Below, one piece after another: positions 1 through 64,000 of a DNA stretch of 64,000 nucleotides. The notes under the pieces are model-generated. The model searched no databases. It was not told where the DNA came from and worked only from the letters and a program-made list of their open reading frames with translations. A program made the translations under genes and the position numbers. Origin of the DNA: Trichosphaerium sp. ATCC 40318 (Eukaryota > Protista > Tubulinea); assembly GCA_038496445.1 (NCBI GenBank), contig JALMLS010000484.1:124001-188000 (forward strand), in the 5' to 3' direction. Within the stretch, counting starts at the first letter, position 1, and each line of letters opens with the position of its first letter.

Positions 1-248
1 GTAACTATTGTAAAGGGTACGTATAATATTAATATCTTTAAAGCTCTTTAATGACATTGACAAACAGTGGGGTTAATGGGGATACTTGCGAACGTAGAAA
101 TTGTGGATTATCTTATACAACTTTTTTGACTGGAATCGTTGTTTTTTCTGTCATTGGTGGTATATGTATTTTGGGTATAACAATAGCAACTATTGTAGGA
201 TTTGTATGTGCTTGTTTTCTTGCTATAAGAAAAGAAGGAGGAATATGA
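1..248 (+). CDS. 3' part of a small Cys-rich single-pass membrane protein, paralog of 2909..3445 (5' end outside window)
   Basis: Nucleotides 1-270 align with ~3190-3455, with the same intron position and TM segment (IGGICILxITIA). The cytoplasmic tail is out of frame relative to the paralog. Confidence 0.7.
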
Positions 249-567
249 CCTTGAATAAATACACGTAACTGACCACTACCAGCAAATTGATGCTATTATC
301 ACGTGATTGTACTTTCTTTGTTTTTCACCCTACACCTAGGAAACTGTGAGTAGGTATCACAGTTTCTGTCAATTGACCTTGCCTATTGTACATCAACCTA
401 CGTACAAGTTTTGGTCACATGATTTCTTCTTTTAGGCATTCTCTGAATAGAAGAAATCAAGTGACCGCATCCTTAATTTCGCCAGGAGCGTAAAGTACCA
501 GTAAAATTCTAAATCATTATCGAAATACCTCCTAGTAACTAAAAACGCGTAATATTGTATCAACAAG

Positions 568-1517
568 ATGGAATCCGAGACAATGAAGCAAGTTACACCG
601 TTTCGACACTCACCACCAGCAACAACAGTTTTGACGCTTAAAACAGATACATCAGTTCAAGACTTGGCACCAGAGACGTTAACACATATTTTACGCTATG
701 TAGATGTAGAAGACCTTATAACGAGTTCTACAGTATCTCACCTGTTTAATAACATCATTCGGCACAATATTGGCTTTGATGTCCTAACGTTACAAGGGCA
801 TCAGATTGTCATGTTCTAAAAGGAAGTCCGTTGCTTAAAAACACTGCAATTATGTGTTACAATATAAGATTGTCAGCAAGTAACTTGGGTTGCCTTTGTG
901 GTGTTCAAACAATAGAGTTAGTACAGTCAGGAGTGACAGATGAATGTATACTTGCAATGATGCAAGGAGGAAAACAAAAGATTCATGAAATCACGTTTCG
1001 AGGTGCAGAAATAACAGATGTCTCGTTAAAAGCACTTTCATCTGCACACACTATTCGCCTTTACCGCTGTCCCAATATTACTGTTGAAGGAATAAAAGCA
1101 CTCAAAGATGTACATCATATTTCGCTTGATGGTCCACATGATGAATGGCTTAAACACCTTAGTAACGTACACTCAATAGGTATAAGTAAAGGGGAGTTAA
1201 TAACAGATGATGGAATAAAATCACTTACAAACGCCAGACAACTTGCAATTGATTCCTGTATTGATATTACAGATAACGGTTTTAAGCACTTGGTCAATCT
1301 CAAACAACTCAGTATTTATTATGGTGCTAAAATATCAGATGAAAGTGTGAAGCACTTGGTAAATCTTGAGGAGCTTAGGGTTATTTCCGATTATTGCAAG
1401 ATAACAAAAGATTGTTTGAAAAACTTACAACACCTCAAAAAAATTCACTTCGCAGGGACAAAGCATATAACAAAAGATGATGCTGCTGAAATGGGTATTG
1501 AGTGGATGTTATTATAG
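568..1517 (+). CDS. F-box/leucine-rich-repeat protein with a frame break near 780-830
   Basis: ORF 568-819 has an F-box (DLAPETLTHILRYV); ORF 831-1517 has FBXL-type LRRs (ITDxxxKxL). The frames join with one extra nt (atgtt[t]ctaaaa gives MFLKGSPLLK) or via a weak 38-nt intron 789-826. Confidence 0.75.
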
Positions 1518-2908
1518 CCAACAATAAAAGAAACTGGTATGTCATTACCCATGGCAAGCAAGTACACATACAGTTTTGGTAACATCATCTCTGCGATGGA
1601 TAACTAGTAAAACATCTATTGATTTCTCACCCACATTGTGTTTTTTTTTTTCAGTCTACAAAACCGGATACCAAGCCAACGGCTACAAGCAAAGATTTGA
1701 AAAAAATATGAATCCTTAGGGATTTGAAATTGAAAAAACGCTATTTTGTGATAGCTCTAAGCCTGATTTTCCGGGACGGTTTGTGAACATGAGTAGCCCT
1801 TTTGCAACTCTACAAGCTATACCATGAATATATCATCATGCAGTACTTAACGTGAGCATAAGAACAGAAAGTCACGTGCATGCTACAAATTGGGAGTGAC
1901 ATTGTACAAAATAGGCTTAACCGTTTTGGTTGGACTTGTCTTTGGTAAGGTGCCTGTGGCATCACACCCACCGCTTCCAAAGGAAATTGCACTACCCCCA
2001 TTCCTTGGTTGTTGACCAAAAGCAGACAAATGCATTTAATGTCCTGGTAATTGGTTAAAATTGAAGTTAAATGAATAGCTGCATTGCACTCTTCTCTCCA
2101 TGTCTAATACATTACCAGCTGTAAACACATGTGTACGCCTTGAGTGTTGTCTCTTGGAAGGTGGACGTGCGCGTTCACTCAGTTGTAAGAAATTACACAC
2201 GTGATTTTCGACTCAAAAACGACTTCGACTTGAACCAAATTTTTTATTGTTTTGCAAAAACCGTTTTGGTAATATCTCTACTTTCAAATCCTTCGCACGT
2301 GAAGCTAGTTTTTTTTTTCAGACTTTTTTTTCGAACTGTGAGATACCATCAAATGGATGACGTTTTGTGAAGATCGGCTCATTTACCCGACGAGGACTTC
2401 TATAGACCTGACTGTAGTGAACAGTGGTCTAAATTGGCTTAGCATTCACTGTCCTATACACTGACAACGTCATCGATGTTATTTTGTTATGTATACGATA
2501 GTAACCATAAAATTTTCACGTCGTTGGCCGCTCCTGCGCTACTTTACTAATGGCGGTACGCAACAGTCACTGCTAAACGCAGAAAGACTCCTGAGTTTCA
2601 AATACTTGTGTTTGTAGTGCGATGTTGACTACAACAACGGGTGTGATTCTTCCTTTGAACCCGAATACTTCCCAACATACTGACCCATAACTCTCCCGAT
2701 ATCAAACTTCTCCAGTTTTCTACACTTTTTTCCCGTGTCGCTAGTAGACAACACCACTTAACAATTATGATGACTTAGTATTTTATCTTTATTTATCCAA
2801 TCTATAACCGCAGTACCTGCTTGGAAGGCCATCTCAGGCAAAAGCAGTACATAACCAAAAAAAACCAAAAAAAACCAAAAAAGTGTTTTAACGCAAACCA
2901 AGCCTTAT

Positions 2909-3445
2909 ATGACAACACTGGCGACTTTCACTTTAATTCTGGCACTTGTATGTTTGTCTTTCGCTCAAACTAGATTCAAAGCGCCGGTATCTACCACCCG
3001 CGCTCCGATGCCCTGTCCATCAGATTGCTACTGGAACGGCACCTTGTCTAAGTGTCTTTACGCTCCAGATGTGTTTTGTACGGGTTTTTTTCTCCTCAGA
3101 CAAAATGACAGTTTTTTCGATTTGACACTTTAAAAAGGTACTTGCAGTTCAAATGATTATGAACAATCATGTCTCAAGAGACCTGGATGTCACTATTGTA
3201 AAGAGTACATATAATATATTTGAAGTTCTTTAATGACATTGACCAACTGTAGTAACGACGGGAGCGCTTGTCAAGACTCAAGTTGTAGATTATCTTTGCT
3301 CGGACTATTACTTATAATCTCTATTTTTACCTTCATTGGTGGTATATGTATTTTGTGTATAACAATAGCAAGTATTTCATGGTGTGTATGTGCTTGTGTT
3401 TCTTGCTATAAGAAAGCGAAGGAGGAGGAATATGGCCTTGAATAA
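2909..3445 (+). CDS. Small Cys-rich type I membrane protein (3 exons)
   Basis: Signal peptide MTTLATFTLILALVCLSFA, Cys-rich ectodomain, GT-AG introns ~3078-3138 and ~3205-3252, TM helix, tail KKAKEEEYGLE. Confidence 0.8.
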
Positions 3446-3521
3446 ATACATGTCACTGATTAACAGTTCAGGTCACAATTTCATCAAATTTTTTTTGAAA
3501 TTTAATAATGGTACAACTATA

Positions 3522-3982
3522 GTGACGCTACACCGGTAGGACAAAGATCTCAGGTGCTGATCCTGATGCCACAGTTATGAGGTTTTTTTTCAAATTATTG
3601 AACTAGATCACTCTAAATGATACGAATTTTTTCCGTTTTTTTTCTATTTTTCATAGTTTGTTGATTTTTGGAATTGAGCTGTGGATTATCGACAAAAAAG
3701 ATTATCGATAATCACCTTATTCAGTTCGTTGTTACTCATAACCTGAATAATATCCATGCCTCATATTTGAAAAAATGGATGCTATCAGGTGTTACAATGT
3801 ATTTGTTGCTTATTACAATGTACTGAATGCTCATAGTGATGAGCAAATATCGGCAAAAAATGAGATTATCGATCATCTTTTTTGTCGATGATAAGGGTCA
3901 ATTCCTTTGTTTGTTATTATTTGAATTTTTTTGATTAATACTAGCGACCAGATTATAGCACCGTGATCACCGGTAGCGTGAG
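3522..3982. mobile_element. Decayed foldback/MITE-like element
   Basis: Imperfect inverted arms: gaattga..atcgacaaaaaagattatcgataatc (3671-3713) vs gattatcgatcatcttttttgtcgat..tcaattc (3863-3905); cgctacaccggt/accggtagcg near the ends. No clean TSD seen. Confidence 0.55.
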
Positions 3983-4276
3983 CGCTTTTAGTACTGACTT
4001 AATAGAAAATCCATTGGTACAGCTACAATCCTTAAGAGGGCGACTGCTCCGTTATTAACTTATGTACAAAGCTCTGGAGTCGGTTAATAGGTGGTAAAGT
4101 TCATCTTTCAAAAGGCACAAAAATTGCACGCTGAGCTTCTTGATTTGGAAATAGCCCAGTCTTACACATGCTCATGCTTGTTGCTCTAAGCTTGGGGTTA
4201 TAATTCATACGTTTAAGGGTTGTTAAGGTGTTATTAGTAACTGAAAAGGCCAATTGTGGGAACAGTAATCTAAAAC

Positions 4277-5719
4277 ATGGCAACAGACTCTATTGACGAT
4301 GTTGCTGCGAATGGAAGGTCATTACATCCTCTAATTGATTTATTTGCCGGATGTGGCGCAGTACGCTTCTATGTAGAATTTCTAGCGTAAAATAGATATA
4401 GGGCGCTTTATCTGTTGTTGTGGGTCATCCTTTGGACACTGTAAAGGTGAAATATTCAAGAAACATCTATATCTCTCCTAAATGTATTTACAGGTTCGAC
4501 AACAAAATAGTAGAGTAGCACAGACAATGTTACGTACCTTTGGTGATATTATTCGAAAAGAATCAGTACGTGCTTATTTGATCAAACACGCGCTTTCGGG
4601 AGTAATACTAACCCGTTATGCGCATTTTCGCTACTTTAGTTTGTGTACTTAGTTCCGTAACTCAAAACTAGGTTTTTGGGTTATTAAAAGGCGTAAAACC
4701 GCCTATGGTAGGCGAGGCACTCAATAATATGGTTGTTTTCGGTAGCTACGGATTCATGCAGCGGCTATTACAAAGTGACGTGTCAAAGCCACTGACACTT
4801 ACCCAAACGTGTATAGCAGGACTCGGTGTTGGTGTACGAATACTTTTTACCTCTAGTAGTTAGTTTCTACGCCTAAATTCCGAACATTACATTTCTAACA
4901 TTCTGTCACAACAGGTGCCTAGCGCAATGCTTATATGTCCTGTGGAGCATGTTAAGATTAAACTACAAATGCAGCAAGCTGAATCAAAACCTATAAGTGG
5001 AATAGCATTAATGGTATGTCAGGCAACGATGTTTTGGGGTTTTTTTGGTTTCTTTTTGAACTGCTAAATGCGGAACTTGTATTTAGTCTAATGTCTTATA
5101 GAGAGATATTATAAATAGACATGGTGTTGTACATCTATGGAAAGGTCAAGTTGTTACATGGTTACGAGATGTACCTTCTTTCGGTAAGCAATAACTGCTT
5201 GAAAAAGAAAAGAGAAGTAACATTAATTTTTTTTTCTAGGCATGTACTTTTGGTCTTATGAATTATTTAAAAGGCAACTTCAAAAATTTTCAAATAGCTC
5301 TGAGCCTTCAGCTCTAGCTATTATAGCAGCAGGATCAGCTTCAGGTTTGTAGTTGTTTTTAAGAGAGAAAAAAATAAGAATGTGAAGAGAAGGAAAATAC
5401 TAAGTATCTTTAGGTGTTGCATCATGGTTCTTAACATATCCTTTCGATGTAGTTAAAACACGGATACAAACTGCAGAAAAACCAGAGGGTTTAATTAAAA
5501 CTATGTCAGGCATTTATAAAAATGTACGTAACACGTGACTTTCAAAGAAAGAAAGCAACATTGATAAGTTTTTTAACTAATTTGGTTTAGGGTGGTTTGA
5601 AGAAATTATACGCAGGTGTGACACCTTGTTTGTTGCGGTCCATACCAACAAATGCAACTGTTTTTTTGGCTTATGAATTATTGGTTAAAGCAGGAAATTT
5701 CACATACTCAGCCTTCTAA
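4277..5719 (+). CDS. Mitochondrial carrier (SLC25), carnitine/acylcarnitine or ornithine carrier-like; multi-exon
   Basis: Three Px[DE]xxK signatures after splicing (GHPLDTVK|VR, CPVEHVKIKLQ, YPFDVVKTRIQ), plus RDVPSFG and RSIPTNA. Not in the ORF track because the exons are short. Confidence 0.9.
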
Positions 5720-7694
5720 GGCACACAATTTTTCTATCAATCCAATGTTTGACATTGTTTTTTTTGTAAAATATACTCTTCAAAACAAAACACGAAGATA
5801 ACCACTTAGAGAGTACCCAACCATGTATACACCTTTAATAACTTGTAGTACATATTAAAAAAATATAGTTAAAGGCAAAAAACAAAAGTCTATGTGTCAC
5901 ACGTGATACATTACAATGTCTCAAACAGAGTGTCAAAAAAATTGTGTTAAATTTCTTTTTTCTTTTTACTCTCTACACTGGCATCTGTTTGGTTTACAAT
6001 AGTTACACCTGTCAGTATAAGACCTACACCTACCCAATACCAGGATGATTTGACTTGCTCACCGAATAACAAGATGCCTATTGCGCTCTACAAAATATCG
6101 TCAAAGAGTTGTTACACGATGACTCTTTAAAAACGGCGTACTGTTGCTACAAAATTTACACCGTTGTTCATTACTACCTAGCGTTGTATATAAGATTAAG
6201 GTAAAGCGTTTGACGCACGCACAGCTCGTGCAGTGCCAAAAAGATTCATTGCTTTAGCAAAAAAATTAATCATAACGGCATTACATGCGACCATAGCCAG
6301 GATAAGTACTGCACGCACTAATAGTGCTGCCTGTAGTTTGATTTAACATTAATAACACCTCATAAGTACGTCATACTGTCACAGGCAACGCCAAATCATC
6401 TTTGGGTACTTTAGTACCGTTTGTAGTTACAAAAAAAACAGTTTCAGTACCCAAATAAGTGCCAAACGCTACTTTACCAATGGCCCCTGCTGCGGCAGCA
6501 ACCAAACCGCTTAGAATTGAATACGTTGGGCCAGCGAATAGTTGAGCCTAGTTGTGTTTAGGCCTTATAACGGACCAGTATATGTGCTCACCATACAGCT
6601 ATGCAGTTGCTTGCTTTCCAAAAAAAAATACTGGTCAGAGCCGTTCGGCAATAAAAACGCAGGTGGCCACTTCCAATGCGCACAAGCCGTACAGTCACTT
6701 GCTTGGCTTGACGTTCGTACATCGGAATAACAAACGACGTATTTTCCGTCCGCAATAACATACACGCGCCCGTTGCCTATTGTAGACCTCAAGTACGAAA
6801 ATAACCCAACACCACACTTGGGGTTTCTCTCAAACCGTATGTGGATAAGCCCCGACGCTGTAACAGGAGCTGACCCGCCAGGAGAGCCAAGTACGTTAAA
6901 ATTGGTTAAATTGCTGCAATGCCTTCAAAAAAGTCTTAATTGTCTTTCTAGCGACAGTTAGCAAGGCTAGATCATCACCAATGGCAAAACACCGGCGCGG
7001 TACTGCGCATGAAAGATCATCTGTCACTATGGTACGCTCTTATTTGATTGGTATACAAACAATACCACCAAAGGCGCCAAAAAACTATCTCTGCTTTGTT
7101 TTGATTTATCAGGCCTAAATTACTTTCATACGTGCATGAAAACTACGCCAACACCATTATAAAGGCACCTCTCGCTAATTAGTCCGTCAGGATCACGACA
7201 TATCAATTCGTCAAAGATCTTTCTCAGATGCTTCAGAATCAGCTACTCTACACTTTATACCGCGTAAACAGCGGGTACGTCGTTTTTTTTTTCTTCTTTA
7301 TCTTTATTTAGAACGTTTTGCGTTTCTTCCAGAAGTCAGATATTACGACACTATCTAAAACGAGGAATTTTTTTTGTTGTGTTTTTTTTGAGCTTTAATG
7401 ACCTTATACATTTTCATTTTTCACTGTTAAGATGTGTTTAATACTAAAGAAGTAATATCGGTCTTTAACATATCTTTTTATTTTGTGTTGTTGCTATGAG
7501 GTCGAAAACAAAAAGAACGAAAAAGTCATCTTTTTTTTTTAATTTTTCTTTTACTGGTTTATGACGCTTCTTGTTTTTGTTTGTTTATTTTTTCTGGGGT
7601 ACAATACCAATGTTTTATTTAGAGGGAGACAAATAAACTTCATGCTTCAGATACGTCAGGGCGTAAATATAGAGCTTTTCAAACACCGGATAAT

Positions 7695-10215
7695 ATGTCT
7701 GCAAGTTCAAGCCCTTCGTCTTCGCCTGTGCTTGCAAGCTCACTGGATAGACTTTCTCATTTTAAAGACACTTCAAAGCTAGAGCCTAAACCTTTATTAT
7801 CACGTGATGCAAAGCATGCACGGTTTTATAGAAACAGAATTGGTTCAAATGTTCAAAAGGTTCAAGCAAGTTCTGGTTTAACAAGAAAAGAAAGAAGTGA
7901 ACCAATATCAAGTACTAAGGGATTCGCCTTCGATAAAGAACAACCAAAAACTTATACAGTAAAGATGAGACCTCAGAAAAAGCCCCCACCTATACCTGAT
8001 AGACGCTCTCTAAAGAAGAAGTCACCAGCATCAGAAAGACGAAGATCTCCTACAAAAAAGTGGTCACCAGCGTCTGAAAGACGACGGTCTCCGACTAAGA
8101 AAAGACCTCCTACATCTGATAGAGGGCAATCATCAGCAGCTGAACGTCATGCTACACTTCAAAAACTGTCGCCATTAAAAGACCGAAGATCTTCTCGTGG
8201 TGCTACTAGAAATAATGATAGATGGGCTGAGGAGACAAGAAGAAGGTTAAGATCTCAGAGTCCTGTTAGAACAGCAATTTTAAGTCCTAAGAGACGTGCT
8301 GCTAAAGGAGTTCCATCTACAATAAGTCATATTGAGCGTAATAGAAGCTCGAGAACAAAATCACCTTTATTGCCTAGACATCCTTTAGAACCGTACGGAT
8401 TCTTACAGTTAAGTCTTGCTTTTTTTTAACTTCTTTTTAGGCCTTCACCACGTGTTCGTTGCTTGAGTGATTCATGGAGTTCTTTTTCTAGTAGTGATGA
8501 AAGATCTATGTGTTCTATTAGCACTATATCGCTTCCTAGGAGTGGATCACTTCGTAAAGCACTTAGTGTTGATGATTTGACTTCTTTTGGTGCACCTACT
8601 CCACGTAAATCGAATAGAAGTAAGCCACATTCTGCTCGTGCAATTGGAGTTATAAGAAGCTCAAAAACAGCCTCAAATACGGATGATGAGGTACGTTTAG
8701 TTTTACTTTTTGTTTGCTTTAGAATTGATTTTTTGATCTTGTCTGGATTTTATGGTGTATCGCTTAATGATACCAGATTATTATTGAAAAAAGGTTGATT
8801 TTCGTATAGGGTGATGTTAATAAAGATCCAAGAGTTAATATCGCATCGTCAGTATTCGATGGTTGGAACAAATTGTGCGTTTTTAAACTTTGGTTAAAGT
8901 CAGTCATATGATTTTGAAATCTTTTCTTTTTTGGTTTGGTTATCGATATCTCTTTTGTATTCCAACGTTTTTTTGTGGTGATCATGTATATGATTAGTGT
9001 TGTTCTTTTATTTGCTCACCAGAAATGTAGACTTAATCTATTACTTTAGGTTAAAGCGGAAGAATAAAAAAGATCAAATAGATAATGTCAATGCTGATTT
9101 TCTGAAGTGTACTGTTGACCCGAAATATGTTTCTAGATGGCAACAAGATTTTATTGAGGCTTCTGCAAAACTTTGGCATGAAACTAGTAGTTTTGCTGCA
9201 GATGTACGTCTTGAACAGCCAACAACTTTCCAATGAAAAAAAAACTAAAAATTGAAATTAAACTTAACTTACCGGATTTCTTAGGTCATACGTCTTGCTA
9301 AACGTACAGCTATTTTTACAGATCAAGACATCACATTTCGTGGTTCTAACTCAAAGAATCCACCACTCCAACTCGTCTGCACGTGTTTTTTTTGCTACTT
9401 TTCTATCACGTGATATATATTTTTTTTTGTATTTTTGTCTTTGTGTTGACGGTTTACCTTTAGTGAAGTTAGCTGAAGCATTAGATGACTCTAGTACTCG
9501 AGATATTGTACAGGATTACCTTAACGAAGACGAGTGTTGTGATATGGTGAAACAGTTGCAGCGCTTGTTTCACGACTTGTATATAAAGAACACTTACAAA
9601 GAACCAAGCACTATAATGATATTAAAGGTACCTTAACCCTTTTTTACCAACTATTTATTTTAACGGTATACTTACACATGGTTTAAACTAGCTTATCACT
9701 CAGGAGAAAGTTTTCCCAGCGTTTCAGTGTGTTAAAGCTACTATTTGTCCTAAACTTGCAATTGGTGTTAAGGATGTTCAGGGTAGCTGGAATGTTAGTT
9801 TCCGAGTTACACCTGAGTGTATAACGTACGTGACTTGTTTGAGCTCTTTTTAAATTAAAAAGAGTAAAAAGACGAAAGCAAGGCAGCAAACAAAGTCAAG
9901 TTAATCACTCTCTTTTTTTTTTTTCGGAGAAAACTCCTTATTTTTTTTCGTTCTTTTTGTTTCATTTTATTGACGATGTTTAGACTTGTTCATGCCAAGA
10001 GGCAAGCTACTAATGACTTGGCTGATCCTTCACGCCAAGATTTTGTATTTGATTGGGCTTTTACAGTAGATATATCATCTACAGACTATCACCCAACTTA
10101 TGTTAAAATTGGTATTGTTGATTTTAAAATCAATAATGATATCTCTCCAGATAAACAGAAAAAAATCACATCAATATTTAAAAAGCATAAGTCTATTAGC
10201 AATTGTAAGTTGTAA
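7695..10215 (+). CDS. Hypothetical multi-exon protein: Ser/Arg/Lys-rich N-terminus plus globular C-terminal domain (reminiscent of amoebozoan GlfB-like C-terminal domains)
   Basis: ORFs 7695, 8463, 8997, 9295 and 9970 link through GT-AG introns and one GC-AG intron (9379-9463). The domain resemblance is tentative. Confidence 0.6.
8012..8110 (+). repeat. Coding tandem repeat, ~39 nt (SPASERRRSPTKK) x2.5
   Basis: Visible in both protein and DNA (gtcaccagcatcagaaagacgaagatctcc / gtcaccagcgtctgaaagacgacggtctcc). Confidence 0.8.
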
Positions 10216-10387
10216 AAAAAGCTTGCTAAATTTTTGAAAATAACCATGTTTGTATGCGTAAAAACATAAAAAACAAATAAAATGTATCATAATGTAACAA
10301 AAAAAATGGCACGTGATTTGTTTGCGTGTGGTATGCTTGAGTGTGAGCGAAAAAAAAAGCACTAGAGCATCTGCGTACAACAACAGC

Positions 10388-10459
10388 GTCTTTCTAGTAT
10401 ACTGGCTAGTACACCTCGTTGTGGCCGAGGAGATCCTGGTTCGATTCCAGGGAAAGACA
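10388..10459 (+). tRNA. tRNA-His(GUG)
   Basis: Acceptor stem GTCTTTC/GAAAGAC, anticodon arm CCTCG-TTGTGGC-CGAGG, T arm CCTGG-TTCGATT-CCAGG, discriminator A. G-1 is not encoded, as is usual in eukaryotes. Confidence 0.95.
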
Positions 10460-10842
10460 AATAACTCTTTTTCTCTTTTTGCCATTCGATTGTTTTTTTG
10501 CTAAAGTATTCAATCTTATCTGTTTGTTTTGGTAATTAGAATTGAAAAATGTGTTTTCGTAGCGCTACTAAAGTGCACCTTCATGTTCATGAGAAGTCAT
10601 CAAAACATGACTAAATACAACTTTTTTGCGAGTTTTCTGCCACTTAAAGTACGTTATTAAGCAACTGTTGAATAGTGACCTATTTATTATGTTTAGTACA
10701 TACACGACGACCATTTTTCTTGAGCACAGAAATTGTACAATAATGATTAGCGAATTGTGGAAGTTTTTTACGAAAAACGCACCAGAAATTATTTTTACCC
10801 GAAATTCTATTTCTTCTCGATTTTTAAACCAAACACCGCGTG

Positions 10843-11706
10843 ATGCACCTTATCACAGAATTATGCGTTGTGTTTGTATTCCTATTAGCGTTATCAAGCG
10901 CTCAGCCTAGAAATAAGGGTCCTATACCCGACTTTGGCTACAAACAGATCAATTACATATCTGCGTCGTGTGAGGGTTGTCATAAAGATGTATACTCCGG
11001 TAGGTTTGTCTTTTGCAATGGACACTTCAAGGGAGCAACGAAAACCGGTTGTAACTGGGTGGGAGGTCCAGGAGAGTGTACAGGGCCTAGAGGAAGACCG
11101 CATATAACGCGAGAGGAATGCAGGAGCCTTTGCGACGCCGATTCGCGTTGTAGGTTCTTCAATTTCTTGACAGGGCAACCTGATTTCTGTCTATTGATAT
11201 ACATGGAGACTTGCCACCCTGTGCACTTTCAGAGGTACATGGTAGAGATCTACCAGAGGCCTAAATACATATCTTTCGAAAAACGAGGCTCCGGCTTCGC
11301 CTTGGATGGTCATCCTGGTGGAAGGAGTGGACAAAATGTGCACTTGGTTAGAAGGAACAAAGCTAACAGAAACCAACATTTCTTCGAAATACCGATAAAT
11401 ACAAATCACGGGTTGTTCTATTCTTTTCAGAAGAGGTTTACAAATCTTTGTATTGATGGTTCTAGTGGTGCTGCTAATGGTAAAAATGTACACATGATTA
11501 CTTGCAACAATGCGAACAAAAATCAGCATTGGCGTAAAAAAAAGTATAGCATTTGGTTACCATGGTTAAGTAAGTATTATTATCTCCAAAAAAGAGATAC
11601 AGATTATAGAATTGATGGAAGCAGCAGAAGTGCTAGTGGTCAGAATGTTTTCATGTGGAGAAAATCTAGAAGTAGCCAAGTTTTCAAGCAAATAACAGTA
11701 GAGTAA
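10843..11706 (+). CDS. Secreted lectin: signal peptide, Cys-rich PAN/apple-like domain, ricin-B beta-trefoil; intronless
   Basis: Hydrophobic leader, EECRSLCDADSRCRFF motif, and three (A/I)(L/I)DG..G.NV..NQ(H)W/F subrepeats. Confidence 0.85.
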   Translation: MHLITELCVVFVFLLALSSAQPRNKGPIPDFGYKQINYISASCEGCHKDVYSGRFVFCNGHFKGATKTGCNWVGGPGECTGPRGRPHITREECRSLCDADSRCRFFNFLTGQPDFCLLIYMETCHPVHFQRYMVEIYQRPKYISFEKRGSGFALDGHPGGRSGQNVHLVRRNKANRNQHFFEIPINTNHGLFYSFQKRFTNLCIDGSSGAANGKNVHMITCNNANKNQHWRKKKYSIWLPWLSKYYYLQKRDTDYRIDGSSRSASGQNVFMWRKSRSSQVFKQITVE

Positions 11707-12301
11707 ACGACATAGACTAATAAACACGTGGGTTTTTTTTCACTTTTTTTTTTGACAACGCAATGATAACATCATCAAATAACACCTTGGTGGCTATTGG
11801 GGACATGAACATATTCTCTAATTAAATCAATATCAAGTGGATGCGTTCAATACACTCATGCTCTCCAAGTTAGACAGGTACGGTCAAATTAAGGAGTTGC
11901 TAGTTTATGATAGAAATAAATATTGTCAAAAGGATTTCCCCGCTAAACACTTATTTCCCCGGCTAACTAAATAAATGTTAAGCACTAGGGCTTTTTCTAC
12001 TCGTGACTAGTCAATAAATTACATTACAAGCAGCTTGTTATGAGTATTTCTTTGGGAAAAATAAGCTCCATTTTTCACAGAACCCTTGAATTTACCTTAC
12101 GCAATTTCTTGTCATACACGGGCTATGTGTTTCTCCCCATATTTTATTTTAAGTGTACTCTCAAACCTTATGGCTATTTGAAGCAGGTTCTTGCTTTACA
12201 CACAGTTTGCCTTATTTGGTTTTTTTGACAAAACTTAATCGCCGGTGTGTCTGTTTCTCCCTTTTTACCTAAAACTCAGTATACTTCTTACCCCTTCACC
12301 T

Positions 12302-14235
12302 ATGATTGTTGTCTGGACGTTCCTAGCATTGATCTTTACTTACGCTATTGTCCTTTTCTACAGGCTGTACGGGAGTAAGGTCATTGGATACGTCAAACAA
12401 TTTTTGTGGTTCCAAGGCGTACCTATTCATCCTTCGTTTAAAAATGTTCAATGGAGGTTGTTGCGACACCCAAAGCATTTTGCTAATAGAATCACATTAT
12501 GGCCAAAGACACGTGATAACAAGAATGCTAAGATTGTTAAAATGAACCTTCAGGGTCAAGTTGTTTTGGGTATTTCCGATCCTGCTTATGCAAAGCAACT
12601 TCTTATTCATGAAAACATACCAAAATCAATGCTAATGTACAAAAACGTGCGTAGAATATCTTGACTTTCGAAAAAAAATATTGAAGATTGTCACTTCGGT
12701 TTTGTTCTTATTCTTTTTCTGCGATTTATGATTGTTTGATTAAATGATTGTATAGTTTGTTACACTTCTTGGTGTTGGTTTAGTTTCGTTGCAGACAAAT
12801 GATACATGGAAAACGAGACGAAGACTTTTGACACCTGTTTTTCATTTTAAGTCGTTAACAGCAATGTTGCCTACAATCACTGACATTACACAACAGTGCA
12901 TTGAGGATCTTTGTGCTAAAGTAGATAAATCCAACGGAATGCTTGATATACAACCTAAAGAAGAGACTGCTTTCATGACAATGAGGATGATTGTTGCTTT
13001 AGTATTTGGTGAAGACTTCGATGCCAAGTTCATGACTGTTACTTTTAAAAAACTCATTGACGAGTTTGGTATGTTTATGCTTCTCCAGACTGTCTTTTGT
13101 GGACTATGGGATCACACGTGCGTAAATTCAGTCACTGGTGTTATTTGACATTAACGCCTATAAGGCCGTTCCGACAAGTACGTGCTGAGTTGCATTTAAA
13201 AGTGGGAGAAGCAATCAAAAGAAGAAAGAAAAATCTAAGCAGCACGAAACATCAAGACTTAATAACGTTAATGTTGAAAGCACAAAAGGAATATCCAGAT
13301 ATTCTCACTGATGACGTTGTACTTGATGAATCATTATTGTTCTTCTTTGCTGGACATGATACAGTACGTCAACAAAAACCCAAACAAAAAGAGAACAACT
13401 TAACAAGAGTTGTTAAGTTTGCTTCTATCCTAGACAGCAATAACGCTTGCATGGTCTCTGTATATTATGTCAAGATACCCCAGCGTTCAAGAAAAGCTAT
13501 TAGCAGAAGTTAATAGACTTATACGTACGTACAAGCAATTGATTGAACATGAGAGCCATCTAACATAAAGAACAGCAGGTGACTCTACAATAGCTACGAA
13601 ACAACAACTAAATGATTTTGTGTACACGAAAGCATTCATTAAGTACGTCAAACAACTAGACTATTAGTTTCTCAGAACAATATATCCTTCATTTATGACT
13701 TTATAGAGAAACACTGAGGCTGTTCTCTCCAGCAAATGTTTTACCACGTGTTATCGGAAAAGATGTTAAAGTAGGAGATATTCTATTACCCGCTGGCCAG
13801 AATGTGTTGATTGCACACTCTTTAATAATGAGGAATTCGCGTGTATGGCAAGTCGCATTGTTGTATATCGGCGTATTAAATGTGTTGTTATTAGGGAGCG
13901 CCCTGAGAAGTTTGATCCAGCTCGGTTTTTAGATTCTAAAGCAGGAGATAAGTTTGGGTGGATGCCTTTCTCAGCGGGATCGTAATTGTATTGGTAAACA
14001 ATTGGCCCTTATGGAGCTTGTGGTTACTATTTCGGCTTTGGTAAAGAGATTTGAAGTCTCAAAACCGCCTGGTACGTGACTACCTAATTGTGTGTTTCAT
14101 TTGCTTTTAATAGTATCTAACGGCGTGCCTTTAGATCAAAACGAAGATCCAATGAACGTCAATGATACCTATAGTGGAATGTTCCTTGTAGAGCCTAACC
14201 CTGATCTATCTGTTGTACTGAAAAACAGACAATAA
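12302..14235 (+). CDS. Cytochrome P450 (CYP4-clan-like) with a 2-nt frame defect in the heme-binding motif
   Basis: WKTRRRLLTPVFH, FFAGHDT, K|ETLR, W-ERPEKFDPARF, and PFSAG..RNCIG broken at 13980-13985. Confidence 0.9.
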
Positions 14236-14378
14236 ACTGTTGTTTTTTCAAAACAACACGGACTACGAAAACGGTCCATGACTTTAAAGTTGGATATCTC
14301 TTGTTTTAATTCTGTTTTCCGGAACACGTGTTCAAAATAAATGCTGTTTATTTATAAAGTTCTGCAACGTATCAATTA

Positions 14379-14933
14379 CTAATTATCACATGTTGCAGGA
14401 GTTCGGACAATACAAGGATATGCCTAAAGTAAAGTGTATTAGCGAACAAGTAGGTTTGAAAAATGTAGCGTACCACTTCGTGTTGTATTAGACAATTCTC
14501 ATAAAATGCGTCACAATTTGGACTTATAGGAGGAGAAACACAATGAGTATCCCACCAAGCACCACCTATTGCTTGGTTAAAAAACCCGAGATGCAGAACA
14601 CGTGATGATTGGTTTTTTTTTAGCAGTTTGTTATTTTGCGGGCCACTGCACTTGTCATAGTTAAATTAAACGTACATGACTCCAATCCACATGTTGTAAA
14701 GACTCTCTGGCAAAAAGCGCACTTTGTTAGTACGCAAGGCCTAGCAGTACCTTTGCCTTGTAGTTAGACTCCAAACTGTATCAATAACAAAATTAAATAC
14801 CTTTACAACATGGTGTGTGAGGATCTCTGGTGCTACAGAAAGCATGGGAGCAAGTATCTACTGTAGGATTTGCCAATACACTGTAACAGAGCACAAGAGC
14901 GAATAAAGCGAAAACAAGAGGTGATGCAGTCAT
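14379..14933 (-). CDS. Secreted Cys-rich peptide, copy A (4 exons, 14 mature Cys)
   Basis: Spliced: MTASPLVFALFALVLCYSVLA-NPTVDTCSHAFCSTRDPHTPCCKGKGTARPCVLTKCAFCQRVFTTCGLESCGAWWDTHCVSPPISPNCDAFYENCLIQHEVAYPCIVRTPATCDN*. Three GT-AG introns at the same positions and phases as copy B. Confidence 0.85.
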
Positions 14934-15880
14934 TGGGATGCGCAAGAGACTTTGTGAATGGTTTCAATTTTCTGTCCACCTTTTTTTCGTTGTTTTCTAA
15001 AGCATACTTCGAAGTTTACAATACTCTCAGCACTACCAAGGCGCAGATAGTTGATGCGTTGCTCACCTCATTAAATGATGTTCCATGAAAACTGCAAATG
15101 CTACAACGTCCTGCAGTAAGCGAACAACTTTGGTTTTGTGTATTGTTGTAAGCGAACAGCTTTGGTTTATAGCAGTCGAGGATATCGTGTTGTTCTGGTC
15201 GCTCGCCTTACGCAAAAAAAAAATCAAACAAACGTTGAGAAATACCGCTGTGATCCTTTATATTCTTCCTGGCGTTGTCTGGTACTGTTAGAAGCGTTCT
15301 TGCTATCAATGTCGGCACCAGTGCACTAAAAATACACGTTCAAATAAAGCGTTTTAATACCGAACACAAATAAATTGGCATTCAACATTGCGGAGATATA
15401 GCTTGTAAGGTTCGATCTGTGTGTAGCCGCACATCATTCTTGTCAGTTTCGTGGTTTTTAACCAAACACGTGATAAAGGCTAAAAAACGTGCTTATCACG
15501 TTTACGTTAGGCTAAAGACCGTATTCCGAGTTTTATTATGGTCGTTGTACGCGAGGAGAAGCTATGTTGAGCTACCGTTAATCCCTGAATGCTGAGCTTC
15601 AGCAATACGACAATACACAAAACCAAAGTTGTTCGCTTACTGCAGGACGTTGTAGCATTTGCAGTTTTCATGGAACATCATTTAATGAGGTGAGCAACGC
15701 ATCAACTATCTGCGCCTTGGTAGTGCTGAGAGTATTGTAAACTTCGAAGTATGCTTTAGAAAACAACGAAAAAAACAGGTGGACAGAAAATTAAAACCAT
15801 TCACAAAGTCTCTTGCGCATCCCAATGACTGCATCACCTCTTGTTTTCGCTTTATTCGCTCTCATACTCTGTTACAGCGT
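14875..15880. repeat. Long inverted repeat: arms ~14875-15150 and ~15606-15880, spacer ~455 nt
   Basis: The arms are near-identical reverse complements, e.g. gcatacttcgaagtttacaatactctcagcactaccaagg / ccttggtagtgctgagagtattgtaaacttcgaagtatgc. Confidence 0.95.
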
Positions 15881-16357
15881 ATTAGGAGTGTCTGTATGCA
15901 GTCATAACTTCTGTAAGCATAACAAACCTCACACACCATGTTACAAACGTATGCATTAAATACACTCATACAATACACTAACTAACCCCTTCCATAGCCG
16001 GAACTAGCCAAATTACAAAGTGTGCTTTCTGCAAGAGAGTCTTTACAACATGTGGCTTAGAGAATTGTACGTATAAACATTATATCTATTCTTTAGCAAA
16101 GAGGAAAATCACGTGTTTGGATTTTGTCAAACTTTTTTTTTCTTTGTACCTGTGTTTGTTTAACATGGTTGTAGGTGGTTCGTTCAGGACCTACTGTAGA
16201 CAAGAAATTACACATCTAGATTGCGATGCTTATTACGAAATTTGTCTAGATCATGATGAAGTGGTATGCTAATACAATCTTATTTTAGTCTTTTTGTTAA
16301 CGATGGTGTTAGGCCTTTACTTGTGTTGTCAGAAACCCACCAACTTGCAATAAGTGA
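15825..16357 (+). CDS. Secreted Cys-rich peptide, copy B (4 exons, 12 mature Cys)
   Basis: Spliced: MTASPLVFALFALILCYSVLG-VSVCSHNFCKHNKPHTPCYKPGTSQITKCAFCKRVFTTCGLENCGSFRTYCRQEITHLDCDAYYEICLDHDEVAFTCVVRNPPTCNK*. Introns 15949-15997, 16067-16174 and ~16264-16312. Confidence 0.85.
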
Positions 16358-16660
16358 TGTTTCTATAGTTTGTGATTAAATTGTTTGATTAAGAATATCG
16401 ATATTAACATAACATTACACGCAATCAATAAAACTGATTCTTAACCAGTTTTGCATTTTACTTTCAAAAACATAAAAAAGTATCGTTCACGTGTTGTCAG
16501 CTTGATGCCAAGTTTTCACTATTAGTACTAACAACATCGCTTTGCGTTCAACTATCGTTTAACCTCGTCTAGAAAACCCAGTGCTGCAGGACTGAATACA
16601 CTTGCTAGTTGCTATTTATAAAAATCGATTTTAACGTTTGAAGGTAGTTGTTTATTCCAT

Positions 16661-19600
16661 TTATATATTTACATTAAACAACCTCACTGATCCATCAGTA
16701 CTACAAGAAGCTAGCTGTATGCCATCTTTTTCATTATTCCTCCAAATCAGCTTCTGAACAGTTGCAACATGACATAATCTTAAAAATCAGTCAAAAAAAA
16801 AAGAAAGAGAAGACGTCAAAAAAAACACAAAAAAAAAAAATTACATAGGTTTTGTTTCAAAGTTTAACTTGGCCGTGCAGTATGAAAGTTTGTCTTTTTT
16901 AGCGCAACGTATTATACATTAATATACAAATACTAAAATACGAGCGTTGACGGACGATACCCAAACGAAGAAAGAAAGGGGAAAAAAAACCTTCAGATTT
17001 TTGATTACGTACGGTTTTGGAACTTCAACCAACATCTCAGCTGCTACTGGAGCCTTTTCGTCATCTTTCAAAGAAATGGTATAAACTATTATACTACCAT
17101 TCTCCAATCCAACTGCAATCAGATATTTCTCATTGACTTTGTTGTAATACCAAGAAACACTTGTGCAAGCGCTCTAAAAAAAATCACGTGTTAAAGATTA
17201 TTTTTTAAATGACAAGAATCATGTTCACAAGAGCCACCAACAATTTTTTGGTGAAAATTTAGGATTATAACATGTTAAATAGGAGTATTACTTTTAGATT
17301 ATTATGTACCTTAAATTTTATAGCCAATACAGGTACGAAAGTAAGTGCTTTTCCGTCATTGATAGATTTTTTCCAAATCTTTACTGTTTTATCTCTTGAA
17401 GCTGTTGCGATATATGTGTTACAAGGAGACCATGATCCACTCCAAATAATACGAGCATGAGCTTTTACTTTTTTGAATACAAGAGAATACATTGAGTCAT
17501 CTCCCTACATGACAATAAGAAACACGAAGAACACAGAGGAAACCAAGTTTAAAAAAAATCAAACACAAACCTTTTTCCAAACGCAAAAAGCGCGATCTCT
17601 TGACACTGATAGCAAATACTCATCATCTGAAGAGAACTCAAGTCCAACTACAGTTAGTGTATGACCACTCCCTTCTGTTTCTCCAATAGCACTTCTATTA
17701 GACATGTTCCAAAGTCGGATCTTTGCAACTTTTTCTGTTTTGGCAACACAAGCTGAAGCCAAAACCTTTCCAGAAGTTGATGTTGCCAACGCATACACTT
17801 GATCACCATGACCGTATAACTTTTCAATTTCAGCCCATAATGTACGTTGTTTTAGTTGATCTTCAACAGGAGGTTTTTCAAGAACGAGAGGGGCGTGACC
17901 TTTAAGAAAAGTAAGCAATTATGTCTTCTTATATGTCCAAGAAAGTACCTTCAAACTCTTCCAAATCGAAAGTTTGCTTCTTCATAGCTTGTGCTTCAGC
18001 TTTTTGAGTTCCAGCACTTTGAAATACTGGTTTATTAGATAAACCAAGTGAAGGAGTATTAGCAGAATAAGCACGTGCAGCAGTACTCTACGAAAAGAAT
18101 AAGAAAAACATGTTTCCAAAAAATCAAGTGGCTTGCCTCTTCCGCTTCCTTTGTCTTTATCCCAGCAAGGTTATCAATACTTTTAACAAATGTAATAGGT
18201 GCTTCGAACACCCTTATAACCTTTTCTTCTGCTGCGCTAACAAAAGTATGTTGTACTTTATTCACAAAAGCAATAGCACGCAAATCATGTCCATGAACCT
18301 TCATTTTGTCATTAACAAAACTTCCTGCCAACTAGTTTCGCAGAAAACTTTTCACGTACTTCTGGTCTACCTGCTTCTAAGAATTTTCCAGTCTCAGAGC
18401 TCTTAGCAAATAACCTTGCTGTTTGATCTTTACTAACAGAAACAAGATAAGACTTTGTTGGATCCCAAGCGACATCAGTTACACTTTCAAAATGACCTGT
18501 AGGAGCTGCAGTTGGTTCCCAAGTACTTTCGGTCTTAAGCCATAAATGAAAGGACCCATTATCTCCCTAAATTGATAATTAAGAGGTTTGAAGTGAACAG
18601 AAGCATCATATATGTAAGTTATATATGGGTACAACCACAAAAAAAGAAAATAAAGTTAACATACTTGAGCAATAATTTTATCGCAGCACGGAGAACATTG
18701 TGCGCCATGAAATCCTAGTCTATTCCCGCCTACTTCTCCAACGCGTACAGTTTCTATCCATATGCCAGAATCACTATCCTGTGTCCACATAATAACAGAT
18801 TTATCCATACTTGAAGACAAAAGGACCAAGGTGTCTAAAAGCAAAAAAAAATAAACAAAGCAGTAGATGTCAAAAATTTACCTTCATCTTTCTTCGGCCT
18901 TCCCCAGTGAACAGATGACACCCATTGTGCGTGCCCAACTAGTACAGATTCTAATGTAATAGCTACTGTATGATTTCCAACTTTAAACTTATCTTGGTTG
19001 CCTATCATACCAACACCACTTGTTTACAAATATTAGTGGAGTTGTGGATATTTCTCTGTTGACCGTACGTCTCTAAACCAGCTTTAAGAGAATCAAGCTG
19101 CTCTGCAAATGTTGAAAATGAAGCTTTCTCTTCAGCCAAATCTTCTTTAACATGACTAACACGCCCTACACATATCACGTGTCAGTAAACTTTCGATTTA
19201 AATCAAAGGTTAATTGAAAAAAAAAAAGAACTCATACAAAGTCTGATGCGTCTATCTTGTCCACACGAAGCCAAAAGTCCTACAGTCCCTTTGGATATCA
19301 TAATATAATCTAAATCCTTTATCCAATCTTCATGACCTTTAAGAGTTGTGACAGTAGTATACGACTAAAACAAAAACAAATAAGCAATTCGAAATCAAAA
19401 GTTCAAAAAAACAAAATGAATAGTGCGTCATTTGAGGTACCTTTAGATCATCTGAAGGGCATAGAATTTCCATATGAGATAGTAAATTACCAATAGCAAC
19501 GAATGGTTTATTAATTGGTGAAGGTAGCATCGCGATTTTGACCGAATTTGGCATTGCTTTCATAGAAAACAGCTTTTCGAAAACTTTTACGAATTTATCT

Positions 19601-20156
19601 CCTTCCCAGTTGAAAACTGTCAATTTACCGCTAGTATCAATTGCAGCGATATGTATTGTATCGTTTGAATCGTTTCTAACAGCAGAAAGACCTGTTACAA
19701 CACCGTCCAGCTTCAGTTTTTGCTGGATTGTCCACTAAGAGCGCTGTATGTTAGTTTTGAGCCTTACCAAGCGTGTGTACCTTTGTAGAATCAACGCACA
19801 GCTCTTTTGCTGTTGAACTCCATATTAACACCGTCTTATCGGTACTGGCGGATACTATAAGCGATTGCGAGTTGTCTTGTATAAAAATAAGGTGATTGGT
19901 CGCCGTCTGTTTAATTTACCTTTTTTATGTATCCATTCTACTTGATTTACGCGATTAGTGTGCCCTGGAAGCGTTGCAACATTATTCGTCTTTAATTTCA
20001 TTAAAATCATAATAATACGCGTCTATGCACCTTAGTATTCCATAAACCAACGAAATTATGAGCAGCGAATGCTACTAAATCTCCTTTGCCCCAACGAATG
20101 CAATGTGCCAAACGATTTACACCAACACTAACAAATTCAAGCGAGCAATTCGCCAT
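16661..20156 (-). CDS. ELP2: Elongator complex protein 2 (WD40), multi-exon
   Basis: Characteristic motifs [70 protein letters not shown]. Confidence 0.93.
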
Positions 20157-20871
20157 TGTAATTGTTTTAACCAACAATAAACGGGACAACACAATTTCGG
20201 GATTAGTCTACAAAATTCCTTTGAATAGAATTCTGTAGAGCAAGACCAGTACCATGCGCACGTACCCTTCCCTACAAACTCTACGGACTCTTTTCTTCTT
20301 TGAACACAAAGTAAACGACAGCTTCTTATTCTAAGTAAAATACAAGAAAGACTGAAAAGACAAATCAGCTTTTGTTTGTGTTTGACCGGAACTAATGCCA
20401 TTTTGTAGTGTCAAAAGCAAGTGTTTCACGATGATTTGTGAGCACAAATAACACTAGGCTACGCAAACTAGCTTGTTGATGTATCCTTGTACTTTGTACT
20501 AATATGAGTTAGTCACGTGCTTGCTATTAATTTCTGAAAAGTAGACTGTGTCCTTTCAAGCCAACTCTGCGTGTTGAGGTTAAGGTAATCAGAAATAAAC
20601 GCAACCCTAAATATACTTCTCGCTCGAGAATTGTTAACAAACTGGCGAATGCAACTTTGCGAGCTTTCTGCCTGATGCGATGAAGAATAGTTAAAACTGG
20701 TAAAATAAGAATCAGTTTTATTGATTGTAGTGTTCAACGAATCATTGTTGCAATTGTTTTACTTCTTCACGCAGTTTCTTGTTCAGTTTCTCATACACGA
20801 GGTTAGATTGCTTCCATACAATTGATCATCAGGTACACTAACTCTTGTGCATTAGTTCTCATTGACCGTAG

Positions 20872-22170
20872 CTAATGTATTTCCTTACGTCCCCTCTTGT
20901 ACTCCCCTTCCTGTTTACCCAAAACAAATTTGCCCTGCAGACACAATTTCCCATTCTTATCCCAGTTTTTGTGTATTCCATCTCGTTTATCGTTGATGTA
21001 ATTGCACTGTTCACACAACTTGCCATTGCTATGCCATATCTTGTACTCTCCTTCTTTTTTACCATTGATACTATTGAACTGCTCCTCAACTTGGCCGTTT
21101 TTGTACCATGTGTTGTACATCCCGTGTTGTATGCCATTGACATACTGAACACACTTCTTCAATTGGCCATTGTAATACCACTCATTGAACTCTCCTTCTT
21201 TTTTATTTTTGACATATTTGCACTGTTCACATAATTGACCATTGCTGTACCACCTCTTGAACTCTCCTTCGTTTTGGCCATTGATATAATTAAACTCATT
21301 CCTCACTTGGCCATTATTATGCCAGGTTTTGTGCTCTCCATGTAGTGTACCGTTTGTGTAAGTGCACTTTAAAAGCAATTGGCCAGATTCAAGCCACTCC
21401 ATAAACTCTCCATCTTTGACACCACTATTGTAACAATATTGGTATTGTAATTGACCATTGCTGTACCAACGTTTGCACTCACCATGTTGTTTCCCATTTA
21501 TGTAATATTCTTTCTTTACTTGACCATCGCTGTACCAATACTTGCACTCACCATGTTGTTTCCCATTAACGTAATTATCATGTTGCCTTAATTCGCCATT
21601 GCTGTACCAATGCTTGCACTCACCATGTCGTTTCCCATTAACATAATTATCACGTTGCTTCAATTGGCCATTTTTAAACCACATGATGTACTTTCCATCT
21701 CGCTTACCATCAACATAATGGCACTGCTCATTTAATTGGCCATTGTCATGCCAAGCTCTATATTCCCCAATTTGTATACCATTTACATAATTGCGGTGAT
21801 CATATAACTGACCATTGTAATACCAACGCTTGCACTCTCCATGTTTTTTCCCATTGAGAAAACTAAAATGCCGTTTCATTTGGCCATTCTTATCCCATTT
21901 CTTGTACTCATGTTGAACACCATGGTTCCAATACACCTCACAAAAAAGCCTGTTATTTATTCTTCTTTGCCATTTTCCATGCTTTTTCATCTCCCCATCA
22001 AACCTGAGCGTCATTGCCGTCTGTTTAGATAGTAATGGCCAAATACAATTTATTTCCCGGGATAGGTCCAAATCGATAATATCAAGCTGAATCTCAACTG
22101 GGAGGCTCAATAGATGGCAGTCATCCGATTTTACACTGCGCTGCTCTTTATTCCTTTGTATACGCTCCAT
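20872..22170 (-). CDS. Intronless protein: F-box-like N-terminus plus ~14 MORN-variant (YwqK-like) repeats
   Basis: LLSLPVEIQLDII followed by 24-aa repeats GExKxWYxNGQLxxxxxYxNG. Confidence 0.88.
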   Translation of the reverse strand: MERIQRNKEQRSVKSDDCHLLSLPVEIQLDIIDLDLSREINCIWPLLSKQTAMTLRFDGEMKKHGKWQRRINNRLFCEVYWNHGVQHEYKKWDKNGQMKRHFSFLNGKKHGECKRWYYNGQLYDHRNYVNGIQIGEYRAWHDNGQLNEQCHYVDGKRDGKYIMWFKNGQLKQRDNYVNGKRHGECKHWYSNGELRQHDNYVNGKQHGECKYWYSDGQVKKEYYINGKQHGECKRWYSNGQLQYQYCYNSGVKDGEFMEWLESGQLLLKCTYTNGTLHGEHKTWHNNGQVRNEFNYINGQNEGEFKRWYSNGQLCEQCKYVKNKKEGEFNEWYYNGQLKKCVQYVNGIQHGMYNTWYKNGQVEEQFNSINGKKEGEYKIWHSNGKLCEQCNYINDKRDGIHKNWDKNGKLCLQGKFVLGKQEGEYKRGRKEIH

Positions 22171-22837
22171 CTAACAACCAACAGTTACTATCGTGTATCA
22201 ATGATTACTGTGATGTTCTAATACGACACTTTTGGCTTAAACCGCTTCAATACGTAGCAATCTTTGTTGCCTACCAGCAGGCTCAGCTTAGTTAGCAAGC
22301 GTTTACTTTGGTTGACAGTCAATCCTTCATACTTTCTCCAAAAGTAAAGGGTTTTTTCCACGGGACAAGACAAAAAAACACGTGAACAATTAATGAGAGT
22401 GGTCTACAAAACTTGCTCCAGGCGTAGTGTAGAGTAATATCGTAAGCAGGGAGTTAAGTTAACATACCTTCGTTGTAGGTCAAGTTGACTGTCGAATTAT
22501 TGCCCATTACTTTTGCTGACCCAAATAGCACTGATCTGTTGTTATTGCTGTCAACTCTTCACTAAAAACGCAGCATAACACTGACTTGGTACGTTTCGTT
22601 TAAATGATGCGTGTTGGAACAACGAGAGTGTCAACCAAACAAACCTTTATCCAAAATCGCAAAAAGACTTTGATTTAAACACCTATACGCTAAGAAAAAG
22701 CGTTCAACGTCTACACAGCAAAAGTTATCGCCAATGAAGTGCTAACTTCCTTAAAAGGGTTATAACGCTCAAAGAAGAATTACCAAACGTTGAGGAGAGC
22801 ATTCAAACGACTAAACAACCGAAAACCGAAAACCAAA

Positions 22838-23402
22838 ATGTCAAAAGTGTCATCTGTCGAACTAAGGCATTCAAATCCTTCACTTGGACCCCATAATAAA
22901 CCCGTAAGCATCACGCTATCTAACACGAAGGAACATCAAAAGGAGTTCTCAAGTTTGATGAGCAAAACAACACTTAACGGCGTTTGTAGGTAAGTCCGTA
23001 TTTTTTATTTTTTCATTGAAAAAAGGTGAACTTACTGTCTTTACTGACACTTTTTTCCTCGGTTATAGTTTGGAGAAATATGCCGCTGAGAAGATGTCCG
23101 GTAATGAAAAGATAGTTGAAAAGGTGAATAAAGCCGTCTCAAAGGGCAGTTTGAACTGTGGACAGACAATCTCAACTTTTACTATTTTCTTCGAGGATGA
23201 AACGTCAATTAAAGTCCATGACTTGCGTGTCATGAAACTTGAAGGATATTATTCAGAGTTTGTTAAATATTTGGTGAAGAATGGAAAGCGTCGTGAGGAA
23301 TCTTTTGGACTGGGAGGTCCGCCTACACTAAAGAAGAAACCAGTAAAGAAAAAAAAAAGTACCAGAAAAAAAACAACAAAAGAAAAAAGAACCAAAAAGT
23401 AA
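22838..23402 (+). CDS. Hypothetical protein with Lys-rich tail (2 exons)
   Basis: ATG at 22838 in aaaATG context; intron gtaagt...tatag (~22989-23068) joins ORFs 22790 and 23016. Confidence 0.6.
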
Positions 23403-23805
23403 ACTATTGTACTGCTCTCTTACGATACTTATGTATTTGAATATCAATAAAATATCCATATATATAAAACATTAGTAACAACTGTTATTTAAACAAAACC
23501 TGGAAAGGCAACATTGTGTCATTGTCCTTCGAGTAATTTTTATATTCAAACATTTCTTACTAATACAGTCCTATTCGTTCAAATCCTACTTCTTTTTTCC
23601 CTCGGACAGAATGAGCTTATAAAATGAACATTTTCAACTAGTAGGAAAAAAATATAGACTTTGAACGACTAGAACTGTACTTCCTTCACTAACACTTCCC
23701 ACACGAAGTCAACTAAATCAAAGTGTATGTCGGGTTTCATTTAAAACAGGGATATTTTTTGGACAAGAGCATACATATATGTGTTGCTGTTTCAATCAAC
23801 AAATG

Positions 23806-26514
23806 TTAATTGGTAATACATAGTTTTACAATTGTTTTAAATGTCTTTCTATTTACTCTAGCCAAAGCATCACGAATAGTTTGTAACTCAGGATTCTTGA
23901 ATAAACACAATAGTATTGGCTTTACTTTTGGCTCCTAAAAATATATATTAACACGTGTATGCTACTAAAATAACTTGCTACAAAAAGGACAGTACCAGTT
24001 TTTTTTTCTTGATAAGAGAAAAATATGTTCTCATGTCTTTTGCATCCTTAACCTTTTCCCATTCGTTCTCTAGGTACTGTATAATATTCTCATACTTCTC
24101 TTCTGCGGATTTAATATCTGTTTCAAGGTGTGGGAGATGATACAAGCACTCTTCAACATGATTAAGTCGTATGATATTAAGTAACGAATCCAAGCTGAAT
24201 TTTTTAGCAGAAACGTTGAATGGTGTATCACAAACAAAACCAATAGAATATTTTATAGCAATATATCCTTTGTTATATCTCTTGAAAACAGTTTTATGTT
24301 GTGTAATAGCATAGCCAGCCTATAAGACAACAGGAGTTAAAGTTTGAACCAAAATGAGAAAAAAACAAGAAATTAACATCTTCTCATCTACGAGTCTAAT
24401 GCACTCACAATTGGTCCAAAAGGATTCAATTCATCTATGGCTTGTTCTAAAGTTTCATCATTGTAAATATGGCAAGCTTCTTTAGGAGGCTCTCCACAGC
24501 AAAACTAACCAATAGTTAACACATTCGAATATGAAGTGAAAGAAACTACAAACCTCCTCTTCAACACTTTGTAATGTGTCAACATTAAAAGTTTTCATGT
24601 GAATTATAGTATCTCGGTTACACCTACCAACCTTTCTAAACGATTGTGACATCAACACTAGGCTATAGCACCTAAAGAAGAAACATGAGTTATGATGTAA
24701 GAAAAAGTTAAGAAAAAGCGTACAAGTTTGTTTCAGTTGGAAGAGTGAACTCGTTCTCCTTCCAAATACGCCAAAATAATTCAGCAAATGTAGTCTTGAC
24801 TACCTTACCATCAAAAGGCCGTGTACAGACACCCTCTGAAGCATCAGGAAGTCCTATACACACACCACTTAAGCAACTTTACTTAATAGCCTTTTTCACT
24901 TACTTTCTGAAGCAACACGCCATTCACCTTTATAGTGATACAAGGAACAAACATGCCCATCATATATCGGTGTAACAACACTTGGTACATTCCAATCGAT
25001 ATCACCTGTACCTTTAACATAGCTACCAGAATAACATTTGACATTTTGCTCGAAAGCATCAACATCCAAAACAAGAGGACCTTGAGATGGAGCAAGTGCA
25101 GCACTATGAGGTTATAAGTACTAGCCAAATATTTATAGCAATACGATTCATAATATTGGTTACCTGTTAGGCGTATAAGCATTCGCAGAAAGCTGTATCA
25201 AAGGTTCAAAATCGTTATGACTTGCTACAGTAAGTTTATACTTTTTTTGTATAGACAAACTGTTATTTTTAAGACACTGAAGAATTATGTCTTCGTGATT
25301 GCTACCATCAATGTCCTTGGACGTCAAATTACCTAACCTAACGCGAGCTATTGACCAAGCATTGAAGTCAAGTTCATCATGGATATAGAAAGTATTGAAA
25401 CTTCCAGACTTCTTAAACTTTGTCAACGATTCTTGCCATAGAGGTTTGTAAAACTTTTGAAATTCTGGCCATGTTTGTGCGTCAATCTCTTGAATTTCTA
25501 TAAAAGATACTGGCGTCAGTATATTGAAACCATAGTATAGAATAAGTACGTACTGTCCCAATAAGGTTTGAGGTTAACGTTGTAAATAGTGCCCTAAGAA
25601 AAATATGAGAATCCTAAACACAACCCGAATGTTTAAGTTTTTGGAGGTACAGGATACGAACCTTTTCCACTAATTGTCTAGCAAACTCCAAATATCTTAT
25701 TGCGATAAGTACAAGCTACAATTATCATGACATAAGATAATGAAAGAATGGAAGGAAGGAAGGTACTTTTTGAGCTTTGAAAATCTTTCCTTCTCTAATC
25801 CGTTCTCGTGCCAAATTAAATCGTTGATTTGCTGACCAAATTGTAGTGCTAGTTAATTTTAGGTCTATGGTAACAATAGAAACATCATACCTTTTTAGAA
25901 CGTCTATATCTAAGTAATTCTCGCAAGGCAAATCACGTTTTTTGTACACAATCTAAACATGAAATTAGTGCGCGAAAAACCCAAAAACTGTTTTCAACTG
26001 CTACAGTCTGATAGTTGCTTCTTACGTATTTTTTTGGATAATGCATCATCTCTAGTAATGCCATGCGATGCTCTAATAACTATCTTTTATAAATAATTGA
26101 TCAACAAGCGACAGAAAGCAATCAAAACAAAAAAAACACAAAAAAGACAAGTTTTTGTTGAATTGTCAATGTAACGTACATACGACTCTAACTCTTCCTC
26201 TGTATAAAATATAACGTCTATATCTTGCTCAGAGCCTTTATACTCAAGCATATTATCTGCCGCTTCATCGTAAGCGTTTTTTATTTGATGAGTAGTTATT
26301 GCTATGTAGTCCCAGTCAGAATCATCTCTATGCGTTCCGTGTACTCTACGGATATTATTAGCCAGTTTTATAGATTTTATGGTTCCACATGCCTACTTCC
26401 TTGTAAAAAGACTGCCAGTAGGTATTTAGTTATCTTCGGATGAAATTTACGCGTTAACAGAGAGAGTAGATCGTCTTTGTCATGGACGCCATCAGCGTTT
26501 AAACGAAGAGCCAT
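23806..26514 (-). CDS. Pol-beta-family nucleotidyltransferase + helical domain + degenerate T4 Rnl1-like RNA ligase domain (multi-exon; start uncertain)
   Basis: Spliced translation gives AVFLQGSRVHGTHRDDSDWDYIAI...QDIDVIFY (GS/DxD/D triad), IRYLEFARQLVEKGTIYN, then QGPLVLD...IDWN..VVTPIYDGHVCSLYHYKGEWRVASERLPDAS...FAELFWRIW...LNPFGPIAGYAI. Confidence 0.8.
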
Positions 26515-26882
26515 TAATGGCGTTGTAGAGAAGTAGACAGTTCTAGATACAACTTAACACGCAATAAGCCAAAAATAAACTGCAGCACAATTAAAATTAT
26601 GTCAAAAACACAAGTTTTTAAATTCGATGAATTGTTAACAATTTTCGCTGCATTGTACTTGAAGTAACATTCAAAGCTTTAGTAGCTTCATTACGAGTAA
26701 GTTAAGTTTGCTTTATTAATAAGTACAAGTCTATTATTGTGACAATTAGCTTCATGAGCTAATAATAAAATTATGACAACCTAAATGAAGATATGCGCTC
26801 ACCAGCAACATATTGGAACTGACTCAGATTAGCGATAGTTTTTGCTATTGATAATTTTTTTTCCACATAACGCTGAAGGCAT

Positions 26883-27038
26883 TGGGTTTGCACTACTTTT
26901 CGCGAAATTGATTAGAGCCACGATTGACTAAAAAATGTGCTGTTTTCTGCAAAAATGTTGTACAAAAAGGCCGCCAAAAGAACAGATTTCGAAGAATACA
27001 ACATGCTGCCAAATTTCGCGAAATATAGTGCAAACCCA
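26883..27038. repeat. Short inverted repeat, ~27-bp arms (possible MITE remnant)
   Basis: tgggtttgcactacttttcgcgaaatt (26883-26909) vs aatttcgcgaaatatagtgcaaaccca (27012-27038). Confidence 0.6.
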
Positions 27039-27466
27039 TTTTTCCGGCCGTTTTGCCGTGTCTGCTTGTATATTTTTTTCGGCTATTTGCCGGCAGTAAA
27101 TAAAGAACGTATCGTGTTGCTGGAAGTCACTATCTGAACTGTGATCACTGCCAACGTACTGATCTATGTCCTCAAGTTCTGTTTTGTCTATCATTGGGAT
27201 TGAGAGTACCACCTCGAGAAGCATGGGAAGTCAGGGCTCTGTGATTCATAATTTGGGTAGTAAGTTGATGTTGTTGGTGCTGTTGGGTCTGCTCTATCCC
27301 AGTGCTCTGTTGGTTTCTTTAGTCTCAAGGGCGACCCGTTATATATATTTACAATGAATGAATCCCTTCTGTTGCCTTCATTGTATTTTGCTGGGTGCCG
27401 TCCTGTTCTTTTCTTCGTAGTTTTTTTTCTTCTTCAATCTATTGTCTTTACCGTACCAGCAAGTTT

Positions 27467-28110
27467 ATTGTACACTTTTCAAGGTGCTATTAACAGCATC
27501 AAGTGCATACATGCGTTGTTGCAGTTCTAGTTCAGATTGTGGCAGTCCTTTTGGGTTTGCAAGTGGCCTCTTATAAAAGTTAAGTCGGCCTGATACGCAG
27601 CAAACATAGCAATCCTTTGTCGATTAGCTACAAAATTCTTAGACAAAAAAAAAACTACTTACGCGTTTTTACAGGGTTACGCTGAATCTTCTCAATCTAT
27701 ACATATGGATAAAAGATATTGTATTATGATTACCTGAACTCAACATAAATAAAGTATGTCAGTGATACGCCTTGCCATTATGTCAAGTTCTGTATCTTAA
27801 AAAAAATCATCAATAAATTTTTAACTTTTTTGTTAAGCCCACAAACTTGTTATCACACGGAATGTCCCATTTGTTAATAAGCGACTCAAGTACCTTTCCC
27901 TCAATCTCCACCTCATCGTATAATTTACTATAAAAGTTAACACCCGCGACAAGCATTTTACGAATATCAGAACAATCACCATTACCAGTTTGTAGTTCCT
28001 TACTGTTTAATCCCGCTTTCTTGCTTTAAGCATTTTTGTAAGAAAAGCACTTGGACCTTCCTCAAACATAGCTTTTGTTGATGCCGCTAGATTATTAAGA
28101 TGTTTTTGCT
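27467..28110 (-). pseudogene. Probable degenerate gene remnant of unknown family
   Basis: Protein-like segments bounded by splice-like sites (AGLNSKELQTGNGDCSDIRKMLVAGVNFYSKLYDEVEIERERYL), but in-frame stops prevent a clean model. Confidence 0.3.
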
Positions 28111-28342
28111 AGGTGCGTAAACAACACCCATCCTAAGAGAAACACCTGATGCTTGAACATCAACAATTAATAAACGACCTTTTTGTTCATTCACAAATTT
28201 CTGAGCTCCACGGAGTGTAGCAATAGCGACCCCAGTACCTCTACCAGCATCTGTGTGTAAAATACATTTACTGTTAATATGAGCAAGGATGAATTGGTTT
28301 CAGTAGCAAAAGTAATTCGAAAGAAATTTGAAAAACCTCTAC

Positions 28343-28861
28343 TAGAGATGGCAGAAATACCGGTCCGAACCGGTTCCGGACCGAAACGCAAAGACCGGTC
28401 TCTAAACGGTCCAAACGGTCCGCTGTCAAAGGGAGTACCCTTGGAAAATCGGAAAAATAGCCGAAAAAAGGGACTTTTGTCAAAGGGTACTCCCTTGGAT
28501 TTTTATCGGTCCAAACGGTCCCTGTCACAAAATCTTAGAGGCTTCCATCTATCAACCTATTCTTTGTGTGCATGCACGTACGGTGGCTGTACACTTTTGT
28601 GGCATGTTTGAATATCCCACCTTCGATAAAATATTTTACAAACTATATGGCTTTCAACCACGCTATGTGCAGAACTTTTGATTTTAAGGAGTTTTAGACT
28701 ACTTTTAATCAAAAGAAAGTAGCTGGTGGTTCAAAAAGAAGCCAACAATTTTTATGTTCACTGAATGAATACTGGTCTTGTTCTAAATCTCGGACCGGTT
28801 ACGGACCGAAAACCGATATATTGAAACCGGACCGGTATCGGACCGGTATTTGCCACCTCTA
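28343..28861. mobile_element. Non-autonomous hAT-type MITE, 519 bp
   Basis: TIRs TAGAGATGGCAGAAATACCGGTCCGA / TCGGACCGGTATTTGCCACCTCTA; perfect 8-bp TSD ACCTCTAC (28335-28342, 28862-28869); subterminal ACCGGT/GGACCG arrays. Confidence 0.92.
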
Positions 28862-29156
28862 ACCTCTACTATTTACTACTTGATCTACAGAAAACCACGT
28901 AGTTTCGCGGAGCGTTTCACTCCTTGTGCTTACTCTGTGAGTCGTAAACAAGACACGAAAGGTCGCTTGAAGTAACAAAGACTGTAATAAGACCATCTAA
29001 CTCGTCTAATATTCAGTATGGCTCGGAGACTCAACGTGGTCAAGGAGGTTTTACGTGAGTGTCGCGGTTTCAATTTTCACAGAAATCGGGGATTCATCGG
29101 ACAAACTCTTGAAAAACTCACAACATTTTCATTCAAAAAACTATTGTTGCCTTACA

Positions 29157-29551
29157 ATGAGCAACTTTTCTTTAATACCGACGCTATCCTTGGCTATTCT
29201 GTTTGTAGTCTTTATGTTCGCATGTCCTGTATCAGGAAATGATGAAGAGGTAGAAGCGTGCGTAGGCAAATGGTGCTCGAGGCTGTATGAAAGCACTGAC
29301 GGAGAGTCTGGAACTTTTTGCGCCGACCGTTGGGGATCTTGCCCTAGCGAGAAATATGATTACGTACGCACTTCTGCATTGTCTACGCTGCTCAAATTTC
29401 GACTCACTTCAAAGTATAGTTTGAACACATATCAGGCAAGAAAAACTGTGGTAGACGATGCAATAAGCGAACACCTAGCGCTGGAAGATGTAATCATTTC
29501 GATGGTTTGATGAAAGGGAACGGTGGTGTATTCCGCTATGAATGTAAGTAA
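29157..29551 (+). CDS. Small secreted Cys-rich protein (2 exons)
   Basis: Signal peptide, then NDEEVEACVGKWCSRLYESTDGESGTFCADRWGSCPSEKYDY|FEHISGKKNCGRRCNKRTPSAGRCNHFDGLMKGNGGVFRYECK* via a phase-0 intron gtacgc...tatag. Confidence 0.75.
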
Positions 29552-29678
29552 GCAAGTGTATCTATATAGTAACCACATCCACGTTGTTACTTGGTTCTCA
29601 GTGCTAGTGTTCAGCACACTATAAATAAATTGATTGCTTTGTTGGCATTTTCTTTTTTTAATTTAGAGCCTTTCAACC

Positions 29679-30003
29679 TAACGCCCTTTCGTTATGAATG
29701 AATAATTTGAATATTCAAATACAGCCTACATTCACAAATATTCATTACTAAAAAAATTCATTCATTATTCATGCCCTTTTTGCTGCCACTTACGCAGTAG
29801 AAAATTGATCGCGCAGCATTGGTTTACGTTTGGCAGTTACAATTCTATTACCATAAGAACTGCAATAACGCATCGCAGATAAAAGTACTGCACACATGAA
29901 TACGTTGTGAGTGACGGTTTTTCTTTTGTCTATGATATTAATGAATTTGCCGTTTGGTGCTATAAATATGAATATTGCTTATATTCATAACGGAAGAGCG
30001 TTA
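29679..30003. mobile_element. Non-autonomous hAT-type MITE, 325 bp (second family)
   Basis: TIRs TAACGCCCTTTCGTTATGAAT / ATTCATAACGGAAGAGCGTTA; perfect 8-bp TSD TTTCAACC (29671-29678, 30004-30011); internal TGAAT/ATTCA motifs. Confidence 0.9.
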
Positions 30004-30389
30004 TTTCAACCCATTGAGACAGAAGTTATGAAACACAACACAAACACCATAGTTCTGTCAAAAGGTTAATTACAAGAAACCCACGTGATTGGGATTATGG
30101 CTATACAAGATCATAGGTTTCACTCTCATGCAGCATGAGTTGCGCTGTGACCAACTTAGAATCTGAAAATAATAAATAATGTTACCTTTCTCCACGTGCT
30201 ACCTTGTTATCTTTAACGTTGACGTTCGATCTTTAAGTTTCTTATTGTACCTTGTTGTGTCACCCACTAAAGAGTGGGTTTCTTTTTCTCCAGTGAGACC
30301 AAGAATAGGCGTCTCGCAATCATCTTTAAGCGCTACTAAATTCCAGGCCATTGTTTAAGTGAACTAGGTGTAGTCTAGAAGCTTCTACT

Positions 30390-30483
30390 ATGGCGGACAT
30401 TTTTGACGTTCGTGTGGATGTTCGTTCTGGGTTTTTCATATGAATTTGATCAAGTTGACTTAAAACCAAAGATTTCATTCTGA
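30390..30483 (+). promoter_or_regulatory. Candidate uORF in the SAM decarboxylase leader (MADIFD|ISF* if spliced)
   Basis: ATG at 30390; donor gttcgt at 30408 (or 30420, same frame), branch-like ttgac, acceptor ccaaag at 30471, TGA at 30481-30483. Confidence 0.5.
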
Positions 30484-30634
30484 AAAAGAAAGCCTCTCTT
30501 CTAAACCCTCTCGCGTCAAGGTTTTATTATAAATTAAAACGCGTAATTAAACCCATAAAAACAACTGTGTGCATGCTTCTAGCTCTAACCGTATTAATTG
30601 AGTGCTTATTCCACTGTAACGTATCAACACTAAG

Positions 30635-32028
30635 ATGATGAATATTGAGGTGTACGTATACCATTATTAGGGGCTAATTCACGATGACATTCAGTGTTTC
30701 GTTTTGCTTATTTTCCCAAAGGCCTACAGATTTTTTTGAAGGAGCGGAAAAGCGCCTAGACGTAGAGTTTTCATGTTCTACAGATAATACAATGGGGATG
30801 AGAGTAATTAAGAAAAACGACTGGTTGACTCTACTACGCCATATTCGATGCGATATTCTATCACAAACATCTAACGATCATTGTGACGCGTATGTACTAT
30901 CAGAATCGAGCTTATTTGTATTTTCCAACAAAGTTGTACTCAAAACATGCGGCGAGACGAGACTACTACGATGCCTTGATACTCTCATGGAATTTTCGCA
31001 ACGCGCAAAGACTTCTGTGTCATTTGTGGCTTACTCACGTAAAAGCTACATGGAACCTTCAAAACAGCACTTTCCGCACCGTAACTTTGACGAAGAGGTA
31101 CGAAACAGCTTGTTTTATTAAAACCGATCTCTCTAAGTTCACCAACAACGCAAAAACCGTCCAAACGCTCCTAAACGTACTAAAACCGCTGTAGGTAGAA
31201 TACTTGAACAAACACTTTGCAGGAACGGGTTATACGTTCGGAAATCCATCATCGACTGATAACTGGTACTTGTACCTCGCTAGACCATCTGAAAATCATA
31301 TACCTGCGCTTGGGAAGTATCAACATTTTGAGATAATGATGACTCAGATCGACGAAAAAGTCTCTCAAAGTTTTTACGCCAAGGAAGGTAGAACAGCAAA
31401 AGGAATAACAAAAAGTACTGGAATGTCTACTATAATATCAAATGAACCTGCTACAACAAGCGAATTCCTTTTTGAACCTTGTGGTTACTCAGTAAATGGA
31501 CTGTCACAAAAGGTACCTTTTTTTTTCTCATTTTTTTCTTTTTTTTTTAATTGTTTTTTGACTTGTATGCAATTTCTTGGCATTTTATTTTCTGTTGTGG
31601 TAATGTAGAAGGATTATTGTATTTTATTTGGTTGTTTTGGATCACATGCTTTTTTTTTTCTTGGTGTAAACTGACGTTGTTTTTTTTGCTTTAGAATTTC
31701 TTCACCACTCATGTTACTCCACAAAAAGAATTCTCGTTTGTTAGTTTTGAGACGAACGCAGCACAAGAACAATATGATGTACTTGTTGAACGTATACTGG
31801 ATATGTATAAACCATCATCTTTTATCGCAACACTTCTTATTAACACAAAAGAAAAGAGAGGTACGAATATTTTTTCAGTTTTTTTTATACTGACAGTCTA
31901 TGTTAGATTCTCCCATTGAAACGCTTCTTGGATTACCACCTCGTACATACAAAGTAACACACAGAAGTGCACGTGTATTAAATGATACATGTCAACTCGC
32001 AATGTACACATGCCAAAAAGTTGTATAA
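30635..32028 (+). CDS. AMD1: S-adenosylmethionine decarboxylase proenzyme (eukaryotic type)
   Basis: FFEGAEKRL, AYVLSE/SSLFV self-cleavage site, LKTCG, FEPCGYSVNG, THVTPQKEFSFVSFETN; 5 exons. Confidence 0.95.
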
Positions 32029-32777
32029 CAGAAATAAAAAAACAATAATTGTATTAAACCAAGTCAACTTTTTACCGTGCCGGTCCATAGAAACCATGGA
32101 GTATTGTGGTTTAAATATGGAAAGGTATACCAGTAGTGGTAGATACGATAGAAGTTAGCACGTTGACACTAAATGAGAAGCTTATCAACGGCCTGAATTT
32201 TCCAACTCGCTTGCTTGATACAAAGCAGCCTACTTTGTCTGTAAATGGGGTTGTAAGATTTGCCGCTACACGTGATTCCGTTACTCTTATAGAACTTGTC
32301 TCTTGACTCTTGTATTAACGTCAGCAGTGAGTTTTGTGTTGATTATTCAGTCACTTCACTTCGCTGTGATGTTGCCACGTTTTGTGACTGTACTTTTCCA
32401 AATAGTATTCCTATCCATCTTCTAGCGCAAAATGAGAAAATAGTTACTTACATTAAACTAACCCACGAGATGTACATTCCACCCATTGAGCCTTTTTGTT
32501 CATCATAAAAAAGTAGAAGCTACCTCGATGTATTTGAAGTTATTTGGCTGCTTTGGTTGTAGCTCATGTAGCATCTGGTTTTTGGTACTTTAGCAGGTCG
32601 GTACAACTTTGTTTCGATTTTTTTGTACCTGTTCTTCCCTTGTACCCTCATGCTACCTGCGATTGATATTTGGCTATTGTATCGTTACAGTACGTGTTCT
32701 TGGATCACATGTGGTCGGAACATCAAACATACGATTGGAGAAAGCGAAAGATTAGTTTTAGTATCATAAAAAGCAAC

Positions 32778-33664
32778 ATGCTGCAATACGTCCTTGTAAT
32801 ACTTGCTGTCACTGCCACCATTTCGAATGCTGCAAACCTACGCGTTATCAATAGCGTAAGGAATTCTCCCGGTATCGATATCCGCACCGATCCTCCACAA
32901 GGGTTCATCAGGGCACGTGCGAAATGACCAGTAGATATTTCGCACGGGAAGTTTCGACTTACTTTGGTTAGTTTCGAGACAATATTCAGTACCTTGCGCC
33001 GGTTGATACTATCTATAGACCAGTGTTTGAGGCACCTATAATTCGTTTAAAGGCATTTTCCACCGGAGAAAAGTTCCCTGCTCTCGTTGATACACTGTAC
33101 TCTTTTGACAAAAACGCTCTTTTTTTCTGACCTTATAACAAATCAACACTAAATCAACCAAGGCTTCCTGTAGAAGGTGATAATTTGTATACACTTGCTA
33201 TCATTGGTGGTGCTTTTACGACCATTGGACCTCTTCTTATTAAAGATGTGTTTGCACCTCAAAAGGTACCTATGCACGTGATAGCCTACTAGAAACTGAT
33301 AGCGAAAAGAATATGTCAATAGTGCGGCTAGTCCACTTGGTTGAAGATGCACCTGCCGTTGATGTTGTTGTGGATGATGGTAACATAGAGTTATTCAAAG
33401 ATATTTCGTACACGCAAGACAGCGAATATGTTGCTGTAGAGCCAGGATCATACTTTCTAACCGTGAGAAGTACGCCTCATTTTTCTTGAAGTTGTCTTTT
33501 TTTTTTTCAATGTCTTATGTCGTTTAGCTTTCTCTGACCGCAAGCCTCTTCTTAAAATTCAAGACTTACTATTACGTGCCGGTTTAGTGTACACTATATT
33601 TGCGCAAGGTTCAGTTGTTAACAAGGTTTATCCATTGAGCGTTGTAGTATCTGTAGACAATTAA
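32778..33664 (+). CDS. Secreted protein with tandem DUF4397-like beta-sandwich domains
   Basis: Signal peptide; LRVINSVRNSPGIDI and VRLVHLVEDAPAVDVVVDDG..LFKDISY...YVAVEPGSY; YTLAIIG / YTIFAQG. Confidence 0.8.
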
Positions 33665-33997
33665 AATACAATATGTGTTCCCCAATATTAGTATTTCTAT
33701 TCTGATTTTTTAACCATAAATAGAATACCAGCTTTGTTTTTTAATAGTATCAAACGCCAGCTAGTACAAAAGAATCACAAATACCTTGATAAAAAGTGAC
33801 GTATAACGGTGACAACTGTCAATAAAACACGTGTTTCGTTCTGGTTTTTTTATCCCACCATATATGTTTTACTAGCTTTTTTTAAAGATTCCATTGCGAT
33901 ACCATCCTAAAAAAGACCTTTTCAAGTCACGTGTCATTAAGTTTTCGCTTTTTTGATTCCACGTGCTTGTAATAATAATAATTTCGGCGTAACAACA

Positions 33998-36938
33998 ATG
34001 AGTACGCGTAAGAGAAAGCGTACATCAAAAGAAGCACCAAGTAAACGCGCTTGTAAGCTATGCAGGGCAAGACACAAGAAGTGTAACGGACAGCGTCCCT
34101 GTGAGCGTTGTATTGAACTAAAAGTGAAATGCAGCTATGCTAGACCAAGAAAACGAGGACCAGTGCAAGGTAATGTTGTAACATCTGCGAAAATGGCACT
34201 TGTATTTATCTAGCGTGGTTTTATATAAAGGCGCTAACAGGAAGTAACAAACGGTTTTTTTTTTTTGTTTAATTTATTTTCTTTTTTCACTTGAGTGACT
34301 TTGTTCCGGATAGGACATAGAGTTACAATGTTGGAAGAGTTGGAAACTGTAAGATTACAATTGGAAGAACAAAAAAGAGAAGTAGTAAGATTAAAGACAC
34401 TATATGATAAAGCTACAGCTTCTCCTGTGCGTAAAAAAGTTAATTGCTCAATGTAGAAAGCGAATCCTTTTTATTTTTTGTTTTTTCTCACAGAATTTTT
34501 GATGCGCTAGTTGTAGGTAAAAGATTGGGTTTTACAAGCACGTATAGGACTTGTATCTAATATTAATGGGTACATGAACTTATACAGAAATATCATGGAC
34601 CCATGGCATGTGCGTGAATCAAACGTTTACGATTTTTTTTTCGGATTTTTTATTAAAGTATACCAAAAACGAAATATCACGTGCTTTGGTACATATAAAA
34701 CGTTACTTTGTGAATACATTTCGCTTGACGAATTACTTTTTTAGTAGATAATTCATAAACAGGATGAAAATACTGACCTTGTTTTAAGGCTTCACCTGTA
34801 CCTGTGTTTGATACAAGGACAATTCTCGATGCTTTGCATGAAGATAACAGTAAGCACCTTTTTAATGTGCATCAAAAAATGCGCTAGAACTTTTTACGAT
34901 TCTCAGTAATTAAACCAACAATCACCCTACGCTACCAAGTCTCCTTTGTGCCGAGAAATACCTTGGGAGTTGTACACACTTTAAACTTGTTGTTGACAAA
35001 AAAAAACAAAAAAATAACGTAAGTAACCGAAATTTCAGAGTGGCTTCATGATCCTTCAATGCTTGAGAATTTGGCTTGTATGGCTTGGGGAGCAAGGCTT
35101 ACAGGTTATATAAATCATGCAGATAAATTTATTGATATGGGCAAACAGATTCTGCGTAACCTTGTTGATACCAAAGACCCTATCGTTGCGCGTGCGTTAT
35201 TTTTTTTCCGAACATGACGAATTCATAACCCTTTTATTAATATTATCTAGTTGGTGCCTACACTCTTGGTATATACGTTAACACCATTGAAAATGGAGCA
35301 GATGGTCAGTTCTATCTTCAAATAGCTCACGGTATAGTCACATGTCACTCGTGATTTTCGCAGTTCGGAATATAAAAAATCCCGGTAGTTGTTTTCTTAT
35401 TTTCTTTCATTAGGTGTTACAAACCATCTAAAGCATGCTCTTACTAGCGTTGATGATAAAGAATCCACTGATCTTATTGAACGTTTAGATACAAACTTTC
35501 TTTTACACCACAAAGACATCCTAAACAGCTCACGGTAAACTACCTTGTAGTTGCTAGCCAACTCATTTTTCCTTCTGCAGTGAAGATATCGTTGATATAC
35601 ACGAAAGAGTACTACAGAGAGTATCTAAACTTAGCTATGGACCTAATGCTAGGCCTCTAAAACAAGTTGAGATTATACAGAGGTTATGGGCTTCTCTTGC
35701 TGGTGTACGTTAAAAACAATCTTACGACCGGTGGCTCTATGTTACTAAATCACGTGTTTCTAATTCTTTTTTAGATTTGGTTTGGCGTTTCCAAGCTTCC
35801 TTGGTATAGCTCATCATGGGGTGTAGAAAAGGCTGACCTACTGCAATTGGTTAGGCATTTGTTATAGTCTCTTGGTTGTTTGTTGACATGCATTGTTAGT
35901 CGGCAATTGAACACACAGCTTTCATGTGTCAGTTGAAAGAGGCAGAAGAATTTCTCATCCAAGAGATGAGTTCTTCGAGCCCTTTGAATGTAACGTTCTT
36001 TTCTATCCTAATTATGACTCTTACCTCTGTTGTTAATCTCGCAGGATCTTATCACACCATGGCTCTTGAGGTATGACACATTATTTTCGTGTCTTTAAAT
36101 AATTTTTTTTAAGGGAGCTAGAAAAGCTTGGTCCTCATACACTCAATGTCCAAATATTTCATGTTTCCCTGGATGCTACTTTACAGCTTACAACTGTTGC
36201 TTTATCGCAATAAGAACAAATGACCAGTTATTGTTTTTAGAGGTATGCAACGCAAACATTTCGCAAACACGAGCTTTTTTCTGACTGTTTCTAAAAAGAC
36301 GTTTCGAACAATGATTGACTTGGCAAACACTTGGAGAACATCTAATATGCTCACAAAGTAAGCATATTATTATGTTATACTATTGTAGTAAATATTCAAT
36401 GTAGAGCTCTCTATGATGAAGCTATCGCGTATGGATATGATATGTCACATTTTAAAGATACAATTGAAGAAATACAAAGAACCAAACCAACAAATATTGT
36501 TGAAGTGTACGTTAACCCTGCACGTGATTTTTCCCTTCGTTTGATATTCTCGCGCCAAAAAACCGTATATTCTCGATCACGTGCGGTCAAACTTCTAAAC
36601 ATCAATAAGAGAAGCAATAACAAATTCTAGCTCTTTTTTTTTCTTTTTTTGGAGTTTCTCGTTTTTTCTAATGTTGGTGTAGTGTCACTAGTCCTCGGAA
36701 TGCGTCTGATGTACAAGTAAAAGTACCAGACATTAATTTAATTTGTAGCAACGAACCAAAGATAGACTTGACAGTAGAGAGATGTCAACCAGAATTTAGC
36801 TCTTTTTTTGATGAAAAACAAGAAGAAATCATAGATTCATTCTTAGTACCAGAGTATAAAGATAATATCCTTTTCGGAGATGAAATAGAAATACAAAACA
36901 CAGACATAAGTCATGACTCTCCATTACAGTATTTTTAA
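33998..36938 (+). CDS. Zn(II)2Cys6 transcription factor, multi-exon
   Basis: ACKLCRARHKKCNGQRPCERCIELKVKCSY..RKRGP, then a coiled-coil exon and many short exons. The 3' end is less certain. Confidence 0.85.
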
Positions 36939-37311
36939 AATTTTACAACTAGAGACACGTCAGTGCTACTCTTTCAAAAAAAAACTGTAAGAAAAAATCC
37001 AGAAAAATAAAATAAAATAGTAATGATTGTCAGTTTATCTACTAGCTGAGACTATTATTCAAGAAGCTAATGAAAGTGTATACTTAAAGGGTAGAATACT
37101 TGCTCCAGAACTAGCTATACGCGATTATTGGGAGGAAAGATGTGTTAGTGGCTATTAGCACATCATTGAATTGTACAGTTTGGCTACTTATTGACGCAAT
37201 GTTTCGTGATTGCCAAAATGTAGACAATTTGTAGAAAACCTGAAAATTACTGTATATTTACAAGACAAACATATGTTTATTAACATCATAAGGTCAGTGC
37301 ACTAGCCAAAG

Positions 37312-40300
37312 TCAGAGTACTTGACTATTTTTAGTATCTGTCATACTGCTCTTTGCACCCTTTGATACATCTGTTTGATGTGTAGAGTCAGAGTATGAAC
37401 CATTAAGCGTTTTGACAAAGCGATGTATCTTATACAGAAAAAGAACATTTACAGTGATAGCTAGAAAAAAACAAAGACAAAAAGTCAGGACTCAAAACCA
37501 AGCATAAAAAAAGCTTACCAGCGCCTAACATGACAAACGAAGATACTAGTATAAACTTTGTATACCTTTCAATATCATTGGGAATAGATAGAGCAACGCA
37601 TATGATTGAGAAGAAGAGCACGTTGTAAACTGAGTAGAATATGATTTTTGACTCGTTGTAAATCCTCATCGGTATCTCGCGAACTCTGTATGCTAAGAAC
37701 GCTCCAAATCCGAGTAAAACAGCCTAGAATTATTCAATAATAGAAGTCTCCTTTGAATGGCGTACGTTTAATGCAACAAGAAATCCAGCCATTATTGTGA
37801 ATGTTTGATTGGCTGTACACTGATAGTAATTGTAACTTATACGGATTTCATCCACTACTACCTCCTCTCGTCGTATGTCACCGAATGCAGTCTAAGTATG
37901 TAATCTTTAGCATCTGTATCAATAACACTAAGGTACCATAGCAGCAAGAATAATGACATGGACAAGTACAATGCCTAGTACCCATGATAGCACAACTAAA
38001 TTGGAAATTTTGAACACTTCAGTTGTTTTGACACTCCAGAGTCTCTCAATACGGAATGTCTATTCAAAGTAAGTAAAACAATGTACCATTTACTTAACTT
38101 ACTTTAGCAAAGAAAGGTCTAAAAAGAGGTCAGCGATGCAACGTTTAACATAAAAAGTACATACCCAAACAGTAAAATGAAACCTAAATCAGCTAGCCAC
38201 GGTAGAGCAGAGCACGTGAAATTCGTAACAACATTAGGTAGAAAAGCGAATACACTACAATACAGTATGATACTTCCCAGTATTAAAACGCACATAAAAA
38301 CAGGAGAAGAAGCCTAGAAAAGCAGTAAATCAGGCTGCCCGAAAAAAAAAAACCCTGAAAACAAACCTTAATAGATCGATTTAAGTCAGGTGAACATCCG
38401 AACAAGTACACTAGCAGAGTGAATGCTAGCCAGCATAGACTATTTATGATTAATATAATAGACACTGTAACCATTAATATCTCTGTCCAATGACCTATTG
38501 ACAAGTGTCAGGCAAGAAACAAAAAAAACTACATGAGAAATTACCAAATTGTGGATCGAAAACTCGTTCTTTCCAAGTCGGCATAGGAAATACAAGCTGA
38601 GTGTCTTGGATGGACACAGGAGAAACAAGCTTAGGTTTACCATCCCTAACTTGAACCATGGTACTTTCTAGCTGCTGTTGATTAAGAGTATCCCATCCAA
38701 AGGTACCCACAACGGTATCAATCTTCATTCTTACAAGGGTATCAGTTAGTTCGTTTTGCATAAACAAAAATCCACTGTCTTCAGTCTAAAATACACGTGT
38801 TAGGACTCATATCATGTGAACAGTAAAATCAGCTTTATACTTACAACGTTATTTGTCCCGGTACAAGTTCCCTCAAAGTTACTGACACGCAATCGCCCAT
38901 TTGAATCAAGCTGAGTTAAAAAAGTTAGTTGTTGTTTACTTCACTCTAGGCTTTGTGACCTCAAATTTAAAGCCGTTTTTGTCCATTGCTTCAAGACCAA
39001 TCTTAAGTATTAATCCAGGAAGTAGACCATCAAACATAAGAGCTTCCAGTGTAGTATTCATTACTCCTTTGAAGTCTTTAGAAAGATAAGTCATGTTATG
39101 GTAGTAGTCTGTGTTTGGAAAATTGGTATCTCGATCAAACTAAAGCAAACGTTAATGTTGTGTTTCCATATCGGAAATGTCAGTGTCCGTACACTCCTGA
39201 TTGCTGTTTCATAGTCCCAAGGGTCTCCGATAGTTCTGGGATACACAGTAACAAAAGCACGTGGTGTATAGTCTACCTCGCGCATAACTTCGACAATATA
39301 AGGTCCATATGATAGGTTACAATACATCCAAATATCTGGGTCATGTTCTTTAATAATACGAAGGGTCTCGTTCTTAACGTGTGCCCTTATTTCGTTGTAG
39401 AGAGTCCGATTACCAAAATCGAAGCCTGGGTTATGTATACCTAGAAGACACGTGTAAACAAAAAAGAAAACAAAAGCACAACAGTACCAAAATTTTTGAG
39501 GTTCATTGATCCGGACAGTGAGAGACCTTGCTTATTCATCTCCTTTATGAAATCCGGATGTAAGCATCCTTCTTCTGTATGATTACTCCGCTGAATAACC
39601 AACACCGTTTTGGCACCAACAACACGGAAATTTGCTAGTACAATCCTAAAAAAAAAAAAGCTGTAGTTAGTACAAAGCATGTTTTGTGTAACCGTGTACT
39701 CGAATTCTTTGCTAGTGGATATACGCAACGGTAACACACGTCTTCCTTGGAGAGGAATATCGGTGTCTTTGTTTATCCAACTCACTATAAATGCGATTAG
39801 AACACGTGGAGTACTGTTTTTGGTTTTTTATCGCACATAGCATCCATCCTGCGTCTTCTGATACTGCAGCTGCAGCACGTGCCATACGGCCGTTATAAGG
39901 ACCAAATAGAAACGAAATAGTTTTACTATCAATGTAGTCTCTATAAATCTTTGCCACAGTGCTATTAATAAATTCATCATCTGTTACATCATACTCAACA
40001 GTAAGTTGTAAATTACTATTGGTTAGCTAAAATAAAATTACACGTGGCATGGATAAAAAGAGAGAAAAAATGAAAATAAAAGAATCCCATTTTGTTATTC
40101 TTTACCGAGCCGAAAGGTTAGTTTCAGAATTACTCGTTTGGGTGTTTTTTTGTTGATAACTAGCTTTGAAATACACAATTTTGATTTTATACGAAGTTCG
40201 CTCAAGCCATATTCTACGTACGTTTATTGGATTTTTTTGAAGCCAACGCCTGTTATATTCGAACCCAAGCCTTGTTGTTTCGTTAGATACACCTTTGTAA

Positions 40301-40541
40301 ACCTAAATTACGCACAGAAAGTGATCATTAGGTACACTGAACAGCCTTCCTGTATTATTCAAAGGCAGGGTAAACCCTTGAAAGAACAAATAAATTGAAA
40401 AGGCTAAACCCAACTAACGACTCTATACGTACCAACCCTAATTACTCCTGGTTCCGCACGTGACGGGACCGTACTAAATAATAACACGAAAACTACTCCA
40501 AAAAAAATAAGGGAATGTCGGATGCCGAGCAAGGAGTTCAT
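37312..40541 (-). CDS. Family-3 (GABA-B/Grl-like) GPCR: signal peptide, periplasmic-binding-type ectodomain, 7TM
   Basis: FLFGPY and IDTVVGTFGWD in the ectodomain; CSALPWLADLGF, AK-TFRIERLW, FLAYRVREIPMRIYNESKIIFYSVYN in the 7TM_3 region. Confidence 0.85.
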
Positions 40542-41328
40542 AGCGATATACAGGAGAAGTACAATAGAATTTGTGGTTTCAATCAGCTCGATCGTTAGTT
40601 GTTGTTTGTTGGTTTGTATCTGAGGATTGTCTTGAGTAGTTGTTGACGTTAATTTTAGTTTGTCTTTTAGCCTTGTAGTTTTGGTGCAGCAACTTAACGA
40701 ACACAAATAACCTGACACTCTGTGTCTAAATTTACAATGGTCGGGTTGATGCACAGTATTAATAACAAGACATCCATTCTTAGTTATATCATTCTTAGGT
40801 ATATCAAGCTGCGTACATAGTTTCCAACCATGTGTAAACCATAAATTAGTCAGTCCGTGTACATAACAATTCGGTTGGGATTTTTTACATTGATAACTTG
40901 TCTTTACAATATATCAGTTTACACAGGTTCTCGCTTGGTGTTTGTGTTAACACTAAACGTTTTATCCGCTAGTATATCTAAAGGGATGTATGCGCACTCA
41001 ACAAAACCGTTACAGAAATGATGCACAAACCCAAGTATCACGTGATTTTTTTTTACTCTTTTTTTAGAGGAGAGAAGGCGGCACGAACGATCAACCAATT
41101 TTGTATAGCAACTATAAAATGACATGAGTTGAACTTGAGAGCCACAAAGTACCCTCCTAAGCGCCGCTCACAAGCGAAGTGAGTTTGAACTCAATTCGTA
41201 TGCCGTAACAGGATTGTATTTTATGTAAAGAAGTGGTTTCGAACCCTTTTTGGCTGAACAGCAAGCTGGACTTGCGTACAATTCAATCACATGATTTTTT
41301 TACTGAGACTGTCTTTGTTACATTTTTT

Positions 41329-44099
41329 TTATTTACGAGATAGCGATGGGAACTCACTACTGTAGGTTTGTTTTTTACGTTGTGGTACATTATTTTTCTT
41401 GTTATTTACATTGTACCTTTTTCTTCTATATACATCGTTTTGGTCTTTTGCGAATTTAGCCATATGCAGGTATGATTTTCTTCTAGCACGCCAGTTTCTT
41501 GATATATTAACATCAAAATTAAACTCAGTGATTTTCTTTGTAGTATTTAATGTGAAGAGTTTATCAGGTGTCATGTGCATTGCTAGTACTAAAAAAAAAT
41601 TGAGAAATAACAAAACATTAGGTTGTGAGGGTTATGATTAAGTACCTGGTCCTTTGGTATCTACAACATACTTCACAGTAGCGTTGTTGATATCCCAATA
41701 TGTCAAAGTTTGATCACGTGCGGCTAAAGAGGCACGTGGTAAGATAAACGTAAAGCATGAAAAAAGAAAAAAGATAGCTAGGATTTGCTTGACTGCAATG
41801 TACCTGTTATGAGGCGGTGATCTGGCGCGTATGCCATGGATGTAATAACTCTCTTATCTCCCCACAGCGTTGAAACCTCATCTTTAGGCCACCTTAAATC
41901 GTACAGTCTTACATTTCCGTCAATTCCTTCAAAGAAAAATTAGTATTGTTCTTCAAACGTTGTTTCTTACCTCCTGTAACAAGCATTTTGTCTTTGTAGT
42001 AAAAATCAGCAATAGCTGGTCCGTGGTGTTTAACAAGATGAAGTTTTAAATCATTCCCTCTGCTGTCATAAAACAAGACATCAGAGCTTTGTATGGACGA
42101 CATGACTGCTGTATCTCCTTTTTCAGTACAGAACTGAATCTTAGATATAGTCTTGTTGTTATCAAATACAGCGTTGTAACGTATAACTTCTTCAGTTTCT
42201 ACATCAATGATACCGTATTTGGATGACTCGTTGTACAATATTTTATTCGAGGTGTTTGAGTAATCTATAGATGAAATTCCTCGAAAATCTAGGTGCAAAG
42301 TTCTTTGTCAGTTATTGCGCAAGGTACTGAAAATGTACCTTCGAAATATGAGAGTAACTTCATAGAGTGCTTTGAGTACACGCGCATTGTAAAGGTGGTT
42401 GAACTAGAGCAATAGTTAGGAAAGAAGGAAAATTGCTGTTGTTTTTTTTTGTAGGTTGTTCTCTGCTAACCCTACAATGATACTCTCTCCTATAGCCAAG
42501 TCTATGAATTGCGTGTTATCTTGTTTCTTAGTTGTACAAAACCGACCGTCTAAGTAAAATAACAATTGGTAAGATATCTGTGAGTAAGAGGCAAAGGATG
42601 GACGTACAAGTGTCATCACATGGCAAAACATAGATGTGTTCAAAGGCACCAAGATACAAGTTATCTTGATCATACTTCATACAACAAGGTTGTTCGGTAA
42701 TAGCCTTAACTTGAAATCGCTTTCTCTTGTATTTACCAAGCTCCCAGTTCCATCGGGTATAGTAACGTCGTCTTAGAGAGCTCTTTGATTCTGTTCTCTT
42801 TTCAGGAAATGTTCTTAACTCAGGAATAATTTTTTCTTTGTACAATACTGCCATATCCTCTTCATCACTCCAACCATCGTCTTCATCACTAACAACATTA
42901 ACATACTTTAAATGTGATATATAGTCCCGTACGCTTGTTGTGCCTCTGATGTTGAAGCAAGAATGTCAAACTGATTTTCGAGAATCAACTTCCAAAAAAA
43001 GTCTTGCCTATTTTTGTTTAGTTTTCTGATATCAAAAGTTGTCCTGCTCTGTACTCTAGTATATCTTGGAAGTATCTACACACTTTATGTAATTCCATAA
43101 TAGCGCCAGAATGAACGAAACTCAACATAGTCATGAGTACTTCTGGTGGCATGCTGATATGAACAGTGCTATTTTTTTTGTTCCAATTTTCATTTTCAAT
43201 TGCAACTTTATTATCAAGAGCTTTTTGCTCTTTGGGTGCCAAAGCAATAGGCAAATAACCCCTAGGCATCTTGTGAAAAAATCCTATTTCTTCTCTAGCA
43301 CCAAAATTTACTCTAAAACCCACGTGTGAGCACTAAGTACAAGAACAGCGAAGAATATTAATATGCAATTACCTCATTTTAGTGTTTTTGTGACTCAGTG
43401 TAAATGCTGGATACAGTATAGAACCCATTCTTAGATTCTTACATGCCATACCCATACTGAAGCAAAACGTTAGAAAAAATTATAAATGCACTTTCTACAG
43501 GACATCGATTTTCTGCGAGAAAGAAAAAAACAAGGCCACCTCAAACACGTGCCTTTTTCCGTTGAGCCAAAATTCTAAGCTTCTTCTTGTGCTATCAACT
43601 AAAACAGATATGACATCACCTGCCTTTAATTTTCTAGTTCCATAACTTTTCCATCTGTTGTTATGTCCTGATATCGAGAATCAAAGTTAGTGAAAAGAAA
43701 CCAATCATTTTTTTTTTCGAAAAGTTTTTTGATGTTGTGCTTTAGCGTACCAAATGCCATTCGATACGAATCAATGGCCCAAGTCCCTGGTTTACTTCCA
43801 ATACCCATTGGGATAGGTTTAGTCACTTCATACGCGTTACTATTTACAAAACCTTTAAAACGCGTTAATAAGCAGTGATATAATATACTAAGCGTTTACG
43901 TACCGATATGAACGCCGCCGCGGTTTTTTAACAATAAAACCTCGAAATATCGCTTATTACTGCCGTTTATATGAACAGGAGGTATACCGAATACATTCCC
44001 CACTTTATGAGTCGTTTCTACGCAATCCGGTTTAAAAACGACTACAACTTCCTCTTCGTCTAGATTTAGAAGCTGTGAGCACCTTTGAGGGTCTAGCAT
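41329..44099 (-). CDS. SPRY + F-box + WD40-like repeat protein, multi-exon
   Basis: KRYFEV..GVHIG...GDVISVLVD..FWLNGK-SMG..LYPAF..FRVNFG (SPRY); ISMPPEVLMTMLSF (F-box); TRWNWELGKY; WD-like exons. Confidence 0.78.
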
Positions 44100-44448
44100 A
44101 TACGTTATACGGTGTATTACAGACAATAAGCCTTAAACTATGATCCCAACAGAACTTGTGAAATTCACAAACCGACAACCATTCGGTTAATTATTTCACT
44201 GATATTTCCCAGTTTTCATCAACTTTTCTCAGAGTTCAAGATCGTTAACTATTCCCAAGTGTTGTACACAATTATCTGTACAGAAGAAAGATAGTGTTTG
44301 CCAGATCTATATCACTAAACTGCTTGATGATTTGGCGCACGTGTGACGCAACAAGACTTAACAGGTGAAACTCATGAGTTGATAATCGATTCAAGTCACA
44401 ATTTAATACTACCAATAGCCAGTGCTGAACAGATGAGTCGTGTTTATT

Positions 44449-46669
44449 TTATACGCAGTTGGATTCAGTTGCAATGTTTCCTTTGCATTCTTGGTATTTT
44501 TGAAGAGTTTGGTGGAGATCAGCAAGTACGCTTGGACTCGTGGTATTTATCAAGTTTTTCATCTAAAACGTTGAATTATGATCTTATGTTGTCATATTAT
44601 AATTAAAAAATAAGAAATACCTGGTATGGATCGCTATCAATATCATATAATTCTCTGAACTCAATGGATGTGTTAGACCATGTCCACGTGTGATCAAATT
44701 CTATGTAAACAAGATTGCTATTTTCGTTCAAGACACGCAAAGCACGCCAAGTGTTTGAAGACGGATCATCAATGTGCCTGTGTGGTAGTAAGAGTACAAT
44801 TATATGTATGGAAACTAACCGTCACCAACGCCTTTACCAAGTACACACTTTTTATCACCTACCGGCGATCTAGGTCCTTTACCGTTGTGACCATGGTAAG
44901 TGTTATCAGGTACCTATATTCTTGTCAAATACAGTTAAGCAGAAGCCATTGTAGTTTTGGAGTAAATGCTTTGTACCCATATATCTGCGTGGTCATTGTA
45001 CAAAGCTGCAATAGATTTAAACTCTATTAAAAAGTGTTTTCTCCACGCATTCGTATACTTTTGTTTTTCTTCAGGGTCAAAAGGCTTAAAGTACGGGTTT
45101 TCTTCGGAAATAAAGAACGGTGCAAGACTCTTTCCTAAACAAACGTAAGTTATTAAAAGCTGCTTGTGTTGTTTATAAGGCACCATCCATAAATTTTGGC
45201 TTTGCAACTCCAGCTAGATCGAGCATTGTTGGAGTAAAATCAACGTTGCCACTGACTTGCGGAATCTTGGAACCTGGCTTAATACCAGGACCGCGAACAA
45301 TGTAAGGGATACGGATATCAGTTTCATAAGGCTGTAGTTTGGATGTAGCCACGCGCCATTGACCTAGTTTATACCCCTAAGACTAAGATAAGAACTAAGT
45401 CGTAAAGACTCAAAAAGAAAAACAATTGGCGCGCACGTGATCACTTGAGTAAAATATGTATGTATCGTCAAGTACGTCTAGTTTTTCTAGTAGTTGAACC
45501 ACTGAGGATACTATTTCGTCTACAGATATAAGTGAGCTCCACCTATCCTTCATTTGCTGTTCTATCCATTGAGCTGCAAGGTCATTAAAAGGAGGGTTTT
45601 GTCTTATCATATGATGTTTGTCCGGAGAAGATGCATTCCAGTTCGGTGTTACTGGGTATGTCAAGTTTTCGAAAGGAGTGTTTTGAATCCAAGGTGCTGG
45701 GGTAGCAGGGAAGTGAGGTGCATGAGGACCAATATACGCGAAGAAAGGTTGACCTGTCGCGCTGTTAGAATGACAAAAACAAAGTGTTAAAAAGATAGTT
45801 GTGCCTGTTTTAACAATTTCGTTGATCCAAGAGAGAGACCTGTTTCCAAGTTGACTCGTTTGGTATGTCTCTGGCTTCATTTCTAAATGTTCTATATGTT
45901 TAGATCCGTTTGGGTACTTAACAAAGTATTTTTTTGAATAAAAGACATTGAAGTCACACGGAGAGTTTATCATTGTCATTCCAGCGTCTCTTTCCTTTCC
46001 ACAAAAGTACTCTGGCTGGTCGTTTGTAACTTTACCAAATACTCCTTTGAAGAAAATAATGTAAGGTTTAAACGGAAAAAGAGAAGGAAGAGTCGAATCG
46101 AAAAAGCGATGGAAAATTATAACTTGGAAATTTACATCGCTTTCTCTTTTTCTCACCTGTGGCGTAGCCTGCGCTTTCGAGAATACCGAACATACTTGCA
46201 GTTACATTGAATACATTGTCTTCAGCATTAATATGCATACAAGTACCATTGGGAGCGCCAATATTGTGGTAATAGCGCCCTTGTTGTTACAAGTTAAAAA
46301 AAAAAAACGGTTCTAACCGCGTGATCTTATCACGTGCCTGTAATAAATTCTGTTCGGGAAGGACAGCAAACTGGTGTCGCAACGAAAAAGTTCTCGAAGT
46401 ACGCTCCTTCATCAATCAACAGCTTTCTAGTTTCTGGCATCGCCTAAAGCTCATGTAAGCTAATCGTACTGTATTGTTGTAAAAAGGGACTTCAGTTGGT
46501 ACAATAATTATTAAGATCATACCGCAAGCGATCCTATATCCGTGTATTCACGTGGGTTTTCTCCAAGTTGAATATCTTGATCGTCGGTTAATATAAACAC
46601 GAAATTAGGTTGTTTCGCCGCTATAACCATAAAAACGGTAAACAAACATATCGTGTATACAAGTGTCAT
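44449..46669 (-). CDS. Secreted/lysosomal sulfatase, N-acetylglucosamine-6-sulfatase-like
   Basis: [26 protein letters not shown]|RYYHN (formylglycine motif), [17 protein letters not shown]|[15 protein letters not shown]. Confidence 0.93.
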
Positions 46670-46939
46670 TGTTTTGAACTTCTATCGAACAAAAAACGTG
46701 AGTGCACACTCCAACTTAAGTTTGAGAACTATAAGTCACTATCTTCCGTCACGTGACGTGGCTATGTTTAAGGAATTTTGACTTGTCAAATGCCACAGTC
46801 AAAAAAAAAGTAGATTTGGTTTCAACAAACTAAGTTCATCGTTGACTTTGATTCTCACCGTACTTCGTTTTATTCTCGTGAAATCATCTAAAGCATACTC
46901 GTTCGGCCGTTGCTTGCTCTGTTTTACTAACAACGTCTA

Positions 46940-46971
46940 TTGACTATCACAGTGCTTGCTGTGATAGTCAA
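46940..46971. repeat. Perfect 13-bp inverted repeat with 6-nt loop
   Basis: TTGACTATCACAG-tgcttg-CTGTGATAGTCAA. Confidence 0.85.
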
Positions 46972-47150
46972 CCAAAATGCGACTATCCGCTGAACGGTTC
47001 AAGAAACCTCACAATAGGATGCAAACATAAATAATAACTGCAAGTACATAGGGAATATTAAGTTCACAAGCTTATACAAGTTTCAAATGATAGCATACGC
47101 GCGTTGGATGAGTTCCTTATTTATTGATACAAAAGAAATGCAAGGCATTC

Positions 47151-50100
47151 TTAAATCTCCAATACATCCTGGGCTTTATTCGTAATGGAAACTTTCTTGT
47201 ATTTTTTCTTTAGGTATCTTGCCTTTGATACGTCTCCTACAAATGTCCATTTAGCAGAGATACATGGTATACAACGAGCAAATAACTCTTACCACAAAAA
47301 ACAAGAATAGGCGTTTTGGCACATGTCTTGATTTTTCTTATACTTTTAATCAGCTTTTCTGCTGCACACTCATCTCCATCACCTTTTCGATATCTATTTG
47401 TGATAACACATAACCTGTTGTTACAGAATCCTTTGAACTTATCAATCCATGCTAAAACCTCAGATGATGACTTCATTACCAATACCTTTAGTATTTTCTT
47501 TAGGGCAATTAATACAGCATTTTGTCGTACCTCTGTTTTCTTTGGCCTTTTTTGTAGCATTTCCATTATCTTCTTGTTTTCAACCGACAGATTATCATCC
47601 ACCCACAAAATCAGACATTTAGCGTCCCTATACTTGCGTTCATACGAATTGATATTAGTACTGTCTATCGCCTTGTAATACACTAGGTATCTTGGCAGAA
47701 TCTAAGCAATTAAATGAGTACAAAAAGTGGTAGTTCAGGGTAAAACGCGAGAGGTGGTGGCTATGTACTTGGTTTTTTGAAAATACAATAATCTCATTTG
47801 CATCTATTTTATCGTCATTACCACATGGATAGCCGGTTGATTTAGTGAGGACATAGTGAGAATCATAGCCTTTCTAAAAAAAGACCATCAAAAGTAAGTA
47901 CATGAAAAAGGAGTTGTACCTTGCATTCTTTTCCAAGAAGGGTATTAGGAGTACCAGGTATAGGCTGCTCTGTTGCTGGATATGGATTTCCCATCATTAT
48001 CCAGGATATCAACATGCATGGATTCTCTTTTTTATCGCCCCACTCAGCATACTTCCTTCCTACCTCCAGTATTAGTACAAGAATACATTATTGTAACGTC
48101 ATATCTGTTGTAACCACGTACCACAATCAGGATATTGAGTGAAGTAAATACCGTCTCCTTGATTCAACGTTAGTTAAATTAAGTTGTTTTGTTGCTTTAC
48201 CATAGTATCCCGGATCTTTCTTGTTTGTATTTTCGTGTGGTTCTCTAAAGTTACCCCAAGCAATCTTAAAACTAGTATCCTACATATAATGTTAGGTTTA
48301 TTTTGTGAGCTAAAGAAAAGGATACCTCTGATGTGCCATGTAGTCCAGGTATGAGGTTTATTTGCTCATTGCCTGAAACACGCATCACATAGCTCTTCAA
48401 ATGATTCAAAGTTCTCTCTTGTGATTTACGTGTATTCTCATCACCATCACTATCACTCGCATCTAAGTCAATTAGATGTTGCTGTACACTTGATAATAGA
48501 CTTACTTGGTTTTTTAGATTGAAGTACTTTCTTCACAAATGTTTTGTATTGTTTTTCGAACTTGTCTTCAAGTTTTGGATTGTCTAGGAAGGCTATCTTC
48601 TCCAACTCATAAAAAGAATTACTATCAGTGCCCATGAATTTATAAAACATGTTGCTAGCTCTCAGATACTCATCATAACGTTCCTATACTGCTGTAAGCA
48701 CCTTGTCAAATACTTCAAAATCATGTGTACCTTGCTCTTTTCATTTTTTGTAAGATAGGTAATTCGTAACCCAGGATACTTTTGAGGTGTCTCCCAATTA
48801 CCCACTTTAAGGAACTTTTCGCCATGTACGCTACTCCAGAAGTTATGGGTATTGTGCTTCCCATGTTTGAGTACAGGAAATCCTTCTTTTAAATGACACG
48901 CAGTGACTATATGTTCTAATAATAGTCAGTTGTGTTTTGTATGCCAACTAGTTACACTCACTTGTTTTCTTGCACTTGTATGAATTACTTGTAACCTTAG
49001 TAAACTCTCCTAGTTGTATACTAACAGGACAGAGTGGAGTTGGCGCGATATCCAAGACTTTTAAGTAAGTACCAGCACATTCCTAAAAGTAGATCAACTT
49101 ACACTTCTACCATTTAGGTGTACCGTCCATGTCCATGGCGCTATGCCTCTTACAACCACTTTAATTGTAGAATCAACATAATATAAAACAATGAGATTAC
49201 CATAGAAATCAGAGAGTACAATCAAGTTTGAAAACAAACGGAAATCTTTGTTTTGGAACTCTATTTCTAACATTAGTATTCTCTTGTTTAAACAGTTTAT
49301 TAACGTACTCCTCAACCTTCTTTGTAGGTCATTAAACACCTCCACTGATAGATCTGTTGATAGGTATTCATATGCCAAAAACTTTGGAACACGTGGTACA
49401 AGCTCATATCGAGTAGGTAGCGACTATCACATTGTTAGTGTTGCTTGTATGGTATCAACGTACAATTGGTTTGTCTTTGTTTGGTTTAACTGTTTCTACA
49501 ACTTCACGTTCAACTTTAGAATCTGTCGTAGGTTTGAATGATAATATCTTCCAATCTGATGATTTTTTTAACAAACAAAACACTTGGGGTAGCAACCCTG
49601 GGTTCTTGTTCTTTGTTGCCTTAACTAGTACAATACTTTGCTCCTTTTGAGTCAAAGGTGGAATGTACAGCATATCTGCTTTGGGTAGTAGTGATATAAT
49701 AATGTATCCGTCAGCCCCATACACGACCTGACACAAATGGCTTAACAATGCTTAGTATTTTCAAAGCGAGTTACCTTTTCTTCGTCTGTCAAGCGAACAC
49801 AGAATGACATCTGTACCAAGAAGTTCATTACCTGTGTCACTTCACGTTTGCTACTTTTAGGAAATAGGCTTGAGATTCGAGATTTAACTTCTGAGTCAGT
49901 AAATACAGCGCCATGTCTATGAGTGCTGTTTTTAATTAATCTGTCCAGATGTTCTTTGGGCGCTAGAAAAGCACTCATGACACGAGATAGAATAGGAGGA
50001 TGCAAACACAGCATGTATGAAGACTAGGTGAACAACCAGTCAGTGTTTTACAGATGCTGTAATGCACTTACCTCATCAAACATAATACTACCAACCGAAT

Positions 50101-52354
50101 GAAGGTAGTTCAATGCAGCAACCAACTCTATTGGAGACATTTCCATATTGGGCTTATCTTTTATCAAGTCTAGGACCGTACGTCTATTACCAGTATATCA
50201 GCAATAGCACGGTTTTAAATCAAGCTTACATTGATATGATGTTTCCCTTTAGGGTATCCTTGTTTGTGCTTGTATTCTCAAGTGCCTTCTTTACAGTTGT
50301 ATATATTGTGGGTACTTTTGGGTATTGGGATCTCAAGTACTTGGCTTGACGCTCTAAAATCTTGGCAAGAGCGCTAGTTCCTAGTCAATCAAATCAGGAG
50401 AAATAACAAAGTATATAAAGGTACCCTCTAAGCATAAGTACTGTACTAATGACGATCCTATAGGAATCAAGGCTTGTCTATTGGACTTGATTTCTCCTAG
50501 AAAGATATCCAGTTTGGATCCAAATACAATCACCGAGTATAGCTTTGGATCTTGGTCATGTAGTATCTTACTTAAAACACTACACCAATATTGAAGGTGT
50601 TCCTGCTGCTCTTTGATTGATGTTGACAAGTCAATCTAAAAAGTTGATGAATGAAAAAGCAAACAAACATGACGTAGATGTCAATAGGAACTTACAACAA
50701 TGATATAAATAACAAGTTGCTTTGCTGCAAAGTACTGATGTAACCCTTTGTATTCTATCTGTCCAGCAAAGTCTAACACTGTGAATGATACACCATTGAA
50801 CCTAAAGCACATTAAATGTAAGGTAGACATAGTTTAAACGTACAACACATGCGAGGTATCAAAGCCGATTGTTGAGTCACATGTTTTATTTGTTTCCTTT
50901 GCCAATGTCCTCACTAGTGTTGTCTTACCTAATACATATATTTAGCAAACACAATTGACTTATAAATACCTGATCCTTCGTGGCCCACAACCATTATTTT
51001 GGCTTCCAATTGCTTTTTTATATTGTACTTTGAACGATTTACTCCATGAATAACTTGATGTGATACAGCATTTTCTTTGGCCTTGAGGCCATAGCAATAG
51101 ATATTTTTGAACTGTTGTATTTTTTTATCTGATAATGTATCCATATGTAAGGTTATCACACGTGCCCCTTTAAATTCACGTGCCATAGTTGTGACTATAA
51201 AGTGTTACAACAAAAGTAGAAAATCTTAAATGTTAGTTTAAGAGCAACGTACCATCGTGAAGTGATACCTCAGGATCTTTTTTACAAAGGTCATAGATAA
51301 ATACAATATCACAAGAACAGCCAGAAGAACATTTATCTTGATGCTCCTTAATATACTGTTTCATATCAGCATAAGCGCTTTTAGAATAAAATTCAAAAAA
51401 CTGTGAGTCAAGACAATAAAAAGGTACAAACATAGTATCTAGTATCTCGGGGCAACAAATCAATTTTCTAAGGTTGCTATGATTAGATTGCTCTTCAGAA
51501 CACACTTTCCCTAATATATATTCTTCGGTAGTGTCATCGATAGAGCAAGAGAATATTTTATCCACATTGTTAGAAAAGGCAACTTGATCTGGCTTTCCAG
51601 CAATACTTTTCTGGGTTTTACTACCTCCATCTAACTTCCCATCTTCTAAAACCCCACCAATGTATTTACGACCATCTGGCCAGTACTTTGCGCCAATACC
51701 ATTGGGAACACGGTTATGGAACTCTCCAATGTACTTGGTACCATCTTGATAATAGTAAACTCCAATGGACTTGTAAGGGCGCTCCTTAAATTGGCCTTTG
51801 TACTCGAGAGTTCCATCTTCCCTATATGTCTCTCCAACACCATCAAATTCCCTGCGTTTAAATTGACCTTTATACCTCAATGTACCATTCTTCCTATACA
51901 ACTTGCCAGTACACAACTTATCATCCTCAAAAGTACCAATATATTTGGTCCCATCTTCGTAATACAACTCACCTTCACCATGAAACTTAAACTCTCGAAA
52001 TTGGCCTTTGTATTGCAGCTTACCGTTCGGGTAAAACAACTCAGAAGTAAACTTACCACTATCAAATTGACCTTTGTAGCACAGACCATTCGACCAATGT
52101 ATGCCTCCATGAGTCTTTTTAGTGCTTGGCCATTGTTTACGGCCACCAGGACAATCGTCATGAAATGTGCGAATATGTAGTGTAAGTGTGCCTGTGCCAT
52201 GGAACAGATCATTCTCAAACTGACCTTCGTATGTCATGGAAATACCTCTTTTAAGAGTTCCAGTGCCATGATACTTGCCGCCCTCAACTTGACCTGTATA
52301 CACAGTATCACCTCTACGAATCTCCTCCATACCATTCAACACTTGTAAGTACAT
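47151..52354 (-). CDS. MORN repeats - Roc GTPase - COR - PARP-like ADP-ribosyltransferase - receiver-like domain protein
   Basis: MORN (YxGxFxxxxxxGxG); KIMVVGHEGSG|KTT, STIGFD, LDFAGQIEY, GSKLD; YLHSVG (COR); LHGT..GYYG|DGIYFT..GYDSH..NEIIVF..QILPRYLVYY; LILWVDDN. Confidence 0.85.
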
Positions 52355-53082
52355 TTAGAATTGAGATTTTCGAAAGAAAAACTGTTGGGTTTTTTCAAAG
52401 TCAAAACCTGTCAACGCAAAGATAGAACGTTTATGATCGTCATTCAGACTTACCACTAGCAGTGCTGTCAGTTTTAGCCATATTTCAATCCGTGGCGAAG
52501 CGTTACCAGCGATAAACCGGTTTAGCGTTTCAAAAAATGCCGTTAGGCCTAGTGGTAGCGTAGTAAAGGTTCTGGTTCGTATGATCGCGTTTTCGAGGGC
52601 TAAAACAAACAAAAAGTTAGTACGAAATGTAGCAAACCAGAAACCCAAAAAAAACCACTATTACGCGGAGAGAAGTAACAATACAATACAATACTCACTA
52701 AAAGCTTGTCTGTTTGTATAATTAATGCAAAAAGACGTCGTACTCGCTTTAGTTCAATGTAAGTAGTTGGTAGAAGACGTGAAAAGCGAATGTGTTTATT
52801 TAGGTTGACCACAAGCTTGTTTTTCGATATCGCTAACTTTTTTCTATTTTTAGCGAAAGTTCGGGTTCGCTCATTTGAAGTTTGAAGTCATTCAAAGAAG
52901 AATAGTCGTTCTCCTAATTACCTCCTTGGTCATATCTCACCGCTCACGTAAAGGTTTACCTTAACCATCTGAGCGAAGATCATTTCAAATATCATGGAAA
53001 GTAGAACATGTCAAACTCTAAAATTTATTGAAATCACAACTTTAGTACTTCTCTACAACCAGGTTCAATTTGAAGAAATTTT

Positions 53083-55060
53083 TTATGAGCTATCTTGACC
53101 GACAAGCTTTGTGAAACCAGAAGGTTGATTGGTATGATAACTATAAATAGTGACAGCAAATGAATCAACTTCACTTGCTTTAACTTCACGCTTTCCAGGA
53201 TCTTTTACATTGATAGCATGCTCTTTAGCACCTTTTTCCATTAATGGCACATAGTGATTTTTCATCAAGTCTAGTAGCTTGACAAACTGCGTACCAAAAG
53301 TCTTATGCATAAAATACGATCCGTTCTTAAACACTATGTTAGATTTATTGATTTTGTTAGTAATGTTTTTTGCGTACTTGTAAGAAGATTTCGAGAATAC
53401 TGGCTGTCATGTTCTGTGGATCCATGTTAAGTAGTCTGGCAACCCAAGTCCACATGTTTTTCGTGGAATGAGGGTGATAGTTACCAAAAGACAATACAGA
53501 AAAAGCTGTAAATACAGCTATAGTCCCCTTCATTCTTAGCTTGTACTTAGCCAAAGATTCACCTTTTTTATATTTTAGGTCCTTTGTCTTATATTCGTCA
53601 ATTGGTTTGTTACCAACACTACAAGAAGTTAAACAATTGTAATATCCAATACACTAAAAAATAGTAGCCGCCAGTCATAAACAGATACACTAGTAACTAA
53701 AGACTCTACTAGGTGCTACTTTTAACAGTGAAATACAATGTCTTAAATACAAATAACTAAACGTACTTGGGTGGATACATCGGTACTGTGTACGGACACG
53801 ATTCATAAAAAGCGCCCATCATCACCTTTGAAAAGAATGGTACTTTTTCTTTGACTTGCTGACATACGAGTAATGCTGCTGCCCCATAAGCAAATGCATA
53901 TTCTGGTTTTGTTGAACAGAGAAAAGCTCCCTTTGAAATACAAGCAGTGCATATTCTATAAACTGTCGAACGAAGAAGCTCTTCGTCTACACTTGCTTCT
54001 TGCAGTATCTTTACAAAAGCACTAGCAGCTTGCTTAACACGATCAAGTGTTAAATGGATCATTGAAAAGATAGTCAAGGTAGCACATAGTAGTTTTCTTC
54101 TTCTTATGTCCTTTCTTGCTTTCAAAGTGGCGTCACTTTGTTCGCACTTTAAAAAATACTCCCGACAAACTTTCCATTGGCGTATAGCACCAACTGGGAT
54201 AATATTCTAGCGGTAGAAGGGTTAGCTAGGCGTAGGTTATGTTTCTCAATCCACGTGATGGAAGGCTTAAAAAGTAGACATACCTTTAAGGTTTTTAGTT
54301 GAGATTTGCTATCATACAGGTTAGTACGTAAAGCAGGAAATAAACAGGCATTGGTACATTTTAATGAGTTGATCTCGGTTTGTTTTGTAAGCTTCCACTT
54401 TTTTGGCTTCCACATGAGCTTTATACTGAGCTTCTTTGAGCTCATGCTGCTGGCGAAGCTGCTCATTATGCTTTTGCTGAGCTTGTAAATGAGCTTTGTA
54501 TTGTACTTCTTTAAGCTCACGCTCCTCACTAGCTCGCCTTTGAGCATTCTCCTATACAGCAATTACCAAAAGTACCGTGTGGTAAAATCGTACTAAATAC
54601 TCTCTCTGGAATTCTTCGCACACGTTGTCTATAAAAGCACGAATCTTCTCTCTTCGTCGTGCAACCTTTTCAGCAATCAATTGCTCTTCTTAACGAATAC
54701 CACTTTAATAAACCGTCACCATAGACAAGAAGTGACTTACCACGTGCAATTGCTGCGCGATCAAAACGAAAAGGAAGGAGGTGGGTATTAGGAGCTACAA
54801 CCAAGTCCTTCAATAGTGTTAAAACGTGTACTAGAAACAGAAAAACAAATTCTCTTTTCATACATTCGATCTTAACTTTTCAATCGCTTCATTCATCTCT
54901 TTAGATAGTTCCATACTTCTCATTTTCAAAGGTTCCGCCTACACTCAATGGTGATTAAGAGTCTTTTCAGTCGGTTTTCAAACAATAAATTGCGTACACT
55001 TTCACGTCTCGCCTTCTCTTCTTTGGTAACCGTCACGGGGTAGTAAGACAAAGGATCCAT
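53083..55060 (-). CDS. GLE1: mRNA export factor GLE1
   Basis: N-terminal coiled coil; CPYTVP; MWTWVARLLNMDP..TASILEIFL..G..MHKTFGTQFVKLL. Confidence 0.82.
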
Positions 55061-55397
55061 TGTAATAAACAAAAGCGTATGAAAGAGTGTTTTCAATCAA
55101 GTATGAAAGACTTGCCTTGACTGTTTTTTTGAGTTTGTCTAGTCAATCTACAGCGTAATTGATAAACAAGACCAGCGAAGTGCAAGCAACCCTTAAGTTA
55201 GCTAGACACAACCTTGCTGGTATTTAAGTGGTTACAAGATTGAAATAGCGCTGAGAAAATGAGTGATTGAAAAATGATTGCAAAAATAGTGAAAAATGAT
55301 TGAAATACAGCGTGATTGAAATAATTGTGAGTGATATGATATATCATTAACTAGCTGTCCTTTTTTTATTGTTTTTCTTTTCAGCGATAATTCAATA

Positions 55398-56710
55398 CTA
55401 CTCTTCTTCTGGTTTTTCTGGGCTTGGAAATACTCTGGAAATACAATGAGGAGATGTTACATACAGTAAAGAATTTGCCATAATCATTGATCCAAAATTA
55501 TCTTCACTCCTATTCCAGCTACCATCACCACTATCATCACTTGGTAAAAAGAATCCAATTGAAACTATCCTTGTCTTTGCTTCTGTCAGAATCTCTGCAA
55601 TATAAGGACTTGAAGGAACACCAGCGATCAATGTTGCATTAGTAGCTAATGGACCAGAAGAACAGTAAGAAATACGATAAGCTTTTTTAGTATTTATTCC
55701 AGTTGCAATAAAATGATCATCCAAGACCCACGTCTGGTCTGGTATGCTACTTTGACCTAGTATTTAGTTAGTAAGTTTATAACAATTGTTTTATAAAAAG
55801 AATAGACTGACCTGATGGTGAAATTGGATGTAATCCACCATTTAAAAATTTACCCTCTAAAACATGTCAACATAAAACAAATTACAACTTTGGCACTCGT
55901 TGAAAACGTTCAATACTGTAACACCAAATTTTCACGCACGTGGACATTCTCCGACCGAACCATTACAAAAACAGCCAATAATCACCCCTAAAGAGAACCA
56001 AGTTTAGTCAAACTTGTTTGTGTAAATAATTTGTGATACCTTTCTTTTCAAGCAAAGCGTAATCATGCAGAGCATCACCAAGTTGCTCCATATCACCATA
56101 ATATCCATTAGAAAACACAATAACTGCATCATATGGCTTCATTTTTTCAAAAATATCTTCTGTAGTAGTAGCAGGGTTTGGTAATGTGTACATATCAACC
56201 TATTTCCGTTTTTGAGGTAAGAGCAAAAACAATAAAAAAAAAAAAACAATCACGATGCGTATTTGACTTCAAAGACAGCAGTTACGTAAAAATAGCGTGT
56301 GTTGGGGCGTGTGATTGTAAATTGTGGTTTGACGCACGTTTTTAAGGCCTGTTGACGAAATACACCTTTCAACGTCTTCAATATAGCGTTTAGATCCGTT
56401 ATTGCACACAACAAGATACCTGAAGTACGTTTAAGCCCAAATAAGCAAGTACGTTATAAAAAGCTTACTTGCGCTCTGTAACATGCTTGTAAAATACCCT
56501 CCAATCCTTTACAGTCTTGGGTAGTTCTTTCAGCTTCTCTAATGGCGTGTATTCGCTACAACTCTTTATCTTCCAAGATACATTACTAGAACGCCTGAGA
56601 TCGCGCCACGTTGAACAAACCGTTGAAATAACACCAAGCGTTGAAATATTATCAATTTGGTTGAATACTACCTCTACAATTTCTGGTGGAAGGTCCCCAA
56701 ACGTACTCAT
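55398..56710 (-). CDS. F-box protein with alpha/beta C-terminal domain
   Basis: FGDLPPEIVEVVF F-box; exons YDAVIVFSN..LGDALHDY and RIVSIGFFLPSDD linked by GT-AG introns. Confidence 0.75.
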
Positions 56711-57109
56711 GGAGATATTACTTGTTTTTGTGTTATTTTAAAACACGATCAAAGCTTTGCCCGACCGGTTTTTAAGTGGCAAAACTTGCTATTTCAATCA
56801 AGCTAGTAGCGTGCCTTGACTGTTTTTTTCTTGTTGAACCTGGCAATTATTTGGCGCAACAATCACGTGGTTCTTCCGGAAACTTGTCAAGGTGTTGTTA
56901 AATACATTATGTGAAGCAGCACCAGTGTGGATGTAAGCCGCATCTAATAGCCTGCTATGTCCTCGTATTAATCAAGGCCATGTGATAATCAGTAGCCAGT
57001 TTTGTTTGACACACTATGAAATGTGCTTGTAGACGAAATGCCACATCATCACTCCTCCTTAACACTATGACTTAGCGTTTCATCTTACTCACAATACTGC
57101 AGTTAACAA

Positions 57110-57756
57110 ATGACATTCCACTGGTTACTCGTATCAATCTTGCTCGTTGTAGAAACGATTATAGTATATTTGCTTATTTTGCCAGTAAGCTTTATAAATA
57201 ACCTTGGTACGGTAGTACAACCCATTGTGTAGTAGTTTAACATTGTTTAAAAGTTCAAAAACTTGTAAGACCTGTCCTACGCAACAAAAATGTAAGATTA
57301 GGGCTCAAAATCACTGCTGGACTATTGTTATACCTTACTGTTGGTACGCAAACTTTTTTTTTACTCCAATCCTAACCGTTACCCTAGCAAGCGGTTACGA
57401 GATGAACAGACTCGCATCAAGGATACAAACCGAAACCCTCGTTGGAAACGACCGTCTTCAATTGTACACACGTAAATTCAGAAACGAACGTAATTTCTAC
57501 CTTGCTATGAGTACATTAACTATTTTGGGGTACGCTAACACAAACAATTCATTATTTACACCGAAGAAAATCAAATACACTCCAACACCAACTCTACCGC
57601 AATGGAAACCGCGCCCAGGGCTTTTAACCAAGTTTAAAACAAAAAATTACATCTCACGTCACCTGTCTTACACTCAGTCACTAAAAACCTTCTAGAATCC
57701 TCATCTTCGTAGAACGTATTATCTTCAACCGTCGTCAAGCAGCAAAAGAACAGTAA
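57110..57756 (+). CDS. BAP29/BAP31-like ER membrane protein (short, 4 exons)
   Basis: MTFHWLLVSILLVVET..LLILP, three TM segments, KFRNERNFYL motif. Confidence 0.7.
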
Positions 57757-57958
57757 ACGCATAAGTAACAGATACAGAGCGGGTTTTATTTTTTTTTTCA
57801 GTTCCAAAAAAATAAAAAGAAATAAATACCCCGCTTTCTTTAAAAACAACTACATCTAATTCTTAAAAAACAGTACAATAATAATTGTATTATTTCCTTT
57901 TTATTTCAATAACATGAAGAGGTATTTAAGTCAAATTCAATCAACGCAGGCATTTTTT

Positions 57959-60900
57959 TTAATATGAAACTATTTTGTCGATTTCTTCGACATTAGGAGA
58001 CGGCATGAGGCTCTGTCCTTGTTCTCCCTTATCCTTTTCGCGGCTTGAACGAATAGACTCTCTAGCACTATCAATTTGCTCTTTGACTACGTCAGCAACA
58101 CTTGTCAAGAATTTTGGTTTTGGAGGAATCACTGGTGGAGCATCACTAGAGTCTCCATTAAAGTCATCAAGGTCAGCATCATTTCTTCTCTTTCTCAAGA
58201 TAACAATAGCCACAACGAACACAACAAAGCAACAACATACACCAGCACCAGCTGGTACACCGATCATGACGGCAGTATTACTTAAATTGATAGTCTGAGT
58301 TCTAGATGCAGATTCATCTATTGCCGATGCTGCGCTCATGTTGAAGAACCCTGCGAACTTCTGGCTTGTTGATGCATCAAACTCTTGCGGAACTTCAGCT
58401 TGGATCGTTCTTACAACAGATCTCTTTCCTTCAAGGAAATTGTTTAGCGCACGTGAAGATTTAAGTATTTTTTACTTCCAAAAAAAAAACGTACTAGTAC
58501 TAAAATTCTGCGTTGATGTACACTCACAACCAAACTTGTATTCAACTTGAACAACCACAAGAATACAATAACGTGTTACATTAACGGTTTCTAGTGTTTT
58601 CAAAACGTTAGTCATAGCCATGAAAGAAAACCACAAGCTACAACGAACCTGGCGTAATGCTCCTGTCTGTTTTAAAGGTAAACCCATTCTTGTCTGTAAT
58701 AAGTTCCTCATCCATTGCAAAGTCTATACCAGGCATTTCTTGACCCTTGTCATACACAATGACAACATTGTCATTATCCTACACCCGCATTAGCAACTGT
58801 TTTCGGAATAGAACGAGATACTTACACCGACTTCATGTACGTAAATTTGCAAAATCTCGTTTGCAAGAATAGTAGCTTCACCGTTTGTAGTGAGCTCTGC
58901 TAAGAAGTATACAGGTGTATCGTATTCGAATATATCTTGTACAATCCTGTACTCAGAATCTTCATGAGGTGTCAGTTTGCCTTCGAGATTAATTTCAATT
59001 TCTGCTTGTCCACAGAACTCTTCGGATGTTATATCCAAAAGAACATCACGTTGACCAATTATACAGTCACCACAGGCCATACCAAATCCAATGATATAGA
59101 GACCAGAAATTTCACACTCTGGGCCTACGGCAACAGAGATAATATGCTCTTGTGAGCAATACGCAGTTTCTTCTGCACAAATCTAAAAAAAAGAAAAAAA
59201 TGAGAAAAAAGCTACAGCAAGCCACAAAGAAAAACAAGTGAAAGCGTACCTCTCCTTCTCCAGGACCAATAATTACAGATTCAAAAGATGGGCTTATGCC
59301 ATCACGTGTAACATTAAGTACTATTCGTTCTGTAACACCTAAAGGAGCAGGACAAATAGACTTTACAATAATAATTCCTTTTTGAAATGGCTGACCAGCT
59401 GTTTGACCTTCAAGGTCAATATAACTACGTATTATAGCAAACCTAACAAAAAGGTTAAAGATACCGCACATATAATATTGAAACGTACATGCAGTCATCC
59501 ATTGTTGGTTCAATCCAATCAGGAGGAGCAGTAACTTGCTGTTCAATACTTCTTTTTACACTTATTGGCTCTGGATTAGTTGGTGTAGTTGGTGGTGAAG
59601 TTTGTGGTAACTCAGAAGTAGGTGGTTCTACTGCGGCCATTGACATATTACCTGGCAAAACAAGTCAGAACATGTGTTCGAAGAAAGAAACTGTACATGT
59701 AGAGAATGAAACAATATGAAGTTCTTGATTGTCATATTGTTCAATTGTAACTTCAAACTTGTTTCCATAGAAACTTGCATTCAATTGAGATGGGAAGGTA
59801 TTTTCTAAGAGCGTCATACCTAGAAAAAAATGAGAAAAAGGTGCTTCTTACAACTTGAACTGTCTTTCGAACAAGAAAGATAAAAAACGTACCGCCAACA
59901 AGGTACTGATCAAAAGTACACGAAATCACTTGACGAGGTAAACGACCAGGAGCACGAGCTAGGTTACGAATACTAATAACACCATTTGTATCAATATCAA
60001 CACTAATCATCACTAAAAACAAACAGTCAAATTTTCTCAATCTCTTTTTCTCAATCTCTTTTTTTCGAATTTGCATACCATATTTTCCGTTATAATATCC
60101 TTCAGCAGATGTGTAACCGTCATCTCTGTCTTCTACCTCAAACATTGGAGCATTTGGTCTAGGACCAAATTGAAACAAGTTATCGTTCTCATCTTCTAAA
60201 TCAAGAACAAGAGAACATTCTCCAGAAGACTCAAATGCTAAACAAAAAAATCTTCGCTTAGTAATTACTTCCAAGACGCTTTTTGATACGTACGTATACC
60301 CTCACACATTGGACTTGGAGGCTCTACTTCTTCAGAAGAAATTGGTGCATATGTTGCAATTGTACTTTGCTCAAGTTCTGATGGAGATTCGTCATCGCAA
60401 ACATCTGGAAATAGCTCATTCGGACATTTCGGTATTGCAGGAGACAAAGTAGGCGTTACTGTGGGAGCATCTGTTGGAGCCAGTGTCGGAGTAAGAGTTG
60501 TAGGAGTAAGAGTCATAGGAGGAAACGTGCTCGGCGGAGGCGGATTCGTAGGCACAGACGGAGCTGTTGGTAGACAAATACATCTCGGTATTGGTGTTGG
60601 TGCCATTGTAGTAGGCGGTAGAGTTGGTGGCAATGTAGTAGGCGGCAAAGTGGTTGGCGGCAAAGTTGTCGGTGGTAATGTTGTAGGCGGCAAGGTCGTT
60701 GGCGGCAAAGTAGTAGGCGGCAGAGTAGTTGGCGGCAAAGTTGTCGGCGGCAATGTAGTAGGCGGTGACGTCGTAGGTGGCAACGTCGTAGGTGGTAGAG
60801 TTGTAGGCGCTTTAGTGTTGTTATCAAAGACAGCAATGGCAGTCTTTACCACGACAGTCTTTGGGAATCTGATAACGACAGGAATAACAGAATCCGTCTG

Positions 60901-63900
60901 TCTAGTCCAATGCTCGTCATAGAAATACCCTAAATCATCCGTATGCTCAACAACAACATTCGTAAAGTACCGATAGTAATCTTCAGTGTCATTTCTGACC
61001 ATTGAAGAGCACTCAAACATATTATGGAAAGGTACAGCAGCTGTCCAAGTATCATCACATTCATCTTCACGAACAGTTTTATCCCAAAAGTATCCAGGAT
61101 AACCACACTTTGCAGAGTAGTGTTTATCAAATGAAATGACAGTCTTGGTTCTATTACCAACCAATGGCGAGTGAATCTCAAGCTTCAAAGTATCACACTC
61201 ATATGACGGAGTCAACCCAACTATAGGAATACTTCCAGTACCTAGCAAGAAGCATAAGAGCCAAGAGGGCATAAAGGAAAGAGCCTAGCTTTAAAAAGAA
61301 CGTACTCAATCTTTCAACAACTGCAAATTCACAAGTTTGATCTTGGATTTTCTTGTCACATTTCTCATCCCAGAAACCGGAACGGCAAGAACAAAATTCG
61401 TTCCCAAATCCCATATCTTCATCATAATCCTGAACAACACACTCTCCATTTTGACATGTCGAACTATTAGCCTTACAGACACCAATAGGTTCCATACCTA
61501 CAAAGTAGTTATGTAAAATCAACATCAAAAGTATAACTCCACCAGTTGACTCAAACGTCAACCAGCTTTTCCTTGATAACTTACCGACATCCAGTTCGGG
61601 AATATACTCAGTATTCGATGAAAAAAACGTAGTTAGCGTGCTAGGGAAATGACGTCTAACATTACGACTTAAGTTATCACAACTCCCCAAAATTAAATGA
61701 AAATGAGGCTCTGTAATAAGCTTCAACTCATCCAAAGCTAAAGGCAATATTATAACTCCATCACCCTCCTGAATATTTACATGCAACTCAGTAATGAGTG
61801 CGTCATCATTTTGGTGACTAGGATGGAATATAGGTTCCAGATCACTCTAAAGACAACAGTGAGAAAAAAAGAAAAAAAAGTAAACAAAGAGTACCCAATA
61901 ACTTAGATTCTCATTCCATTCGAGCTCTGGAGCATTCTTTCTTCTATAAATAGAAACGCAAGCATCCCCTGTACGTAAAGCAGTTGAAGTCATCTTAATC
62001 CTAAACTCAGCGCATGTAGCATAACGGAATGAGTCTGTCCAGCATTGAAGATCAAACTCAATTACCGAAAAAGCGCATCTATTATCAGGATAAATTGTCA
62101 AAATATCATCAGATGCTTGACCAGTATTATCCCTGAACAACGAGTTAGGTCCTTCTAATACAATAAAAGCTCCTTACCAACAAGCTGGGTTCAAAACACC
62201 GATATCTTGTGTAGCACAAAAATGAGAAGCAACAGGGTATTTGGCTGTATTAGCAACACATGCAACTGGTTTAGTTTGGCTGATTTTCATGGTAGAAAAT
62301 AAAGGCTCAGTGACAAAAGTAGGTCCTCCTCGTATCGTTGCATAGTTCCAGATATGTACAGCTACGAACAATGAAGTTAGCATATAGCAAAAGATCACAA
62401 GAGAGACGTACTTGATTCAGAAGTTGCATTTTTAGTATCAGGTGGAATTGTTCCAACTTCGAGGTCATAAATGATTGTATAAACAGTCCCCTGTTCAATT
62501 GTGCTTATTTTAAGACCACTTCCCCATAGATCGCCTTCTATATCAGGATAGCTTCTAACACCGTTCTTGTAGCGAGTGAATTCTACGTTACTTTTAACAA
62601 AACCCTACATTTGTGTTAGCACTTTTTCTTAGAAACAGTTTTTCGCACTTCTGGGAGTTCATCCCTTATAACAAGGTCGTAACCATCAGCTAATCCAGCA
62701 TTTAGTATAGATATACCAACAGTGAGGATATCTCCCCCAACAAGATTGCGGATATCAGCGTCAAATGGTTCAGAAAGCAGTTTGTCCTGTGTAAGCATTT
62801 CTGAGATTCTAGGAGAATCGCTTCCAGCTTCAGATACAGTGTACGCCAAGTTTTCAGAAAATACAGCAGAAGAAGGTCCCAGTGCACCCTTTTGAATATG
62901 TACATCGGGTGCTTGTATATACAAGACTGAGATATCCTCCATAAACTCTGTATAGTCTTCAGTAGCATGAGAAATAATACATATTTCTTCTTGACTGTCA
63001 GCTTTGGCATACGTTGTTCGCGCAGCGCATATCTAGGCAAATCATTTAGTTAACACTATTAATAAGTATGGTGGCGGTGTACGTACAACTTCAACTGTGG
63101 AAGGAGTATTTGTTGGGTCAACAGTATCCTCAATATGAACATAGATAGCATGTTCAGCATAAGATATTCTGAATTTACCATGTAACCCAAAACGCTCATA
63201 CCAAGAGCTTGTAGGAACTACAACACAACTATTCTCACTAGCCATAGACCCAACTTGCATATCCTGCTCGCTTTGTTCCGGCATGTCGAACGTAGGTTGA
63301 GGCAAAGCAAGTTTAAACTACCAAGAAATTAAACATACTGTAAATAAAACACATGCGTACAGTAAGCCCTTGAGTGTTACTTAGCGGCATCTCATACTTT
63401 AACTCAAATTGAAGCAAGTTATTTGGAGCTGCAGTAACAGCTTTAGTGAACGCAGGATCAGAAAGATCCTTGGAGATCCCAGAAGAAACAGAACCGTAGT
63501 CCAACCACAATGAACTGTCACGTGTGATAACACCAGATTCAATAAACGCCTGAGAAGCACAATCAACAAGTTCAAACTCAAGCCTTTAAAACAAGTAAGC
63601 ACTAACTAATTGGGAATCATAAAATCTATAAAACACTTACCTAGCTGCACTATTAAGAGTAGAGTTATGAGGAGAAGGAACTCCATTAAATCGTGTTTGC
63701 GATACAGTTGATGTAAACCTCATTTTTATTAATCCCTAGCAAACTGGTGTTAGGTTCGGCTCGTATGTATAAGATCACGTACTAGGTATCTTCTAGGGCT
63801 TCTAGTGATCCCTGGAGCAATATTCCAATGTTGAGTTGTTGTAGGGTTTTCAGTAGTGGGTCCAGTGTATTGCAAGATGTAATATTGATCTGGTACAGTG

Positions 63901-64000
63901 TACCAACGCTCATCATCCGTAATACCAAACTGAAACGAAGTTCCAGTACGAGTCAAACCATCAGGCAGCACATCAATCATTTGGACATTCTTCATACATA
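57959..64000 (-). CDS. Large type I cell-surface protein (5' end outside window): DUF11-like Ig repeats, EGF domain, Pro/Thr stalk, TM helix
   Basis: NVQMIDVLPDGL and GDILTVGISILNAG..YDLVIRDELP; CQNGEC..CSCRSGFWDEKCD; (LPPTT)n; TM followed by RKRR. Confidence 0.8.
60590..60812 (-). repeat. 15-nt coding minisatellite (LPPTT) x~13
   Basis: Direct repeat with diversified synonymous positions. Confidence 0.95.

Follow-up and report, generated by a model that had tools for sequence, protein, structure and literature searches.

A spliced Trichosphaerium gene joins an RlaP-type nucleotidyltransferase to a lysine-less relic of an Rnl1-type RNA ligase

The DNA analysed here is a 64,000-nucleotide stretch of the Trichosphaerium sp. 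ATCC 40318 genome (contig JALMLS010000484.1, positions 124,001 to 188,000), referred to below as the window. On its minus strand lies one intron-rich gene of 14 exons and 13 introns, which runs from an ATG at 26514 to a TAA stop codon at 23808-23806 and has an open reading frame of 636 codons. The exon chain was rebuilt from sequence and then corrected by the junctions of a cDNA contig, and the resulting frame exactly reproduces the gene bounds (23806-26514) that an earlier sequence-only reading had proposed. RNA coverage of the gene consists of this one contig of 1669 nt (run X1, run type unrecorded), which is spliced, matches the window at 100% identity and reaches from 26581 to 24158, where it ends inside exon 12. 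It confirms 12 canonical introns, including a GC-AG intron within the nucleotidyltransferase (NTase) motif. Both halves of the gene are covered by this single contig, rather than each half having a transcript of its own. Beyond 26581 the 5′ end of the contig carries 19 unmatched letters, which we take to be the reverse complement of the SMART template-switch oligo; on that assumption the contig represents cDNA and the capped mRNA would start near 26581, with a 5′ UTR at 26515-26581.

Exon 1 (26393-26514) opens with the ATG and closes with the G-S codons of the NTase hG[GS] motif plus two further nucleotides, at a cDNA junction of 26393/26345. Intron 1 (26346-26392, 47 nt) thereby splits the GS/R of the motif; the cDNA joint places its GC..AG ends (CT..GC on the plus strand), and alternative GT donors would disrupt the reading frame. 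Exon 2 (26180-26345), placed by profile matches and cDNA junctions, contains the catalytic core of an RlaP-type NTase. Exons 3 (26079-26026), 4a (25952-25891), 4b (25848-25767), 5 (25715-25662) and 6 (25593-25554) presumably encode the helical domain of the NTase. All of them are delimited by cDNA junctions, across which the reading frame is consistent, and the cDNA also places an additional 42-nt intron (25890-25849) between exons 4a and 4b. Exon 7 (25164-25497), again with cDNA junctions, would hold the end of the NTase half together with a linker or, possibly, the N-terminal subdomain of a ligase relic.

The ligase half follows. Exon 8 (24904-25103) contains the Rnl1 motif I block (25006-24908), located by profile, BLASTP and hhalign, and exon 9 (24724-24853) the segment after motif I (PDAS...F.ELFW..W), located by BLASTP and tblastn. 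Exons 10 (24671-24554) and 11 (24504-24409), both delimited by cDNA junctions, occupy the expected site of motifs III/IIIa. Exon 12 (23996-24319) has AGY at its start and then, according to profiles, the initial half of the C-terminal domain specific to Rnl1 (24202-24026), with RNA only down to 24158. Exon 13 (23806-23934), which includes the stop codon, lies beyond RNA coverage and is placed by a canonical GT..AG intron of 61 nt and the open frame.

Residues ~1-235 appear to form a Pol-beta nucleotidyltransferase of the RlaP/T4 NrdC.11 family, which is apparently active, judging by its intact catalytic residues. Exon 2 matches phrog_388, the family to which T4 NrdC.11 belongs (2e-135), with an E value of 6.9e-4. 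Under an HMM of 16 phage RlaP sequences exon 2 comes first among 2757 six-frame window segments with 14.3 bits, the runner-up scoring 4.1 bits. The hG[GS] motif, the [DE]x[DE] pair and the third carboxylate of Pol-beta NTases are all present, the GS junction being confirmed by cDNA. SDWD (Asp codons 26317-26315 and 26311-26309) and DIDV (third Asp, 26218-26216) both lie within exon 2 and line up with the RlaP profile at SDtD and vDleiy, so that the intact signature with a third Asp claimed from sequence alone is borne out. Exon 2 also has weak matches to a generic Polbeta model (PF18765, E 0.073) and to the MntA antitoxin (E 0.018). No Pfam model, including PF10127 for RlaP, rose above threshold on single exons of the gene. 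Exons 3-7, of 13-110 residues each, likewise gave no significant profile match, and the helical domain is assigned by position and pattern, so that a complete RlaP is partly deduced from spacing.

Comparison with ligase profiles indicates that residues ~340-636 descend from an ATP-dependent RNA ligase of the Rnl1 type (T4 RnlA family, PF09511). The decisive signal arose only once a divergent clade, found via the L008 ligase, had entered the profile. With a 106-sequence Rnl1 HMM exon 8 then reaches 16.6 bits (E 2.7e-6) and heads all window segments; BLASTP aligns it to the relative P0196 with an E value of 5e-9, and hhalign gives 82% probability (E 1.1e-5). P0196 itself belongs to PF09511 (46.9 bits), and its matches to the T4 Rnl1 structures 2c5u and 5tt6 have E values of ~1e-8. 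Exon 9 matches P0203 by BLASTP (E 4e-7) over a segment common to the P0196/P0203 subclade, and the tblastn matches of exons 8 and 9 are colinear, with sum-statistics of 3.5e-5 and 9.8e-6. Exon 12 scores 16.4 bits against the HMM of clade gB2 (E 2.5e-6, rank 1 in the window). Its residues 40-98 match the start of the Rnl1-specific all-helical C-domain with 16.4-18.1 bits (18.1 with the sub-profile, rank 1), and hhalign gives a P of 6.8e-4. Exons 8 (16.6 bits) and 12 (9.6-16.4 bits) are thus the top two window segments for Rnl1 profiles, the next scoring 3.6-4.4 bits. The reading frame remains open over 221 codons and four further canonical, correctly phased introns (P ~2.5e-6), in keeping with the earlier remark that it remains open despite motif decay.

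The description of this half as full-length Rnl1-like stands in part. Significant similarity covers the block around motif I, the stretch that follows and the first half of the C-domain; exon-level searches detect neither the N-terminal subdomain nor motifs III-V, so that the full length is partly deduced from spacing. Exon 7 gave no signal against sub-profiles of the Rnl1 N-terminus (RG and EKFFN elements), and the length of the region, ~100 residues, fits; in exon 13 similarity to the second half of the C-domain is not significant.

Motif I reads P-I-Y-D-G, with an isoleucine codon (ATA, 24967-24965) at the site of the adenylylated lysine and no lysine in the 15 residues upstream. Among the 21 aligned relatives all keep the K, D, G, E, E-G and K-x-K residues of the ligase motifs, K95, D97 and G98 of the K-x-D-G motif being invariant. 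The loss of the motif I lysine, read as IYDG from the sequence alone, is therefore upheld by alignment and by inspection of the codon, and the cDNA letters at this point are identical to the window. For motifs III, IV and V profile windows show no similarity on exons 10-12. By position and spacing only, the motif III Glu would be replaced by Val, motif IV EG[FY] by AGY and motif V K-x-K by K-x-Tyr; exons 11-12 contain no E-G dipeptide at all. Motif I seems to have kept its D-G, and motif V its first Lys. The AGY and the eroded motif V of the sequence-only reading thus fit by position and spacing, but the profile windows lend them no signal. The pattern is best explained by a ligase half that is predicted to be unable to adenylylate itself, its motif I lysine having become isoleucine and motifs III, IV and V having decayed.

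Several broader searches gave nothing for these exons. Exon-wise scans with Pfam, NCBIfam and PHROGs found no match for the ligase half, phmmer searches of the PDB with exons 12, 8 and 2 returned noise only, and pairwise Smith-Waterman alignments of all exons with T4 Rnl1 and T4 NrdC.11 did not rise above shuffles. ESM Atlas look-alikes of exons 7 and 12 all scored <=0.82 and pointed to no family, whilst AlphaFold2 models of the single exons 12 and 7 (pLDDT 50 and 44) were unusable. No protein homologue was found with exon 7, and viral and metagenome contigs yielded no loci related to exon 12, 8 or 7; an orthologue of the fusion gene was found by neither route. The nine proteins that exon 7 did retrieve with phmmer from 1.84 billion sequences are repeat proteins in which one LRR-like stretch (residues 51-99) matched repeatedly, and they were read as chance. 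A profile of 118 T4-like Rnl1 sequences gave no signal. A score of 5.8 bits on exon 8, obtained with an Rnl1 profile to which 13 diverse phage and MAG sequences had been added, was discounted, as controls show that exon matches of 5-6 bits can be spurious: an amphipathic helix in exon 12 reaches 5.8 bits with an RlaP profile, and the segment 51204-50932, which is unrelated, 11.5 bits. Because of these spurious scores, exon matches from narrow profiles were not relied on. Two proteins considered as ligase-NTase fusions (P0182/P0186, 621-631 aa) proved to be Rnl1 proteins that have a helical extension at the C-terminus but lack an NTase.

RlaP owes its name to its gene-neighbourhood association with RNA ligases. 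The Trichosphaerium NTase has the catalytic core of hG[GS], S-D-x-D and a third Asp in common with RlaP (PF10127; T4 NrdC.11, Pseudomonas PfRlaP/PaRlaP), although its helical domain is too diverged for confirmation exon by exon. Elsewhere RlaP is a stand-alone operon neighbour, whereas here it is fused covalently to a ligase relic within a eukaryotic gene with 13 introns. The enzyme adds one or two NMPs to RNA 3′-OH ends, damaged RNA being preferred (bioRxiv 10.64898/2025.12.29.696909), and its distribution follows that of RNA ligases in jumbo phages (PMC7824862). The ligase half is closest to a divergent bacterial and phage clade of Rnl1 (P0183-P0206), above all P0196 and P0203. With the T4 Rnl1 family (PF09511; 2C5U, 5TT6), and especially with this clade, it has in common the motif I block (…DG..C.L.HY.GEW.VA…), the PDAS…F..LFW segment and the start of the C-domain, in colinear order, and the spacing of the motifs by position is 69/67/12 residues as against 60/68/13 in T4 Rnl1. 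Unlike Rnl1, it has Lys replaced by Ile, motifs III-V and the N-terminal EKFFN subdomain are unrecognisable, and ~340 residues of NTase and linker lie upstream.

One phage-like contig, L024, carries RlaP (PF10127), YAcAr, PNKP and Rnl1 in a row, the last of these (P0192) being a relative of the ligase half. The presence of a member of the wider ligase group in such a cassette suggests that the Trichosphaerium gene fuses two RNA-repair partners. Together with published work (bioRxiv 10.64898/2025.12.29.696909; PMC7824862), it also supports the premise of the earlier reading that RlaP-type NTases accompany RNA ligases. The RlaP-PNKP-Rnl1 cassette, which follows the same logic as pseT/rnlA/nrdC.11 in T4, brings the same two families together as separate active enzymes, whereas here they form one polypeptide in which the ligase is predicted to be dead; no PNKP gene was seen beside the fusion gene in the window. 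Among protists, Naegleria gruberi likewise has RNA ligases of phage and bacterial type (seven Rnl1, five Rnl2, one Rnl5 and two RtcB; PMC4408790), which are presumed to be active. Neither an RlaP fusion nor a lysine-less member is described in that study or in the RlaP papers (bioRxiv 10.64898/2025.12.29.696909, PMC7824862).

The architecture deduced from sequence alone, an RlaP-type NTase followed by a lysine-less Rnl1-derived region, is thus supported by profiles and encoded on one cDNA-backed transcript. The fusion of an Rnl1 relic without its catalytic lysine to RlaP suggests that the ligase now only recognises broken RNA for a live enzyme, and it is plausible that the dead ligase is a module that presents RNA ends to the NTase. 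The preferred reading, to which we give a probability of about 0.55, is that of one expressed eukaryotic gene for a 636-residue protein in which the relic of an Rnl1 ligase would act as the RNA recogniser of an RlaP enzyme, the whole having arisen by fusion of a cassette. Two neighbours of a phage or bacterial RNA-repair cassette were probably fused after transfer into the protist, after which introns would have been gained and the ligase chemistry lost. T4 Rnl1 owes its preference for tRNA broken in the anticodon loop to its C-terminal domain. The relic, which has kept both the C-terminal domain specific to Rnl1 and the strand block that surrounds motif I, may bind broken stem-loop RNA, for example cleaved tRNA, as a substrate-recognition module. 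It would then pass the 3′-OH end to the fused RlaP domain, which would add one or two nucleotides, as bacterial RlaP does, and sealing would be left to a separate active ligase. A more specific form of this model, in which a silent phage ligase reads cleaved anticodon loops within a single-chain enzyme and RlaP rebuilds the missing nucleotide or nucleotides before the separate ligase seals, is put forward more tentatively.

The cDNA contig itself raises a different possibility. Within exon 9 it omits 37 nt (24808-24772, joint 24770->24808), which shifts the frame to a stop early in exon 10, and the assembled form would encode ~405 residues that end just after motif I. As this contig is the only one assembled, and as motifs III-V are undetectable, the functional product could be an NTase with a linker of this length, translated from the skipped mRNA, exons 10-13 being irrelevant and the ligase half decaying baggage. 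This is unlikely, however, as the downstream frame is open over its 221 codons and four correctly phased canonical introns, the skip-bearing contig still splices downstream introns, and exon 12, which lies beyond the skip, is still significantly similar to the C-domain of Rnl1. The omitted 37 nt, moreover, encode residues conserved in P0196/P0203, and the non-canonical ends of the skip (GT..TG at best) with 3-nt microhomology are what would be predicted for an artefact of reverse transcription or assembly, or for a minor isoform that yields no product.

The substrate of the NTase might also lie outside RNA repair. NTases of the MNT/MntA type modify substrates such as proteins, small molecules or nucleotide signals, and a minimal NTase of this kind could be accompanied by the ligase relic as a regulatory or nucleotide-sensing domain. 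The weak PF18765 and MntA matches of exon 2 would agree with this, as would the lack of a significant profile match for the RlaP-defining helical domain. The best and only significant family matches, however, are to RlaP/NrdC.11 profiles, and both the fusion to an Rnl1 relic and the cassette around P0192 point to RNA ends as the substrate, which leaves this reading improbable, if slightly less so than the last. Less probable still is a ligase half that continues to seal by bypassing lysine adenylylation, for instance with the NTase adenylylating the RNA 5′-phosphate and the relic performing the final phosphodiester step. Lysine-less mutants of classic ligases can indeed seal pre-adenylylated ends, and the D-G of motif I and the first motif V Lys appear to survive. 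The earlier idea that the NTase supplies the nucleotidylation step is nevertheless unlikely: the later steps need residues of motifs III, IV and V, which by position also appear to have been replaced (Val, Ala and Tyr), in regions that lack any profile similarity. Moreover, RlaP is known to act on 3′-OH ends and not on 5′-phosphates (bioRxiv 10.64898/2025.12.29.696909).

If the more specific form of the model, with a silent ligase that reads cleaved anticodon loops for RlaP, is true, the gene would demonstrate in nature that RlaP acts on the very substrate of the ligase, and its ligase half would be the first pseudo-ligase to serve as an RNA-targeting domain. That the substrate-facing parts were kept and the chemistry lost in the fusion suggests that RlaP and the ligase act on the same RNA molecule. 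RlaP biochemistry comes only from a late-2025 preprint (bioRxiv 10.64898/2025.12.29.696909), and the fusion bears on how the enzyme finds its substrate and cooperates with ligases. It also offers a ready-made construct for the question of whether the body and C-domain of Rnl1 confer recognition of tRNA breaks, and documents one more instance in which a covalent nucleotidyltransferase has given rise to a pseudo-enzyme. Among amoeboid protists, Naegleria at least has an unusually rich complement of RNA ligases (PMC4408790), and the Trichosphaerium gene would illustrate how parts of phage RNA repair may be domesticated, acquire introns and be rewired in such organisms.

The gene on the minus strand between the ATG at 26514 and the TAA at 23806 lies in DNA that is eukaryotic, as judged from its G+C content of about 37% and its short spliceosomal introns. 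The exon chain was built from three-frame translation and the phasing of splice sites, and RNA evidence was taken from a public sequencing run (X1), whose type is unrecorded and which is stored as Logan contigs. A single contig from this run, 1669 nt long and identical to the window, maps as 14 pieces with 13 skips between them, 12 of which are canonical introns of 42–100 nt. The 19 loose letters at the contig end correspond, in reverse complement, to the SMART template-switching oligo, and hence the contig is read as cDNA with an mRNA start near 26581, 67 nt upstream of the ATG. The cDNA junctions place exon 3 at 26079–26026, a 42-nt intron at 25890–25849 and the start of exon 7 at 25497, all on the minus strand, and with them the open reading frame comprises 636 codons. 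Coverage stops at 24158 within exon 12 (24319–23996), and exon 13 (23934–23806) has no RNA cover. The GC–AG intron that the sequence-only reading had placed within the nucleotidyltransferase motif is seen as a 47-nt skip (intron 1, 26392–26346, minus strand). The same spliced contig spans both the nucleotidyltransferase and the ligase-derived halves, which are thus on one transcript, and the objection that they might be transcribed separately falls.

The nucleotidyltransferase motif is split by this intron, with exon 1 (26514–26393) ending in G-S and exon 2 (26345–26180) starting with R-V-H-G-T-H-R-D-D-S-D-W-D, followed further on by D-I-D-V. Exon 2 alone matches phrog_388, labelled ‘nucleotidyltransferase’ (E 6.9e-4, profile positions 48–96), with weaker matches to generic Polbeta and MntA. 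T4 NrdC.11 is a member of phrog_388 (2e-135) and is assigned to the RlaP family, PF10127, in bioRxiv 10.64898/2025.12.29.696909. Against a profile of 16 phage RlaP proteins, taken from annotated phage records and the contig L024, exon 2 scores 14.3 bits (E 1.3e-5 among 14 exon peptides), and its segment ranks first of the 2757 six-frame stop-to-stop segments of the window, the runner-up reaching 4.1 bits. In the alignment, S-D-W-D coincides with S-D-x-D of the family, and the third catalytic Asp is matched by the second Asp of D-I-D-V. From this rank and these residues the core is RlaP-like and looks catalytically complete, so that the Pol-beta signature and third Asp proposed earlier both find a place at RlaP catalytic positions, with the G-S junction present in the cDNA. 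In RlaP the core is followed by a helical domain, as the same preprint describes. Among the split exons of 13–27 residues no significant match to this domain was found; from length and pattern only, one may be present here.

For the C-terminal half, single exons gave no ligase match in Pfam, NCBIfam or PHROGs, and no ligase signal came from comparison of its exons with PDB sequences, from pairwise alignment to T4 Rnl1, or from a profile built on 118 T4-like Rnl1 proteins. When diverse phage Rnl1 were added to the profile, exon 8 (25103–24904) reached 5.8 bits at motif I, a level that controls showed can be spurious on exons. Among the sequences compared, motif I was matched best by a gammaproteobacterial MAG ligase (L008; PF09511, 49.5 bits), which as a query yielded 77 divergent Rnl1-family proteins that were then added to the profile. 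The enlarged profile gives exon 8 a score of 16.6 bits (E 2.7e-6, positions 86–117) and exon 12 one of 9.6 bits (positions 254–315), and in a six-frame scan of the window these exons rank first and second (17.1 and 10.0 bits; next 4.4). When only the most distant subgroup (P0183–P0206) is profiled, exon 12 reaches 16.4 bits and exon 8 12.6, again the top two ranks (next 3.6), and sub-profiles of the motif I window and of the first C-domain half each give the top rank, at 18.9–23.2 and 18.1 bits. By BLASTP, exon 8 is 48% identical to the relative P0196 over 31 residues (E 5e-9) and exon 9 (24853–24724) is 41% identical to P0203 over 37 (E 4e-7), whilst hhalign with a 21-sequence alignment returns a probability of 82% for exon 8 (E 1.1e-5) and P 6.8e-4 for exon 12. 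With P0196 and P0203 as tblastn queries against the whole window, the best matches are exons 8 and 9 together (sum E 3.5e-5 and 9.8e-6) and exon 12, in an order colinear with the proteins. P0196 itself is an ordinary PF09511 protein, at 46.9 bits with a cut-off of 28.3, and it matches the solved T4 Rnl1 structures 2c5u, 5tt6 and 9do4 (E about 1e-8). The agreement of these comparisons shows that the C-terminal half descends from the Rnl1 family, and similarity to the helical C-domain specific to Rnl1 takes this beyond generic ligase resemblance. Single-exon structure models (n=2) were unusable. Elsewhere in the window, a segment at 50932–51204 (minus strand) reaches 11.5–14.6 bits when compared with the C-domain portion of profiles built from T4-like Rnl1; this is probably chance, as the match is lost with a broader Rnl1 profile.

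The ligase chemistry appears to have been lost. Across 21 aligned relatives, K95, D97, G98, E159, E226, G227, K239 and K241 (P0196 numbering) are invariant. Motif I reads T-P-I-Y-D-G here against the consensus E-K-L-D-G, within a statistically supported alignment; the Ile at the lysine position is encoded by ATA (24967–24965), the cDNA letters are identical there, and the 15 residues upstream contain no other lysine. The loss of the lysine codon noted from the genome is therefore borne out in RNA. The full-length Rnl1-like region described previously holds for the motif I block, exon 9 and the start of the C-domain, whereas motifs III, IV and V have no profile similarity. By position and spacing only, motif III would be Val, motif IV Ala-Gly and motif V Lys-x-Tyr, which is as far as the earlier AGY and eroded motif V can be followed; the I–III, III–IV and IV–V spacings are 69, 67 and 12 residues, compared with 60, 68 and 13 in T4 Rnl1, and there is no Glu-Gly anywhere in exons 11 (24504–24409) and 12. 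Since loss of the motif I lysine by itself abolishes adenylylation in classic ligases (PMC4408790), the domain is filed as a putative Rnl1-derived pseudo-enzyme, outside the enzyme family proper.

The closest ligase relatives are found on compact, prokaryote- or phage-like contigs. On L024 the gene order is NT5C, HAD, RlaP (PF10127), YAcAr, a PNKP-type kinase-phosphatase and the Rnl1 P0192, and on L028 PNKP immediately precedes the ligase. This is a T4-style healing-and-sealing set plus RlaP, in line with the comparative literature (PMC7824862). Whereas RlaP and Rnl1 are separate genes in the L024 cassette, the protist gene thus fuses these two partners of one repair cassette. The L024 gene row (341–5166) lies on a phage-like contig, with DUF1643 after P0192 and then peptide deformylase, ThyX and dUTPase. 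On L023 the second gene downstream of P0203, past a 102-residue ORF, encodes a 538-residue protein (1856–3472) that joins an N-terminal MobA-like NTP-transferase part to an APH-type kinase domain and is possibly another end-healing partner. Two further Rnl1-family ligases, P0182 (631 residues) and P0186 (621), are extended at the C-terminus by about 370 residues that look helical by eye and have neither a Pfam match nor a nucleotidyltransferase motif. Orthologue searches with exon 7 (25497–25164) in protein libraries, and with exons 7, 8 and 12 in viral and metagenome contigs, found none. Residues about 51–99 of exon 7 (25200–25345, minus strand) match nine long repeat proteins 4–12 times each (best E 2.5e-11, full-library phmmer); the stretch resembles a single leucine-rich-repeat-like unit, and the matches are taken as chance inflated by repeats. 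Neighbours in the window are a MORN-repeat protein, a small basic ORF and, farther away, S-adenosylmethionine decarboxylase, none with an obvious RNA-repair link. The MORN-like ORF (20872–22170, minus strand) is unbroken, encodes 432 residues that are almost all repeats (Y.NG...GE...W..NGQL) and sits about 1.6 kb downstream of the 3' end of the gene.

The thirteenth skip in the cDNA contig, of 37 nt (24808–24772, minus strand), lies inside exon 9, has ends that are GT..TG at best with a microhomology of 3 nt, and shifts the frame to a stop early in exon 10 (24671–24554), giving a product of about 405 residues. It is known from the sole cDNA contig, and contigs carry no isoform proportions. A gene that makes a truncated, nucleotidyltransferase-only product while its 3' exons decay would account for such a skip, but the unskipped frame is open for 221 more codons with introns correctly phased, an event with a chance of about 2.5e-6 at the window stop density of 0.057 per codon, and exon 12, 3' of the skip, retains significant family similarity. 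As, in addition, the 37 nt code for amino acids that relatives conserve (F.ELFW) and the next three introns are correctly spliced in the same contig, the skip is taken for a reverse-transcription artefact or a minor unproductive isoform; an assembly artefact or a regulated unproductive isoform could also give rise to it.

The architecture of an intact RlaP-type core and a lysine-less Rnl1-derived half on one mRNA is given a probability of about 0.85. The ligase-derived half keeps the strand block around motif I and the beginning of the C-domain. T4 Rnl1 favours breaks in the tRNA anticodon loop, a preference to which its C-domain contributes. According to bioRxiv 10.64898/2025.12.29.696909, damaged RNA gains one or two nucleotides at its 3'-OH through the action of RlaP, which also contributes to the functional recovery of over-trimmed tRNA. 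The relic may thus bind broken stem-loop RNA and position its 3' end for extension by the fused nucleotidyltransferase, after which an active ligase encoded elsewhere would seal the break; this sequence of events is put forward tentatively, at slightly less than even odds. Besides the truncated, nucleotidyltransferase-only product, its competitors are that the nucleotidyltransferase acts on a non-RNA substrate, or that the ligase-derived half has a sealing activity without need for the lysine. No RlaP–Rnl1 fusion or lysine-less Rnl1 is described in the available text of the literature on RlaP with RNA ligases or of the Naegleria ligase paper (PMC4408790), and no literature joining pseudoenzymes, RNA ligases and RNA repair was found. 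Both parts belong to known families whose partnership is already known.
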